This document shows, one piece after another, positions 1 through 64,000 of a stretch of 64,000 nt of DNA. The DNA is taken from the NCBI RefSeq assembly GCF_055900595.2, contig NZ_CM148325.1; one strand, written 5' to 3'. The stretch's first letter is position 1, and each line of letters opens with the position of its first letter. The translations under genes were made by a program, and so were the position numbers. Below the pieces are notes generated by a model. The model was not told where the DNA came from and searched no databases. It saw nothing but the letters and a program-made list of their open reading frames with translations.

Positions 1-95
1 TACAGCAGGCTGTCGCTGAACAATATGAAGCAAAAACAGGTATTAAAGAGACTTTTTACGTTTGTAAACCATCACAAGGAGCAGGACAGTGCTGA
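1..95 (+). CDS. galK: galactokinase, 3' end (partial, runs off window start)
   Basis: In-frame translation ends ...[29 protein letters not shown], matching the remembered GalK C-terminus; sits directly upstream of galM. Confidence 0.8.
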
Positions 96-1129
96 ACGAA
101 ACTCCCGCACTGGCACCCGATGGTCAGCCGTACCGACTGTTAACTTTGCGTAACAACGCAGGGATGGTAGTCACGCTGATGGACTGGGGTGCGACTTTAC
201 TTTCCGCCCGTATTCCGCTTTCCGATGGCAGCGTCCGCGAGGCGCTGCTCGGCTGCGCCAGCCCGGAATGCTATCAGGATCAGGCCGCGTTTCTGGGGGC
301 CTCTATTGGTCGTTATGCAAACCGTATCGCCAATAGTCGTTATACCTTTGACGATGAAACCGTGACGCTTTCGCCAAGTCAGGGCGTTAACCAGCTGCAC
401 GGCGGCCCGGAAGGGTTCGACAAACGTCGCTGGCAGATTGTGAATCAGAACGATCGTCAGGTGCTATTTGCCCTGAGTTCAGAAGATGGCGATCAGGGCT
501 TTCCGGGTAATCTCGGCGCGACAGTGCAATATCGTCTGACCGACGATAACCGTATCTCCATTACTTATCGCGCCACAGTTGATAAACCTTGCCCGGTGAA
601 TATGACTAACCACGTCTATTTCAACCTCGACGGCGAGCAGTCTGACGTACGCAATCACAAGCTGCAGATTCTGGCAGACGAATATCTGCCGGTTGATGAA
701 GCCGGCATTCCGCACGACGGTCTGAAATCTGTCGCCGGAACGTCTTTTGATTTCCGCAGCGCCAAAATCATCGCCAGTGAATTTCTTGCCGACGACGATC
801 AGCGCAAAGTGAAAGGTTACGATCATGCGTTCTTGTTACAGGCTAAAGGCGATGGCAAGAAAGTGGCGGCGCATGTCTGGTCAGCAGATGAAAAATTGCA
901 ACTGAAGGTCTACACCACCGCTCCGGCTCTGCAATTCTACTCCGGCAACTTCCTCGGCGGCACACCGTCGCGGGGAACCGAACCTTATGCCGACTGGCAA
1001 GGGCTGGCGTTGGAAAGCGAGTTTCTGCCGGACAGCCCAAACCACCCTGAATGGCCGCAACCGGACTGCTTCCTGCGTCCTGGCGAAGAGTATTCCAGCC
1101 TGACTGAATATCAGTTTATTGCTGAATAA
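89..1129 (+). CDS. galM: aldose 1-epimerase (galactose mutarotase)
   Basis: 346 aa ORF with a GTG start overlapping the galK stop and AGGAG about 8 nt upstream; sequence matches remembered E. coli GalM. Confidence 0.9.
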
Positions 1130-1133
1130 CTTT

Positions 1134-1160
1134 AAGCCCTCGTCATGAGGGCTTTATCCT
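1134..1160 (+). terminator. putative intrinsic terminator after galM
   Basis: Inverted repeat aagccctc-gtcat-gagggctt followed by a short T-rich stretch. Confidence 0.35.
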
Positions 1161-1285
1161 TATATTGCTCAAATCACCAGCAAACACCGACATATTTGCA
1201 ACTCAATATTCACAACAACCTTACACTGCGACACTATTTTCGCTATGGTTATGCGTAAGCATTGCCGTTGCTTCGTCACGGCAAT

Positions 1286-1307
1286 ATAATGAGAATTATT
1301 ATCATTA
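1286..1307 (+). promoter_or_regulatory. Fur-box-like AT-rich element upstream of gpmA
   Basis: tataatgagaattattatcatt resembles the GATAATGATAATCATTATC Fur consensus; gpmA is, from memory, a Fur-regulated gene. Confidence 0.35.
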
Positions 1308-1331
1308 AAAGATGGTTTGAGGAGTAAGTAT

Positions 1332-2084
1332 ATGGCTGTAACTAAGCTGGTTCTGGTTCGTCATGGCGAAAGTCAGTGGAACAAAGAAAACCGTTTTACC
1401 GGTTGGTACGACGTGGATCTGTCTGAGAAAGGCGTAAGCGAAGCAAAAGCAGCTGGTAAGCTGCTGAAAGAGGAAGGTTACAGCTTTGATTTTGCTTACA
1501 CCTCTGTGCTGAAACGCGCTATCCATACCCTGTGGAATGTGCTGGACGAACTGGATCAGGCATGGCTGCCCGTTGAGAAATCCTGGAAACTGAACGAACG
1601 TCACTACGGTGCGTTGCAGGGTCTGAACAAAGCGGAAACTGCTGAAAAGTATGGCGACGAGCAGGTGAAACAGTGGCGTCGTGGTTTTGCGGTTACTCCG
1701 CCGGAACTGACTAAAGATGATGAGCGTTATCCGGGCCACGATCCACGTTACGCGAAGCTGAGCGAGAAAGAGCTGCCACTGACGGAAAGCCTGGCGCTGA
1801 CCATTGACCGCGTGATCCCTTACTGGAATGAAACTATTCTGCCGCGAATGAAGAGCGGTGAGCGCGTGATCATCGCCGCACACGGTAACTCGTTACGTGC
1901 GCTGGTGAAATATCTCGATAATATGAGCGAAGAAGAGATTCTTGAGCTGAATATCCCGACTGGCGTGCCACTGGTTTATGAATTCGACGAGAATTTCAAA
2001 CCGCTGAAACGCTATTATCTGGGTAATGCTGACGAGATCGCGGCGAAAGCAGCGGCCGTTGCTAACCAGGGTAAAGCGAAGTAA
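1332..2084 (+). CDS. gpmA: 2,3-bisphosphoglycerate-dependent phosphoglycerate mutase
   Basis: ORF 1317..2084; start placed at the internal Met ([17 protein letters not shown]...), giving the remembered 250 aa GpmA; RHG histidine-phosphatase motif present. Confidence 0.9.
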
Positions 2085-2107
2085 ACGTCATTCGCTTAAA
2101 AATGAGA

Positions 2108-2137
2108 AAGCCGACTGCAAGTGAGTCGGCTTTTTTG
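2108..2137 (+). terminator. intrinsic terminator after gpmA
   Basis: gccgactgcaagtgagtcggc hairpin followed by tttttt. Confidence 0.65.
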
Positions 2138-2149
2138 TTGCTAACAATG

Positions 2150-2184
2150 GAGCACATTGCCTGATGCGACGCTGCGCGTCTTGT
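2150..2184. repeat. REP (repetitive extragenic palindrome) element
   Basis: gcctgatgcgacgctgcgcgtcttgtcaggcctac, a typical E. coli REP sequence between the convergent gpmA and aroG. Confidence 0.55.
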
Positions 2185-2241
2185 CAGGCCTACGGTGATT
2201 CATCGGATAACCACTGTGACGGCGCATCCGACAATTAAACT

Positions 2242-3294
2242 TTACCCGCGACGCGCTTTTACTGCATTCGCCAGTTGACGTAACAGGGCATCGGTATCTT
2301 CCCAGCCAATGCAGGCATCGGTGATGCTCTTGCCATAGGCCAGCGGTTCCCCACTCTCGAGGCTCTGATTGCCTTCCACCAGATGGCTTTCCACCATCAC
2401 GCCAATAATGGCCTTTTCGCCACCGGCAATCTGCTGGCAAACGTCAGCACAAACATCCATCTGCTTTTTGAATTGTTTCGACGAGTTAGCATGGCTGAAA
2501 TCGATCATCACCTGTGCTGGCAGGCCTGCTTTGTTCAGCCCTTCTTTCACTTCAGCAACGTGCTTCGCGCTGTAGTTAGGCTCTTTACCGCCGCGCAGAA
2601 TGATATGGCAATCGCCGTTACCGCTGGTGTTCACGATCGCCGAATGCCCCCATTTCGTTACGGACAGGAAGCAGTGCGGCGCACCGGCGGCATTAATAGC
2701 ATCGATAGCCACTTTAATCGTACCGTCGGTGCCATTTTTGAAGCCGACCGGACAAGAAAGCCCAGACGCAAGTTCGCGGTGCACCTGCGATTCCGTTGTA
2801 CGTGCGCCAATTGCTCCCCAGCTCATCAGGTCCGCGAGATATTGCGGGGTGATCATATCCAGGAATTCACCCGCTGCTGGCAGACCGCTGTCGTTAATAT
2901 CGAGCAGTAATTTACGGGCAATACGCAGACCGTCGTTGATCTGGAAGCTGTTATCCATATGCGGATCGTTAATCAGCCCTTTCCAGCCCACTGTGGTACG
3001 CGGCTTTTCAAAGTAGACGCGCATTACGATTTCCAGCTCATCTTTCAGCTCTTCACGCAGCGCCAGCAAGCGAGTGGCATACTCTTTAGCCGCGACGGGA
3101 TCATGAATAGAACACGGACCAATCACCACCAACAGGCGATCATCATTACCTTTCAGGATCTTATGGATCGCTTTTCGGGCATGGGCGACCGTATTCGCGG
3201 CATTTTCAGTAGCAGGGAATTTTTCCAGCAATGCGACAGGAGGAAGTAACTCTTTGATTTCTTTGATGCGTAAATCGTCGTTCTGATAATTCAT
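2242..3294 (-). CDS. aroG: Phe-sensitive DAHP synthase (3-deoxy-7-phosphoheptulonate synthase)
   Basis: 350 aa ORF matching remembered AroG end to end (MNYQNDDLRIKEIKELLPP...). Confidence 0.95.
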   Translation of the reverse strand: MNYQNDDLRIKEIKELLPPVALLEKFPATENAANTVAHARKAIHKILKGNDDRLLVVIGPCSIHDPVAAKEYATRLLALREELKDELEIVMRVYFEKPRTTVGWKGLINDPHMDNSFQINDGLRIARKLLLDINDSGLPAAGEFLDMITPQYLADLMSWGAIGARTTESQVHRELASGLSCPVGFKNGTDGTIKVAIDAINAAGAPHCFLSVTKWGHSAIVNTSGNGDCHIILRGGKEPNYSAKHVAEVKEGLNKAGLPAQVMIDFSHANSSKQFKKQMDVCADVCQQIAGGEKAIIGVMVESHLVEGNQSLESGEPLAYGKSITDACIGWEDTDALLRQLANAVKARRG

Positions 3295-3364
3295 GTCTGT
3301 TCCAGTGTTGCCATACTTATCTTAGTGAATGCAATACTTCCAATCTATATCTTCCGTCAGAATG

Positions 3365-3382
3365 TGTAAACGGGGTTTTACA
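3365..3382 (-). promoter_or_regulatory. TyrR box in the aroG promoter
   Basis: TGTAAA-cggggt-TTTACA fits TGTAAA-N6-TTTACA exactly, about 70-90 bp upstream of the aroG start codon. Confidence 0.6.
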
Positions 3383-3609
3383 CTATGAACGGATTAATCC
3401 TGGAATTAGCAAGAAAAACGCCAGATTGTCGCGAAAAACGAGATCTCTCCTACAATTTCTAACTGTAACTCCTTTGTTTGTTAATTATTTCAAGATTCTC
3501 TGCTGCGTTTTATAACCTGGCTGAAATCTTAAACCATTGCCTTATATTCACCTGCAAATGCACTGTTGGAAGAGGTTATCCGACATAACGACCATAACAG
3601 GAGCATCCT

Positions 3610-3990
3610 ATGAAAATGACAAAACTGGCCACACTATTTCTGACTGCCACTCTAAGCCTTGCCAGCGGTGCCGCACTGGCTGCCGATAGCGGAGCGCAAA
3701 GCAATAACGGCCAGGCAAACGCCGCAGCTGATGCGGGCCAGGTAGCCCCTGATGCCCGTGAAAATGTCGCGCCAAATAACGTCGACAATAACGGGGTAAA
3801 TACCGGTTCTGGCGGCACAATGCTGCATCCGGATGGTTCTTCAATGAACAATGACGGCATGACCAAAGATGAAGAGCACAAAAACACCATGTGCAAAGAT
3901 GGTCGCTGCCCGGATATCAATAAAAAAGTCCAAACCGGTGATGGCATCAACAATGATGTCGATACCAAAACCGACGGTACCACGCAGTAA
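3610..3990 (+). CDS. ybgS: uncharacterised secreted protein YbgS
   Basis: 126 aa ORF with an N-terminal signal-peptide-like segment ([24 protein letters not shown]) and a low-complexity N/D/G-rich body; position as in K-12. Confidence 0.8.
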
Positions 3991-4010
3991 CCCTGCGAAA
4001 TAGCCAATAA

Positions 4011-4045
4011 TGGGAGAGCGGAGTCTCTCCCTTTTAATTTTTCCC
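4011..4045 (+). terminator. intrinsic terminator after ybgS
   Basis: gggagag-cggagt-ctctccc hairpin followed by ttttaattttt. Confidence 0.55.
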
Positions 4046-4103
4046 TTCTAAAAGCAGTATGATGTCATAAAGTTAAGTGAGAATAATTAAGGGATGACTC
4101 GTC

Positions 4104-5045
4104 ATGGCGCACTCACACTCACACACGTCCTCACACCTGCCAGAAGATAATAATGCTCGTCGCTTGTTGTATGCTTTCGGCGTGACTGCCGGGTTTATGC
4201 TCGTAGAAGTCATTGGTGGTTTTCTTTCCGGTTCTCTGGCATTGCTGGCCGATGCGGGTCATATGTTGACCGATACTGCCGCCCTGCTTTTCGCCCTACT
4301 CGCAGTGCAATTTTCCCGTCGTCCTCCCACCATTCGCCACACTTTCGGTTGGCTAAGATTGACCACGCTCGCGGCGTTTGTGAATGCCATCGCCCTGGTG
4401 GTGATTACTATTTTGATTGTCTGGGAGGCGATAGAACGCTTCCGCACGCCGCGTCCGGTCGAGGGCGTCATGATGATGGCAATTGCCGTGGCTGGGCTAC
4501 TGGCAAATATACTTTCTTTCTGGTTACTTCATCACGGCAGCGAAGAGAAAAACCTCAACGTGCGAGCAGCGGCACTGCATGTCCTCGGGGACCTTCTGGG
4601 TTCGGTTGGAGCTATTATTGCCGCGTTGATTATTATCTGGACCGGCTGGACACCTGCTGACCCCATTCTCTCAATACTGGTGTCGCTTCTGGTTCTGCGT
4701 AGCGCGTGGCGACTGTTGAAAGATAGCGTGAATGAATTACTTGAAGGTGCACCGGTATCGCTGGATATCGCCGAACTGAAGCGTCGTATGTGCCGGGAAA
4801 TCCCTGAAGTCCGCAATGTGCACCATGTACATGTATGGATGGTAGGCGAGAAGCCGGTGATGACGCTGCATGTGCAGGTGATCCCGCCACACGATCACGA
4901 TGCCTTGTTAGATCAGATCCAACACTACCTGATGGATCACTATCAGATTGAGCACGCCACTATTCAGATGGAATATCAACCTTGTCATGGGCCAGACTGC
5001 CACCTGAATGAAGGGGTGTCTGGCCATTCACATCATCATCATTAA
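4104..5045 (+). CDS. zitB: zinc/cation diffusion facilitator
   Basis: 313 aa ORF with six TM-like segments and His-rich N and C termini (HSHSH..., SGHSHHHH), typical CDF family and ZitB. Confidence 0.9.
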
Positions 5046-5761
5046 TGGGACAGCGCGCGTGAACCTCTTTCGCGTGCGCTGTTGATCCACATCCGGCTGC
5101 CGTTGAGGGCAATAAAGGTCAGGATGATGTACTCCAGAGACATGGCGTAAACGCCCTGAAGTGCAAAAATAACGACGCTAATCACGTTAATAATCACCCA
5201 CAATAGCCAGTTTTCCACATACTTACGCGTCATCAGAATCATTGCCACGATAGATAACACCATCATGCATGAATCCCAGAACGGGAAAGCGTCCGGCTGT
5301 AGTTCAGGCATCGCAACCTGTAATCCTAATGCTTGCATGATCATGACTGCCACGCGGGTCAAAAATGCAAACACCGGATTGATAAATACCGTCATCAGAC
5401 CAATCGAAACAACGCAAACCGCCAACCAGCTGAGCGCCTTCGGCAATGGCAACCAGCGAATTTTCAACTCCGCCTCGTTCTGACTGGTTTGTCGCGACCA
5501 CGCATACCAACCGTAAATATTCGCGGCAAAGAAAAACACCTGTAATAGCAGGCTGGCATACAGCTGAATCTGAAAGAAAATAATGCCAAACAAGGTGACG
5601 TTGATCAGGCCAAAGAAGTAGTTGCTGATCTTCTCCAGACTGGCAAGGCCAATACACAGCAACCCGGCGATCGTGCCTACCGCTTCGATCCATGAGAGAT
5701 CATAACCGCCTGCTCCTATTGGTATATGTACCAGGATATTCTGCACACTAAAAAAATCCAT
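5042..5761 (-). CDS. pnuC: nicotinamide riboside transporter
   Basis: 239 aa polytopic membrane ORF immediately downstream of nadA on the same strand (nadA-pnuC operon). Confidence 0.9.
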
Positions 5762-5798
5762 CTTTCCCCCAAAGCGTAACGTGACGCCTTATTATTAG

Positions 5799-6842
5799 TT
5801 ATCCACGTAGTGTAGCCGCAAAATCCAGCATACGATTGAGCGGCACCAGCGCCTTCTCTCGCAGCTTTTCCTCAACATGAACCTCGTGATTGCTTCCTTC
5901 CTGTTCTAATGCCTCTGCGATGGCCTGAAGGCCATTCATGGCCATCCACGGACAATGCGCGCAGCTGCGGCAGGTTGCGCCCTCACCCGCGGTTGGTGCT
6001 TCCAGTAACTCTTTATCTGGCACCGCCTGCTGCATTTTGTAGAAAATACCCCGATCGGTTGCCACGATAAGTCGCTGATGTGGCAATGTTTTCGCAGCAG
6101 CGATCAGTTGACTGGTGGAACCGACCGCATCCGCCATATCTACAATAGCTTGCGGTGATTCTGGATGCACCAGTATGGCAGCATCCGGGTATTCTTCTTG
6201 CAAGCGGGTTAACGCCTGAGTCTTAAACTCATCATGCACAATGCAGGCACCCTGCCAGCATAAAATGTCTGCGCCCGTCTGTTTTTGCACGTAACGCCCC
6301 AGATGTTTGTCGGGTGCCCAGATGATTTTTTCACCCAAACTATCCAGATGATCAATAAGTTCGACGGCAATGCTTGAAGTTACCACCCAATCTGCGCGCG
6401 CTTTTACCGCAGCAGAAGTGTTGGCGTAGACGACGACAGTACGATCGGGATGGGCATCGCAAAATGTGTTAAATTCTTCAACAGTGCAGCCGAGATCCAG
6501 TGAACATTCAGCCTGAAGTGTCGGCATCAGAATTGTTTTTTCTGGACTGAGGATTTTGGCGGTTTCTCCCATAAATCTCACCCCAGCGACTAACAATGTA
6601 GAAGCGGGATGCTTTGCACCGAAGCGCGCCATTTCCAGAGAATCAGAAATACATCCACCCGTTTCTTCTGCCAGTTGTTGAATTTCGGGATCGGTATAGT
6701 AGTGGGCAACCATCACCGCATTACGTTCTTTTAGCAAACGTTTTATCTTCTCGCGGTAATACGCTTTTTCATCAATGCTTAACGGCGTCGGCTTCGGGGG
6801 GAAAGGATAAATCGCCGCTTCAGGATCAAACATCACGCTCAT
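5799..6842 (-). CDS. nadA: quinolinate synthase A
   Basis: 347 aa ORF matching remembered NadA ([18 protein letters not shown]...). Confidence 0.9.
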
Positions 6843-6914
6843 CTTACCATCTCGTTTTACATGCTTAACGTTAACACCGACTTAAGCGTGACATTCGCTA
6901 TTATCGGCGCAATT

Positions 6915-6932
6915 TGTTTTATATGCTAAACA
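6915..6932 (-). promoter_or_regulatory. NadR-box-like palindrome upstream of nadA
   Basis: TGTTTTatatgcTAAACA inverted repeat (TGTTTA/TAAACA half-sites) about 75 bp upstream of the nadA start. Confidence 0.35.
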
Positions 6933-7084
6933 AGATAGTCGAATGGTGAGGAAAAGTCACTCGAATTACGTATGAGATGACGAATGCCACACTTTGCGTC
7001 TTATTCCTCCGACGTAGAGTCGTTTACGCAGCAAGCGCGGAGTATGTCATCAGGGTCAGAATTGAAATTGAGAGATGCCTGAAT

Positions 7085-7440
7085 AGCAAAAAAGCGCCTT
7101 TAGGGCGCTTTTTTTACATTGGTGGGTCGTGCAGGATGACTCGCTTCGCTCGCCCTTCGGGCCGTCGCCGCGAGCGGCTCCGTTGTTTCGCTACGCTCAA
7201 CTCGAACCTGCTGCAGGTTCGAATCTTTGAATATCCCAGATAGCAAAAAAGCGCCTTTAGGGCGCTTTTTTACATTGGTGGGTCGTGCAGGATGACTCGC
7301 TTCGCTCGCCCTTCGGGCCGTCGCCGCGAGCGGCTCCGTTGTTTCGCTACGCTCAACTCGAACCTGCTGCAGGTTCGAATCTTTGAATATCCCAGATAGC
7401 AAAAAAGCGCCTTTAGGGCGCTTTTTTTACATTGGTGGGT
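7085..7440. repeat. tandem repeat, about 157 bp unit, a little over two copies, downstream of lysQ
   Basis: The unit starts (agcaaaaaagcgcc...) at 7085, 7242 and 7398. Each unit holds an A-run/GC-hairpin/T-run (agcgcc-ttta-gggcgct) and a 17 nt copy of the tRNA-Lys 3' end (tggtgggtcgtgcagga). Confidence 0.7.
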
Positions 7441-7508
7441 CGTGCAGGATTCGAACCTGCGACCAATTGATTAAAAGTCAACTGCTCTACCAACTGAGCT
7501 AACGACCC
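7433..7508 (-). tRNA. lysQ: tRNA-Lys (UUU)
   Basis: Reverse complement matches the E. coli tRNA-Lys sequence through the CCA end; seventh gene of the operon. Confidence 0.95.
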
Positions 7509-7640
7509 CTTGCGGGATTATGCTGCTTTAATCATTCAGGATGGTGGGTCGTGCAGGATGACTCGACTTCGTCTCGCCCTTCGGGCCGTTGCTGACGCAA
7601 CGTTATCCTTCACGTTCTCTACCAGTAACCACCTTTAAAT

Positions 7641-7716
7641 TGGTGGGTCGTGCAGGATTCGAACCTGCGACCAATTGATTAAAAGTCAACTGCTCTACCA
7701 ACTGAGCTAACGACCC
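7641..7716 (-). tRNA. lysZ: tRNA-Lys (UUU)
   Basis: Identical tRNA-Lys sequence on the minus strand. Confidence 0.95.
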
Positions 7717-7862
7717 ATACGGGTGTTACCTGAATGATTTCTACTCGGAACCAATCTTTAAGATTAGTGGGTCGTGCAGGATGACTCGCTTCGCTCGCCC
7801 TACGGGCCGTTGCTGACGCATCGTTATCCTTCACGCTTAACATCTGAGTTTGATGTTAAAAC

Positions 7863-7938
7863 TGGTGGGTCGTGCAGGATTCGAACCTGCGACCAATTGA
7901 TTAAAAGTCAACTGCTCTACCAACTGAGCTAACGACCC
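7863..7938 (-). tRNA. lysY: tRNA-Lys (UUU)
   Basis: Identical tRNA-Lys sequence on the minus strand. Confidence 0.95.
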
Positions 7939-7941
7939 GAG

Positions 7942-8017
7942 TGGTGGGTGATGACGGGATCGAACCGCCGACCCCCTCCTTGTAAGGGAGGTGCTCTCCC
8001 AGCTGAGCTAATCACCC
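7942..8017 (-). tRNA. valZ: tRNA-Val (UAC)
   Basis: Reverse complement matches E. coli tRNA-Val(UAC) with CCA end. Confidence 0.95.
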
Positions 8018-8068
8018 GATACTGCGCTGGATACTACAAACTACTTCCACCGAACCCACCGTAATTAG

Positions 8069-8144
8069 TGGTGGGTCGTGCAGGATTCGAACCTGCGACC
8101 AATTGATTAAAAGTCAACTGCTCTACCAACTGAGCTAACGACCC
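8069..8144 (-). tRNA. lysW: tRNA-Lys (UUU)
   Basis: Identical tRNA-Lys sequence on the minus strand. Confidence 0.95.
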
Positions 8145-8146
8145 GG

Positions 8147-8222
8147 TGGTGGGTGATGACGGGATCGAACCGCCGACCCCCTCCTTGTAAGGGAGGTGCT
8201 CTCCCAGCTGAGCTAATCACCC
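8147..8222 (-). tRNA. valT: tRNA-Val (UAC)
   Basis: Identical tRNA-Val sequence on the minus strand. Confidence 0.95.
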
Positions 8223-8357
8223 GATACTGCGCTGGATACTACAACTAACTAGGTTAGTGGTGGGTCGTGCAGGATGACTCGACTTCGTCTCGCCCTTCGG
8301 GCCGTTGCTGACGCAACGTTATCCTTCACGTTTTACTACCGCTTCCACCTTAGCGAT

Positions 8358-8433
8358 TGGTGGGTCGTGCAGGATTCGAACCTGCGACCAATTGATTAAA
8401 AGTCAACTGCTCTACCAACTGAGCTAACGACCC
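8358..8433 (-). tRNA. lysT: tRNA-Lys (UUU)
   Basis: Identical tRNA-Lys sequence; first gene of the operon (transcribed from high to low coordinates). Confidence 0.95.
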
Positions 8434-8483
8434 ACTTTTTCGTTGCTTTCGGTTTGTTTGATATCCCGTGGCAACGGCGGCAT

Positions 8484-8511
8484 ATATTACTGATTTCAGA
8501 CTTGAGCGCAA
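8484..8511 (-). promoter_or_regulatory. putative sigma70 promoter of the lysT tRNA operon
   Basis: On the minus strand: -35 TTGCGC (8511..8506), 16 nt spacer, -10 TAATAT (8489..8484), then a GC-rich discriminator, about 45 nt upstream of lysT. Confidence 0.4.
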
Positions 8512-8597
8512 CAAAAATTTCGATGCAGATCACTCAACTGCTTATGATTCGCACGACACGACCAGAAATAATGCGACTTCTGGTCGTGTGTTATGCA

Positions 8598-9389
8598 TTA
8601 CATCGCGTTCAGACGTTTTTGTGCCTGTTTAGCGCCATCAGTACCAGGGTATTTACTGATAACCTGCTGGTATACGGCTTTCGCTTTTGCGGTGTCACCT
8701 TTGTCCTGCATGATGACGCCGACTTTAAACATCGCATCTGCAGCCTTCGGTGACTTCGGATAGTTTTTCACTACCGAAGCAAAATAATACGCCGCATCAT
8801 CTTTTTTACCCTTGTTGTAGTTTAACTGACCCAGCCAATAATTGGCGTTTGGCAGGTAAGTTGAATCAGGGTAATTTTTGATGAAATTCTGAAATGCCAC
8901 CATTGCGTCATCCTGGCGGGATTTATCCTGCACCAGCGCAATAGCTGCATTGTAATCCGTGTTTGCATCACCGCTTTTCACCGGCGCGCCAGCATTCGCA
9001 GTACCAGCATCAGCTGTCGGCGTCGTTGATGCCGCCGCACCGCTATGATCGCCGCTGGTTGATTGCGCCGCTGCACCACCGCTGCTGAGGCTATCGATCT
9101 GCAACAGGATCTGCTTTTGCCGCTCCACGACCTGATTCAGTTGATACTGATTTTCCTGAATCTGACCACGCAGGGAATCAATATCGGATTGATTATCAGA
9201 GAGTTGTTGCTGGAGTTGGGTTAAAAGCTGGCTGTGAGCATTAGAAATACGCTCAAGTTGAGTGACGCGGTCTTCGACCGAGCCTGAGCCGACACTACTG
9301 ATTGGTGCCTGAGCAAAAGCGGCCCAGGGGGCCGCTATACCAACCAGTAACGACAGACTCAATAGTTGATGTCTGAAGTTACTGCTCAT
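8598..9389 (-). CDS. cpoB: cell division coordinator CpoB (YbgF), TPR protein
   Basis: 263 aa ORF with signal peptide, coiled-coil Q-rich segment and TPR-like C-terminus; downstream of pal. Confidence 0.9.
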   Translation of the reverse strand: MSSNFRHQLLSLSLLVGIAAPWAAFAQAPISSVGSGSVEDRVTQLERISNAHSQLLTQLQQQLSDNQSDIDSLRGQIQENQYQLNQVVERQKQILLQIDSLSSGGAAAQSTSGDHSGAAASTTPTADAGTANAGAPVKSGDANTDYNAAIALVQDKSRQDDAMVAFQNFIKNYPDSTYLPNANYWLGQLNYNKGKKDDAAYYFASVVKNYPKSPKAADAMFKVGVIMQDKGDTAKAKAVYQQVISKYPGTDGAKQAQKRLNAM

Positions 9390-9398
9390 GCAATTCTC

Positions 9399-9944
<546 letters not shown>

Positions 9945-9954
9945 TTAATTATTA

Positions 9955-11247
9955 TCACAGATACGGCGACCAGGCAGGGAATTTTACCTGTCCATCAGTT
10001 GCCGGAAGACGCGCTTTGAAACGCCCATCTGTAGAAACCAAATTCAGCACGGATCCCATCCCCTGAGAAGAGCTGTAGATTACCATAGTGCCGTTAGGTG
10101 CCAGACTTGGCGTTTCATCCAGGAACGTGGACGACAGAACTTGTACGCCTCCCGTTGCCAGATCTTGTTTGGCAATGTGCTGCTGCCCACCATTGGAGCT
10201 GACCATTACCATAAATTTACCGTCGCTGCTGACATCCGCATCCTGGTTCTGCGAACCTTCCCAGGTAATACGTTGTGGCGCACCGCCGTTGATATTCACT
10301 TTATAAACCTGCGGACGACCGGCCTGGTCAGAAGTAAATGCCAGGTTCTGGCTGTCCGGGAACCAGGTCGGTTCGGTATTGTTACTGCGACCATCAGTCA
10401 CCTGGCGGATCTGACCAGAAGCCAAATCCATTACGTACAGGTTCAGGCTACCGGTTTTCGACAAGGCGAATGCCAGTTTGCTGCCGTCTGGCGAGAATGC
10501 AGGTGCACCGTTGTGACGCGGGAATGAAGCCACCTGACGTACAGCGCCATTTGCCAGCGTTTGGATGACCAGCGCGGAACGACCGCTTTCGAAGGTCACA
10601 TAAGCCAGTTTAGAACCGTCTGGTGACCACGCCGGAGACATCAGCGGCTGCGGTGAACGGTGAACGACAAATTGGTTGTAACCGTCATAGTCAGATACGC
10701 GCAGTTCATACGGGAACTGACCGCCGTTGGTCTGAACAACGTAGGCAATACGGGTACGGAACGCACCTTTAATGCCGGTCAGTTTTTCAAATACTTCGTC
10801 ACTGGCGGTATGACCAGCATAACGCAGCCACTGCTTGTTCACTTTGTACGAGTTCTGAGCAAGTACAGTACCCGGTGCGCCGCCAGTGTCAACCAGCTGA
10901 TAAGCAACATTGTAAGAGCCGTCCGGATTCGGAGTGACCTGGCCGACAACCACAGCGTCAATGCCCAGCGCAGACCATGCTGCTGGTTGTACTTCCTGTG
11001 CACTACCCGGCTGCTGTGGCAGACGAGCGCGATCTAATGGATTAAATTTACCGCTGTTACGCAAGTCAGCAGCAACGATGCCGCCAATATCTTCAGGTGC
11101 AGCACCAGGACCCGCCCACTGGAAAGGAACTACGCCAATAGGACGACCGGAATCTACACCGCTGTCGATCACAATGCGGACTTCAGCGTGCAGAACTGAT
11201 GCCCACAGTATGAGAAAACCAAATGCTACTCGTAATGCCTGCTTCAT
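9955..11247 (-). CDS. tolB: Tol-Pal system periplasmic beta-propeller protein
   Basis: Matches remembered TolB starting [21 protein letters not shown]; ORF has one extra Met upstream. Confidence 0.9.
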
Positions 11248-11379
11248 CATATCTCCCTTATCTGGACCGATGGCCCACGATAATTTAGCAGAATGTTAAC
11301 AAACTAAAATACACAAAACTACCAGAACCCCGTGTCAACCGGTGCCTGATGTTGACCGTTGGAACAATCAACATCGTGA

Positions 11380-12645
11380 TTACGGTTTGAAGTCCAATGG
11401 CGCATTTTTGAACACTTCATATACTGCCTGGCTTGGTGGTTTCGGGATCTTCGCAAGTTTAGCTGCTGCCAACGCAGCCTGACAAAGTGCGGGATCGCCA
11501 CCTTCAGGTTTGATATCCAGTAACATACCATCGGGTGCCAGTTTTATGCGCAGCGTACAGGTCTTGCCTGCATAGGACGATGCGTCATAGAACTTACTTT
11601 CGATAGCAGATTTAATCTGCCCGGCATAGTTATTGATATCGGCCCCTGATGCGCCATTGTTTTTAGTATTACCACTCCCGGCAGGCGAAGCATTGTTCCC
11701 TTTCGCCCCTCCCCCCGTTTTCGGTGCATTCTTACCAGAGCTTAGCTCACCGAAAATATCATCTGCCTCTGCGGCAGCTTTTGCTGCAGCGGCTTTTTCA
11801 GCTGCAGCTTTTGCCGCTGCCGCTTTTTTGTCTGCGGCGGCTTTTTCTGCCGCTGCTTTCTTATCAGCTGCTGCCTTTTCAGCAGCCGCTTTTTCTGCTG
11901 CTTTTTTGTCGGCTGCAGCTTTCTCTGCCGCTGCTTTCTTATCAGCTGCAGCCTTTTCAGCAGCCGCTTTCTTCTCAGCTTCTGCCTTGGTTTTTTCAGC
12001 AGCTTCAGTTGCCGCTTTTTTTCTTGCTTCAGCTGCAGCTGCTTCTGCCGCTTCCGCTTTCTTCTTCAGCGCCGCAGCGGCTGCTTCGGCTTTTTTCTGC
12101 GCTTCGGCTGCGGCTTTGGCGGCTTCTGCTTCTGCTTTTTTCTTCGCGTCTGCAGCCGCTTTCTTCGCTGCTTCTTCCGCAGCTTTTGCATCCGCTTCAG
12201 CCTTCGCTTTAGCATCTGCCGCCGCTTTCGCTGCCGCCTCTTCCGCTTGCTTCTGCTTTAACTCGGCCTGTTTTGCGGCTTCTTCAGCCTGCTTTTTCTG
12301 CTCCTGAGCCGCTAACCGCTCTTTCTCAAGTTGCTTCAGGCGTTCCTGTTCAGCCGCTTGTTTCTCACGCAGTTCTTCCGCAGCCTGCTGTTCCTTCATC
12401 TTGCGCTGCTCATCAGAACGCTTCGCGCTTGATTCCTGGCTTTGCATGCGTTTGTACTGCTCAACTACCGCACCTGAATCAACCATTACAGCGTCGATGG
12501 ACGAACCACCGCCGCCTCCGGCTGAAGCTTCTATATTCTCATCGAACGAACTCCAGATCAGCGCCGCAAATAAGATGACATGCAGCACTGCTGAAATAAT
12601 TATCGCCCGCTTGAGCTTGTCGTTTTGTTCGGTTGCCTTTGACAC
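11380..12645 (-). CDS. tolA: Tol-Pal system protein TolA
   Basis: 421 aa ORF with N-terminal TM anchor, long Ala/Lys/Glu-rich helical domain II and C-terminal domain III. Confidence 0.9.
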   Translation of the reverse strand: MSKATEQNDKLKRAIIISAVLHVILFAALIWSSFDENIEASAGGGGGSSIDAVMVDSGAVVEQYKRMQSQESSAKRSDEQRKMKEQQAAEELREKQAAEQERLKQLEKERLAAQEQKKQAEEAAKQAELKQKQAEEAAAKAAADAKAKAEADAKAAEEAAKKAAADAKKKAEAEAAKAAAEAQKKAEAAAAALKKKAEAAEAAAAEARKKAATEAAEKTKAEAEKKAAAEKAAADKKAAAEKAAADKKAAEKAAAEKAAADKKAAAEKAAADKKAAAAKAAAEKAAAAKAAAEADDIFGELSSGKNAPKTGGGAKGNNASPAGSGNTKNNGASGADINNYAGQIKSAIESKFYDASSYAGKTCTLRIKLAPDGMLLDIKPEGGDPALCQAALAAAKLAKIPKPPSQAVYEVFKNAPLDFKP

Positions 12646-12709
12646 TCTCGGTTTCCAAAAACTGTTCGCCTGTTACCCGCTCTCTTTCAAGCTAGGGAAA
12701 CGCAGATGT

Positions 12710-13138
12710 TTAGATAGGCTGCGTCATTAAACCAACCGATTTCACACCCGCACTATGTAACAAGTTCAGTGCTTTAATTATTTCATCGTAAGGCACATCT
12801 TTTGCGCCACCGATCAGAAAGACCGTTTTCGGGTTGGCCTTGAAACGGCTGGACACTTCCGCCACCACCTGCTCTGGTGGTAAACGCTCCAGGCGATCTT
12901 TCTCAACCATCACGGTGTACTGACCAATACCAGACACTTCAACAATCACTGGCGGATTATCGTTACTGCTCACCGCCTGTGATTCAGTAGCGTCTGGCAG
13001 ATCGACCTCCACGCTCTGGGTGATGATGGGCGCTGTCGCCATAAAGATCAGCAACAGCACCAGCAGTACGTCCAGCAACGGTACAATGTTGATTTCGGAC
13101 TTGAGATCGCGACGACCTCGTCCACGCGCTCTGGCCAT
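12710..13138 (-). CDS. tolR: Tol-Pal system protein TolR
   Basis: 142 aa ExbD/TolR-family ORF. Confidence 0.9.
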   Translation of the reverse strand: MARARGRGRRDLKSEINIVPLLDVLLVLLLIFMATAPIITQSVEVDLPDATESQAVSSNDNPPVIVEVSGIGQYTVMVEKDRLERLPPEQVVAEVSSRFKANPKTVFLIGGAKDVPYDEIIKALNLLHSAGVKSVGLMTQPI

Positions 13139-13141
13139 GGC

Positions 13142-14235
<1,094 letters not shown>

Positions 14236-14336
14236 TTTACATCCCGGTAATGCAACAAAAGTTAGAGCTTTTAAACGCTGCTACTATACGCGCGCGATTG
14301 AGGTTTGGGAATGAGGGCAAGTTAAGGGAGCGTAAA

Positions 14337-14372
14337 AATTTATGGGCCTGAAGCGGCCCATAAATTTTTAAA
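14337..14372 (-). terminator. intrinsic terminator after ybgE (end of cydABX-ybgE unit), possibly bidirectional
   Basis: atttatgggcc-gcttca-ggcccataaat hairpin flanked by A and T runs. Confidence 0.5.
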
Positions 14373-14384
14373 GAGAATTCTGAT

Positions 14385-14678
14385 TTAAAAGAAGAAGAAA
14401 ATCAGCCCGACAATGAGAACAATATCGGCAAGCAAAGGGCAAAAAATCCCTTGCCAGAGAACCTTCTGCGGACGAAAGCCCACGCCGTGAATAACACCAG
14501 CACAGACGGCCCACATCAGCAATAAACCATGCCAGATTTCCAGTTCACTGGTCTTCGCGGCGAAACGTGACGGGTCCCAAAACATACATCCTGCTAACAG
14601 AAGCGCCATCACGAAGGAAAGCGCCCGCAGGGGGCGCTTGTCCATTACCGCATACAAGGTTGCGATAATCTTACTCAT
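14385..14678 (-). CDS. ybgE: small membrane protein YbgE
   Basis: 97 aa hydrophobic ORF immediately downstream of cydX. Confidence 0.8.
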   Translation of the reverse strand: MSKIIATLYAVMDKRPLRALSFVMALLLAGCMFWDPSRFAAKTSELEIWHGLLLMWAVCAGVIHGVGFRPQKVLWQGIFCPLLADIVLIVGLIFFFF

Positions 14679-14791
14679 CAGATGTCTTCTTGACCGGCTT
14701 TGCCTGATTCGACGTGCTCAAGCGCCAGCGCGGTGATTACCCCAAATGAACAGGCAAGAAGCGTTCCCAGAATCCATGCGAAATACCACAT
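14678..14791 (-). CDS. cydX: cytochrome bd-I accessory subunit CydX (37 aa)
   Basis: Manual translation gives MWYFAWILGTLLACSFGVITALALEHVESGKAGQEDI*; its stop overlaps the ybgE ATG (ATGA). Below the ORF-track length threshold. Confidence 0.85.
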   Translation of the reverse strand: MWYFAWILGTLLACSFGVITALALEHVESGKAGQEDI

Positions 14792-14805
14792 TTTTAGCTC
14801 CTTAC

Positions 14806-15945
14806 TTAGTACAGAGAGTGGGTGTTACGTTCAATATCTTCTTTGGTGATACGACCGAACATTTTCCAGTAGCACCAAGCGGTGTAGAGCAGAATGATCG
14901 GTACCAGAACCACCGCAACCCAGGTCATGACGTTAAGCGTCAGCTGGCTGGAAGTTGCATCCCACATTGTCAGACTTGCGTTCATCATGGTGCTGGACGG
15001 CATCACAAACGGGAACATTGCAATACCGGCAGTCAGGATGATGCAGGCCAGCGTCAGGGAGGAGAACACAAACGCCCACGCCGCTTTATCCATACGTGCA
15101 GTCAGAATGGTCAGCAGAGGCAGAACCACACCCAGTACCGGAATAGCCCACAGAATCGGCGTGTTGTTGAAGTTCACCAACCATGCGCCAGCTTCACGAA
15201 CCACTTCTTTATTCAGTGGGTTAGATGCCGCGTAATGGTCCATTGTTGATTTCACAACATAACCATCGATACCGTACATCACCCATACGCCAGCCAGTGC
15301 GAAGCAGACCAGTGTCACCAGTGCCGCCACCTGAGCCGTTGCACGGGTACGCAGGTGCAGTTCGCCCACGGTACGCATCTGCAGATAGGTTGCGCCCTGA
15401 GTAATGATCATCCCTACGCTCACCACGCCAGCCAGCAGGCCGAACGGGTTAAGCAGCTGGAAGAAGTTACCGGTGTAGTACAGACGCAGGTATTCATCAA
15501 CGTTAAACGGTACGCCCTGCAACAGGTTACCGAACGCCACACCAATCACCAGCGGCGGAACGAAGCTACCAATGAAGATGCCCCAGTCCCACATGTTACG
15601 CCAGCGGGTTTCTTCAATCTTGGAGCGGTAGTCAAAACCGACCGGACGGAAGAACAGAGACGCCAGCACGAGGATCATCGCGACATAGAAGCCGGAGAAC
15701 GCAGCGGCATAGACCATCGGCCAGGCAGCAAACAGAGCGCCACCCGCAGTGATCAGCCATACCTGGTTACCGTCCCAGTGTGGTGCGATGGAGTTAATCA
15801 TAATTCGACGCTCGGTGTCGTTACGACCGAGGAAACGGGTGAGCATGCCCACCCCCATGTCGAAACCGTCAGTGACTGCAAAACCAATCAGCAGAACGCC
15901 AACCAGCAGCCACCAGATAAAACGCAATACTTCATAATCGATCAT
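14806..15945 (-). CDS. cydB: cytochrome bd-I ubiquinol oxidase subunit II
   Basis: 379 aa polytopic ORF matching CydB. Confidence 0.95.
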   Translation of the reverse strand: MIDYEVLRFIWWLLVGVLLIGFAVTDGFDMGVGMLTRFLGRNDTERRIMINSIAPHWDGNQVWLITAGGALFAAWPMVYAAAFSGFYVAMILVLASLFFRPVGFDYRSKIEETRWRNMWDWGIFIGSFVPPLVIGVAFGNLLQGVPFNVDEYLRLYYTGNFFQLLNPFGLLAGVVSVGMIITQGATYLQMRTVGELHLRTRATAQVAALVTLVCFALAGVWVMYGIDGYVVKSTMDHYAASNPLNKEVVREAGAWLVNFNNTPILWAIPVLGVVLPLLTILTARMDKAAWAFVFSSLTLACIILTAGIAMFPFVMPSSTMMNASLTMWDATSSQLTLNVMTWVAVVLVPIILLYTAWCYWKMFGRITKEDIERNTHSLY

Positions 15946-15960
15946 TTGACGACTCCTGTC

Positions 15961-17529
15961 TTAGCGTGCCGGCTGAGTAGTCGTGGAAGACTGCTCAAAG
16001 TGATAGCGACCGGTTTTCAGGCTGCTTGGGCCGAGGCGTGCAAACTTGAACATTAAGAACAATTCTGCCACCAGGAACAGGGTATACAGGCCACAAATCA
16101 GCACCATCGAGAAGATGAGGTCGCCTGCGGTCAGTGACGAGTTCGCTACAGCTGTCGGCAGCACTTCACCGATAGCCCAAGGTTGGCGACCATATTCAGC
16201 CACGAACCAGCCCGCTTCTACAGCAATCCACGGCAGCGGAATACCGTACAGTGCGGCGCGCAGCAGCCATTTTTTCTCGCCAATACGGTTGCGGATGACA
16301 CTCCAGAAAGAGAGCGCGATGATTGCCAGCAGCAGGAAGCCACACGCCACCATGATACGGAACGCGAAGTACAGCGGCGCTACACGTGGAATGGAGTCTT
16401 TGGTTGCCTGTTGAATCTGCGCTTCAGTTGCATCCGCCACGTTTGGCGTATAGCGTTTCAGCAGCAGACCGTAACCGAGGTCTTTCTTCATGCTATTGAA
16501 CTGGTCACGAACCGCCTGGTCAGTAGAACCAGAACGCAGTTGCTCGAGCAGAGAGTACGCCTTCATCCCGTTACGGATGCGTTCTTCATGCTGCACCATC
16601 AGCTCTTTCAGGCCGATAACCGGGGTATCCACGGAACGCGTTGCAATGATGCCCAGCGCGTAAGGGATCTGGATCGCAAATTTGTTCGTCTCCTCTTCCT
16701 GATCAGGAATGCCGAACAGAGTAAAGGCAGCAGGTGCAGGTTGCGTTTCCCACTCGGCTTCAATAGCAGCCAGTTTGGTTTTCTGCACGTCGCCCATTTC
16801 ATAACCAGATTCATCACCCAGAACAATAACAGACAGAACGGCAGCCATACCGAAGCTGGCAGCGATAGCAAAGGAGCGTTTAGCAAAGGCGAAGTCACGA
16901 CCTTTCAACATATACCATGCGCTGATACCGAGGATGAACATCGCGCCAGTCACATAACCAGACGCTACAGTGTGAACGAATTTCACCTGAGCAACCGGGT
17001 TAAGCACCAGCTCGGAGAAGCTCACCATCTCCATACGCATAGTTTCAAAGTTGAAATCGGATGCGATTGGGTTTTGCATCCAGCCGTTCGCAACCAGAAT
17101 CCACAGTGCGGACAGGTTTGAACCAAGCGCCACCAGCCAGGTGACACACATATGCTGAACTTTACCCAGACGATCCCAACCGAAGAAGAACAGACCTACA
17201 AAGGTGGATTCGAGGAAGAAGGCCATCAGACCTTCGATTGCCAGCGGCGCACCGAAGATATCCCCTACATAGTGGGAATAGTAAGACCAGTTAGTCCCGA
17301 ACTGGAACTCCATGGTCAGACCGGTTGCCACACCCAGAGCGAAGTTGATACCAAACAACTTGCCCCAGAACTTGGTCATATCTTTATAAATCTGTTTGCC
17401 GGAAAGGACGTAGACCGTTTCCATAATGGCCAGCAGGAACGCCATACCGAGCGTCAGTGGCACAAAAAGGAAGTGGTACATCGCGGTCAAGGCAAACTGT
17501 AAGCGCGACAGTTCGACTATATCTAACAT
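15961..17529 (-). CDS. cydA: cytochrome bd-I ubiquinol oxidase subunit I
   Basis: Matches remembered CydA ([20 protein letters not shown]...); the ORF extends one codon further to 17532. Confidence 0.95.
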
Positions 17530-17866
17530 CATGACTCCTTGCTCATCGCATGAAGACTCCGAGAGTGAACCCCGTTAGAAAGGGTCACACGCATGCCCCA
17601 ATACAAAATTATTTGCTCGCCTCTATCGCTGTCTTTTCCTCAAAAGTGGAAAAGACAATGATAAAAAAGTTACAAATATGTTAATGAATAAACCAAATTG
17701 ATCCCGTAATTATATTACGCCGCAAAATCCTTACAATAAACAGGTTTTTATTGAGCAAATTTGCATTTTTCGACAGTGATCAATTTATAGCGAAATTGTC
17801 ACGCCCCCACCAATTTGATCTACGACAATTTATCGTGTTTTGCAGATTTTTTTCAAGAATTAAAAA

Positions 17867-17880
17867 TTGATTAATATCAA
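17867..17880 (-). promoter_or_regulatory. FNR-consensus site in the cydAB upstream region
   Basis: TTGAT-taat-ATCAA, an exact match to TTGAT-N4-ATCAA, about 340 bp upstream of the cydA start; cydAB is a known FNR/ArcA-regulated operon. Confidence 0.45.
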
Positions 17881-18332
17881 AATCAATCGAATATGTTAAT
17901 TATGTATAAATCATAGACCATTGGTAATTTTATTGTTAATTTATTGTGAAATATTTACGTAACACAATTATTACAATAAAAAGACATAGATAAAAAACCA
18001 GTGTTTTATTTAACAGAATCGCCTTATCAACTTTTTATAATACCAATTGATTAGAGTAGCCAATTTGTTGCTATTTTACATAACATATTTTTATCAAAGT
18101 TAATTGATTGTTGCCTTTATGAGCATCGCCGTAAGACCGCCATGTTATTGTTTCATTTGTAATAATCACCAATAAGTATCGATGAGAGAGATATCGCTTA
18201 ACAGAGGCGACTGTGTCTGCATGAACACAGGCACTTTCGTCTGATAAACGAAAAATGAGCGATTTTTGCAAGTTAGTTTTTCTATAGCCGGGTACGCTGA
18301 GCGCCTCGCTTGATTACAATGAGGTTGCTGCC

Positions 18333-19277
18333 ATGGGTCTTGATAATATAGGTTATGTTGTCAATCGCTTCTCTGGTTGGCCATCAAATGATCCTCTAAA
18401 AACAGATAACGAATCAATGACATCACCCGTGACTGTGCAGGTAATAAAGTTGATTGCCGCCATCCTTGACCCACATCGGATAGTCGTTGGTATCGATACA
18501 CTTTATACAACGCAGCGCAAAACATTTACCTCAGAGGGTCAACAACTCATTGAATCAGCATTGAAAACACTTAATGTGATGAATTTAAATAACCTGGAAA
18601 CAGATCGCGATGAGGAGGGTAACTATCTGGCTTTTGGATATAACGTTGACACTCCTGACAGAATAACCGTTTCTGCTTATAATGAAAAAAAACCTTTCTG
18701 TTATGGCCAATGTCTTTTAATACAGGATGAAGAACCAGATTTATTTAACCTGGTAAAAATTAAAACCTTTGAAGCCAGGCATAATTATGTTTCTAAATTG
18801 ATGAGCGATCCGGAATTTATGTTTAAATTCAGTTATAGCACCCAACAAAATAGATTAGAACCTCATCTTCTGGTTCCCACTTATTTCCCTCTAAAAACAA
18901 ACCAACCGGTTACGCTAGAGGATGTACTGATACTTTATCGTTTCTTTAAAATGAATGGCGATTTTAATATATTAACATCAGATGAATACATGAGTATCAT
19001 GACACCTCTGATGAAGTGTGAGCGTAGTGTCCACGACCATAACAGGTATGTGACGGGCAAAGATGCTCTTCTTCTGGACAATCCTCCGTCTGGTAACCAG
19101 ATATATTTCCATATTTCCCCTGACGAATCAGCAACACTTGTCCTTTATTTTTCAGACAATAACCTTGAATCCTTCGTCTTTGAAAATGATATTCCGAGCC
19201 AGTATCGACATTTCAAAATGTTTACCAATTTAGCACTAGTTATTGATCAGTTAACCGACGCCAATCAAATACTTTAA
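18333..19277 (+). CDS. hypothetical protein (314 aa), AT-rich, no recognisable domain
   Basis: ATG start with GAGG about 10 nt upstream; codon composition visibly more AT-rich than flanking core genes; I recognise no motif. Confidence 0.5.
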   Translation: MGLDNIGYVVNRFSGWPSNDPLKTDNESMTSPVTVQVIKLIAAILDPHRIVVGIDTLYTTQRKTFTSEGQQLIESALKTLNVMNLNNLETDRDEEGNYLAFGYNVDTPDRITVSAYNEKKPFCYGQCLLIQDEEPDLFNLVKIKTFEARHNYVSKLMSDPEFMFKFSYSTQQNRLEPHLLVPTYFPLKTNQPVTLEDVLILYRFFKMNGDFNILTSDEYMSIMTPLMKCERSVHDHNRYVTGKDALLLDNPPSGNQIYFHISPDESATLVLYFSDNNLESFVFENDIPSQYRHFKMFTNLALVIDQLTDANQIL

Positions 19278-19356
19278 TTTTCTATACAGCCCTGTGTAAA
19301 ATATTGCTAATCAGTGCCCGGGGTTGATTTTTATTCCTCACGGTGATATTTAAATC

Positions 19357-19779
19357 ATGACCCCATCTCAGCTCTCTTTTAATACTCTTCCTGTCAATGC
19401 AACATGCACTTCAGAGATAACAGTAAACACACAAAAATTCTCTGACATCCTCTACTCAGTGGGGTATTCCCTAAAGGATCTGGCTTATCTGAGCAGATGT
19501 CTTGCATCATTACACCCGACACTCGCCAAAAACATTTATGAAACGGAAAATCTCAGCGATCAAAAATTACTTTATATAGATTGCCGTAGTACAAATGAAA
19601 TCAAGATAAATATCTTTTTTGGTCAGCAACGAGAAGGATTAATTGAAATTAGTTCTGACACAGTCATTTTTTCGATACTGTCTTCATTGATTGACTCAGC
19701 TATTTCTGAACATCGACATCAAATCACCATTAACGATTCAAATAATTCTGAACTATTTTATGAGGATTATACTGATTAA
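19357..19779 (+). CDS. hypothetical small acidic protein (140 aa)
   Basis: ORF 80 bp downstream of the previous ORF on the same strand; AT-rich; acidic C-terminus; no recognisable motif. Confidence 0.45.
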   Translation: MTPSQLSFNTLPVNATCTSEITVNTQKFSDILYSVGYSLKDLAYLSRCLASLHPTLAKNIYETENLSDQKLLYIDCRSTNEIKINIFFGQQREGLIEISSDTVIFSILSSLIDSAISEHRHQITINDSNNSELFYEDYTD

Positions 19780-20321
19780 ATCCACTCTGTGCGAACCTGT
19801 CCTGCATTTATGCCAGAAGTATTAGAATCTTTGATTAACGTTACTCGTACTGGTAGCACCTTCATGTGCCTCTCTTTTTTACGAACAATCAAAAGAACTA
19901 ACAAAGGGCATAATTCGTATAAATCATTAACCATTTGTTATATTCAACATTTTTTTACATTAAGCAGAGATGAATTGCAGTGAAATTCAAGTTAAATTTT
20001 ACAAAATGTATTACTCATGGCTAAAAAATCTCCCCAAAATGCAAATTAGAAGTTGATCACAATTATCTCAATACATCAAATAAAGTTAATTTTAAAAATT
20101 TAACATTCATGACATTAGTTGACATAACACGCTGAATTAAAATGAGAATTTAAAAACACACTTTAAACAATCATTTCCCGAAAGACATTTTGAAAATAGA
20201 TCAATTGCAACATTACGGTCAGATAAAGACACTCCTCTGATATTAAACCTGTGCCGTTATGAACGGCCATAAATACGACGTGTGTAACTTAATTTACTCT
20301 CTGTCTTACAAAGGATTACCC

Positions 20322-20771
20322 ATGAAGAAAGCAACACTTGTGATTGGCGTTATTGGCGCGGACTGCCATGCAGTAGGCAATAAAGTTCTGGACCGCGTTT
20401 TTAGCAACCATGACTTCAGAGTCATTAATCTGGGCGTAATGGTCAGCCAGGACGAATATATTGATGCTGCCATTGAAACTGGCGCTGACGCGATTGTCGT
20501 CTCCTCTATCTATGGGCATGGCGATATCGATTGTCTGGGCATGCGCGAACGCTGCATCGAGCGTGGGCTGGGTAACATCCTGCTCTATGTGGGCGGTAAC
20601 CTGGTGGTCGGAAAACATGACTTCGCTGACGTGGAAACCAAGTTCAAAGAGATGGGATTTGATCGCGTCTTTTCCCCAAGTCATGACTTAGAAGATGTTT
20701 GTCAGCTGATGGCCCACGATATCAACCAACGTCATGACGTTGATACTCGCATTCTTGAAGAGGCAATCTGA
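20322..20771 (+). CDS. glmS: glutamate mutase sigma (S) subunit, B12-binding
   Basis: [24 protein letters not shown]... aligns with the clostridial GlmS/MutS B12-binding subunit (DxHxxG-type motif in [10 protein letters not shown]); ORF track begins 21 codons earlier. Confidence 0.85.
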
Positions 20772-22159
20772 TGCAAATCGTCTCTGTCGATATTGGATCG
20801 ACGTGGACCAAAGCAGCCCTCTTCACCCGGGAGGGGGACGCGTTAACGTTGGTTAACCACGTTCTGACCCCAACCACCACCCATCATCTGGCGAAGGGGT
20901 TTTTCTCCAGCCTGGACCAGGTGTTAAACGTAGATGATGCCCTCCCCCTGTTAAACAGTGGTGAGGTTGCATTGAAGTATTCCTCCTCTGCCAAAGGTGG
21001 GCTGGCGGTTGCCGCAATGGGATTAGTGCCTTCTATCACTCTGGAAACCGCGAAAGTAACCGCTCACTCTGCGGGTGCTAAAATTGCGCAATATTACGCC
21101 TACAAGCTGAACCGCCGTGATATCCAGGCACTGGAAGAAACGCAGCCCGATATTCTCTTGTTCACCGGCGGCACCGACGGCGGAGAAGAAAGCTACGGAC
21201 TGAATAACGCCCGTGTGCTGGCAGAATCCAAACTCGACTGCGCCATTATTTATGCCGGAAACCGGGATATTCAGGACAAGGTGCAGGAGATCCTCGGGCA
21301 TAAAGACCTGACCATCGTCGACAACGTTCTGCCCGATCTTGACCATCCGAACCCTTTAGCTGCACGCCAGGCTATCTGCGACATATTCCTTAAACGCATC
21401 GTTAAAGGGAAAGGGCTGGATGTCATTGTTGATAAAACAGGCGAAGAACCAATGCCGACACCATGGACGGTCTTTGAACTGGTTAAGGCAATCAGTAACG
21501 TCGATCACAGCTGGAAAGAGTTCATGCTGATCGACATGGGCGGCGCAACCACCGATGTCTATTCCGCCTGTGCCAACACGCTCTCGCCCGACACTGTTTT
21601 ACATGGCGTACCGGAACCCTTCGTAAAACGGACGGTGGAAGGCGATCTGGGAATGCGCGTCTCGGCAATGGTGGTTGGTGAAAGTGCGAAAGAGTTAGTC
21701 AGTGTGAATTTTGCTCAGCAACCCGCACAGTTGGACGCTTTTTATCATTACCTCCGTCATCTAGTCGCTCATCCCGACTACTTACCCGCGAATGCAGATG
21801 AAAAATATTTCGATACCGTCCTGGCCGGACTGTGTGTGGGTTATGCCACCGAAAGACATGCGGGCACCAAAAAAGAGGTCTGCACCTGCGTCGGCAATGT
21901 CGATTTACAGATGGGACGTGACCTGACAACCGTGCGTAAAGTCGTGGGTTCCGGCGGATGGCTCTCGCGTGCCAGTCAGTTCGATATGCATCGCTGGTTG
22001 AAATACCGCGAGTTAAACGACGACGGTAAACGCATTCTCTTACCGACCGAATTTGAATATTACCGCGATTCCCGGGGGCTATTACCACTGCTGGCAAACG
22101 TCGCCAGAGTCGATCCGCTGGCCGCCGCGCGCACCAGTATTCAATGCTTAACCCTATAA
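20771..22159 (+). CDS. glmL: glutamate mutase-associated protein GlmL/MutL
   Basis: 462 aa ORF between the S and E subunit genes, start overlapping the glmS stop; same position and size as clostridial glmL. Confidence 0.75.
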   Translation: MQIVSVDIGSTWTKAALFTREGDALTLVNHVLTPTTTHHLAKGFFSSLDQVLNVDDALPLLNSGEVALKYSSSAKGGLAVAAMGLVPSITLETAKVTAHSAGAKIAQYYAYKLNRRDIQALEETQPDILLFTGGTDGGEESYGLNNARVLAESKLDCAIIYAGNRDIQDKVQEILGHKDLTIVDNVLPDLDHPNPLAARQAICDIFLKRIVKGKGLDVIVDKTGEEPMPTPWTVFELVKAISNVDHSWKEFMLIDMGGATTDVYSACANTLSPDTVLHGVPEPFVKRTVEGDLGMRVSAMVVGESAKELVSVNFAQQPAQLDAFYHYLRHLVAHPDYLPANADEKYFDTVLAGLCVGYATERHAGTKKEVCTCVGNVDLQMGRDLTTVRKVVGSGGWLSRASQFDMHRWLKYRELNDDGKRILLPTEFEYYRDSRGLLPLLANVARVDPLAAARTSIQCLTL

Positions 22160-22177
22160 CAATTAAGGCTGCAATCA

Positions 22178-23623
22178 ATGGAACTTCGAAATAAGAAATT
22201 AACCCATGACGAATTCATGACCGAGCGGCAACAGGTATTGAAAACCTGGGAAACCGGCAAGGATGTTGAAAACTTTGAAGATGGCGTTAAATACCAACAA
22301 ACCATTCCTGAGCATAAACGCTTCTCTCTTGCCCTGCTGAAAGCAGACAAGGAAGGTAAAACCCTTAGCCAACCGCGCGCAGGCGTGGCGCTGATGGACG
22401 AACACATCGAACTACTGAAAACACTACAAGAAGAGTGCGATCTGCTGCCGAGCACTATCGATGCATATACCCGTCTGAATCGGTACGAAGAAGCGGCTGT
22501 AGGGATTAAAAAATCCATCGAAGCCAGAACCTCTAAACTGAACGGTTTACCGGTAGTTAACCACGGCGTCGCAGCTTGCCGTCGCCTCACCGAAACTCTG
22601 CAAAAACCGCTACAGATCCGCCACGGCACGCCAGATGCGCGTCTGCTGGCTGAAATCTCGATGGCCAGCGGCTTTACCAGTTATGAAGGCGGCGGCATTT
22701 CCTACAATATTCCGTATGCCAAGCGCGTAACGCTGGAAAAATCGATCCGCGACTGGCAGTACTGCGATCGTTTAATGGGGATGTACGAAGAACACGGGAT
22801 CCGCATCAACCCCGAACCGTTTGGCCCACTAACGGGTACGCTGATCCCGCCGTTTATCTCGCACTCTATCGCAATAATCGAAGGCTTGCTGGCACTGGAA
22901 CAGGGTGTGAAGTCTATCACCGTTGGTTATGGTCAGGTCGGTAGCCTGACGCAGGATGTTGCGGCGATCCAGTCTCTGCGGGAACTTGCACACGAATACT
23001 TTCAGAGCTATGGCTATACCGACTACGAATTAAGTACCGTGTTTCACCAGTGGATGGGCGGCTTTCCGGAAGACGAATCGAAAGCGTTCGCCATTATCTC
23101 CTGGGGTGCTGCCGTCGCGGGGATGTCTGGTGCTACCAAAGTCATCACCAAAAGTCCGCACGAAGCCTGGGGCATCCCGACTGCTGCTGCCAACATTCAG
23201 GGGCTAAAAGCCTCCCGCCAGATGCTCAACATGGTCAACGAGCAGAAATTCCCGCCGTGCCCGGCGGTTGAACTAGAAATTGAACTGATTAAGAGCGAGG
23301 TTCGCGCGGTACTGAACAAAGTGTTCGAACTGGGTAATGGTGATATTGCGCGCGGTACGGTGCTGGCATTTGAAGCGGGCGTACTGGATGTGCCGTTTGC
23401 GCCAGCCGCCTGCAACGCAGGCAAAATTCTTCCGGTCCGTGACAACACTGGCGCGATTCGCGTACTGGAGGCCGGAGCCGTTCCATTGCCAAAAGATATT
23501 CTCGACCTCCACCACGATTACGTTGCTGAACGCGCGCGCTTTGAAGGACGCCAACCGACATTCCAGATGGTTGTAGATGACATCAATGCTGTATCCCACA
23601 GTAAATTAATAGGAAGACCATAA
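22178..23623 (+). CDS. glmE: glutamate mutase epsilon (E) subunit
   Basis: 481 aa ORF, size and position matching clostridial GlmE; flanked by glmS/glmL and methylaspartase. Confidence 0.85.
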   Translation: MELRNKKLTHDEFMTERQQVLKTWETGKDVENFEDGVKYQQTIPEHKRFSLALLKADKEGKTLSQPRAGVALMDEHIELLKTLQEECDLLPSTIDAYTRLNRYEEAAVGIKKSIEARTSKLNGLPVVNHGVAACRRLTETLQKPLQIRHGTPDARLLAEISMASGFTSYEGGGISYNIPYAKRVTLEKSIRDWQYCDRLMGMYEEHGIRINPEPFGPLTGTLIPPFISHSIAIIEGLLALEQGVKSITVGYGQVGSLTQDVAAIQSLRELAHEYFQSYGYTDYELSTVFHQWMGGFPEDESKAFAIISWGAAVAGMSGATKVITKSPHEAWGIPTAAANIQGLKASRQMLNMVNEQKFPPCPAVELEIELIKSEVRAVLNKVFELGNGDIARGTVLAFEAGVLDVPFAPAACNAGKILPVRDNTGAIRVLEAGAVPLPKDILDLHHDYVAERARFEGRQPTFQMVVDDINAVSHSKLIGRP

Positions 23624-24864
23624 TGAAAATAAAACAGGCCCTTTTTACCGCTGGCTACTCCTCATTCTATTTCGATGATCAGCAGGCGATAAAAAACGGA
23701 GCGGGTCACGACGGTTTTTTTTATACCGGGGAGCCAGTAACACAGGGGTTTAACGCCGTACGTCAGGCCGGGGAGTGCGTTTCGGTTCAGTTGATTCTGG
23801 AAAACGGTGCGGTCGCCGTAGGCGACTGTGCTGCCGTACAGTATTCCGGGGCAGGTGGTCGCGATCCACTGTTCCTCGCAGAGCACTTTATTCCGTTCCT
23901 CAACGACCATATCAAGCCATTACTGGTAGGCCGCGATGTGGATGCTTTCCTGCCGAATGCCCGTTTCTTCGACAAATTGCGTATTGACGGCAACTTGCTA
24001 CATACCGCCGTGCGCTACGGATTATCACAGGCGCTGCTTGATGCTACCGCGCTGGCAACCGGCCGTCTGAAAACTGAAGTGGTCTGTGATGAATGGCAGT
24101 TGCCACGCGTGGCGGAATCCATTCCATTATTTGGTCAGAGCGGCGACGATCGATATATCGCTGTCGATAAGATGATCCTTAAGGGCATCGACGTGCTGCC
24201 CCATGCGCTGATTAATAACGTCGAAGAGAAACTGGGCTTTAAAGGTGAAAAACTGCGCGAATATGTCCGCTGGCTGTCGGATCGCATTCTGAGCAAGCGC
24301 ACCAGCGCACGCTACCACCCTACCCTGCACATCGATGTATACGGCACTATTGGTCTGATCTTCGATATGGATCCGCTTCGCTGTGCGCAATACATCGCCA
24401 GTCTGGAAAAAGAGGCGCAAGGCCTGCCGCTCTACATTGAGGGGCCGGTCGATGCCGGTAACAAGCCCGATCAAATCCGCCTGCTGACCGCGATTACCAA
24501 AGAGCTGACGCGCCTCGGTTCCGGCGTGAAAATCGTGGCCGATGAATGGTGTAACACCTACCAGGATATTGTTGATTTCACTGATGCCGCCAGTTGCCAC
24601 ATGGTGCAAATCAAAACCCCGGATCTGGGCAGTATTCACAACATCGTCGATGCAGTTCTTTATTGCAACAGCCACAGCATGGAAGCGTACCAGGGCGGCA
24701 CCTGCAATGAAACTGATGTCAGTGCCCGCACCTGTGTCCACGTCGCCCTTGCTGCTCGCCCCATGCGTATGCTGGTAAAACCAGGGATGGGCTTTGACGA
24801 AGGCCTCGATATCGTCTTCAACGAAATGAATCGTACTATCGCGCTGTTGCAGGCTAAGGATTAA
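23623..24864 (+). CDS. mal: 3-methylaspartate ammonia-lyase (methylaspartase)
   Basis: 413 aa enolase-superfamily-like ORF; start overlaps the glmE stop (TAATG). Confidence 0.85.
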   Translation: MKIKQALFTAGYSSFYFDDQQAIKNGAGHDGFFYTGEPVTQGFNAVRQAGECVSVQLILENGAVAVGDCAAVQYSGAGGRDPLFLAEHFIPFLNDHIKPLLVGRDVDAFLPNARFFDKLRIDGNLLHTAVRYGLSQALLDATALATGRLKTEVVCDEWQLPRVAESIPLFGQSGDDRYIAVDKMILKGIDVLPHALINNVEEKLGFKGEKLREYVRWLSDRILSKRTSARYHPTLHIDVYGTIGLIFDMDPLRCAQYIASLEKEAQGLPLYIEGPVDAGNKPDQIRLLTAITKELTRLGSGVKIVADEWCNTYQDIVDFTDAASCHMVQIKTPDLGSIHNIVDAVLYCNSHSMEAYQGGTCNETDVSARTCVHVALAARPMRMLVKPGMGFDEGLDIVFNEMNRTIALLQAKD

Positions 24865-24867
24865 CAA

Positions 24868-26238
24868 ATGGCTCGTTCTTTTAAAGTCTTATCGCCAACG
24901 GCAATCCTCGGGTATGGATTCCCGGAAGAGAGCTTCCGCAAAGCGATGGCAGAATCGCCCGATCTGATCGCCGTTGATGCAGGCTCTTCCGATCCTGGCC
25001 CCCACTACCTCGGGGCGGGCAAACCGTTTACCGATCGCGCAGGGGTCAAGCGCGATCTACGCTATATGATCACCGCAGGCGTGCAAAATAATATACCGGT
25101 AGTGATCGGAACGGCCGGCGGTTCTGGTGCCGCTCCACACCTGGAGTGGTGCCGAGAAATAATTCATGAGATTGCCCGGGAAGAGCACCTCGCGTTCTCG
25201 ATGGCGCTGATCCCGGCAGACGTTGACAAAGCCATCGTCCACCAGGCGCTGGATAACGGCAAAATCACGGCGCTGGATTTTGTCCCGCCGTTAACCCACG
25301 ACGCGATTGACGAAAGTACGTATATCGTCGCGCAAATGGGCATCGAACCCTTCCAGCAGGCGCTGAAAGAAGGCGCGCAAGTGGTGCTGGGCGGGCGCGC
25401 TTACGACCCGGCCTGCTTTGCTGCGCTACCGATCATGCAAGGCTTTGATGAAGGTCTGGCGCTGCATTGTGGGAAAATCCTTGAATGCGCGGCAATCGCC
25501 GCAACGCCCGGCTCAGGCTCTGACTGTGCGATGGGCATCATTGATGACAACGGCTTTACGCTGAAGACATTTAATCCGAAGCGTAAATTTACCGAAACGT
25601 CAGCGGCTGCACACACACTGTATGAGAAATCCGATCCCTACTTTCTGCCAGGACCTGGCGGCGTGCTAAACCTGAAAGGTTGCACATTTAAAGCGATCAA
25701 TGATGGCGAAGTTTACGTCAGCGGTTCTAAGCATGAAGAAACGCCCTATGCCCTGAAACTGGAAGGTGCGCGGCGGGTGGGTTTCCGCTGTTTGACCATC
25801 GCCGGAACGCGCGACCCGATCATGATCGCCGGGATCGATAACATCATCGATGAAGTCAAAACCAGCGTTTCGCGTAATCTGTCCTTAGACGATGACAGCA
25901 TTCGCATCAATTTCCACCTGTACGGCAAAAACGGGGTGATGGGCGACCATGAACCGATGCAAACTGCCGGGCATGAGCTGGGGATTGTCCTTGATGTAGT
26001 TGCACCGACCCAGGATATTGCCAATAGCGTTTGCTCGCTGGTGCGCTCTACCATGCTGCACTACGGCTATGAAAACCGCATCGCTACCGCAGGCAACCTG
26101 GCGTTCCCGTTCTCCCCTTCTGATATCCAGGGCGGGCCGGTATACGAATTTTCCATATATCACCTGATTGAAGCCAACGACGCTCTGCGTTTTGATTTCC
26201 ATATTGAACAGGTGACGCCAGAAGGAGTTCAGGCATGA
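24868..26238 (+). CDS. uncharacterised protein, possibly DUF1446 (AtuA-like) family
   Basis: 456 aa ORF 3 nt after mal; the family assignment is from memory of the DUF1446/DUF4387 gene pairing and is unverified. Confidence 0.55.
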   Translation: MARSFKVLSPTAILGYGFPEESFRKAMAESPDLIAVDAGSSDPGPHYLGAGKPFTDRAGVKRDLRYMITAGVQNNIPVVIGTAGGSGAAPHLEWCREIIHEIAREEHLAFSMALIPADVDKAIVHQALDNGKITALDFVPPLTHDAIDESTYIVAQMGIEPFQQALKEGAQVVLGGRAYDPACFAALPIMQGFDEGLALHCGKILECAAIAATPGSGSDCAMGIIDDNGFTLKTFNPKRKFTETSAAAHTLYEKSDPYFLPGPGGVLNLKGCTFKAINDGEVYVSGSKHEETPYALKLEGARRVGFRCLTIAGTRDPIMIAGIDNIIDEVKTSVSRNLSLDDDSIRINFHLYGKNGVMGDHEPMQTAGHELGIVLDVVAPTQDIANSVCSLVRSTMLHYGYENRIATAGNLAFPFSPSDIQGGPVYEFSIYHLIEANDALRFDFHIEQVTPEGVQA

Positions 26239-26552
26239 AACAGTCAATTGTCTCACTGGCGCAAGTCATTCGTTCGAAAAATGCCGGACCTTACGAACTG
26301 GTTTTAGATATTTTATTTAAAACCAAAGAAAACTATGAGCGAGTAAAATCATCAGGGCAATTAACCCCAGAACTGATTGCGCGCTTATATCATGTTGAAC
26401 CTGACTTTATTCATCGTATTGTCTGGTTTGATCCTTCTAACGCAGTAAAAATTGTCATGCCACGAGATATTATCTCCGGGAATGTAGGTGACAATGATGT
26501 CTATGGCGCACAGCAACATGCACCTTTATTAAATATGAGTTTCGATTTGTAA
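26235..26552 (+). CDS. uncharacterised small protein, possibly DUF4387 family
   Basis: 105 aa ORF whose ATG overlaps the upstream stop (ATGA); contains an RSKNAGP-like segment I associate with DUF4387. Confidence 0.5.
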   Translation: MKQSIVSLAQVIRSKNAGPYELVLDILFKTKENYERVKSSGQLTPELIARLYHVEPDFIHRIVWFDPSNAVKIVMPRDIISGNVGDNDVYGAQQHAPLLNMSFDL

Positions 26553-26712
26553 AAATCCGAACACTTTTAGCCAACTGACATCCCGTCACTTATTGCAGCT
26601 CAACACTTCAGCTATTTGTAAGGTTGTTATAGCAGGTAGATGCCTGAATCTCTATTCAGGCATCCACTTCTCCTGATTCTGATTTATCGCCGTGCACCTG
26701 ATGGAGGAAAAA

Positions 26713-27993
26713 ATGAAGAAAATAAGTTTAACCACGATGATTCTTTTGGCGCTGGTACTTGGAATGATTATCGGCGTAGTGCTCAATAACACTGCTTCAC
26801 CGGAAACAGCAAAACTCTATGCGCAAGAAATATCGATATTCACGACGATTTTCTTACGACTGATAAAAATGATTATCGCTCCGTTAGTGGTCTCTACCCT
26901 GGTGGTAGGTATTGCTAAAATGGGCGATGCCAAAGCCCTTGGTCGTATTTTTTCTAAAACACTCTTTTTATTTATTTGCGCCTCATTGCTGTCAATTGCC
27001 TTAGGCTTGATAACGGTAAATTTCTTCATGCCAGGCACAGGAATTAATTTTGTTGCACACGGTGCCGAAACCACCGGAGTGGTCGCGTCAGAACCCTTTA
27101 CACTAAAAGTATTTATTTCGCATGCTTTCCCCACCAGCATTGTCGATGCCATGGCGCACAATGAAATTTTGCAAATCGTGGTGTTCTCAATTTTCCTCGG
27201 CTGTAGCCTGACGGCGATTGGTGAGAAAGGCAGCGCCATCGTTCACGCCTTAGATTCGCTGGCACATGCCATGTTAAAGCTCACTGGCTACGTCATGCTC
27301 TTCGCTCCCCTGACCGTATTCGCCGCTATTTCAGCATTGATTGCTGAACGAGGACTGGCAGTTATGGTGAGCGCCGGGATCTTTATGGGTGAATTTTATT
27401 TCACCATGTTATTACTTTGGGTGCTGCTTATCGGTCTGGCCATCGTTTATGTCGGCCCCTGCATCAGACGCCTGACCCGCGCCCTTTCTGAACCCGCCCT
27501 GCTGGCATTTACCACATCCAGTTCTGAAGCTGCTTTTCCGGGAACGCTTGAAAAACTGGAGCAATTTGGCGTTTCCCCCAAAATTGCCAGCTTTGTCTTA
27601 CCCATTGGCTACTCATTTAATCTCGTTGGATCAATGGCCTACTGCTCCTTCGCCACAGTTTTCATCGCCCAGGCCTGCAATATCCATTTATCCATCGGTG
27701 AGCAAATCACCATGCTGTTGATCCTGATGTTGACCTCGAAAGGAATGGCTGGCGTACCACGCGCCTCAATGGTGGTTATCGCCGCCACGCTCAACCAGTT
27801 CAATATTCCGGAAGCGGGGCTGATCTTGCTGATGGGCGTTGATCCGTTCCTTGATATGGGGCGTTCCGCGACAAACGTCATGAGCAACGCAATGGGCGCT
27901 GCGATGGTGAGTCGGTGGGAAGGCGAACATTTCGGCGAGGGTTGTCGGGGTAAAGCATTAAAACCCAATGAATCGAACGTTGCTCTGCCCTGA
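26713..27993 (+). CDS. dicarboxylate/amino acid:cation symporter (GltP-like)
   Basis: Start placed at MKKISLT with GGAGG 5 nt upstream; polytopic; conserved DAACS segments (IKMIIAPLVVSTLVVGIA, SSSEAAFP, PIGYSFNLVGS) resemble GltP. Confidence 0.8.
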   Translation: MKKISLTTMILLALVLGMIIGVVLNNTASPETAKLYAQEISIFTTIFLRLIKMIIAPLVVSTLVVGIAKMGDAKALGRIFSKTLFLFICASLLSIALGLITVNFFMPGTGINFVAHGAETTGVVASEPFTLKVFISHAFPTSIVDAMAHNEILQIVVFSIFLGCSLTAIGEKGSAIVHALDSLAHAMLKLTGYVMLFAPLTVFAAISALIAERGLAVMVSAGIFMGEFYFTMLLLWVLLIGLAIVYVGPCIRRLTRALSEPALLAFTTSSSEAAFPGTLEKLEQFGVSPKIASFVLPIGYSFNLVGSMAYCSFATVFIAQACNIHLSIGEQITMLLILMLTSKGMAGVPRASMVVIAATLNQFNIPEAGLILLMGVDPFLDMGRSATNVMSNAMGAAMVSRWEGEHFGEGCRGKALKPNESNVALP

Positions 27994-28100
27994 GGGGGAT
28001 CTTAAGAAATCAGAAGCCAATGACTACGCATTTTTATAAGCCGGATCATGAAGTTAGACGGCAATTAAGTAACACTAACGTTTAAGGTGAAAAGTGAAAT

Positions 28101-29753
28101 ATGTCCAAACCATTTATCTGGCAAGAACCGTTTCTACAAAATAAAGACGGTACAGAATATACATTAATTAGCGATCAACATATTACAGTAACGGAATTAG
28201 ACGGCGAAGAAGTAATAAAAATCGCTCCTGAAGCATTAACGCTGCTTGCCCGGCAGGCATTTTATGAAGCCTCTTTTTTCTTACGTTCCGCTCATTTGCA
28301 ACAGGTCGCCAGCATTCTTAACGATCCGCAGGCCAGCAGTAATGATAAATACGTTGCGTTGCAGTTATTACGTAATGCTGAAGTCTCAGCAAAAGGGGTA
28401 TTACCCAACTGTCAGGATACCGGCACCGCAACTATTGTTGCCAGTAAAGGGCAACAGATATGGACGGGAGGTAACGACGCTGAAGCCTTAAGCAAAGGCA
28501 TTTACAGTACTTTCCAGGAAAATAATCTGCGCTTTTCACAAAATGCGCCGCTGGATATGTATACCGAAGTCAATACGCAAACCAATCTTCCGGCGCAGAT
28601 TGATATCAGCGCTGTCGCTGGTAATGAGTACCATTTTCTCTGTGTTAATAAAGGGGGCGGCTCCGCCAATAAAGCTGCACTTTATCAGGAAACCAAATCC
28701 TTATTGCAACCAGAAAAACTGACCGCATTTTTAATCGACAAAATGAAATCGTTGGGCACGGCCGCCTGCCCGCCCTACCACATCGCCTTTGTCGTCGGAG
28801 GGCTTTCAGCCGATCAAACCTTAAAAGTTGCCAAGCTGGCCTCTACGAAATATTACGACAATTTGCCCACCAGCGGAAACGAGCAGGGACAAGCATTCCG
28901 TGATATTGAGCTGGAAAAAGCGTTGCTCGAAGCCAGTCAGCAATTTGGTATTGGTGCGCAATTTGGGGGTAAATATTTCGCTCATGATATTCGCGTCATT
29001 CGTCTGCCGCGTCACGGTGGCTCCTGCCCGATAGCTATGGCGCTCTCCTGTTCTGCCGATCGCAATATCAAAGCCAAAATTAACAAGCACGGTATCTGGC
29101 TGGAAAAACTCGAACACAATCCGGGGCAATATATTCCAGCCTCATTGCGGGAAGAAAATCACTCGCTACATGTACACCTGGATCTAAACCGTCCGTTGCG
29201 TGACGTGATGCAGGATCTCGCCAGATTACCGGTAGGTACCCGCGTGTCGTTAAGTGGTCCCATCGTAGTGGCGCGCGATATCGCCCACGCAAAAATAAAA
29301 GCGCGGCTGGATAGCGGCGAATCGATGCCGGATTACCTGAAGCATCATATTGTCTATTACGCTGGCCCGGCGAAAACACCGGAGAACATGGCCTGCGGTT
29401 CACTGGGTCCAACCACGGGCGGTCGAATGGACGGTTATGTCGAAACCTTCCAGGCGGCTGGCGGCAGTCTGGTAATGTTATCGAAAGGTAACCGCAGCCA
29501 GCAGGTCACCGATGCCTGTCACAAACATGGCGGCTTCAATCTGGGAAGTATTGGCGGTGCAGCTGCGTTACTGGCGCAAGAATATGTCAAAAGTCTGCGT
29601 TGCCTGGAATACCCGGAGCTGGGTATGGAGGCGGTGTGGATGATGGAAGTGGAAAATCTGCCCGCATTCATCCTGGTTGATGATAAAGGCAATAATTTCT
29701 TTAGCCAGTTTGAGCAGCAACACCGCTGCGCCAGTTGCCCTGCGGGACATTAA
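28101..29753 (+). CDS. fumD: class I fumarate hydratase paralog, probable mesaconase
   Basis: 550 aa ORF alignable along its length to remembered E. coli FumA ([34 protein letters not shown]); the fumD name follows a published O157:H7 mesaconase description, recalled from memory. Confidence 0.8.
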
Positions 29754-29762
29754 GGAAAATGA

Positions 29763-30365
29763 ATGGAAGCGCGAATTTCAACTGAACGGCATGTGCAGCG
29801 CCAGCAGAAATTGAAGGAACAGGTCGATACGCGCGTCGCGGCGGCGATAGAGAAAAAAGGGATCTTGATTGTTTTCACCGGCAACGGCAAAGGGAAATCC
29901 ACTGCCGCGTTTGGTACTGTAACGCGCGCGGTGGGCCATGGCAAAACGGTGGGGGTTGCGCAGTACATCAAGGGGCAATGGGACAACGGCGAATACAATC
30001 TTCTCCAGCCGCTGGGAGTGGAGTTTCATATTATGGGAACCGGTTTTACCTGGGAGACACAGAACCGGCAAGCGGATATCGATGCGGCGAAAGAGGTCTG
30101 GTCGGAAAGCAAACGGATGCTGGCTGACAAGCGTTACGACTTAGTGGTGCTTGATGAGCTCACCTATATGCTGGCTTACCATTATCTGGATACAGAAGAA
30201 GTGATCACTTCTCTGCAAAACCGTCCGGCACAACAAAGTGTCATTGTCACCGGACGCGGTTGCCACAGTCAGATATTAAAAATGGCGGATACGGTAAGTG
30301 AAATCCGCCCCGTCAAACATGCTTTTGATAACGGCATTCAGGCCCAGCCGGGGATCGACTGGTAA
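29763..30365 (+). CDS. cob(I)yrinic acid a,c-diamide / cobalamin adenosyltransferase (BtuR/CobA-like)
   Basis: 200 aa ORF with GILIVFTGNGKGKSTAAFG P-loop and overall similarity to remembered E. coli BtuR; a paralog located in the B12-dependent operon. Confidence 0.85.
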   Translation: MEARISTERHVQRQQKLKEQVDTRVAAAIEKKGILIVFTGNGKGKSTAAFGTVTRAVGHGKTVGVAQYIKGQWDNGEYNLLQPLGVEFHIMGTGFTWETQNRQADIDAAKEVWSESKRMLADKRYDLVVLDELTYMLAYHYLDTEEVITSLQNRPAQQSVIVTGRGCHSQILKMADTVSEIRPVKHAFDNGIQAQPGIDW

Positions 30366-30368
30366 TAA

Positions 30369-30396
30369 CTGCGCCTGGCATCCCGCCAGGCGCAGG
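30369..30396. terminator. bidirectional hairpin between the BtuR-like gene and the convergent LysR gene
   Basis: ctgcgcctggc-atccc-gccaggcgcag perfect inverted repeat followed by gtttt; occupies the 33 bp gap between the two stop codons. Confidence 0.55.
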
Positions 30397-30398
30397 TT

Positions 30399-31304
30399 TT
30401 ACATCTCCTGCGGTACGACCGATTTCGCCAGCAACCATTCACGAAATTGCTGCAAGTGCGGAGAGTCAGACTTCTCTTCCTGCCACGTCATAATAAAACG
30501 ATTACCGGTACGAATAGGCACATCACAGGGAATCACCATATCGCCACTATCCAAATCATGTTGAATAGCGAACCGTGGTAACAGCGCCACGCCGAGATTA
30601 GAGCGCACGGCGGCAATCAGCATTGAAAGCAAATCGAAACGTGGTCCGTTATTGACCAGCGGACTGCTAACGCCAGATAAAGCAAACCACTCTTCCCAGC
30701 CAGTAATACGGGTGCTTTGATGCAGAAGTGGTAACTCAGTAAGCAGTTCTGCCACTGACAGTTTTTGATCGGACATTGCAAGCAAACTGCCGCTGCATAC
30801 CGGCAAAATCTCCTCTTCAAAGAGATATTCTACTTCCGCCCAGGGCGCGCAAAAATTTTCGCGCATAATGACAGCATCGTACTCCCGATTAAGAAAATCG
30901 CCGTTATTAGCTAAAGAATGAATATTAACAATAATATCGGGATGTAACTTTGTGAATTCATGTAAATTTGGGATTAACCAGTGGGTACTAAAAGTAGGAT
31001 TAACGGCAAGTTCAATAACCTGAACCGTAGGCTGCCATGTCATAATCGTATTGGTATCGCGCTCCAGCTTATTTAATGTTTCTTTTACTATCCCCAGGTA
31101 ATACTTCCCTGCATCATTAAGAAAAATGCGTTTTTTAGAGTGTGAAAATAACGGAGTATGTAAAAATTCCTCCAGCGCACTTACTTGTCTGAATACAGCA
31201 CTTTGGGTTAACGCTAACTCCTCTGCCGCTCTGGTATAACTTTCATGTCGTGCGACGACCTCAAAAGTCACCAGCAGCTCCGTTTTAGGTATTTTTCCTC
31301 GCAT
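30399..31304 (-). CDS. LysR-family transcriptional regulator
   Basis: N-terminal HTH (FEVVARHESYTRAAEELALTQSAVFRQVSALEE) and LysR substrate-binding body; start placed at MRGKIPK (ORF track starts 10 codons earlier). Confidence 0.8.
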   Translation of the reverse strand: MRGKIPKTELLVTFEVVARHESYTRAAEELALTQSAVFRQVSALEEFLHTPLFSHSKKRIFLNDAGKYYLGIVKETLNKLERDTNTIMTWQPTVQVIELAVNPTFSTHWLIPNLHEFTKLHPDIIVNIHSLANNGDFLNREYDAVIMRENFCAPWAEVEYLFEEEILPVCSGSLLAMSDQKLSVAELLTELPLLHQSTRITGWEEWFALSGVSSPLVNNGPRFDLLSMLIAAVRSNLGVALLPRFAIQHDLDSGDMVIPCDVPIRTGNRFIMTWQEEKSDSPHLQQFREWLLAKSVVPQEM

Positions 31305-31893
31305 AATGCCGTCCGTGAAAAAATAACAATTCAAAAATTATTTTATAAAAAACAGTAGCACTAATGAATATCATAATTCAAATAAACAAACCAGTCAGCT
31401 ATATGTCTAACCAGGAAAATAAAGTGACAATAATCCTAAAACAGGAATTTCACCTCAGTTATCCGCATGCAATACTTTAAAGCTATTATTGCAAGAATAT
31501 TATTCATATACATGAATATACTCTAAATAAGTCAAGTTGCAGGAAGGGAACAAATAATGAATATCCAGAAGCTTACATAAGTAAGTGACCTGGGTGAGCG
31601 AACATCGATGCAGCACATGCAACTTGAATTATGACAAGTATACAATGATAAATTTATATACCCTATGTTATATATTATCTATGTCCGGTTAAATTGAATG
31701 AGTCATAGCCTTAAAAGACTTCACAAAAGATAATTCCTCTTTAACAATAAGCCAGATTTACCACTTGTAAAACTTGCTATCGCTGCATACACTACGCGCG
31801 TTTTCTTTCCCTTTTGCTGGCTGCTGACCGGAAAGACAAAATTACCCTCGCAATACAGGGGGTTGATTAACGTCTATATTTCAGGACAGCGTT

Positions 31894-33291
31894 ATGCATC
31901 ATCTTTCAAGGCTTGATAAAGCCTTTCTGCGCAAAGGGATCCAACTTTCCCGCGCCAACAATATTGTTTCATTATGTCGTCCATCAGGAGCCAGTGCCCG
32001 CGTACTGCTGCCGGACGAACTGCCGCTGGAAGAAAAAGCAGTGACACAACTGCTTGATTTTGCAGATGTGAAGCTACCAGACCACCCAGGTTATGTGCGC
32101 CAGACGTGCGCGACGCCAGATTTTCATCCCGGCAATGGCGTCCCCGTTGGCGCGGTGGTGGCCTCAACGCCGGATTTAGTCATTCCCGCCGCCATCGGCA
32201 CCGATATTTCTTGTGGCATGCGGCTGCTGACGACCGGATTAACACTTGAGCAAGCCGAAGCGCATAAAGACGTCATCGCTCAGCGGTTAACGCAAGTGCT
32301 ACTGCAAAATGAGCGCGATGTTCCGTTATCCGCACAGGCGTTCACCGCGCTTTTTGATGGCGGACCGGCAGATTGCATGTCGGCCTTGCCATCAGCAGGT
32401 CTCTGGACACGTACAAATATCCCCCGGATGACGCAAGAGATTGACCGCTGCATTGGGCTTAAAGAGCATAACAGTCATTCGCGTTATGCCCCACCCGCCC
32501 TGCTGGCAACGGACCGCGCATTACTCCGCGATCCTTGTCTTGGTACGCCGGGTTCAGGTAATCATTTTATTGAACTTCAGGTCGTTGATAACGTGGTTGA
32601 TCGCCATGTGGCCTGGCAACAAGGGCTGAAAACAGGCGATATTGTGGTGATGATCCACAGTGGATCACGAGATGTTGGCTTTTACGTCGGAAGACGCTGG
32701 ATGGATCGCGCCCGTGCTGAATGGCCCACCGGACATAAACATCCACAAAGCGGGTTATATGGTCTGGCAGGCGGACTGGCGGAGGAATATCTACAAGCGA
32801 TAGGAATGGCGGCGCGTTACGCGTGGTTAAATCGCGTGACAATTGCCGAAATGGTGCGCGTATGTCTTGCCAATCTCTTTCATCAGGACAATTCGCATCT
32901 GGTGGTGGATGTGCCACATAACATCATCCTTCGCGAGCATGAAATGAATATTCATCGCAAAGGCGCAACACCGGCACGAGTGGGCAATCTGGCGTTAATC
33001 CCCGGTTCAATGGGCGATTATTCGTGGCTTGCGGTTGGTTGCGGCAACCCGGAGTGGCTGTGGTCATGCAGTCACGGAGCAGGACGCAGCCAGCGTCGGC
33101 AGGCCATGCGCTCACGCGCGACTGAAGAGTCAACGCTGCCGTGGCAATGCGTCACATTGCGCGAAGAACGACGTCTTGAAGAAGCGCCAGCGGCTTATAA
33201 AGATATTGGTCCGGTTATCGAAGCTCAACAAGAAGCCGGATTAATTCAGCCAGCGGTCAGATTTCGACCGTGGTTAACGTTTAAAGCATAA
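31894..33291 (+). CDS. RtcB-family RNA ligase paralog
   Basis: 465 aa ORF with RtcB hallmarks (GTDISCGMRLL, GSGNHFIELQ, HSGSRDVG, CSHGAGRS); N-terminus longer than remembered E. coli RtcB, so the start is uncertain. Confidence 0.75.
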   Translation: MHHLSRLDKAFLRKGIQLSRANNIVSLCRPSGASARVLLPDELPLEEKAVTQLLDFADVKLPDHPGYVRQTCATPDFHPGNGVPVGAVVASTPDLVIPAAIGTDISCGMRLLTTGLTLEQAEAHKDVIAQRLTQVLLQNERDVPLSAQAFTALFDGGPADCMSALPSAGLWTRTNIPRMTQEIDRCIGLKEHNSHSRYAPPALLATDRALLRDPCLGTPGSGNHFIELQVVDNVVDRHVAWQQGLKTGDIVVMIHSGSRDVGFYVGRRWMDRARAEWPTGHKHPQSGLYGLAGGLAEEYLQAIGMAARYAWLNRVTIAEMVRVCLANLFHQDNSHLVVDVPHNIILREHEMNIHRKGATPARVGNLALIPGSMGDYSWLAVGCGNPEWLWSCSHGAGRSQRRQAMRSRATEESTLPWQCVTLREERRLEEAPAAYKDIGPVIEAQQEAGLIQPAVRFRPWLTFKA

Positions 33292-33388
33292 AAAAGGCCA
33301 TCATACGATGGCCAACCATGTCGAAACCGACAGCCCTTCGCCATTCCTGTAGAGGGAAGCGGCGAGGGCTATTTCTTATTACAGATAT
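33292..33388 (-). ncRNA. sdhX: candidate SdhX sRNA (sucD 3'UTR plus terminator)
   Basis: About 75 nt 3'UTR after the sucD stop ending in a ggccatcgtatgatggcc hairpin plus U-tract on the minus strand; SdhX is known to derive from the sucD 3'UTR, but I cannot verify the sequence from memory. Confidence 0.4.
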
Positions 33389-34258
33389 TTATTTCAGAAC
33401 AGTTTTCAGTGCTTCACCGATATCCGCCAGGCTGCGAACGGTTTTCACGCCTGCGGCTTCCAGAGCAGCGAATTTCTCATCCGCAGTCCCTTTCCCACCG
33501 GCAATGATGGCACCCGCGTGGCCCATACGTTTGCCTTTCGGCGCAGTTACACCAGCGATGTAACCTACAACTGGCTTGGTAACGTGCTCTTTGATGTACG
33601 CAGCCGCTTCTTCTTCAGCGCTACCGCCGATCTCACCGATCATCACGATCGCTTCGGTCTGCGGATCTTTTTCGAACATTTCGAGGATGTCGATAAAGTT
33701 AGAGCCAGGGATCGGGTCGCCGCCGATACCAACACAGGTCGACTGACCGAAACCGTAATCCGTGGTCTGTTTAACCGCTTCATAGGTCAGTGTACCGGAA
33801 CGGGAAACGATACCCACTTTACCCGGTTTGTGAATGTGACCAGGCTGGATGCCGATTTTACATTCACCCGGAGTGATAACGCCCGGGCAGTTCGGGCCGA
33901 TCATACGAACGCCTGCTTCATCCAGTTTCACTTTCACGGTCAGCATATCCAGCGTCGGGATGCCTTCAGTGATGGTGATAATCAGTTTGATGCCTGCGTC
34001 GATGGCTTCCAGAATGGAGTCTTTGCAGAACGGTGCTGGTACGTAGATAACAGAAGCGGTAGCGCCGGTGGCAGCAACGGCTTCACGCACGGTGTTGAAC
34101 ACCGGCAGACCGAGGTGGGTAGTACCGCCTTTACCAGGGGTTACGCCGCCAACCATTTTAGTGCCGTATGCAATGGCCTGTTCAGAGTGGAAAGTCCCCT
34201 GGCTACCAGTAAAGCCCTGGCAGATAACCTTGGTGTTTTTATCAATTAAAATGGACAT
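33389..34258 (-). CDS. sucD: succinyl-CoA synthetase alpha subunit
   Basis: 289 aa ORF matching remembered SucD ([33 protein letters not shown]...). Confidence 0.95.
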
Positions 34259-35424
34259 TATTTCCCCTCCACTGCGGCAACAACCTGCTGAGCTGCATCC
34301 GTCAGACCTTTTGCTGCAATAATATTCAGGCCGCTGTCAGCCAGTTTCTTCGCGCCGAGTTCGGCGTTGTTACCTTCCAGACGTACCACGACCGGTACGT
34401 TAACACCCACTTCCGCTACCGCGCCGATAATACCGTCAGCGATCAGGTCGCAACGAACGATACCACCGAAGATGTTAACCAGAACGGCTTTCACTTTGTC
34501 GTCAGAGAGGATGATTTTGAACGCTTCGGTTACACGTTCTTTGGTTGCGCCACCGCCAACGTCCAGGAAGTTAGCTGGTTCGCCGCCGTGCAGTTTAACG
34601 ATGTCCATCGTACCCATCGCCAGACCTGCGCCGTTAACCATACAACCGATGTTACCATCCAGCGCAACGTAGTTCAGTTCCCACTGTGCAGCCTGTGCTT
34701 CACGTGGATCTTCCTGCGACTGGTCACGCATTTCGCGCAGATCAGGCTGGCGGAACAGTGCGTTGCCATCAGCGCCCAGTTTACCGTCGAGGCAGATCAG
34801 ATCGCCCTGTTTGGTAATAACCAACGGGTTAATTTCGATAAGAGCAAGGTCGCGCTCAAGGAAAATGGTCGCCAGACCCATGAAAATTTTGGTGAACTGT
34901 TGAACCAGTTTACCTTCCAGACCCAGTTTGAACGCCAGCTCACGACCCTGATACGGCATCGGGCCAGTCAGCGGATCAAGCGCAACTTTGTGGATCAGGT
35001 GCGGAGTTTCTTCCGCCACTTTTTCGATTTCCACGCCGCCTTCAGTGGAGGCCATAAAGACCACGCGACGGGAACTACGGTCTACAACGGCACCAAGATA
35101 CAGCTCTTTAGCGATATCGGTCGCTGCTTCAACCAGAATCTGGTTAACCGGTTGGCCATTAGCATCTGTTTGATACGTTACCAGACGCTTGCCCAGCCAG
35201 TTTTCTGCAAAAGCACGGATGTCTTCTTTGCTGTTTACAACTTTCACACCGCCCGCTTTACCGCGGCCACCAGCGTGAACCTGACATTTCACTACCCACG
35301 GACCGGCACCGATTTTTGAAGCGGCTTCTTCTGCTTCGCGCGGAGTAGTACAGGCATAACCCACCGGTGCTGGTAAGCCATAGCGGGCAAACAGTTGTTT
35401 TGCCTGATATTCATGTAAGTTCAT
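34258..35424 (-). CDS. sucC: succinyl-CoA synthetase beta subunit
   Basis: 388 aa ORF matching remembered SucC ([20 protein letters not shown]...). Confidence 0.95.
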
Positions 35425-35507
35425 GTGTTCTGTCCATCCTTCAGTAATCGTTATCTTTTAAACCGTAGACCGAATATTTCGTATCGCTTCCGGGTATTGT
35501 CGGTCAC

Positions 35508-35676
35508 CCGTAGGCCTGATAAGACGCGCAAGCGTCGCATCAGGCATCGCTTGTCGGATGCGGCGCGAGCGCCTTATCCGACCTACATTGATGGTCCCCG
35601 TAGGCCTGATAAGACGCGTCAGCGTCGCATCAGGCTTCAATTGCCGGAGAAAGCGATAATGCCTCATCCGGTCTAC
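35508..35676. repeat. REP/BIME cluster in the sucB-sucC intergenic region
   Basis: Four imperfect palindromes of the gcctgataagacgcg...cgcatcaggc / gccggatgcggcg type. Confidence 0.6.
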
Positions 35677-35698
35677 AGTGCAGGTGAAACTTAAACTA

Positions 35699-36916
35699 CT
35701 ACACGTCCAGCAGCAGACGCGTCGGATCTTCCAGCAACTCTTTGATCGTTACCAGGAAGCCCACGGACTCGCGACCATCGATCAGACGGTGATCGTAGGA
35801 CAGCGCCAGGTACATCATCGGCAGGATCTCAACCTGACCATTCACTGCCATCGGACGATCTTTGATAGCGTGCATACCCAGAATTGCGCTCTGCGGCGGG
35901 TTGATGATAGGCGTAGACATCAGGGAACCGAACACACCACCGTTGGTGATGGTAAAGTTACCACCGGTCAGATCTTCAACCGTCAGCTTGCCGTCACGGC
36001 CTTTAACTGCCAGCTCTTTAATTTTCTTCTCGATGTCTGCCATGCCGAGGGTATCGACATCACGCAGAACCGGCGTCACCAGGCCGCGCGGCGTAGATAC
36101 CGCCATGCTGACGTCGAAATAGTTGTGGTAAACCACATCATCGCCGTCGATAGAAGCATTCACTTCCGGGTAACGTTTCAGGGCTTCAACCACCGCTTTC
36201 ACGTAGAAGGACATAAAGCCCAGACGGATGCCGTGACGTTTTTCAAACGCTTCACCATACTGCTTACGCAGATCCATAATCGGCTTCATGTTGACTTCGT
36301 TGAACGTGGTCAGCATGGCGGTGGAGTTTTTCGCTTCCAGCAGACGCTCTGCCACACGCTTACGCAGGCGAGTCATCGGAACACGTTTTTCGCTACGTGC
36401 AGCCAGAGCCGGTTGCGCCGCCGTAGTAGCTGCTGCCGGTGCAGACTCTTTCGCCGGGGCTTTCGCCAGATGTTTTTCCACATCTTCACGGGTCAGACGA
36501 CCACCTACACCGGTGCCTTTAATGGCGCTGGCATCAAGATTGTGTTCAGCCAAAAGGCGACGGATCGCCGGGCTTAAGGCATCGTTGTTTTGCTCTTCCA
36601 GAGACGCCTGTTGGCGTTGTGCCGGAGTTGACGCTTTCTCTTCAGCTTTAGCGCTGGTTTCTTTACCGGCGCTGTTGCCTTCACGCAGGCGACCAAGGAT
36701 CTGACGAGACGTTACGGTTGTACCTTCATCTTCCAGAACCGCATCCAGAATGCCGTCTGCTGATGCCGGTACTTCCAGTACCACTTTGTCAGTTTCGATT
36801 TCTACCAGCACTTCATCACGTACGACTGCGTCGCCGGGTTTTTTATGCCAGGTTGCGACGGTGGCATCGGCTACGGATTCAGGCAGGTCAGGGACCAGAA
36901 TATCTACGCTACTCAT
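35699..36916 (-). CDS. sucB: 2-oxoglutarate dehydrogenase E2 (dihydrolipoyl succinyltransferase)
   Basis: 405 aa ORF with lipoyl domain, Ala/Pro linker and catalytic domain (DHRLIDG). Confidence 0.95.
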
Positions 36917-36930
36917 TGTGTATCCTTTAT

Positions 36931-39732
36931 TTATTCGACGTTCAGCGCGTCATTAACCAGATCTTGTTGCTGTTTCTGGTGAACGGACATATACCCTACC
37001 GCCGGAGAGGCGGAGGCCGGGCGGCCTGCATAACGCAGAGAAGCCCCAAACGGAATCACTTCACGGAAATGATGCTGGCTGCAGTACCATGCGCCCTGGT
37101 TGAGCGGCTCTTCCTGGCACCAGACAAAATCCTTGACGTGAGCAAACTGCTGCAACACTTCCTGCATCGCTTTATGCGGGAACGGGTAGAGTTGCTCGAT
37201 ACGCACAATGGCGACATCGTGTTGATTGTTCTTACGGCGTTGTTCCAGCAGGTCGTAATAAACCTTACCAGAACACATCACTACGCGCTTCACACCCTTA
37301 GGATCAAGCTCGTCGATTTCACCAATGGCAGGCAGGAAGGTGCCGTTCGCCAGTTCTTCGAGGCTGGAAACCGCCAGCGGATGACGCAGCAGGGATTTCG
37401 GCGACATCACCACCAGCGGACGACGCATCCCGCGCAGCGCCTGACGACGCAGCATGTGGTAAACCTGTGCCGGGGTAGACGGTACGCACACCTGCATGTT
37501 TTGTTCAGCACAAAGTTGCAGATAACGTTCCAGACGCGCGGAGGAGTGCTCCGGCCCCTGCCCTTCGTAACCGTGCGGCAGCAACATCACCAGGCCACAC
37601 ATCCGACCCCATTTCTGTTCGCCAGAGGAGATGAACTGGTCGATAACCACCTGCGCACCGTTAGCGAAGTCACCAAACTGCGCTTCCCAGATAGTCAGCG
37701 TGCGCGGCTCTGCGGTGGCATAACCGTATTCAAACGCCAGCACTGCTTCTTCAGACAGTACGGAGTCCCAGACGCGGAACGCGCCCTGACCATTATGGAT
37801 ATGTTGCAGCGGCGTGTAAGTAGAACCGTTGGACTGGTTGTGGATCACCGCATGACGATGGAAGAAGGTACCGCGACCGGAGTCTTCACCCGACAGGCGG
37901 ACCGGAATGCCTTCATCAACCAACGTGGCGTAAGCGAGGTTTTCCGCGCCGCCCCAGTCGAACAGTTTCTCACCGGCAGCCATTGCCTGGCGATCGCCAT
38001 AAATCTTGGCAACGCGAGACTGCATTTCAACCGCTTCCGGCACCGTACTGATACGTTTAGCCAGTTCCTGCAGGCGCTTCATCTCAACTTTGTTCGGGTA
38101 CTCTTCGTCCCATTCGTGGTTGAGGTACGGCGACCAGGTGAAAGAGTGCATGTTCATCGGACGCCACTCTGCTACCACGCAATCGCCAGCATCCAGCGCA
38201 TCGCGATACAGGTTAACCATCTCAGTGGCATCTTCCAGCGTCGCGACCTTTTCCTGCTCCAGCTTGTCAGCGTAGATTTTGCGCGGCGTCGGATGTTTTT
38301 TGATTTTCTGATACATCAGCGGCTGAGTTGCACTCGGCTCGTCGGCTTCGTTGTGGCCGTGACGGCGGTAGCACACCAGGTCGATGAAGACATCACGTTT
38401 AAAGGTGTTACGGAAATCGAGCGCCAGACGGGTCACAAAGGCAACGGCTTCCGGATCATCCGCATTAACGTGGAAAATCGGTGCCTGTACCATCTTGCCG
38501 ATATCAGTACAGTACGGCGTAGAACGGGCATCCAGCGGGTTAGAGGTGGTGAAGCCAACCTGGTTGTTGATAACGATACGTACCGTACCGCCAACTTCAT
38601 AACCACGCGCTTTCGACATGTTCAGAGTTTCCTGAACCACGCCCTGCCCGGTCACTGCGGCATCACCGTGGATGGTGATTGGCAGCACTTTGTTGCTGCT
38701 CGGCTCATCGAGTCTGTCCAGACGGGCGCGAACAGAACCGATAACTACCGGGCTTACAATCTCAAGGTGAGACGGGTTAAACGCCAGCGCCAGGTGAACC
38801 AGGCCGCCATCGGTCTGGAAGTCAGACGAGAAGCCCATGTGGTATTTCACGTCGCCCGTGCCGAGGTGTTCTTTATGTTTACCGGCAAATTCGTCGAACA
38901 AGTCTTGCGGTTTTTTACCCAGCACGTTAACCAGCACGTTCAGACGACCACGGTGCGCCATCCCGAGAACCACTTCACGGGTGCCGCTATTGCCAGCATG
39001 GCGGATCATCTCTTTAAGCATCGGGATTAACGCGTCACCGCCTTCCAGCGAGAAGCGTTTTGCGCCAGGGAATTTTGCGCCGAGGTAACGTTCGAGGCCT
39101 TCAGCGGCGGTCAGTTCGCTTAAGAAGCGTTTTTTCTCTTCGCTATTGAAAGTCGCGCGACCAGACTCGATACGCTGTTGGATCCAGCGTTTTTCTTCGG
39201 TGCTGGTAATGTGCATGTACTCGGCACCAATCGGGCCGCAGTAGGTTTGCTTGAGGGCTTCCAGCAGCTCGCCGAGTTTCATGGTTTCTTTGCCGCTGGC
39301 AAATGAACCGACGTTGAAGGTCTCCTGGAAGTCTGCTTCGGTCAGATCGTGGAAAGACGGATCCAGATCGGCCACTTTATCTTGCTGCCACAGTCCCAGC
39401 GGATCGAGATTCGCATGCTGGTGACCGCGGAAGCGGTATGCGTTAATGAGCTGCAGGACTTTAACCTGCTTCACATTGGTGTCAGGGTCGGAGATCGTTG
39501 AAGAGTAACGTGAAGCGTCTTTCGCCAGGCGGCGGAAATATTCACGCGTTTGAGAGTGGAATTGATCCGGTTTGACTCCCGTACCAGGTAACTGCTGGAA
39601 CGTCGAACGCCAGTTAGCGTCAACCGAGTCAGGATCGGTTAAGAAGTCTTCATAGAGCTGTTCTATCCAGCTCTGGTTTGCGCCAGAGAGGTAAGAAGAG
39701 TCCAACCAGGCTTTCAAAGCGCTGTTCTGCAT
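36931..39732 (-). CDS. sucA: 2-oxoglutarate dehydrogenase E1 component
   Basis: 933 aa ORF matching remembered SucA ([31 protein letters not shown]...). Confidence 0.95.
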
Positions 39733-39893
39733 CGTGATCCCTTAAGCATCTTTTTTATGCTTACTTCGCCGTGGATACTACCACGCACAGTGATGTGCGT
39801 GCCGGGGTTCACTTGCGAGCTCTTGTCTACGTAGTGGCTCGCGAAGGAACCTTTAAAAACTGTCTTAGTGTCAGGGGCAGTTTTTAAAGATTT

Positions 39894-40078
39894 CCTGCAT
39901 TTCTTTTGTAGGCCGGATAACGCATTCACGCCGCATCCGGCGCTGTTTGCCTGATGCGACGCTTGCGCGTCTTATCAGGCCTACGATTCCTGCATTTCTT
40001 TTGTAGGCCGGATAACGCATTCACGCCGCATCCGGCACTGTTTGCCTGATGCGACGCTTGCGCGTCTTATCAGGCCTG
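39894..40078. repeat. two tandem copies of a ~95 bp REP-containing unit (sucA-sdhB intergenic)
   Basis: tcctgcatttcttttgtaggccggataacgcattcacgccgcatccggc...gcctgatgcgacgcttgcgcgtcttatcaggcct occurs twice head-to-tail with single-base differences. Confidence 0.6.
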
Positions 40079-40081
40079 GGT

Positions 40082-40798
40082 TTACGCATTACGCTGCAAC
40101 AACATCGACTTGATATGGCCGATGGCGCGCGTCGGGTTCAGCCCCTTCGGACATACACTGACGCAGTTCATGATGCTGTGACAGCGGAATACGCTGAATG
40201 CATCGCTCAAACCGTCGAGGCGGCTGTCAGTCTCGGTATCACGGCTATCGATCAGGAAACGATATGCCGCTAACAAGCCTGCCGGGCCGATAAACTTATC
40301 GGGATTCCACCAGAAAGACGGACAAGAGGTTGAACAACATGCGCAGAGAATACATTCATACAGCCCGTCGAGTTTTTCGCGCTGCTCTGGCATCTGTAAA
40401 TGCTCGCGAGCTGGCGGATTTTGTCCATTATTCAACAGGTAAGGCTTAATTTTCTCATATTGCGCATAGAATTGTCCCATGTCTACCACCAAATCGCGGA
40501 TCACCGGTAAACCTGGCAGCGGGCGAATCACAATCTTCTTGCCCGGCTGGTTGAGTGCCGAAATCGGGGTAATACAGGCCAGACCATTCTTACCGTTCAT
40601 GTTCAGACCGTCGGAACCGCACACACCTTCACGGCAGGAACGACGGAACGACAGGCTGGGATCTTTCTCTTTCAACTGGATAAGCGCATCCAGCAGCATC
40701 ATGTCGCGACCTTCTTCCGCTTCCAGGGTGTAATCCTGCATACGCGGAGCATCATCAACATCCGGGTTATAGCGATAAATTGAAAACTCGAGTCTCAT
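40082..40798 (-). CDS. sdhB: succinate dehydrogenase iron-sulfur subunit
   Basis: 238 aa ORF with Cys clusters typical of SdhB. Confidence 0.95.
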   Translation of the reverse strand: MRLEFSIYRYNPDVDDAPRMQDYTLEAEEGRDMMLLDALIQLKEKDPSLSFRRSCREGVCGSDGLNMNGKNGLACITPISALNQPGKKIVIRPLPGLPVIRDLVVDMGQFYAQYEKIKPYLLNNGQNPPAREHLQMPEQREKLDGLYECILCACCSTSCPSFWWNPDKFIGPAGLLAAYRFLIDSRDTETDSRLDGLSDAFSVFRCHSIMNCVSVCPKGLNPTRAIGHIKSMLLQRNA

Positions 40799-40813
40799 TT
40801 TCCTGTCTCCGCA

Positions 40814-42580
40814 TTAGTAAGTACGAATCTTCGGCGGGAATGCCGGGCGCAGTTTCGGTTCCATGTTGACGCTTCGGCGCGTCATGGATTCCGACTCTGG
40901 CAGATACAGGGAGTGGCACAGCCAGTTTTCATCATCACGATCCGGGAAGTCGAAGCGGCTATGCGCGCCACGGCTTTCGGTACGGAAGTTGGCAGAAACA
41001 GCCGTTGCATACGCCGTTTCCATCAGGTTATCCAGTTCCAGGCATTCAACGCGCTGGGTGTTGAACTCGCTGGAAGTGTCATCCAGACGGGCATTTTTCA
41101 AACGCTCACGGATCACTTTCAACTGCTCAAGCCCTTTTGCCATCGCATCACCTTCACGGAAGACCGAGAAGTTATGCTGCATACATTCTTGCAGTGCTTT
41201 ACGAATCGCCACCGGATCTTCACCATTACGGTTGTTGTTCCAGCGATTCAGGCGATCCAGAGACGCTTCAACATCAGACTCGCTGGCATCGCGCAGTGCG
41301 CCCTGCTCGGCAATAGACTCTTGCAGATGCAGGCCCGCTGCGCGACCAAAGACCACCAGGTCCAGCAGCGAGTTACCGCCAAGACGGTTAGCGCCGTGTA
41401 CCGAAACACAAGCGATTTCACCTACCGCGAACAGCCCCGGAACAACCACATCTTCGCCTTTCTCGTTCACCGTCAGCGCCTGACCGGTCACTTTGGTCGG
41501 AATACCGCCCATCATGTAGTGACAGGTTGGGATAACCGGAATCGGCTCTTTCACCGGATCGACGTGTGCGAAGGTACGGGAGAGTTCAAGGATACCCGGC
41601 AGACGGGATTCGAGAACTTCTTTACCCAGGTGGTCGAGTTTCAGTTTTGCATGTGGCCCCCACGGACCATCACAGCCGCGACCTTCACGGATTTCGATCA
41701 TGATGGAACGCGCCACCACGTCACGGCCCGCCAGGTCTTTGGCGTTCGGCGCATAACGCTCCATAAAGCGTTCGCCATGTTTGTTCAGCAGGTAACCGCC
41801 TTCACCACGGCAACCTTCGGTGACCAGTACGCCCGCACCTGCTATACCGGTCGGGTGGAACTGCCACATTTCCATATCCTGCACAGGTACACCTGCACGG
41901 ATAGCCATACCGACGCCGTCGCCGGTGTTAATGTGCGCGTTGGTGGTGGACTGATAAATACGCCCTGCCCCGCCGGTTGCCAGCACAGTCGCACGGGCTT
42001 TGAAGTAAACCACTTCACCGGTTTCGATGCACAGTGCGGTACAACCAACTACCGCGCCATCCTGGTTCTTCACCAGATCCAGCGCATACCACTCGGAGAA
42101 AATGGTGGTGTGGTTTTTCAGGTTCTGCTGATAAAGCGTGTGCAACAGTGCGTGACCGGTACGGTCAGCTGCCGCCGCAGTACGTGCCGCTTGCTCGCCA
42201 CCGAAGTTTTTCGACTGGCCGCCAAACGGACGTTGATAGATACGACCATCATCAAGACGCGAGAACGGTAGCCCCATGTGTTCCAGTTCCAGAATCGCTT
42301 CCGGCCCGGTTTTACACATATATTCAATCGCGTCCTGGTCACCGATATAGTCCGACCCTTTTACGGTGTCGTACATATGCCATTCCCAGTTATCTTCATG
42401 GGTATTACCCAGCGCAACGGTAATGCCGCCTTGCGCAGAAACGGTATGGGAACGGGTCGGGAAGACTTTGGAGAGCAGCGCACAGGTTTGGCCGCTCTGG
42501 GAAATTTGCAGCGCCGCGCGCATACCTGCGCCACCGGCACCAATCACAACTGCATCAAATTCTCTGACTGGCAATTTCAT
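40814..42580 (-). CDS. sdhA: succinate dehydrogenase flavoprotein subunit
   Basis: Start placed at [24 protein letters not shown] (FAD-binding GxGxxG); the ORF extends 4 codons upstream. Confidence 0.95.
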
Positions 42581-42927
42581 CACACACCCCACACCACAAC
42601 GAATCCATAAATCACGTAAACCACCAGTGCAACGACAATCACCAGTTGCAGCATCAGGCGCAAGGCCAGCGGTTTAACGTAGTCGGTCAACACCTGCCAC
42701 ATGCCGATCCAGGCATGGATCAAGATAGAAAACAGCGCCAGCAGGGTGAACACTTTGGTGAACGCAGAGGCGAAGAAACCAATCCAGACTTCATATGTCA
42801 GCTCGCCACTGGTAGCGAAAAAACCGACCATATAAATGATGTAAAGCGTCAGGACGATAGCGGTAGCGCGAACGAGGATGAAATCATGTACGCCATTGCG
42901 TCCTAATGCGGAGGCGTTGCTTACCAT
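42580..42927 (-). CDS. sdhD: succinate dehydrogenase membrane anchor subunit
   Basis: 115 aa hydrophobic ORF between sdhC and sdhA. Confidence 0.9.
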
Positions 42928-43310
42928 ACGAGGACTCCTGCGAGAAGTGAAAGCACGACAGTAATAACAAAGGAGATTTTGGCGGAGCGTTTACCCGCTT
43001 CGAATGTTTCTTCCAGATAGCCAAAATCCATCATCATGTGGCGAATACCTACGACGACGTGATACGCCAGAGCGGTAAGGATGCCCCACATGATAAATTT
43101 GACGAAGAAGCTGCCCATAATCGCGGAAGCTTGCTCGAAACCTTCAGGGGAAGAGAGGCTGGTACCCAGAAGCCACAGCAGGATGCCCACTGCAACAAAG
43201 GTGATCACACCGGAAACGCGATGGAGAATGGACGCTATCGCCGTGACGGGGAACCGGATGGTCTGTAGGTCCAGATTAACAGGTCTTTGTTTTTTCACAT
43301 TTCTTATCAT
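42921..43310 (-). CDS. sdhC: succinate dehydrogenase cytochrome b556 subunit
   Basis: Start placed at [15 protein letters not shown] to give the remembered 129 aa SdhC. Confidence 0.9.
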
Positions 43311-44018
43311 GAATAACGCCCACATGCTGTTCTTATTATTCCCTGGGGACTACGGGCACAGAGGTTAACTTTCTGTTACCTGGAGACGTCGGGATTTCCT
43401 TCCTCCGGTCTGCTTGCGGGTCAGACAGCGTCCTTTCTATAACTGCGCGTCATGCAAAACACTGCTTCCAGATGCGAAAACGACACGTTACAACGCTGGG
43501 TGGCTCGGGATTGCAGGGTGTTCCGGAGACCTGGCGGCAGTATAGGCCGTTCACAAAATCATTACAATTAACCTACATATAGTTTGTCGGGTTTTATCCC
43601 GAACAGTGATCTGGGTCACGATAACAACATTTATTTAATTTTTAATCATCTAATTTGACAATCATTCAACAAAGTTGTTACAAACATCACTAGGAAAAGC
43701 ATATAATGCGTAAAAGTTATGAAGTCAGTATTTCACCTAAGATTAACTTATGTAACAGTGTGGAAGTATTGACCAATTCATTCGGGACAGTTATTAGTGG
43801 TAGACAAGTTTAATAATTCGGATTGCTAAGTACTTGATTCGCCATTTATTCGTCATCAATGGATCCTTTACCTGCAAGCGCCCAGAGCTCTGTACCCAGG
43901 TTTTCCCCTCTTTCACAGAGCGGCGAGCCAAATAACAAACGGGTAAAGCCAGGTTGATGTGCGAAGGCAAATTTAAGTTCCGGCAGTCTTACGCAATAAG
44001 GCGCTAAGGAGACCTTAA

Positions 44019-45302
44019 ATGGCTGATACAAAAGCAAAACTCACCCTCAACGGGGATACAGCTGTTGAACTGGATGTGCTGAAAGGCACGCTGGGTCAAG
44101 ACGTTATTGATATCCGTACTCTCGGTTCAAAAGGTGTGTTCACCTTTGACCCAGGCTTCACTTCAACCGCATCCTGCGAATCTAAAATTACTTTTATTGA
44201 TGGTGATGAAGGTATTTTGCTGCACCGCGGTTTCCCGATCGATCAGCTGGCGACCGATTCTAACTACCTGGAAGTTTGTTACATCCTGCTGAATGGTGAA
44301 AAACCAACTCAGGAACAGTATGACGAATTTAAAACGACGGTGACCCGTCATACCATGATCCACGAGCAGATTACCCGTCTGTTCCATGCTTTCCGTCGCG
44401 ACTCGCATCCAATGGCAGTCATGTGTGGTATTACCGGCGCGCTGGCGGCGTTCTATCACGACTCGCTGGATGTTAACAATCCTCGTCATCGTGAAATTGC
44501 CGCGTTCCGCCTGCTGTCAAAAATGCCGACCATGGCCGCGATGTGTTACAAGTATTCCATTGGTCAGCCATTCGTTTACCCGCGCAACGATCTCTCCTAT
44601 GCCGGTAACTTCCTGAATATGATGTTCTCCACGCCGTGCGAACCGTATGAAGTTAATCCGATTCTGGAACGTGCTATGGACCGTATTCTGATCCTGCACG
44701 CTGACCATGAACAGAACGCCTCTACCTCCACCGTGCGTACCGCTGGCTCTTCGGGGGCGAACCCGTTTGCCTGTATCGCAGCAGGTATTGCTTCACTGTG
44801 GGGACCTGCGCACGGTGGTGCTAACGAAGCAGCGCTGAAAATGCTGGAAGAAATCAGCTCCGTTAAACACATTCCGGAATTTGTTCGTCGTGCGAAAGAC
44901 AAGAATGACTCTTTCCGCCTGATGGGCTTCGGTCACCGCGTGTACAAAAACTACGACCCGCGCGCCACCGTCATGCGTGAAACCTGCCACGAAGTCCTGA
45001 AAGAGCTGGGCACGAAGGATGACCTGCTGGAAGTAGCTATGGAGCTGGAAAATATCGCGCTGAACGACCCGTACTTTATTGAGAAAAAACTGTACCCTAA
45101 CGTCGATTTCTACTCTGGTATCATCCTGAAAGCGATGGGTATTCCGTCTTCCATGTTCACCGTCATATTCGCTATGGCACGTACAGTTGGCTGGATCGCC
45201 CACTGGAGCGAAATGCACAGTGATGGCATGAAGATTGCCCGTCCACGTCAGCTGTATACCGGCTATGAAAAACGCGATTTTAAAAGCGACATCAAACGTT
45301 AA
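44019..45302 (+). CDS. gltA: citrate synthase
   Basis: 427 aa ORF matching remembered GltA ([33 protein letters not shown]...); divergent from sdhC across a ~700 bp regulatory region. Confidence 0.95.
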
Positions 45303-45331
45303 CTGCTGATTCCTAAGCTGTAAATTCTGTT

Positions 45332-45362
45332 AACCCGCCTTTAAAAGGCGGGTTAATTTTTA
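45332..45362 (+). terminator. intrinsic terminator after gltA
   Basis: aacccgcc-tttaaaa-ggcgggtt hairpin followed by aattttta. Confidence 0.55.
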
Positions 45363-45694
45363 TCTACCTGAACACAAAAAAATGTAAAAATAAAATTAAT
45401 TAACCGGCTGACATTAATATTGCAAAATAATAGAATTGTTCATTTTATCGGCAAAATAATAAATTTTAATTAAGGTATCTGCTTTTAGTTACATTTATAA
45501 CCTCATGAAAATGAGGTATATCTCTCTCATTCCCCCCGATAACATTCATTAAATTATTAATTCATCACATCAATTAGTTAACCTTGCATTTAATATAATT
45601 AATAATATTTTTAAGTAAAACTAAAAACATTCGACAATCAAATAAGATATTCTGATATCGCTATACTTTTTCTATTTCTGTAAAGGACTCAGTT

Positions 45695-46261
45695 ATGTTT
45701 AAAGGACAAAAAACATTGGCCGCATTGGCCGTATCTCTGTTATTCACTGCACCGGTTTATGCAGCTGATGAAGGTTCTGGTGAAATTCACTTTAAAGGTG
45801 AGGTTATAGAAGCACCATGTGAAATACATCATGATGATATTGATAAAGAAATTGAGCTAGGTCAGGTGACCACCAGCCACATTAATCAGTCTCATCACAG
45901 CGATGCGGTTGCTGTCGACCTGCGTTTAATCAACTGCGACCTGGAAAACTCTAATAACGGTTCCGGTGGCAAGATTTCCAAAGTTGCGGTCACCTTCGAT
46001 AGCTCAGCGAAAACCACTGGCGCAGATCCGATACTCAACAATACCAGCACTGGCGAAGCCACCGGTGTCGGCGTGCGTTTAATGAATAAGGATCAAAGCA
46101 ATATCATTTTAGGCACTGCTTCTCCGGATATCGACCTCGCACCAACGTCCAGTGAACAAACACTGAACTTCTTTGCCTGGATGGAACAAATTGATCAAGC
46201 GACACCAGTAACGGCAGGGGCTGTTACAGCGAATGCAACCTACGTACTGGATTATAAATAA
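45695..46261 (+). CDS. ybgD: fimbrial major subunit (chaperone-usher type)
   Basis: 188 aa ORF with signal peptide and fimbrial subunit architecture; AT-rich upstream region. Confidence 0.85.
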   Translation: MFKGQKTLAALAVSLLFTAPVYAADEGSGEIHFKGEVIEAPCEIHHDDIDKEIELGQVTTSHINQSHHSDAVAVDLRLINCDLENSNNGSGGKISKVAVTFDSSAKTTGADPILNNTSTGEATGVGVRLMNKDQSNIILGTASPDIDLAPTSSEQTLNFFAWMEQIDQATPVTAGAVTANATYVLDYK

Positions 46262-46310
46262 GCGTTATTGGGCGGCATCACTGCCGCCTTTCTTAAAATA
46301 TTTATCTGGT

Positions 46311-48770
46311 ATGGACACCGTGAATATTTATCGACTCTCTTTTGTATCCTGCCTGGTCATGGCGATGCCTTCCGCCATGGCGGTTGAATTCAACCTGAAT
46401 GTCCTCGACAAATCGATGCGTGAGCGCATTGATATTTCATTATTAAAGGAAAAAGGTGTCATTGCTCCCGGTGAATATTTTGTCAGCATTGCGGTAAATA
46501 ATAACCAAATCAGTAATGGGCAAAAAATTAACTGGCAAAAAAAGGGTGACAATACCATTCCGTGCATCAATGATTTATTGGTCGATAAATTTGGCTTAAA
46601 ACCTGAAGTCCGTCAGTCGTTACCCCTGATTAATCAGTGCGTCAATTTTAGCACCCGACCAGAAATGCTCTTCAATTTTGATCAGGCCAGTCAGCAACTG
46701 AATATCACCATCCCACAGGCCTGGCTGGCGTGGCACTCAGATAACTGGACTCCACCCTCCACATGGAAAGAAGGTGTCCCCGGTGTCCTGATGGATTACA
46801 ACTTGTTTGCCAGCAGCTACCGCCCACAGGATGGCAGCAGCAGCACTAATCTTAACGCCTACGGAACAGCCGGAATTAACGCGGGGGCATGGCGCTTACG
46901 CAGTGACTATCAGTTGAATCAAAATGATGGCGATGATAACCATGAGCAGTCAGGCGAAATATCACGTACCTATCTTTTTCGCCCGCTACCGCAATTAGGT
47001 TCAAAATTAACCCTCGGCGAAACGGATTTTAGTTCCAATATTTTCGACGGTTTTTCTTATACCGGCGCGGCACTGGCGAGTGACGACCGGATGTTACCGT
47101 GGGAACTGCGCGGCTACGCTCCACAAATTAGCGGTATTGCACAAACCAATGCCACGGTGACGATCAGTCAATCAGGCCGCGTCATCTACCAGAAAAAAGT
47201 CCCGCCAGGCCCGTTTATCATTGATGATCTGAATCAGTCCGTCCAGGGGACGCTGGATGTCAAAGTGACGGAAGAAGATGGTCGGGTGAACAATTTCCAG
47301 GTTTCGGCAGCATCGACGCCTTTCCTTACGCGCCAGGGGCAGGTTCGTTATAAACTGGCCGCGGGTCAGCCACGGCCCTCCATGTCTCATCAAACTGAAA
47401 ATGAAACCTTTTTTAGCAATGAAGTTTCCTGGGGGATGCTGTCAAATACCTCGCTGTACGGCGGCCTGCTGATTTCGGGTGATGACTACCATTCTGCCGC
47501 AATGGGTATCGGGCAAAATATGCTGTGGCTTGGCGCGCTATCGTTTGATGTCACCTGGGCCAGTAGCCATTTTGATACCGAGCAGGACGAGCGGGGATTA
47601 AGCTACCGCTTTAATTACAGCAAACAAGTGGATGCCACTAACAGCACGATTTCGCTCGCCGCTTATCGCTTCTCAGATCGTCATTTTCACAGCTACGCCA
47701 ACTATCTGGATCACAAATACAACGACAACGATGCGCAGGACGAAAAACAGACGATCAGCTTATCCGTGGGGCAACCGATTACCCCACTGAACCTCAATCT
47801 GTACGCCAACCTGCTGCATCAAACCTGGTGGAATGCAGACGCCTCCACGACCGCCAACATTACGGCGGGTTTTAATGTTGATATTGGTAACTGGAGAGAT
47901 ATCTCGATCTCGACGTCATTCAATACAACCCATTACGAAGATAAAGATCGCGACAACCAGATTTACCTGTCGATTTCGCTTCCCTTCGGTAACGGTGGTC
48001 GGGTCGGTTATGACATGCAAAACAGTAGCCACAGCACCACACACCGCATGTCGTGGAACGATACGCTGGATGAACGAAATAGCTGGGGGATGTCTGCTGG
48101 ACTACAATCCGACCGTCCGGACAATGGAGTCCAGGTGAGCGGTAACTATCAGCACCTGAGTTCAGCGGGTGAGTGGGATCTTTCTGGTACTTATGCTGCC
48201 AATGACTACAGTTCTGTTAGCAGCAGCTGGAGTGGTTCTTTCACGGCGACGCAATATGGTGCAGCCGTCCATCGCCGCAGCTCCACCAATGAACCACGCC
48301 TGATGGTCAGCACCGATGGCGTGGCAGATATTCCGGTTCAGGGCAATCTCGACTACACCAACCATTTTGGCATTGCAGTGGTACCGCTGGTTTCCAGTTA
48401 TCAACCTTCCACCGTGGCCGTGAACATGAACGACTTACCCGACGGCGTGACGGTGACAGAAAACGTCATCAAAGAAACGTGGATTGAAGGCGCAATAGGT
48501 TACAAATCACTGGCATCCCGTTCCGGTAAAGACATTAACGTCATCATTCGCAACGCCAGCGGTCAGTTCCCTCCCCTCGGTGCAGATATCCGTCAGGATG
48601 GCAGCAGCATTAGCGTGGGGATGGTTGGCGAGGAAGGACACGCCTGGTTAAGCGGAGTCGCTGAGAATCAAAAGTTTACCGTGGTCTGGGGTGATAGTCA
48701 GCGTTGCTCGCTCCATCTTCCTGAACATATGGAAGACACCGCAAATCGCCTGATTTTACCTTGTCATTAA
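46311..48770 (+). CDS. ybgQ: fimbrial outer-membrane usher
   Basis: About 820 aa usher-family ORF; start placed at MDTVNIYRLSFVSCLVMAMPSAMA; the ORF track starts at 46233. Confidence 0.85.
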   Translation: MDTVNIYRLSFVSCLVMAMPSAMAVEFNLNVLDKSMRERIDISLLKEKGVIAPGEYFVSIAVNNNQISNGQKINWQKKGDNTIPCINDLLVDKFGLKPEVRQSLPLINQCVNFSTRPEMLFNFDQASQQLNITIPQAWLAWHSDNWTPPSTWKEGVPGVLMDYNLFASSYRPQDGSSSTNLNAYGTAGINAGAWRLRSDYQLNQNDGDDNHEQSGEISRTYLFRPLPQLGSKLTLGETDFSSNIFDGFSYTGAALASDDRMLPWELRGYAPQISGIAQTNATVTISQSGRVIYQKKVPPGPFIIDDLNQSVQGTLDVKVTEEDGRVNNFQVSAASTPFLTRQGQVRYKLAAGQPRPSMSHQTENETFFSNEVSWGMLSNTSLYGGLLISGDDYHSAAMGIGQNMLWLGALSFDVTWASSHFDTEQDERGLSYRFNYSKQVDATNSTISLAAYRFSDRHFHSYANYLDHKYNDNDAQDEKQTISLSVGQPITPLNLNLYANLLHQTWWNADASTTANITAGFNVDIGNWRDISISTSFNTTHYEDKDRDNQIYLSISLPFGNGGRVGYDMQNSSHSTTHRMSWNDTLDERNSWGMSAGLQSDRPDNGVQVSGNYQHLSSAGEWDLSGTYAANDYSSVSSSWSGSFTATQYGAAVHRRSSTNEPRLMVSTDGVADIPVQGNLDYTNHFGIAVVPLVSSYQPSTVAVNMNDLPDGVTVTENVIKETWIEGAIGYKSLASRSGKDINVIIRNASGQFPPLGADIRQDGSSISVGMVGEEGHAWLSGVAENQKFTVVWGDSQRCSLHLPEHMEDTANRLILPCH

Positions 48771-48778
48771 TTAAGGAA

Positions 48779-49516
48779 ATGAAAATGACATTTATGAAAG
48801 GACTTCCCCTTTTGTTGTTGGTTACCAGTCTGTGTAGCCACGCTGCACTACAACCCGACCGCACTCGCATTGTGTTTAACGCTAATGATAAAGCTACCAG
48901 TCTGCGAGTAGATAATCGTAGCGATAAACTCCCCTACCTCGCTTATTCCTGGCTCGAAAATGAAAAAGGGGAGAAAAGCGACGATCTTCTGGTCGCCCTG
49001 CCACCGATACAACGTCTGGAACCGAAAGCAACAACGCAGGTGCGGATAGTCAAGCAAGCCTCGACCGCGAAATTACCGGGCGATCGCGAAACGCTATTTT
49101 TCTACAATATGCGTGAAATTCCTCCCGCCCCGGAAAAAAACAGCGACCATGCCGTTCTGCAAGTCGCCATCCAGAGCCGTATCAAGGTGTTCTGGCGACC
49201 GTCTGCATTACGCAAGAAAGCAGGAGAAAAGGTCGAACTGCAGTTACAGGTCAGCCAGCAGGGCAATCAGCTTAGCTTAAAAAACCCTACTGGCTATTAT
49301 CTGACCATCGCGTATCTTGGGCGAAATGAGCAAAGCGTTCTCCCGGGCTTCAAAACTGTGATGATTGCGCCTTTTAGTACAGTAAGCACAACCACTGGAA
49401 ATTATAGTGGCAGCCAGTTTTATCTCGGTTATATGGATGATTATGGCGCATTACGCATGACAACGCTCAACTGTAACGGGCAATGCCGTTTACAGGCGGT
49501 GGAGGCGAAGAAATGA
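48779..49516 (+). CDS. ybgP: fimbrial periplasmic chaperone
   Basis: PapD-like chaperone ORF; start placed at [14 protein letters not shown] with AAGGA upstream; the ORF track starts at 48761. Confidence 0.85.
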
Positions 49517-50574
49517 GTGCTGGCAAGGGATTGTTGCTCATCATCTATTTGTTATTTCTACCGTTAAAATCTGCGCTTGCCCTGAACTGTTACTTTGGTT
49601 CATCCGGTGGTTCGGTAGAAAAATCGGAATCTATTCAACCATTTGCTGTACCAGGGAATGCCAAACCCGGCGATAAGATCTGGGAGTCTGACGATATTAA
49701 AATTCCCGTCTATTGTGACAACAATACCAACGGCAACTTTGAGAGCGAGCATGTCTACGCCTGGGTAAACCCGTACCCGGGAATTCAGGATCGCTATTAT
49801 CAACTCGGCGTAACTTACAATGGTGTTGATTATGATGCTAACCAGGGAAAAAGCCGCATCGACACTAACCAGTGCATCGACAGCAAAAACATTAATATTT
49901 ATACCCCTGAGCAGATCATCGCGATGGGATGGCAGAACAAAATTTGCTCTGGTGATCCCAATAATATTCATATGTCGCGTACGTTTCTCGCTCGCATGCG
50001 GTTATACGTCAAGATACGAGAGATACCGCCGCATGATTATCAAAGCACGCTCAGCGATTACATTGTGGTGCAATTTGATGGCGAAGGAAGCGTTAATGAG
50101 GACCCTACCGCCCAAAACCTGAAATATCATATTACCGGTCTGGAAAACATTCGGGTATTGGATTGCAGCGTCAATTTTTCTATTACCCCAGCCAACCAGG
50201 TCATTGATTTTGGTAAATTTAATGTACTGGATATCCGGCGACACAACATGACAAAAACATTCGGTATTAAAACGACAAAATCACAAAACGATCAATGTAC
50301 CGACGGATTCAAAGTCAGCTCTTCGTTTTATACCGAAGAAACATTGATTGAAGAGGATAAAGCACTGCTGATTGGCAATGGTCTGAAGCTACGTTTACTG
50401 GATGAAAACGCCTCGCCCTATACCTTCAACAAATACAGCGAATATGCCGACTTCACCAGTGACATGCTGATCTACGAAAAAACCTATACGGCTGAACTTT
50501 CGTCTATTCCCGGCACTCCCATTGAGGCTGGCTCCTTCGATACCGTGGTGCTTTTTAAGATTAACTATAACTAA
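49513..50574 (+). CDS. ybgO: fimbrial adhesin-like protein
   Basis: Start placed at [23 protein letters not shown] to give about 353 aa; last gene of the ybgDQPO operon. Confidence 0.8.
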
Positions 50575-50582
50575 TTTCCCAT

Positions 50583-50615
50583 GATGCCCTTTGCAACCGA
50601 AAGGGCATCTCTTTC
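50583..50615 (+). terminator. putative terminator after ybgO
   Basis: gatgcccttt-gcaaccg-aaagggcatc perfect inverted repeat followed by tctttc. Confidence 0.45.
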
Positions 50616-50724
50616 AGAAAATTGCTGATTTTCCCCTTTTCCTTGATTGCTGTTATTTTTTCCTGGCCCGGCTTTCTTTATGCTGTATCGATACACCAAA
50701 GAGAAAATAATGAGGAAGCGAAGG

Positions 50725-51771
50725 ATGCCAGTTTTGCAGTGGGGAATGTTATGTGTGCTCTCACTTCTCCTTTCTATTGGCTTCCTCGGATTACATCTCC
50801 CGGCGGCGCTATTACTTGGGCCGATGCTCGCCGGGATCATCTTCAGTATGCGCGGGGTTACCCTGCAACTCCCCCGCTCCGCTTTTCTCGCCGCGCAGGC
50901 CATTCTTGGCTGCATGATTGCGCAAAACCTGACCGGTTCGATCCTGACCACGCTAGCGGTGAACTGGCCGATTGTGTTAGCTATTTTACTGGTGACGTTA
51001 CTTTCCAGCGCCATCGTGGGTTGGTTATTGGTGCGCTATAGCTCACTGCCTGGAAATACCGGTGCCTGGGGTTCTTCGCCAGGCGGCGCGGCTGCGATGG
51101 TTGCTATGGCACAGGATTACGGCGCAGATATTCGTCTGGTGGCGTTTATGCAATACCTACGAGTGCTGTTCGTCGCGGGGGCGGCGGTACTGGTTACGCG
51201 GATGATGTTGGGTGATAACGCTGAAGCGGTTAACCAGCAGATCGTCTGGTTCCCGCCAGTGAGCATTAATCTCCTGCTTACGATTTTGCTCGCGGTCGTT
51301 GCCGGTACGGCGGGATGCTTGCTACGTCTTCCTTCCGGCACGATGCTCATCCCGATGCTGGCGGGCGCAGTGCTCCAGTCTGGTCAGCTCATCACCATCG
51401 AACTACCAGAATGGCTGCTGGCGATGGCGTATATGGCAATTGGCTGGCGGATTGGTCTTGGTTTCGATAAGCAAATCTTACTGCGGGCATTGCGCCCGCT
51501 GCCACAAATCTTGCTGTCGATTTTTACTCTGCTGGCTATTTGTGCAGGTATGGCGTGGGGACTGACCCGGTTTATGCATATTGATTTTATGACTGCCTAC
51601 CTCGCCACCAGTCCCGGCGGGCTTGATACCGTGGCGGTCATCGCCGCAGGGAGCAATGCCGATATGGCGCTTATTATGGCGATGCAAACCCTACGCCTGT
51701 TCAGTATTTTGCTGACGGGGCCAGCCATTGCGCGGTTTATTTCAACCTATGCGCCGAAGCGGTCGGCCTAG
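50725..51771 (+). CDS. abrB: AbrB-family membrane protein (putative transporter, AidB regulator locus)
   Basis: Polytopic membrane ORF; start placed at [16 protein letters not shown]; position between ybgO and nei as in K-12. Confidence 0.8.
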
Positions 51772-52559
51772 TGCTGGCAGCCTGGACACCAGTAAAACGG
51801 GCGCGAGGACAACGTGGTTTTCTCAATGATGCTGCCACAACGTTCGCACGGTTCGCCATCACGATGAAAAACCTTAAAGCGAAACAGCGCCCCATGATGT
51901 TTATTCTCATCCACCTGCCCCCGCGTAGCGTAAGAAAGTCGAGGAATCTCCAGTAACGCGTGTGCGAGTGCATCCAGTTGCGCCGCATTGAGATCTTTCG
52001 CTTTATGATTGCCGGTTAACCCCACCTGCCAGAGGATCTCCACCCGCAAATAATTGCCAAGCCCAGCCAGAAACGCCTGATCGAGTAGTAATCCAGCAAA
52101 CTGACGGTTACGAAAGCGCGGCGACAATAACCGTTCTTTCGCCACCTCCGGCGTCAGATTCGGGTCGAGTACATCGGGGCCAACGCGTTGTAAAAACGGA
52201 TGCGTGGTCAGTTGTTTCGGGGTCAACATCTCAATATCCGAGGCGCTATAAAGCAGAATGGTTTTGTCAGCCGTTTGCAGTTTTACCCGCAATACTCGCG
52301 TGGTCTGCGGCTCTTCGCCGGTATCAACCACGCGCCAGACGCCGTAAAGCTGATTATGGCTGTAGAGCGTTAACCCGTTGGAAAAATGAGTTAACAACGC
52401 CTTACCTCGCGTTTCCACATGGGTAACGTGTTGACCGATAAGTTGTGATTGATAAGGTTTTAACTGCGGGAAGGCAAACCAGACATCAGTTAGAGGTTTA
52501 CCTTTGATCGCCGCCTCCAGGTTATCCGCTGCACGGCGGATCTCCGGGCCTTCAGGCAT
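51768..52559 (-). CDS. nei: endonuclease VIII
   Basis: 263 aa ORF with N-terminal MPEGPEIRR (Fpg/Nei catalytic Pro) and C-terminal zinc finger (CERCG...CPGCQ). Confidence 0.9.
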
Positions 52560-52594
52560 GGTGATATCCTTTTTTCATTCTTTATTAAGCGGGG

Positions 52595-53329
52595 CTATGC
52601 TGCGACAACAATCCCCTTTTCGGCAAATGTAGAGCGTAGTCGGCGGGCGAACGCCAGTGCGTGTTCTCCATCGCCATGCAGGCAGACCGTTTGCGCCGTG
52701 ACCGTTGCCCATTCGCCGTTGATACTTTTGACTCTGCCGTGTTGCACCATCTCCAGCGTCTGCGCCAGCGCCTGTTCTTCGTCTTCAATCAGCGCGCCTG
52801 GCTGGCTTCGCGGCACCAGCGAGCCGTCAGCCTTGTAACCGCGATCGGCAAACACTTCCTCGCGCGTTGTCAGGCCATATTGCTTGCCTGCACGAATCAG
52901 CTCGCTTCCCGCCAGCCCGACGAGAATCAATGCCGGATCGCAAGCGTATACCGCTCTGGCGATGGCGTCTGCCAGTTGTGCCTCTTTCGCCGCCTGGTTA
53001 TACAACATGCCGTGCGGTTTGACATGACGCATTACGCCGCCTTGAGCACGGGCAATCGTTGCCAGCGCGCCAATTTGATACAGCGTCTGGGCGTAAACGG
53101 TTTCTGGCGGCAGCTGCATGGCGCTGCGACCAAAATTTTCCCTGTCGGGAAAACTCGGGTGAGCGCCAATCGCAACACCATTTTTTATTGCTTCACGCAC
53201 GCAAGCCTGCATGGTTTGCGCATCGCCAGCATGAAATCCACAGGCAATATTGGCAGAGGAAACCAGCGTTAATAGCTCTGCGTCGCTGACACAGCCTTCG
53301 CCCAGATCGGCGTTCAGGTCAATTTTCAT
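52595..53329 (-). CDS. pxpA: 5-oxoprolinase subunit A (LamB/YcsF family)
   Basis: 244 aa ORF matching remembered YbgL. Confidence 0.85.
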
Positions 53330-54251
53330 TGTGCAGCCGCCACGCTAATTGTTCGAAATAACGTTGCTGATCTTGCCGTGCTTTCAGTGCCTCTTCCAGT
53401 GAACACTGGACAAAATGAATCGGCTGACCGAGCGGAATTTGCGCCAGATGGTACATATCAGCCTCAATGATACAGGCAATACGCGGATAACCACCGGTGG
53501 TCTGTGCGTCGTTCATCAATACAATCGGCTGGCCGTTATGCGGCACCTGCACCACGCCCGGCAACAAACCATGAGATAACAGTTCGCGATCGGTGGTGCG
53601 TTTTAAAATTTGCCCCTGTAAGCGATAACCCATACGGTTACTTTGCGGGCTAAGTTGCCACGGCGAACGCCAGAATGCATCCTGCGAGGCACGATCGAAC
53701 TCATGATATTCTGGCCCTGGCAAGGCGCGAATGCGGTTGCCCCACAGCAGCTGTTTAACGCCCTGCGCTTCCATAAAATCACGCTTCGCTTTGCCCATCG
53801 GGAGACGGTCACCATCCTTCAGTAAACGGCCTTCTAACCCGCCAATCCCCACTTTAAGATCGGTACTGCATGACCCCATAACCGACGGAACATCAAATCC
53901 GCCCGCAACCGCCAGATAACTGCGCATCCCATGCTGCGGGCGTTTAAGGGTTAAACGCTGGCCTGCTTTCATCGGCAAGCGCCAGCCGGTCCAGACAGCA
54001 TTATCATCCAGCCGCGCTTCGCAACCTGCACCGGTCAGGGCAAACCAACCATCAGTTTCGAACTCTACCGTTAACTGACCGAGCGTTATCTCCAGCGCGG
54101 GGGCATTGGCGTCATTACCCACCAGCAGGTTAGCAATGCGTAACGCAGGCATATCCAGTGCGCCGCAGTGGCTGATACCCGACTGGCGAAAACCGTGACG
54201 ACCGCCATCCTGCACAGTGGTATACATGCCCGCACGAATAATCTTCAGCAT
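53319..54251 (-). CDS. pxpC: 5-oxoprolinase subunit C
   Basis: 310 aa ORF matching remembered YbgK; overlaps pxpA start. Confidence 0.85.
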
Positions 54252-54901
54252 ACTCCCTCCTTCTGCGGTACAAAGCGCACGCTGTCTCCCGGACGTAATA
54301 AGATGGGTTCGTCACGCGCCGGATCAAACAGGCTGAGTGAGGTATGACCAATCAACTGCCAGCCGCCCGGCGTTGCCAGCGGATAAACACCGGTCTGCGG
54401 CCCGCCGATCCCGACAGAACCTGCCGGAACGAGCAAGCGCGGCTCAGCGCGCCGTGGCGTGTGTAGTTGTTCCGGCAAACTCCCGAGATACGGGAAGCCC
54501 GGTTGAAAACCTAAAAACCAGACCACGTATTCCACAGAGGAGTGCAATTCAACAACCTGTTTTTCGCTCAATCCACAATGCGCCGCGACCACCGCCAAAT
54601 CCGGTCCGCCTGCACCACCGTAAACCACCGGAATTTCAATAAAACGAGACTCCGGCTCCAGCGCCTCACTCTCCTCCCACCAGCGTTGCAAACGCTCTAT
54701 GGCATCCAGCGCCAGCGACTCAGGATTACGTAAAATCACCGTGATATTGTTCATGCCGGGAATGGCTTCAACCACATTCGGCATATCCACCAGACGCTGC
54801 GCCAGTCGCCAGATCCGTTTCTGGCTAGCCAGCGTCACCGGCGGTTCCAGCTCCAGCACTACCGCCGTTTCACCTATCAGATAACAACGCGCTCGTTGCA
54901 C
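54245..54901 (-). CDS. pxpB: 5-oxoprolinase subunit B
   Basis: 218 aa ORF matching remembered YbgJ. Confidence 0.85.
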
Positions 54902-54923
54902 TTTCGATCCCTCTGATTATTCG

Positions 54924-55667
54924 TTATGCAGGATTAGGAATATCAATAAAGGTCACATCAAGATCGGTATTTTCATTCAGCCACTCACTCAATGCGCGAA
55001 TACCACCGCGTTCGGTGGCATGGTGACCCGCAGCATAAAAATGCAATCCCTGCTCGCGGGCTGAATGAATGGTCTGTTCAGAAACTTCGCCAGTAATAAA
55101 AGCATCCACGCCAAAACGCGCGGCGCTATCGATAAAACTTTGCCCGCCGCCCGTGCACCAGGCAACGCGCTGAATCACCTCAGGTCCGGTATCGCCACAC
55201 CATAACGGCTTACGTCCCAGACGCGCTTCAATCCAGGAAGCCAATTCCAGTCCCGGCACAGGCATAGTCAGTTCGCCCCACGGCACTAACGGCTCAATTT
55301 CACCCAAGACCGTAATCCCAAGTAACGCCGCCAGCTGTGCGTTATTGCCCAGCTCCGGATGCGCGTCCAACGGCAGATGCCAGCCATACAGGTTGATATC
55401 ATTCGCCAACAATGTTTTTAAGCGGTTACGCTTCATACCGCGAATTACTGGCGATTCCCCTTTCCAGAAATAACCATGATGCACAATGACCGCATCCGCG
55501 CCCAGACGCACCGCTTCATCGAGCAAAGCCTGGCTGGCGGTGACACCGGTAACAATTTTTTGCACCGTCTCTTTGCCTTCCACCTGCAAACCATTCGGCG
55601 CGTAATCACTAATCGCCGCGCTGTTCAGTTTTTCGTTAATCAGTTGTTCCAGTTCGGTGTTTTTCAT
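54924..55667 (-). CDS. ybgI: Nif3-family metal-binding protein (GTP cyclohydrolase 1 type 2 homolog)
   Basis: 247 aa ORF at the head of the ybgIJKL-nei unit. Confidence 0.85.
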   Translation of the reverse strand: MKNTELEQLINEKLNSAAISDYAPNGLQVEGKETVQKIVTGVTASQALLDEAVRLGADAVIVHHGYFWKGESPVIRGMKRNRLKTLLANDINLYGWHLPLDAHPELGNNAQLAALLGITVLGEIEPLVPWGELTMPVPGLELASWIEARLGRKPLWCGDTGPEVIQRVAWCTGGGQSFIDSAARFGVDAFITGEVSEQTIHSAREQGLHFYAAGHHATERGGIRALSEWLNENTDLDVTFIDIPNPA

Positions 55668-55754
55668 CTTCGCGCCTTCCGTATTCTGATAGCTACACCG
55701 TTAACATAGCGTTACCTCGCCTGTTCGTCGATAGCCAATCTTTTGACATATTAA

Positions 55755-57419
<1,665 letters not shown>

Positions 57420-57434
57420 CAGGCCAGCACCGAT

Positions 57435-57548
57435 GCCTGATAAGACGCTTAATGCGTCTTATCAGGCCTGGATGTCCCTGCAATATATTGAATTTGCACT
57501 ATTTGCCAGGCCGGAGAAGGCGTTCACGCAGTATCCGGCATCCGGGCA
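57435..57548. repeat. REP elements downstream of dtpD
   Basis: gcctgataagacgcttaatgcgtcttatcaggc and gccggagaaggcg...ccggcatccgggc palindromes. Confidence 0.5.
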
Positions 57549-57567
57549 AGATTGCCTGACGCGTCTG

Positions 57568-58986
57568 TTATTTCCCCTTCCTCGCCGCCTCATACGCTGC
57601 CAACGTTCGTACTCTCGCTTCTTTGTGATCGACTATCGGTTGCGGATAATCCAGCGTCACACCTGATTTATCTGCCCACTTCCACGGTTCATGCACCGCT
57701 TTCCCTGGTACATCGCGCAACTCTGGTAGCCACCGGCGGATAAACTCACCTTCGTGGTCAAATTTCTCGCCCTGAGTTGTCGGATTGAAAATACGGAAAT
57801 ACGGTGCAGCATCGGTTCCAGTAGAAGCCGCCCATTGCCAGCCACCGTTATTGGCTGCCAAATCACCATCAATCAGTTGCGACATGAAATATCGCTCGCC
57901 TTCCCGCCAGTCGATCAGCAAATCTTTCACCAGAAAACTGGCAGTAATCATCCGCAGGCGATTATGCATCCAGCCAGTGCTGTTAAGCTGACGCATGGCC
58001 GCATCAACAATCGGGTATCCCGTTTTGCCTTCCTGCCAGGCCTTTAAATGCGCGGGATTACTTTGCCACTGTACGCGATCGGTCCAGGCAATAAAGGGGC
58101 GATGCTTACACAGTGACGGGTGATACGTCATCAAATGACGGTAGAACTCGCGCCAGATCAGCTCATTAAGCCAGACGCTACCAGCCCCGCCATCCAGCGC
58201 TTGCGGCTGTTCCGCCAACAGGCGATGCAGACACTGGCGAGGCGATAACCTACCCGTTGCAAGGCTTGCAGACAAACGGCTGGTGCCTTCCACTGCCGGA
58301 AAATCACGCTGCTGATCGTACTGACTCGCACCGTTCTGGCAAAACTGGCGTAATTGCGCAATCGCCGCTTTTTCTTCCACCGGGAAATGCGCGGTATCGA
58401 AAGACTGACGAGGGTAATTCAGCGTAATAGATGGCGCGGGATCTAATGATCCGCTACTCCGAACTTTTGGCGCAGCGACGCACTCCGGCATCCCTTCCCG
58501 CAGCCGTTTCAGCCAGGCATTCTTAAAAGGCGTAAAGACTTTGTACATCTCATGATTGCCAGTCATCACCGCCCCCGGCGGCAGGATCACGCTGTCATCG
58601 AACCCTTCACACACCACGTTACTCAGCGCTCTTTCAACTTCCACATCCCGCGCCCGCTCATTCACCTCATACTGATAGTTATAAAACAGATGGGTAACAC
58701 GATTTTCCGCGCACACCTGTTTAACTATTTCGACGCTGGCGGCAAAGTCATCCACTTCATGAAACAGCAAAGGAATACCTTTTTCCGCCAGCGCGTTTTG
58801 CAGCGCATTAAGTTGTGTATTGATAAGTTCAGCCTGACGCGGCGACACATTATGCGCCGCCCACTGGCGTGGTGTAGCGATATACAACGCCAGCACGCGT
58901 GCAGACGAATTGCGGCAGGCGGCAGCAAGCGCGAGATTGTCGTGCAGACGTAAATCCTGGCGAAACCAGACCAGATGGGTAGTCAT
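57568..58986 (-). CDS. phr: deoxyribodipyrimidine photolyase
   Basis: 472 aa ORF matching remembered Phr/PhrB (MTTHLVWFRQDLRLHDNLAL...). Confidence 0.9.
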   Translation of the reverse strand: MTTHLVWFRQDLRLHDNLALAAACRNSSARVLALYIATPRQWAAHNVSPRQAELINTQLNALQNALAEKGIPLLFHEVDDFAASVEIVKQVCAENRVTHLFYNYQYEVNERARDVEVERALSNVVCEGFDDSVILPPGAVMTGNHEMYKVFTPFKNAWLKRLREGMPECVAAPKVRSSGSLDPAPSITLNYPRQSFDTAHFPVEEKAAIAQLRQFCQNGASQYDQQRDFPAVEGTSRLSASLATGRLSPRQCLHRLLAEQPQALDGGAGSVWLNELIWREFYRHLMTYHPSLCKHRPFIAWTDRVQWQSNPAHLKAWQEGKTGYPIVDAAMRQLNSTGWMHNRLRMITASFLVKDLLIDWREGERYFMSQLIDGDLAANNGGWQWAASTGTDAAPYFRIFNPTTQGEKFDHEGEFIRRWLPELRDVPGKAVHEPWKWADKSGVTLDYPQPIVDHKEARVRTLAAYEAARKGK

Positions 58987-59492
58987 AAAACTCCTGCATG
59001 GCGCAAGTTAATCACCCGCGGCCAAAGTTCGAAATAACGCTGCCCTGAAAGCCAGGCGTCAGGATAAAGCGCCATATAGTGTTTGATACGCATCAGCGGC
59101 GCAAGAAGCGGTTGCTCGCCACGGCGATAACTGTCGATAAGCGACGCCAGCTGCTGGCGTTCTGTGGAATCAATATGTGGGCGAAAATATCCCTGAACGT
59201 GCATCAAAACGTTAGTATGATCACGCCGGTTGGCAGGGTGAGAAAGCAAAACAATTACGCGTTGACGGTACTGGTTGTAATAGTCATCCAGATTTTGCCA
59301 CTGGTGAATATCAGCCACAAACGGGCCAAGTTTGCGGTATTCCGGCTGGGAATGAGCCAGAAAGACGAGTTTATAGCGGCTGTGATAATCGTTGAGCGCC
59401 CCGCGCGTTAGCCCATGTTCTTTCAGTCGATGTAACTCATGAAGGGCGAAGATACGGATTAGGGTGCTTTCATCAAATCGTTGCTGATTCAT
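58983..59492 (-). CDS. ybgA: DUF1722-family protein YbgA
   Basis: 169 aa ORF overlapping the phr start (ybgA-phr operon). Confidence 0.85.
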   Translation of the reverse strand: MNQQRFDESTLIRIFALHELHRLKEHGLTRGALNDYHSRYKLVFLAHSQPEYRKLGPFVADIHQWQNLDDYYNQYRQRVIVLLSHPANRRDHTNVLMHVQGYFRPHIDSTERQQLASLIDSYRRGEQPLLAPLMRIKHYMALYPDAWLSGQRYFELWPRVINLRHAGVL

Positions 59493-59576
59493 TACTGCTC
59501 CTGAACGGTTTACAGGAGTAAGTGTAGACGGCAGTATTGAAAAAACGAAACGAATAAATGAATTCGGTAAAGAAAT

Positions 59577-59984
59577 TCAATTATTCATAATAAAGTTCAT
59601 AGTAGCGATAAATAGTTTCTTTTCTTCATCACTCATGGCAGCAACGTTTAACATGTTGTCATCAAAATTATTGATGTTATTTTTTAATTTCAGTAACTGC
59701 AAAGGAGAAAAATAGTCACTCCCGATGAGATTACTCAATACCAGCAATAGCTCCCCATCATATAAATAGCCCACCATAAGATTAATCTCTATCATCTCAA
59801 TTGCTTTTTGTACAGCAAGCGCCGGTAAGATATTCTGACGAAGCATTTTGGCAATATCATTTTCATCCAGTTCATCGGGTGTTTTATCTAATAAAGAATT
59901 ATACCAGTTTATTAAACCACTTTTGAAAGCGAACGAATCATATTGCAGGTGATAAATCTGTTTTAGGGTTTCTTTATTTTTCAA
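59577..59984 (-). CDS. hypothetical small protein (135 aa from a TTG start), AT-rich
   Basis: ORF with a TTG start (first ATG would give about 89 aa); markedly AT-rich; acidic, Asn/Leu-rich; no known motif. Confidence 0.35.
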   Translation of the reverse strand: MKNKETLKQIYHLQYDSFAFKSGLINWYNSLLDKTPDELDENDIAKMLRQNILPALAVQKAIEMIEINLMVGYLYDGELLLVLSNLIGSDYFSPLQLLKLKNNINNFDDNMLNVAAMSDEEKKLFIATMNFIMNN

Positions 59985-60026
59985 TTTATAGTGCCTTTAT
60001 TTGCTATAATTTTTTCTGAAATAACA

Positions 60027-60494
60027 TCAGCGAGTTTGCTCAGGTGCAGGGATGACCGAAATTGTCATGTATTTTTTCAGTCTGGCTTCTCGTTTCACAC
60101 CTTTCGGATCTGAACCAAAAGGAAGCGTCAAGCATGGTGAGTCAACGGTTTGGATTGTCCAGAGAGAATCACCAATGAATCTGAAATTGATGCTATCCGC
60201 TGTAACGGATAATCCCTCAAAACTTCCCGTCGCATACTCATTACCCAAACGTACGGTCTCTTTAACTCCATCGTTAACATCGATAAGGACAATTGTCAGT
60301 GATTCCTCAAAAATAACGTCATCCGTCAGAAAAAGGATATAACGCTGGTCATTAACCTGAATTGCCGCTTCCAGTATTTGCCCTGGTACAATAATACCTG
60401 TGTTATTGCCATTGAGCACAACGTCAGACTGAGCCTGAGATAAATCAGTCGCTTTGTGAACCTTGACCAACGATATCGAATTAACCTGTTGCAT
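60027..60494 (-). CDS. hypothetical protein (about 155 aa), AT-rich, immunity-protein-like context
   Basis: ATG at 60494 lies 2 nt after the stop of the upstream glycine-zipper reading frame; the ORF track extends it to a GTG at 60587 in a way that would overlap that frame. Confidence 0.4.
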   Translation of the reverse strand: MQQVNSISLVKVHKATDLSQAQSDVVLNGNNTGIIVPGQILEAAIQVNDQRYILFLTDDVIFEESLTIVLIDVNDGVKETVRLGNEYATGSFEGLSVTADSINFRFIGDSLWTIQTVDSPCLTLPFGSDPKGVKREARLKKYMTISVIPAPEQTR

Positions 60495-60496
60495 AA

Positions 60497-60637
60497 TCAA
60501 TTCCACAAGCGCCCCATTTCCCATGCGGCAAGTGCACCGCCGACAAAGCCGCCAATAAGTACGCAAACAGGTGCTCCTGGACCACACATCAATCCGGTCA
60601 ACGCACCGCCTGCGACAGCACCGGCAATAATATTCAT
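60497..60637 (-). CDS. 46-codon glycine-zipper reading frame (possible toxin C-terminal remnant or small membrane peptide)
   Basis: Manual translation MNIIAGAVAGGALTGLMCGPGAPVCVLIGGFVGGALAAWEMGRLWN*; no good Shine-Dalgarno; in-frame sequence upstream runs 35 codons to a stop with no other ATG. Confidence 0.25.
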   Translation of the reverse strand: MNIIAGAVAGGALTGLMCGPGAPVCVLIGGFVGGALAAWEMGRLWN

Positions 60638-60820
60638 CCGGGTACGACTGCCAGTGGTTTTAACAGATTTACGCTCACCGTTACGTATCCTGCCACCACT
60701 CAGGTTGCAGACGCGGCAGTCACAGCCTTGACGGTGTTGAAACTAAAGTTCAGGTGATAGTCTGATGTTCATAGTTTGAGCATTATCCCCTGACAGAATA
60801 AAATCAAGCAGTGTCAATGA

Positions 60821-61078
60821 TCACGTGTATATATCATTTAAAGCATTATCAAGCCAATCTTCCATGTTTTTAATTTTAGCCCGCGCATATAAATCATTCA
60901 TAACATCCTCATAACTCTGCCCATCATTGACCATACAATTAGCTGTATGAGGCAGAACATGTATAAAATCAGACAATATAAAACAAGCCTTTGAATTTCC
61001 AGAGTTAGCTGCAATTCTGATATCAATCAATCCTCTGGCAATCAATTTAAGAATAACATCTTGCATTTTAATTTCCAT
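60821..61078 (-). CDS. hypothetical small protein (85 aa), AT-rich
   Basis: ATG-initiated ORF in the AT-rich array; no recognisable motif. Confidence 0.35.
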   Translation of the reverse strand: MEIKMQDVILKLIARGLIDIRIAANSGNSKACFILSDFIHVLPHTANCMVNDGQSYEDVMNDLYARAKIKNMEDWLDNALNDIYT

Positions 61079-61160
61079 ATCATCCAGTTAAATTTCAGTA
61101 GTAAATCGTCTATCAAAAAAAGATGAAATTAACATTCATAAATTTATTACAATATGAAAA

Positions 61161-61514
61161 TCAAAAATATACATCATCAGCTTCTTCCGAAAACTCCATG
61201 GCTCCTAAGGCACCTAAATCAATACTAAATATAGTATCACTTTCCTTAGCACTCCCAACATAGATAAAATAGCCTAAATCTCCGTCTTGACCTATCAAAA
61301 AATAGTCAGGTTCCACTTGTTGAATATCATATGTTTCATTTCTTTCAATAAGATCAGAATAGTTATATAAATATAATGTTTCGTGCTTCTTATTAGTTAT
61401 TTCATAGGTCTCACTATCTTTAATTTCTTCTATCAAAAAATGTTTATACACTGGAGGAAACTTGATTGACATGTCAAATTCAATTTTATTTATATATTCT
61501 ATAATTTTATTCAT
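61161..61514 (-). CDS. hypothetical small acidic protein (117 aa), AT-rich
   Basis: ATG-initiated ORF; acidic, Tyr/Glu/Asp-rich, reminiscent of immunity-type proteins; no recognisable motif. Confidence 0.4.
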   Translation of the reverse strand: MNKIIEYINKIEFDMSIKFPPVYKHFLIEEIKDSETYEITNKKHETLYLYNYSDLIERNETYDIQQVEPDYFLIGQDGDLGYFIYVGSAKESDTIFSIDLGALGAMEFSEEADDVYF

Positions 61515-61798
61515 GTTAAGAATACATGAAAGATTATTTATTGATTATCTTGATGAATATATCTTCACTTTTTATTTTCATTTACTCATCGCGGAAATAC
61601 ACATTGCCTTGTAGACAAGCGCTAATAATACGTTATGAACCTGACTTCCGCCAGACAATCAATCTATGAATTCATTACGCCGTAGTGTTTTAGAAAGACA
61701 CTTTCTGACCAGATGGTGAACCATATACTACATCGCGCATTATAAAAAAACCGCCAGCGTTTCCACTAGCGGTTTTCAATGTTTTCAAAACTCAGCAA

Positions 61799-62005
61799 TC
61801 AGTAAAAATCACCGGTTGCCTTTTCGGCCTGATCCATCCACACCGGTTTATCGCTGGTTTTCGACCAGACGCGATGCAGATAGCTGTAAAAGCGGGCGCG
61901 GTCTTTCCAGAAAAGCATGAAAGGCAGCGCCAGAACGCCCGCTGCAACCGCATAAGTACGGCGTAAAAAGATAAGCCATGCAGGATATTCTCTGTAGAGT
62001 TCCAT
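61799..62005 (-). CDS. ybfA: DUF2517-family small protein YbfA
   Basis: 68 aa ORF with a strong AAGGGGGAG ribosome-binding site; position beside kdpF as in K-12. Confidence 0.75.
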
Positions 62006-62215
62006 ACTTTTCTCCCCCTTTTGTATCTACCCGGTGAATGGCACCGGAAAAATGAATTTGTTTATCTGATGAAAATAGTACCGCCTTTTGTGTAATTTTA
62101 CTACTCATCCGACCACTTATTTTTGCTTATTGATGGTTTATTTACATTCACACTGTAATTAAGTTACACAAAAGTTAAATTAATACTAACCATCAGTTAA
62201 ATCATGGCTTTTGCC

Positions 62216-62236
62216 ATTTTTATACTTTTTTTACAT
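62216..62236 (+). promoter_or_regulatory. KdpE binding site in the kdpFABC promoter
   Basis: TTTTTATACTTTTTTTACAT, the T-rich direct-repeat KdpE operator, about 85 bp upstream of the kdpF start. Confidence 0.5.
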
Positions 62237-62317
62237 CCCGCCCGAAGATTTTTGCGAAATCTTTGCAGCCAGAATTCTACCCTTCCGGTATCACTTTTAG
62301 GCCACTGGAGGTGCACT

Positions 62318-62407
62318 GTGAGTGCAGGCGTGATAGCCGGCGTGTTGCTGGTGTTTTTATTACTGGGTTATCTGGTTTATGCCCTGATCAATGCGGAGGC
62401 GTTCTGA
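62318..62407 (+). CDS. kdpF: K+-transporting ATPase subunit F (29 aa)
   Basis: GTG-initiated (M)[28 protein letters not shown]; stop overlaps the kdpA ATG. Confidence 0.85.
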
Positions 62408-64000
62408 TGGCTGCGCAAGGGTTCTTACTGATTGCCACGTTTTTACTGGTGTTAATGGTGCTGGCGCGCCCTTTGGGCAGTGGGCTGGCGCGGCTGATTA
62501 ATGACATACCTCTTCCCGGTACAGCGGGCGTTGAACGTATACTCTTTCGTTTACCTGGCGTCTCTGACAGTGAGATGAACTGGAAGCAGTATCTCTGTGC
62601 CATTCTCGGCCTGAACATGCTGGGGCTGGCGGTGCTGTTTTTTATGTTGCTCGGTCAGCACTATCTGCCGCTTAATCCACAGCAGTTGCCAGGGCTGTCG
62701 TGGGATCTGGCGCTGAATACCGCCGTCAGCTTTGTCACGAATACCAACTGGCAATCTTACAGCGGTGAAACCACGTTGAGCTATTTCAGCCAGATGGCGG
62801 GCTTAACGGTGCAAAACTTTCTTTCTGCCGCCAGCGGGATTGCGGTGATTTTTGCCCTCATTCGTGCATTTACCCGCCAGAGCATGAGCACACTCGGGAA
62901 TGCCTGGATCGATCTGCTACGCATCACGTTATGGGTGCTAGTCCCTGTGGCGTTGTTGATCGCACTGTTTTTTATTCAACAAGGTGCGCTGCAAAACTTT
63001 CTGCCCTATCAGGCGGTGAATACCGTTGAAGGAGCGCAACAGCTGTTACCCATGGGGCCTGTAGCTTCTCAGGAAGCGATCAAGATGCTCGGTACTAACG
63101 GCGGTGGCTTCTTTAATGCCAACTCGTCGCATCCGTTTGAAAACCCAACCGCACTGACCAACTTCGTGCAGATGCTGGCGATCTTCTTGATCCCAACAGC
63201 GCTGTGCTTTGCCTTTGGTGAAGTGGCAGGCGATCGCCGCCAGGGGCGCATGTTGCTGTGGGCGATGTCAGTGATTTTTGTCATCTGCGTAGGCGTGGTG
63301 ATGTGGGCAGAAGTTCAGGGTAATCCTCATCTGCTGGCGCTGGGTGCGGACAGCAGCATCAATATGGAAGGTAAAGAGAGTCGTTTCGGCGTGCTGGTCA
63401 GTAGCCTGTTTGCGGTCGTGACTACGGCGGCTTCCTGTGGCGCGGTGATTGCGATGCATGATTCGTTTACCGCTCTCGGTGGCATGGTGCCGATGTGGCT
63501 GATGCAAATTGGTGAAGTGGTATTCGGCGGTGTCGGTTCTGGTCTTTACGGCATGATGCTGTTTGTTCTGCTGGCGGTGTTTATTGCCGGGCTGATGATT
63601 GGTCGTACACCGGAATATCTGGGTAAAAAAATCGACGTACGTGAGATGAAACTGACTGCACTGGCGATTCTGGTCACCCCGACGCTGGTGCTGATGGGCG
63701 CGGCGCTGGCAATGATGACCGATGCCGGACGTAGCGCCATGCTCAACCCTGGCCCGCATGGTTTTAGCGAAGTGCTGTACGCCGTGTCATCCGCCGCTAA
63801 CAACAACGGCAGCGCCTTTGCCGGATTAAGCGCCAACTCCCCGTTCTGGAACTGTTTACTTGCGTTCTGCATGTTTGTCGGTCGCTTCGGGGTGATTATC
63901 CCGGTGATGGCAATTGCCGGTTCGCTGGTGAGTAAAAAGAGCCAACCCGCCAGCTCCGGCACGCTGCCAACGCACGGCCCGCTGTTTGTTGGCCTGTTAA
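62407..64000 (+). CDS. kdpA: K+-transporting ATPase subunit A (partial, runs off window end)
   Basis: [31 protein letters not shown]... open to the end of the window; absent from the ORF track only because there is no stop codon in the window. Confidence 0.9.

Follow-up and report, generated by a model that had tools for sequence, protein, structure and literature searches.

Pore-forming effectors delivered by type VI secretion (T6SS) depolarise cells (PMC6889166, PMC13133200). [quoted passage not shown] The immunity proteins Sip6, Sip4, and Tki5, which protect against T6SS pore-formers, are all membrane proteins (PMC6889166, PMC12669606, PMC13133200). Depolarisation of membranes is also the activity of the glycine-zipper toxins EsxX (PMC12744356) and TelE (PMC10434224). 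EsxX, of the S. aureus T7SS, is neutralised by the soluble cytoplasmic ExiAB, which sequesters the zipper, and the orphan immunities against it are the membrane proteins ExiCD (PMC12744356). In Tde1 of Agrobacterium an N-terminal glycine zipper is needed for translocation, and its GxxxG repeats permeabilise the target membrane (PMC10240207). For islands that hold immunity genes on their own, the orphan immunities of Serratia Rhs loci are a precedent (PMC10539506).

The locus described here belongs to E. coli and occupies the short interval between ybfA and ybgA, adjoining kdpFA; it was analysed within a stretch of 64,000 nt of contig NZ_CM148325.1 (assembly GCF_055900595.2), referred to as a whole as the window. 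In K-12, rhsC is found at this position. With good confidence, we read the locus as the stub of a T6SS effector gene truncated by an insertion sequence, followed by a probable orphan immunity gene. The features to which the text refers are these:

59577..59984, minus strand: CdiI_3-family orphan immunity gene, directly downstream of the partner gene (Pfam PF18616, 63.8 bits, E 1.5e-17)
60020..60829, no strand assigned: extra 810-bp block holding the IS remnant, the toxin stub, and the partner gene (blastn against Ecol_316, L015)
60027..60494, minus strand: 155-aa partner gene, WP_001188052.1, a probable orphan immunity gene (homology, linkage, AF2 model, pI)
60497..60637, minus strand: 46-codon chimeric ORF, with codons 1-3 from an IS630 transposase fragment and codons 4-46 from the C-terminal end of a putative toxin gene
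60497..60629, minus strand: 3' remnant (codons ~198-240 plus stop) of a 240-codon putative effector gene (blastn and alignment A1)
60627..60706, minus strand: internal fragment of an IS630-family transposase (~aa 181-207 of 345), fused in frame and holding the ATG (86% nt identity to Serratia pQE31, L013:1498-1577)
60707..60747, minus strand: 41-nt filler between the two IS pieces, carrying the in-frame stop at 60745-60743 (no match in L013)
60748..60834, minus strand: IS630-family left end together with transposase codons 1-9, MNIRLSPEL (86% nt identity to L013:905-991, 88% to ISEc40, L014:908-941)
60821..61078, minus strand: 85-aa ORF, clipped at its 3' end by the insertion (94 aa in Ecol_316; blastn)
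61161..61514, minus strand: 117-aa ORF resembling SUKH/SMI1_KNR4, probably an orphan immunity gene (Pfam PF09346 at 22.5 bits against a cut-off of 25.4, E 1.9e-4)

The 46-codon ORF begins with an ATG at 60637, encodes the peptide MNIIAGAVAGGALTGLMCGPGAPVCVLIGGFVGGALAAWEMGRLWN, and ends with a TGA at 60499-60497, after which the letters 'TT' separate it from the ATG of the 155-aa ORF at 60494-60492. An initial annotation, made from the sequence, had described a 46-codon frame ending 2 nt before the next ATG, and both features were found as it stated, on the minus strand. It had also pointed to a glycine-zipper pattern, which is borne out by five GxxxG motifs in 46 residues and by homology to a family of zipper proteins. 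Upstream of 60637 the same frame stays open for 35 codons, the number given in that annotation, up to the stop now located at 60745-60743, with no other in-frame ATG, GTG, or TTG between that stop and the ATG. Its remark that no convincing ribosome-binding site is present agrees with the absence of any Shine-Dalgarno-like run in the 20 nt 5' of the ATG (…CACTGGCAGTCGTACCCGG), and a promoter scan gave nothing above the expectation from shuffled sequence. The G+C content of the ORF is 55%, against 29-43% in the neighbouring genes of the island, and a chance ORF in a GC-rich patch had been named as the outcome that would overturn the original suggestion. In protein searches, residues 4-46 matched 78-88-aa fragments of a conserved family at E values of 1e-17 to 1e-18, and by this match the ORF is judged to be more than chance. 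Searching with the extended frame returned two groups of proteins, the first being 46-aa ORFs with one or two residue differences and the second being proteins of 74-141 aa from Enterobacter, Cronobacter, Pantoea, and Kosakonia. The latter match the query almost exclusively at its C-terminal ~31-43 residues, and their upstream parts are conserved among one another.

The intact relatives of this peptide are proteins of about 240 aa. The homologue in Kosakonia sacchari and in one metagenome contig is split into two ORFs in different frames, and joining these ORFs produced a 240-aa query that retrieved 619 database proteins, most of them also about 240 aa long, from Kosakonia, Serratia, Leclercia, Enterobacter, Pantoea, Cronobacter, Pectobacterium, Salmonella, and other hosts. 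An alignment of 16 family members (A1) revealed two conserved parts, a helical N-terminal part (190 residues in the intact parents) and a C-terminal part in which a hydrophobic helix precedes a glycine-zipper hairpin with the invariant turn GL-CGPGAPVC. Residues 4-46 of our ORF align to A1 positions 198-240, with both the GGFVGG zipper and the GL-CGPGAPVC turn present, and from the CGPGAPVC turn to the C-terminus the window peptide is 100% identical to Enterobacter members. At the nucleotide level, the window is 84% identical to an Enterobacter locus (L009:10591-11177) from 60629 to 60043, that is, through the 155-aa gene, and its 96-97% identity to E. albertii (L022/L023) sets in at exactly 60629. 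The remnant at 60497..60629 comprises most of the last helical hairpin, including its invariant turn. The N-domain (positions 1-150) and the first hydrophobic helix are missing from the window, in which IS630-derived DNA takes the place of codons 1-197, so that 82% of the parent protein is lost. Because codons 1-197 are absent, the window copy is a pseudogene fragment and not a member gene of the family.

The family is large. An exhaustive profile search returned 959 clusters at 50% identity, 213 of them at E <= 1e-30, and a scan of one genome per species found relatives in 136 genomes of the Gamma-, Beta-, and Alphaproteobacteria. Most relatives measure 230-530 aa; among the best 150 representatives only P0405, with 1,360 aa, exceeds 531 aa, and in this protein the family domain is N-terminal (residues 6-228) with an Endonuclea_NS_2 nuclease at the C-terminus. 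The 619 relatives carry the database names "hypothetical" or "glycine zipper family protein" and no Pfam domain. The effector had no match in Pfam, NCBIfam, PADLOC, or PDB sequences, and against PHROGs it had only weak low-complexity matches to membrane segments of tape-measure and tail-lysin proteins. Its AF2 model was weak (pLDDT 62), and a fold search with that model found no match to a solved fold at E <= 0.001. The predicted pI is 9.5. A literature search for the motif strings of the family yielded nothing relevant, and the 240-aa family is without a curated Pfam or NCBIfam model and without a published description that we could find.

The suggestion in the initial annotation that the frame is the severed C-terminal tip of a larger toxin fits these relatives well, since the intact homologues are 240 aa long and a longer copy exists at the E. 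albertii locus. The comparison set that it proposed (Rhs, CdiA, and microcin C-termini) was not where the parent lay, which would be a small stand-alone or PAAR-fused T6SS effector. That the stub derives instead from a class II microcin or bacteriocin with a double-glycine leader, or from an Rhs/CdiA C-terminal toxin, we consider extremely unlikely, the homology mapping having already refuted it. The peptide does match Pfam Bacteriocin_IIc (PF10439) weakly, at 20.5 bits and E 4.6e-4, an 'LSGG' string occurs upstream of the ORF, and the locus occupies the rhsC position of K-12, but the score lies below the gathering score of 27.1 and drops to 12.3 bits for the C-terminal half of the full-length protein, and the intact parents, at 240 aa, possess a helical N-domain. 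Even P0405, at 1,360 aa, carries no Rhs or CdiA domain by Pfam. A decayed double-glycine leader (MNIRLSPEL…LSGG) was rejected as a candidate, both strings mapping to the IS630 transposase. An Rhs/CdiA tip was rejected because the intact relatives are 240 aa long; the DNA upstream is IS630-derived.

The junction between the toxin gene and the IS630 element lies at 60627-60629. Searches of plasmids with tblastn placed the residues around the start of the ORF, LSGGRIRNGERKSVKTTGSRTRMNII, in the middle of IS630-family transposases, and the IS630 identity of 60627..60706 is also backed by tblastn matches to IS630/ISEc40 transposases and by a PGAP pseudogene call. Since the IS630 homology covers 60706-60627, the ATG at 60637 lies within transposase-derived DNA. 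In L013 the segments matching the two IS pieces are separated by 506 nt, and about 506 nt are missing in the window. Of the element only 87 nt and 80 nt are left, the right half is absent, and neither the transposase nor the pair of ends is intact. In 11 RefSeq genomes PGAP labels 60584-60703 a pseudogene, namely a partial 'IS630 family transposase', and in 2 genomes it calls the 46-aa ORF as a hypothetical protein (WP_157943798.1). The transposase call overruns the truly IS-derived segment, 60627-60706, by about 45 nt into the toxin remnant and so masks the 46-aa ORF as well as the toxin stub. Both PGAP labels miss the nature of the ORF.

These observations bear on whether the ORF could be a genuine small membrane-peptide gene, the alternative offered by the initial annotation, for example a residual mini-toxin or a leader that drives the partner gene. 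The frame is open and has an ATG, it encodes a nearly complete helical hairpin with the five GxxxG motifs, the 2-nt stop-start spacing would allow coupling to a partner whose own Shine-Dalgarno sequence is weak, and PGAP calls it as a CDS in two genomes. On the other side, the ATG is an accident of the IS630 fragment, neither a Shine-Dalgarno sequence nor a promoter above chance accompanies it, 82% of the parent is missing, and the ORF is limited to the lineage with one particular deletion. We regard a translated gene in its own right as very unlikely, and the ORF is best read from its sequence as a pseudogene stub and not a gene of its own. The stub is most likely inert. At most, its translation could possibly help to start the partner gene by coupling, and it may have been retained for that reason.

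The sequence shows the history of the locus, which begins with an ancestral cassette, situated between the 94-aa ORF and the CdiI_3 gene, of a 240-codon effector, 2 nt, and a 155-codon partner. Insertion of an IS630-family element followed by deletions removed effector codons 1-197, and the remaining 43 codons were joined in frame to part of the interior of the transposase gene, which by chance supplied an ATG. Homology to Ecol_316 stops at 60019 and resumes at 60830, delimiting the 810-bp block; the order in Ecol_316 is SUKH-like gene, 94-aa gene, and CdiI_3, and this arrangement without the block is the commoner one in E. coli. The insertion clipped the 94-aa gene to the 85-aa ORF, the C-terminus changing from NDIELNQKNHSK to NDIYT. 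The 85-aa ORF has no family match and may, by its position, be another orphan immunity gene. No toxin genes stand alongside the CdiI_3 gene (59577-59984) or the SUKH-like gene (61161-61514), and together with the 155-aa gene these line up between ybgA and ybfA as a short series of orphan immunity-type genes. Among 5,426 complete E. coli genomes, 13 carry the 810-bp block, the toxin gene is broken at the same nucleotide in all 13, and blastn found no intact toxin gene in any of the 5,426.

At the same locus in E. albertii, toxin codons ~46-240 are kept and the gene is cut by an IS1 (100% match to IS1A) at contig ends, which supplies the longer homologue at this locus in other strains that had been proposed as a check. 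The break in E. coli was caused by IS630 and that in E. albertii by IS1, and nearly identical alleles have thus been inactivated twice by different insertion sequences. The stubs of the window and of E. albertii differ at 7 sites, and the window differs from E. coli 2020CK-00188 at 9 positions, 7 of them in the stub. All of the stub substitutions (5 synonymous and 2 not) fall within 60575-60620, no more than about 50 nt from the IS junction, a cluster that looks like a short gene-conversion tract. Over the whole segment from 58782 to 60629, which takes in CdiI_3, ybgA, and the beginning of phr, this E. coli matches E. albertii (L022/L023) at 96-97% identity. This seems higher than expected between the two species and suggests a recent interspecies exchange of the region.

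Toxin loss beside a retained partner is found in other genera as well. In Kosakonia, the effector gene contains a poly-A run at codons ~99-101 (…GCGCAAAAAATGAAG…; L003:7995-8005 and L004:320-330) that is A7 in one genome and A5 in one read assembly, both out of frame, whereas A6 is in frame, and the other Kosakonia copies of the effector are in frame. These variants are due either to sequencing errors in the homopolymer or to slippage by which the toxin is turned off. On another contig (L005), an unrelated frameshift falls at nearly the same codon, and in all three cases (L003, L004, and L005) an intact partner is kept beside the frameshifted effector. Enterobacter also has effector stubs of 78-83 aa, and the longest contigs carrying them are the same size as those listed for the 155-aa partner proteins.

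The link of the family to T6SS comes from gene fusions and from gene neighbourhoods. In Marinobacter (L055), a 411-aa protein has an N-terminal PAAR domain (Pfam PAAR_motif, 62 bits) and a C-terminal toxin domain and is followed by the partner, and the top-scoring representative in the exhaustive search, P0280, is likewise a PAAR fusion (NCBIfam T6SS_PAAR_dom, 143 bits, cut-off 124). The domain order in P0405 is opposite to that of these PAAR fusions. The effector-partner pair lies inside T6SS core clusters in three metagenome contigs (L019-L021) and three genomes (L077, L078, and L084), each with the gene order tssB-tssC-(pair)-tagJ-tssE-tssF-tssG-clpV. In Salmonella the pair is within 10 kb of Hcp-VgrG, and the island there encodes Hcp, VgrG, a DUF2169-linked toxin accompanied by CdiI, and DUF3289/DUF943, the last of which has been proposed as a T6SS effector-immunity pair (PMC11148199). 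In this Salmonella locus the partner gene is succeeded by a 154-aa ORF (L016:11419-11883) that contains two CxxC pairs and is unrelated to the partner in sequence. In Pectobacterium, a PAAR protein, a Pyocin_S/Ntox28 protein, and CdiI_3 lie a few kb downstream of the pair, a layout paralleled in the window by the CdiI_3 gene right after the partner. The PAAR fusions, together with the loci in T6SS core clusters or beside Hcp/VgrG/PAAR islands, make it very likely, as judged from homology and gene context, that the parent would be a T6SS effector.

A tblastn query panel detected T6SS genes within 10 kb at 10 of 80 loci, and the 2.3-kb ybfA-ybgA island itself holds no PAAR, VgrG, Hcp, or T6SS core gene. 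Placement often far from T6SS genes and among variable neighbours is also seen for the cargo effectors Ssp6 and Ssp4 (PMC6889166, PMC12669606). Most pairs are found on mobile islands bearing integrases, Pox_D5 primases, or restriction-modification genes, and AlpA and BREX-like genes also occur on the islands of many copies. In a scan of same-strand ORFs, the commonest upstream neighbour was a Pox_D5/D5_N/Toprim primase (5 of the 138 neighbours scanned), and several copies of the pair adjoin smpB or integrase genes (L024, L006, and other Enterobacterales loci); from such neighbours it follows that primase-bearing integrative islands are frequent carriers of the cassette. A module acting inside the cell, as a toxin-antitoxin or abortive-infection (anti-phage) system spread by mobile islands, would fit this cargo and the 70 of 80 loci without a nearby T6SS gene. 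The PAAR fusions and the placement in T6SS core clusters are hard to fit to such a module, and no PADLOC match was obtained, and we consider it very unlikely.

The pairing of effector and partner is close. The partner is directly downstream of the toxin gene in 77 of 80 scanned loci, and in every locus for which the gene list was read the next gene after the effector encodes a 150-165-aa homologue of the 155-aa ORF. The gap between the two genes is 2 nt in every Enterobacterales locus read except Salmonella L016, in which, as in the metagenome loci, it is 5-12 nt. The window protein is 42% identical to the Kosakonia partner and 33% identical to a metagenome-contig partner, and it has no match in Pfam, NCBIfam, PADLOC, or PDB sequences. 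Its AlphaFold model is a confident one (pLDDT 85.9, pTM 0.84), all-beta with 12 strands resembling three propeller blades, and it resembled no specific solved protein. The protein is acidic, with a pI of 4.7 as opposed to 9.5 for the effector, and soluble, with no signal peptide, no transmembrane segment, and no membrane helix in the model. The 468 nt of the gene are 100% identical among the window, E. albertii, and E. coli 2020CK-00188, and a dN/dS comparison with E. albertii accordingly had zero differences to work with; such identity across species indicates recent transfer and does not demonstrate purifying selection.

The initial annotation had proposed that the tightly linked downstream ORF is the immunity gene of the toxin. 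The linkage was confirmed and extended to a constant partnership (the 77 of 80 loci), and the immunity role is one that we infer from context. Tight pairing, opposite charges, retention beside dead toxins, and a place among orphan immunity genes all point in this direction, and the partner is probably the immunity protein of the effector. The main rival, because cytoplasmic immunity is unusual and the orphan genes in the EsxX system encode membrane immunities, is that the partner acts in the cytoplasm as a chaperone or adaptor, keeping the hydrophobic effector soluble before it is loaded into the T6SS, and that the E. coli copy is a functionless leftover still awaiting decay. The partner is indeed soluble and all-beta in its model, with no membrane or periplasmic targeting; soluble zipper binders of EsxX can serve self-protection only, with membrane proteins immunising against incoming toxin (PMC12744356); and the identity of the gene between species marks a young locus. 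We consider this chaperone role unlikely.

A mechanism can be sketched for the pair. The hydrophobic helix and glycine-zipper hairpin of the effector would insert in the inner membrane of the target cell and dissipate the membrane potential, and by analogy with the toxins described above we consider insertion and depolarisation of this kind moderately likely. The acidic, soluble, all-beta partner would neutralise the toxin, probably by binding it on the cytoplasmic side, and the intact E. coli partner would then serve as orphan immunity against Enterobacter, Cronobacter, Pantoea, and Kosakonia that carry the effector. The fullest form of this proposal, a widespread and undescribed T6SS toxin domain with a cytoplasmic immunity protein that is all-beta and like an incomplete propeller, of which the E. 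coli and E. albertii copies are working orphan immunities, is put forward only tentatively. The layout of P0405 is a hint of a possible further role for the zipper module, in inserting into membranes or in translocation.

For annotation, the 46-codon ORF should be labelled as a toxin pseudogene fragment in place of "hypothetical protein" or "IS630 family transposase", and the 155-aa gene as a candidate orphan immunity gene. There is nothing out of the ordinary in an IS-truncated toxin stub lying next to an orphan immunity gene on a variable island; the interest of this stub is that it leads to a large T6SS effector and partner family for which Pfam and NCBIfam hold no curated model. A soluble immunity protein against a membrane-active toxin would be unusual and, if confirmed, would constitute a new type of effector-immunity pair. 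Confirmation would also explain why some E. coli keep the 155-aa gene, as protection against the T6SS of other gut Enterobacterales.

Among the known systems, the family can be set beside Ssp6, which is also a small stand-alone effector spread through the Enterobacterales with its immunity gene directly downstream, often far from T6SS genes and sometimes in the cluster next to tssC. The two differ in their immunity proteins, Sip6 being very small with two transmembrane helices and the partner here a 155-aa soluble protein predicted to be beta. In Serratia sp. FGI94, an Ssp6-like gene lies at 3.02 Mb and the family member P0045 has the locus tag D781_0105, which suggests, from coordinates and sizes, that the two are different genes. 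Ssp6, Ssp4, and Tke5 were set aside as the parent on the basis of size and immunity type. Tse4, Tse5-CT, the Tme proteins, Ssp4, and VasX/Tke5 share with our effector T6SS delivery, a proposed depolarising action, and hydrophobic or glycine-rich helices, but they differ in length and family, and the effector gave no NCBIfam or Pfam match.

EsxX and TelE have a C-terminal glycine-zipper domain as the depolarising toxin, as is proposed for the effector, and EsxX also has a soluble partner, although both are Gram-positive LXG/T7SS toxins and are likened to our family by description and not by sequence. The soluble partner here is unlike Sip6, Sip4, and Tki5 and, if its role is as proposed, would parallel the action of ExiAB on EsxX. 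With Tde1, the likeness is confined to P0405, in which the module is N-terminal and the nuclease C-terminal, an arrangement that leaves room for the zipper to act in translocation as it does in Tde1; in the PAAR fusions and the 240-aa proteins, by contrast, the zipper is C-terminal, the usual position of the toxin, and no enzymatic domain was detected. Finally, like the Rhs and CDI islands, our locus holds an intact immunity-type gene without a working toxin, in a row with CdiI_3 and SUKH orphans on a variable island, but whereas in those islands Rhs C-termini are displaced, here the stub would be that of a small cargo effector left by IS insertion and deletion.
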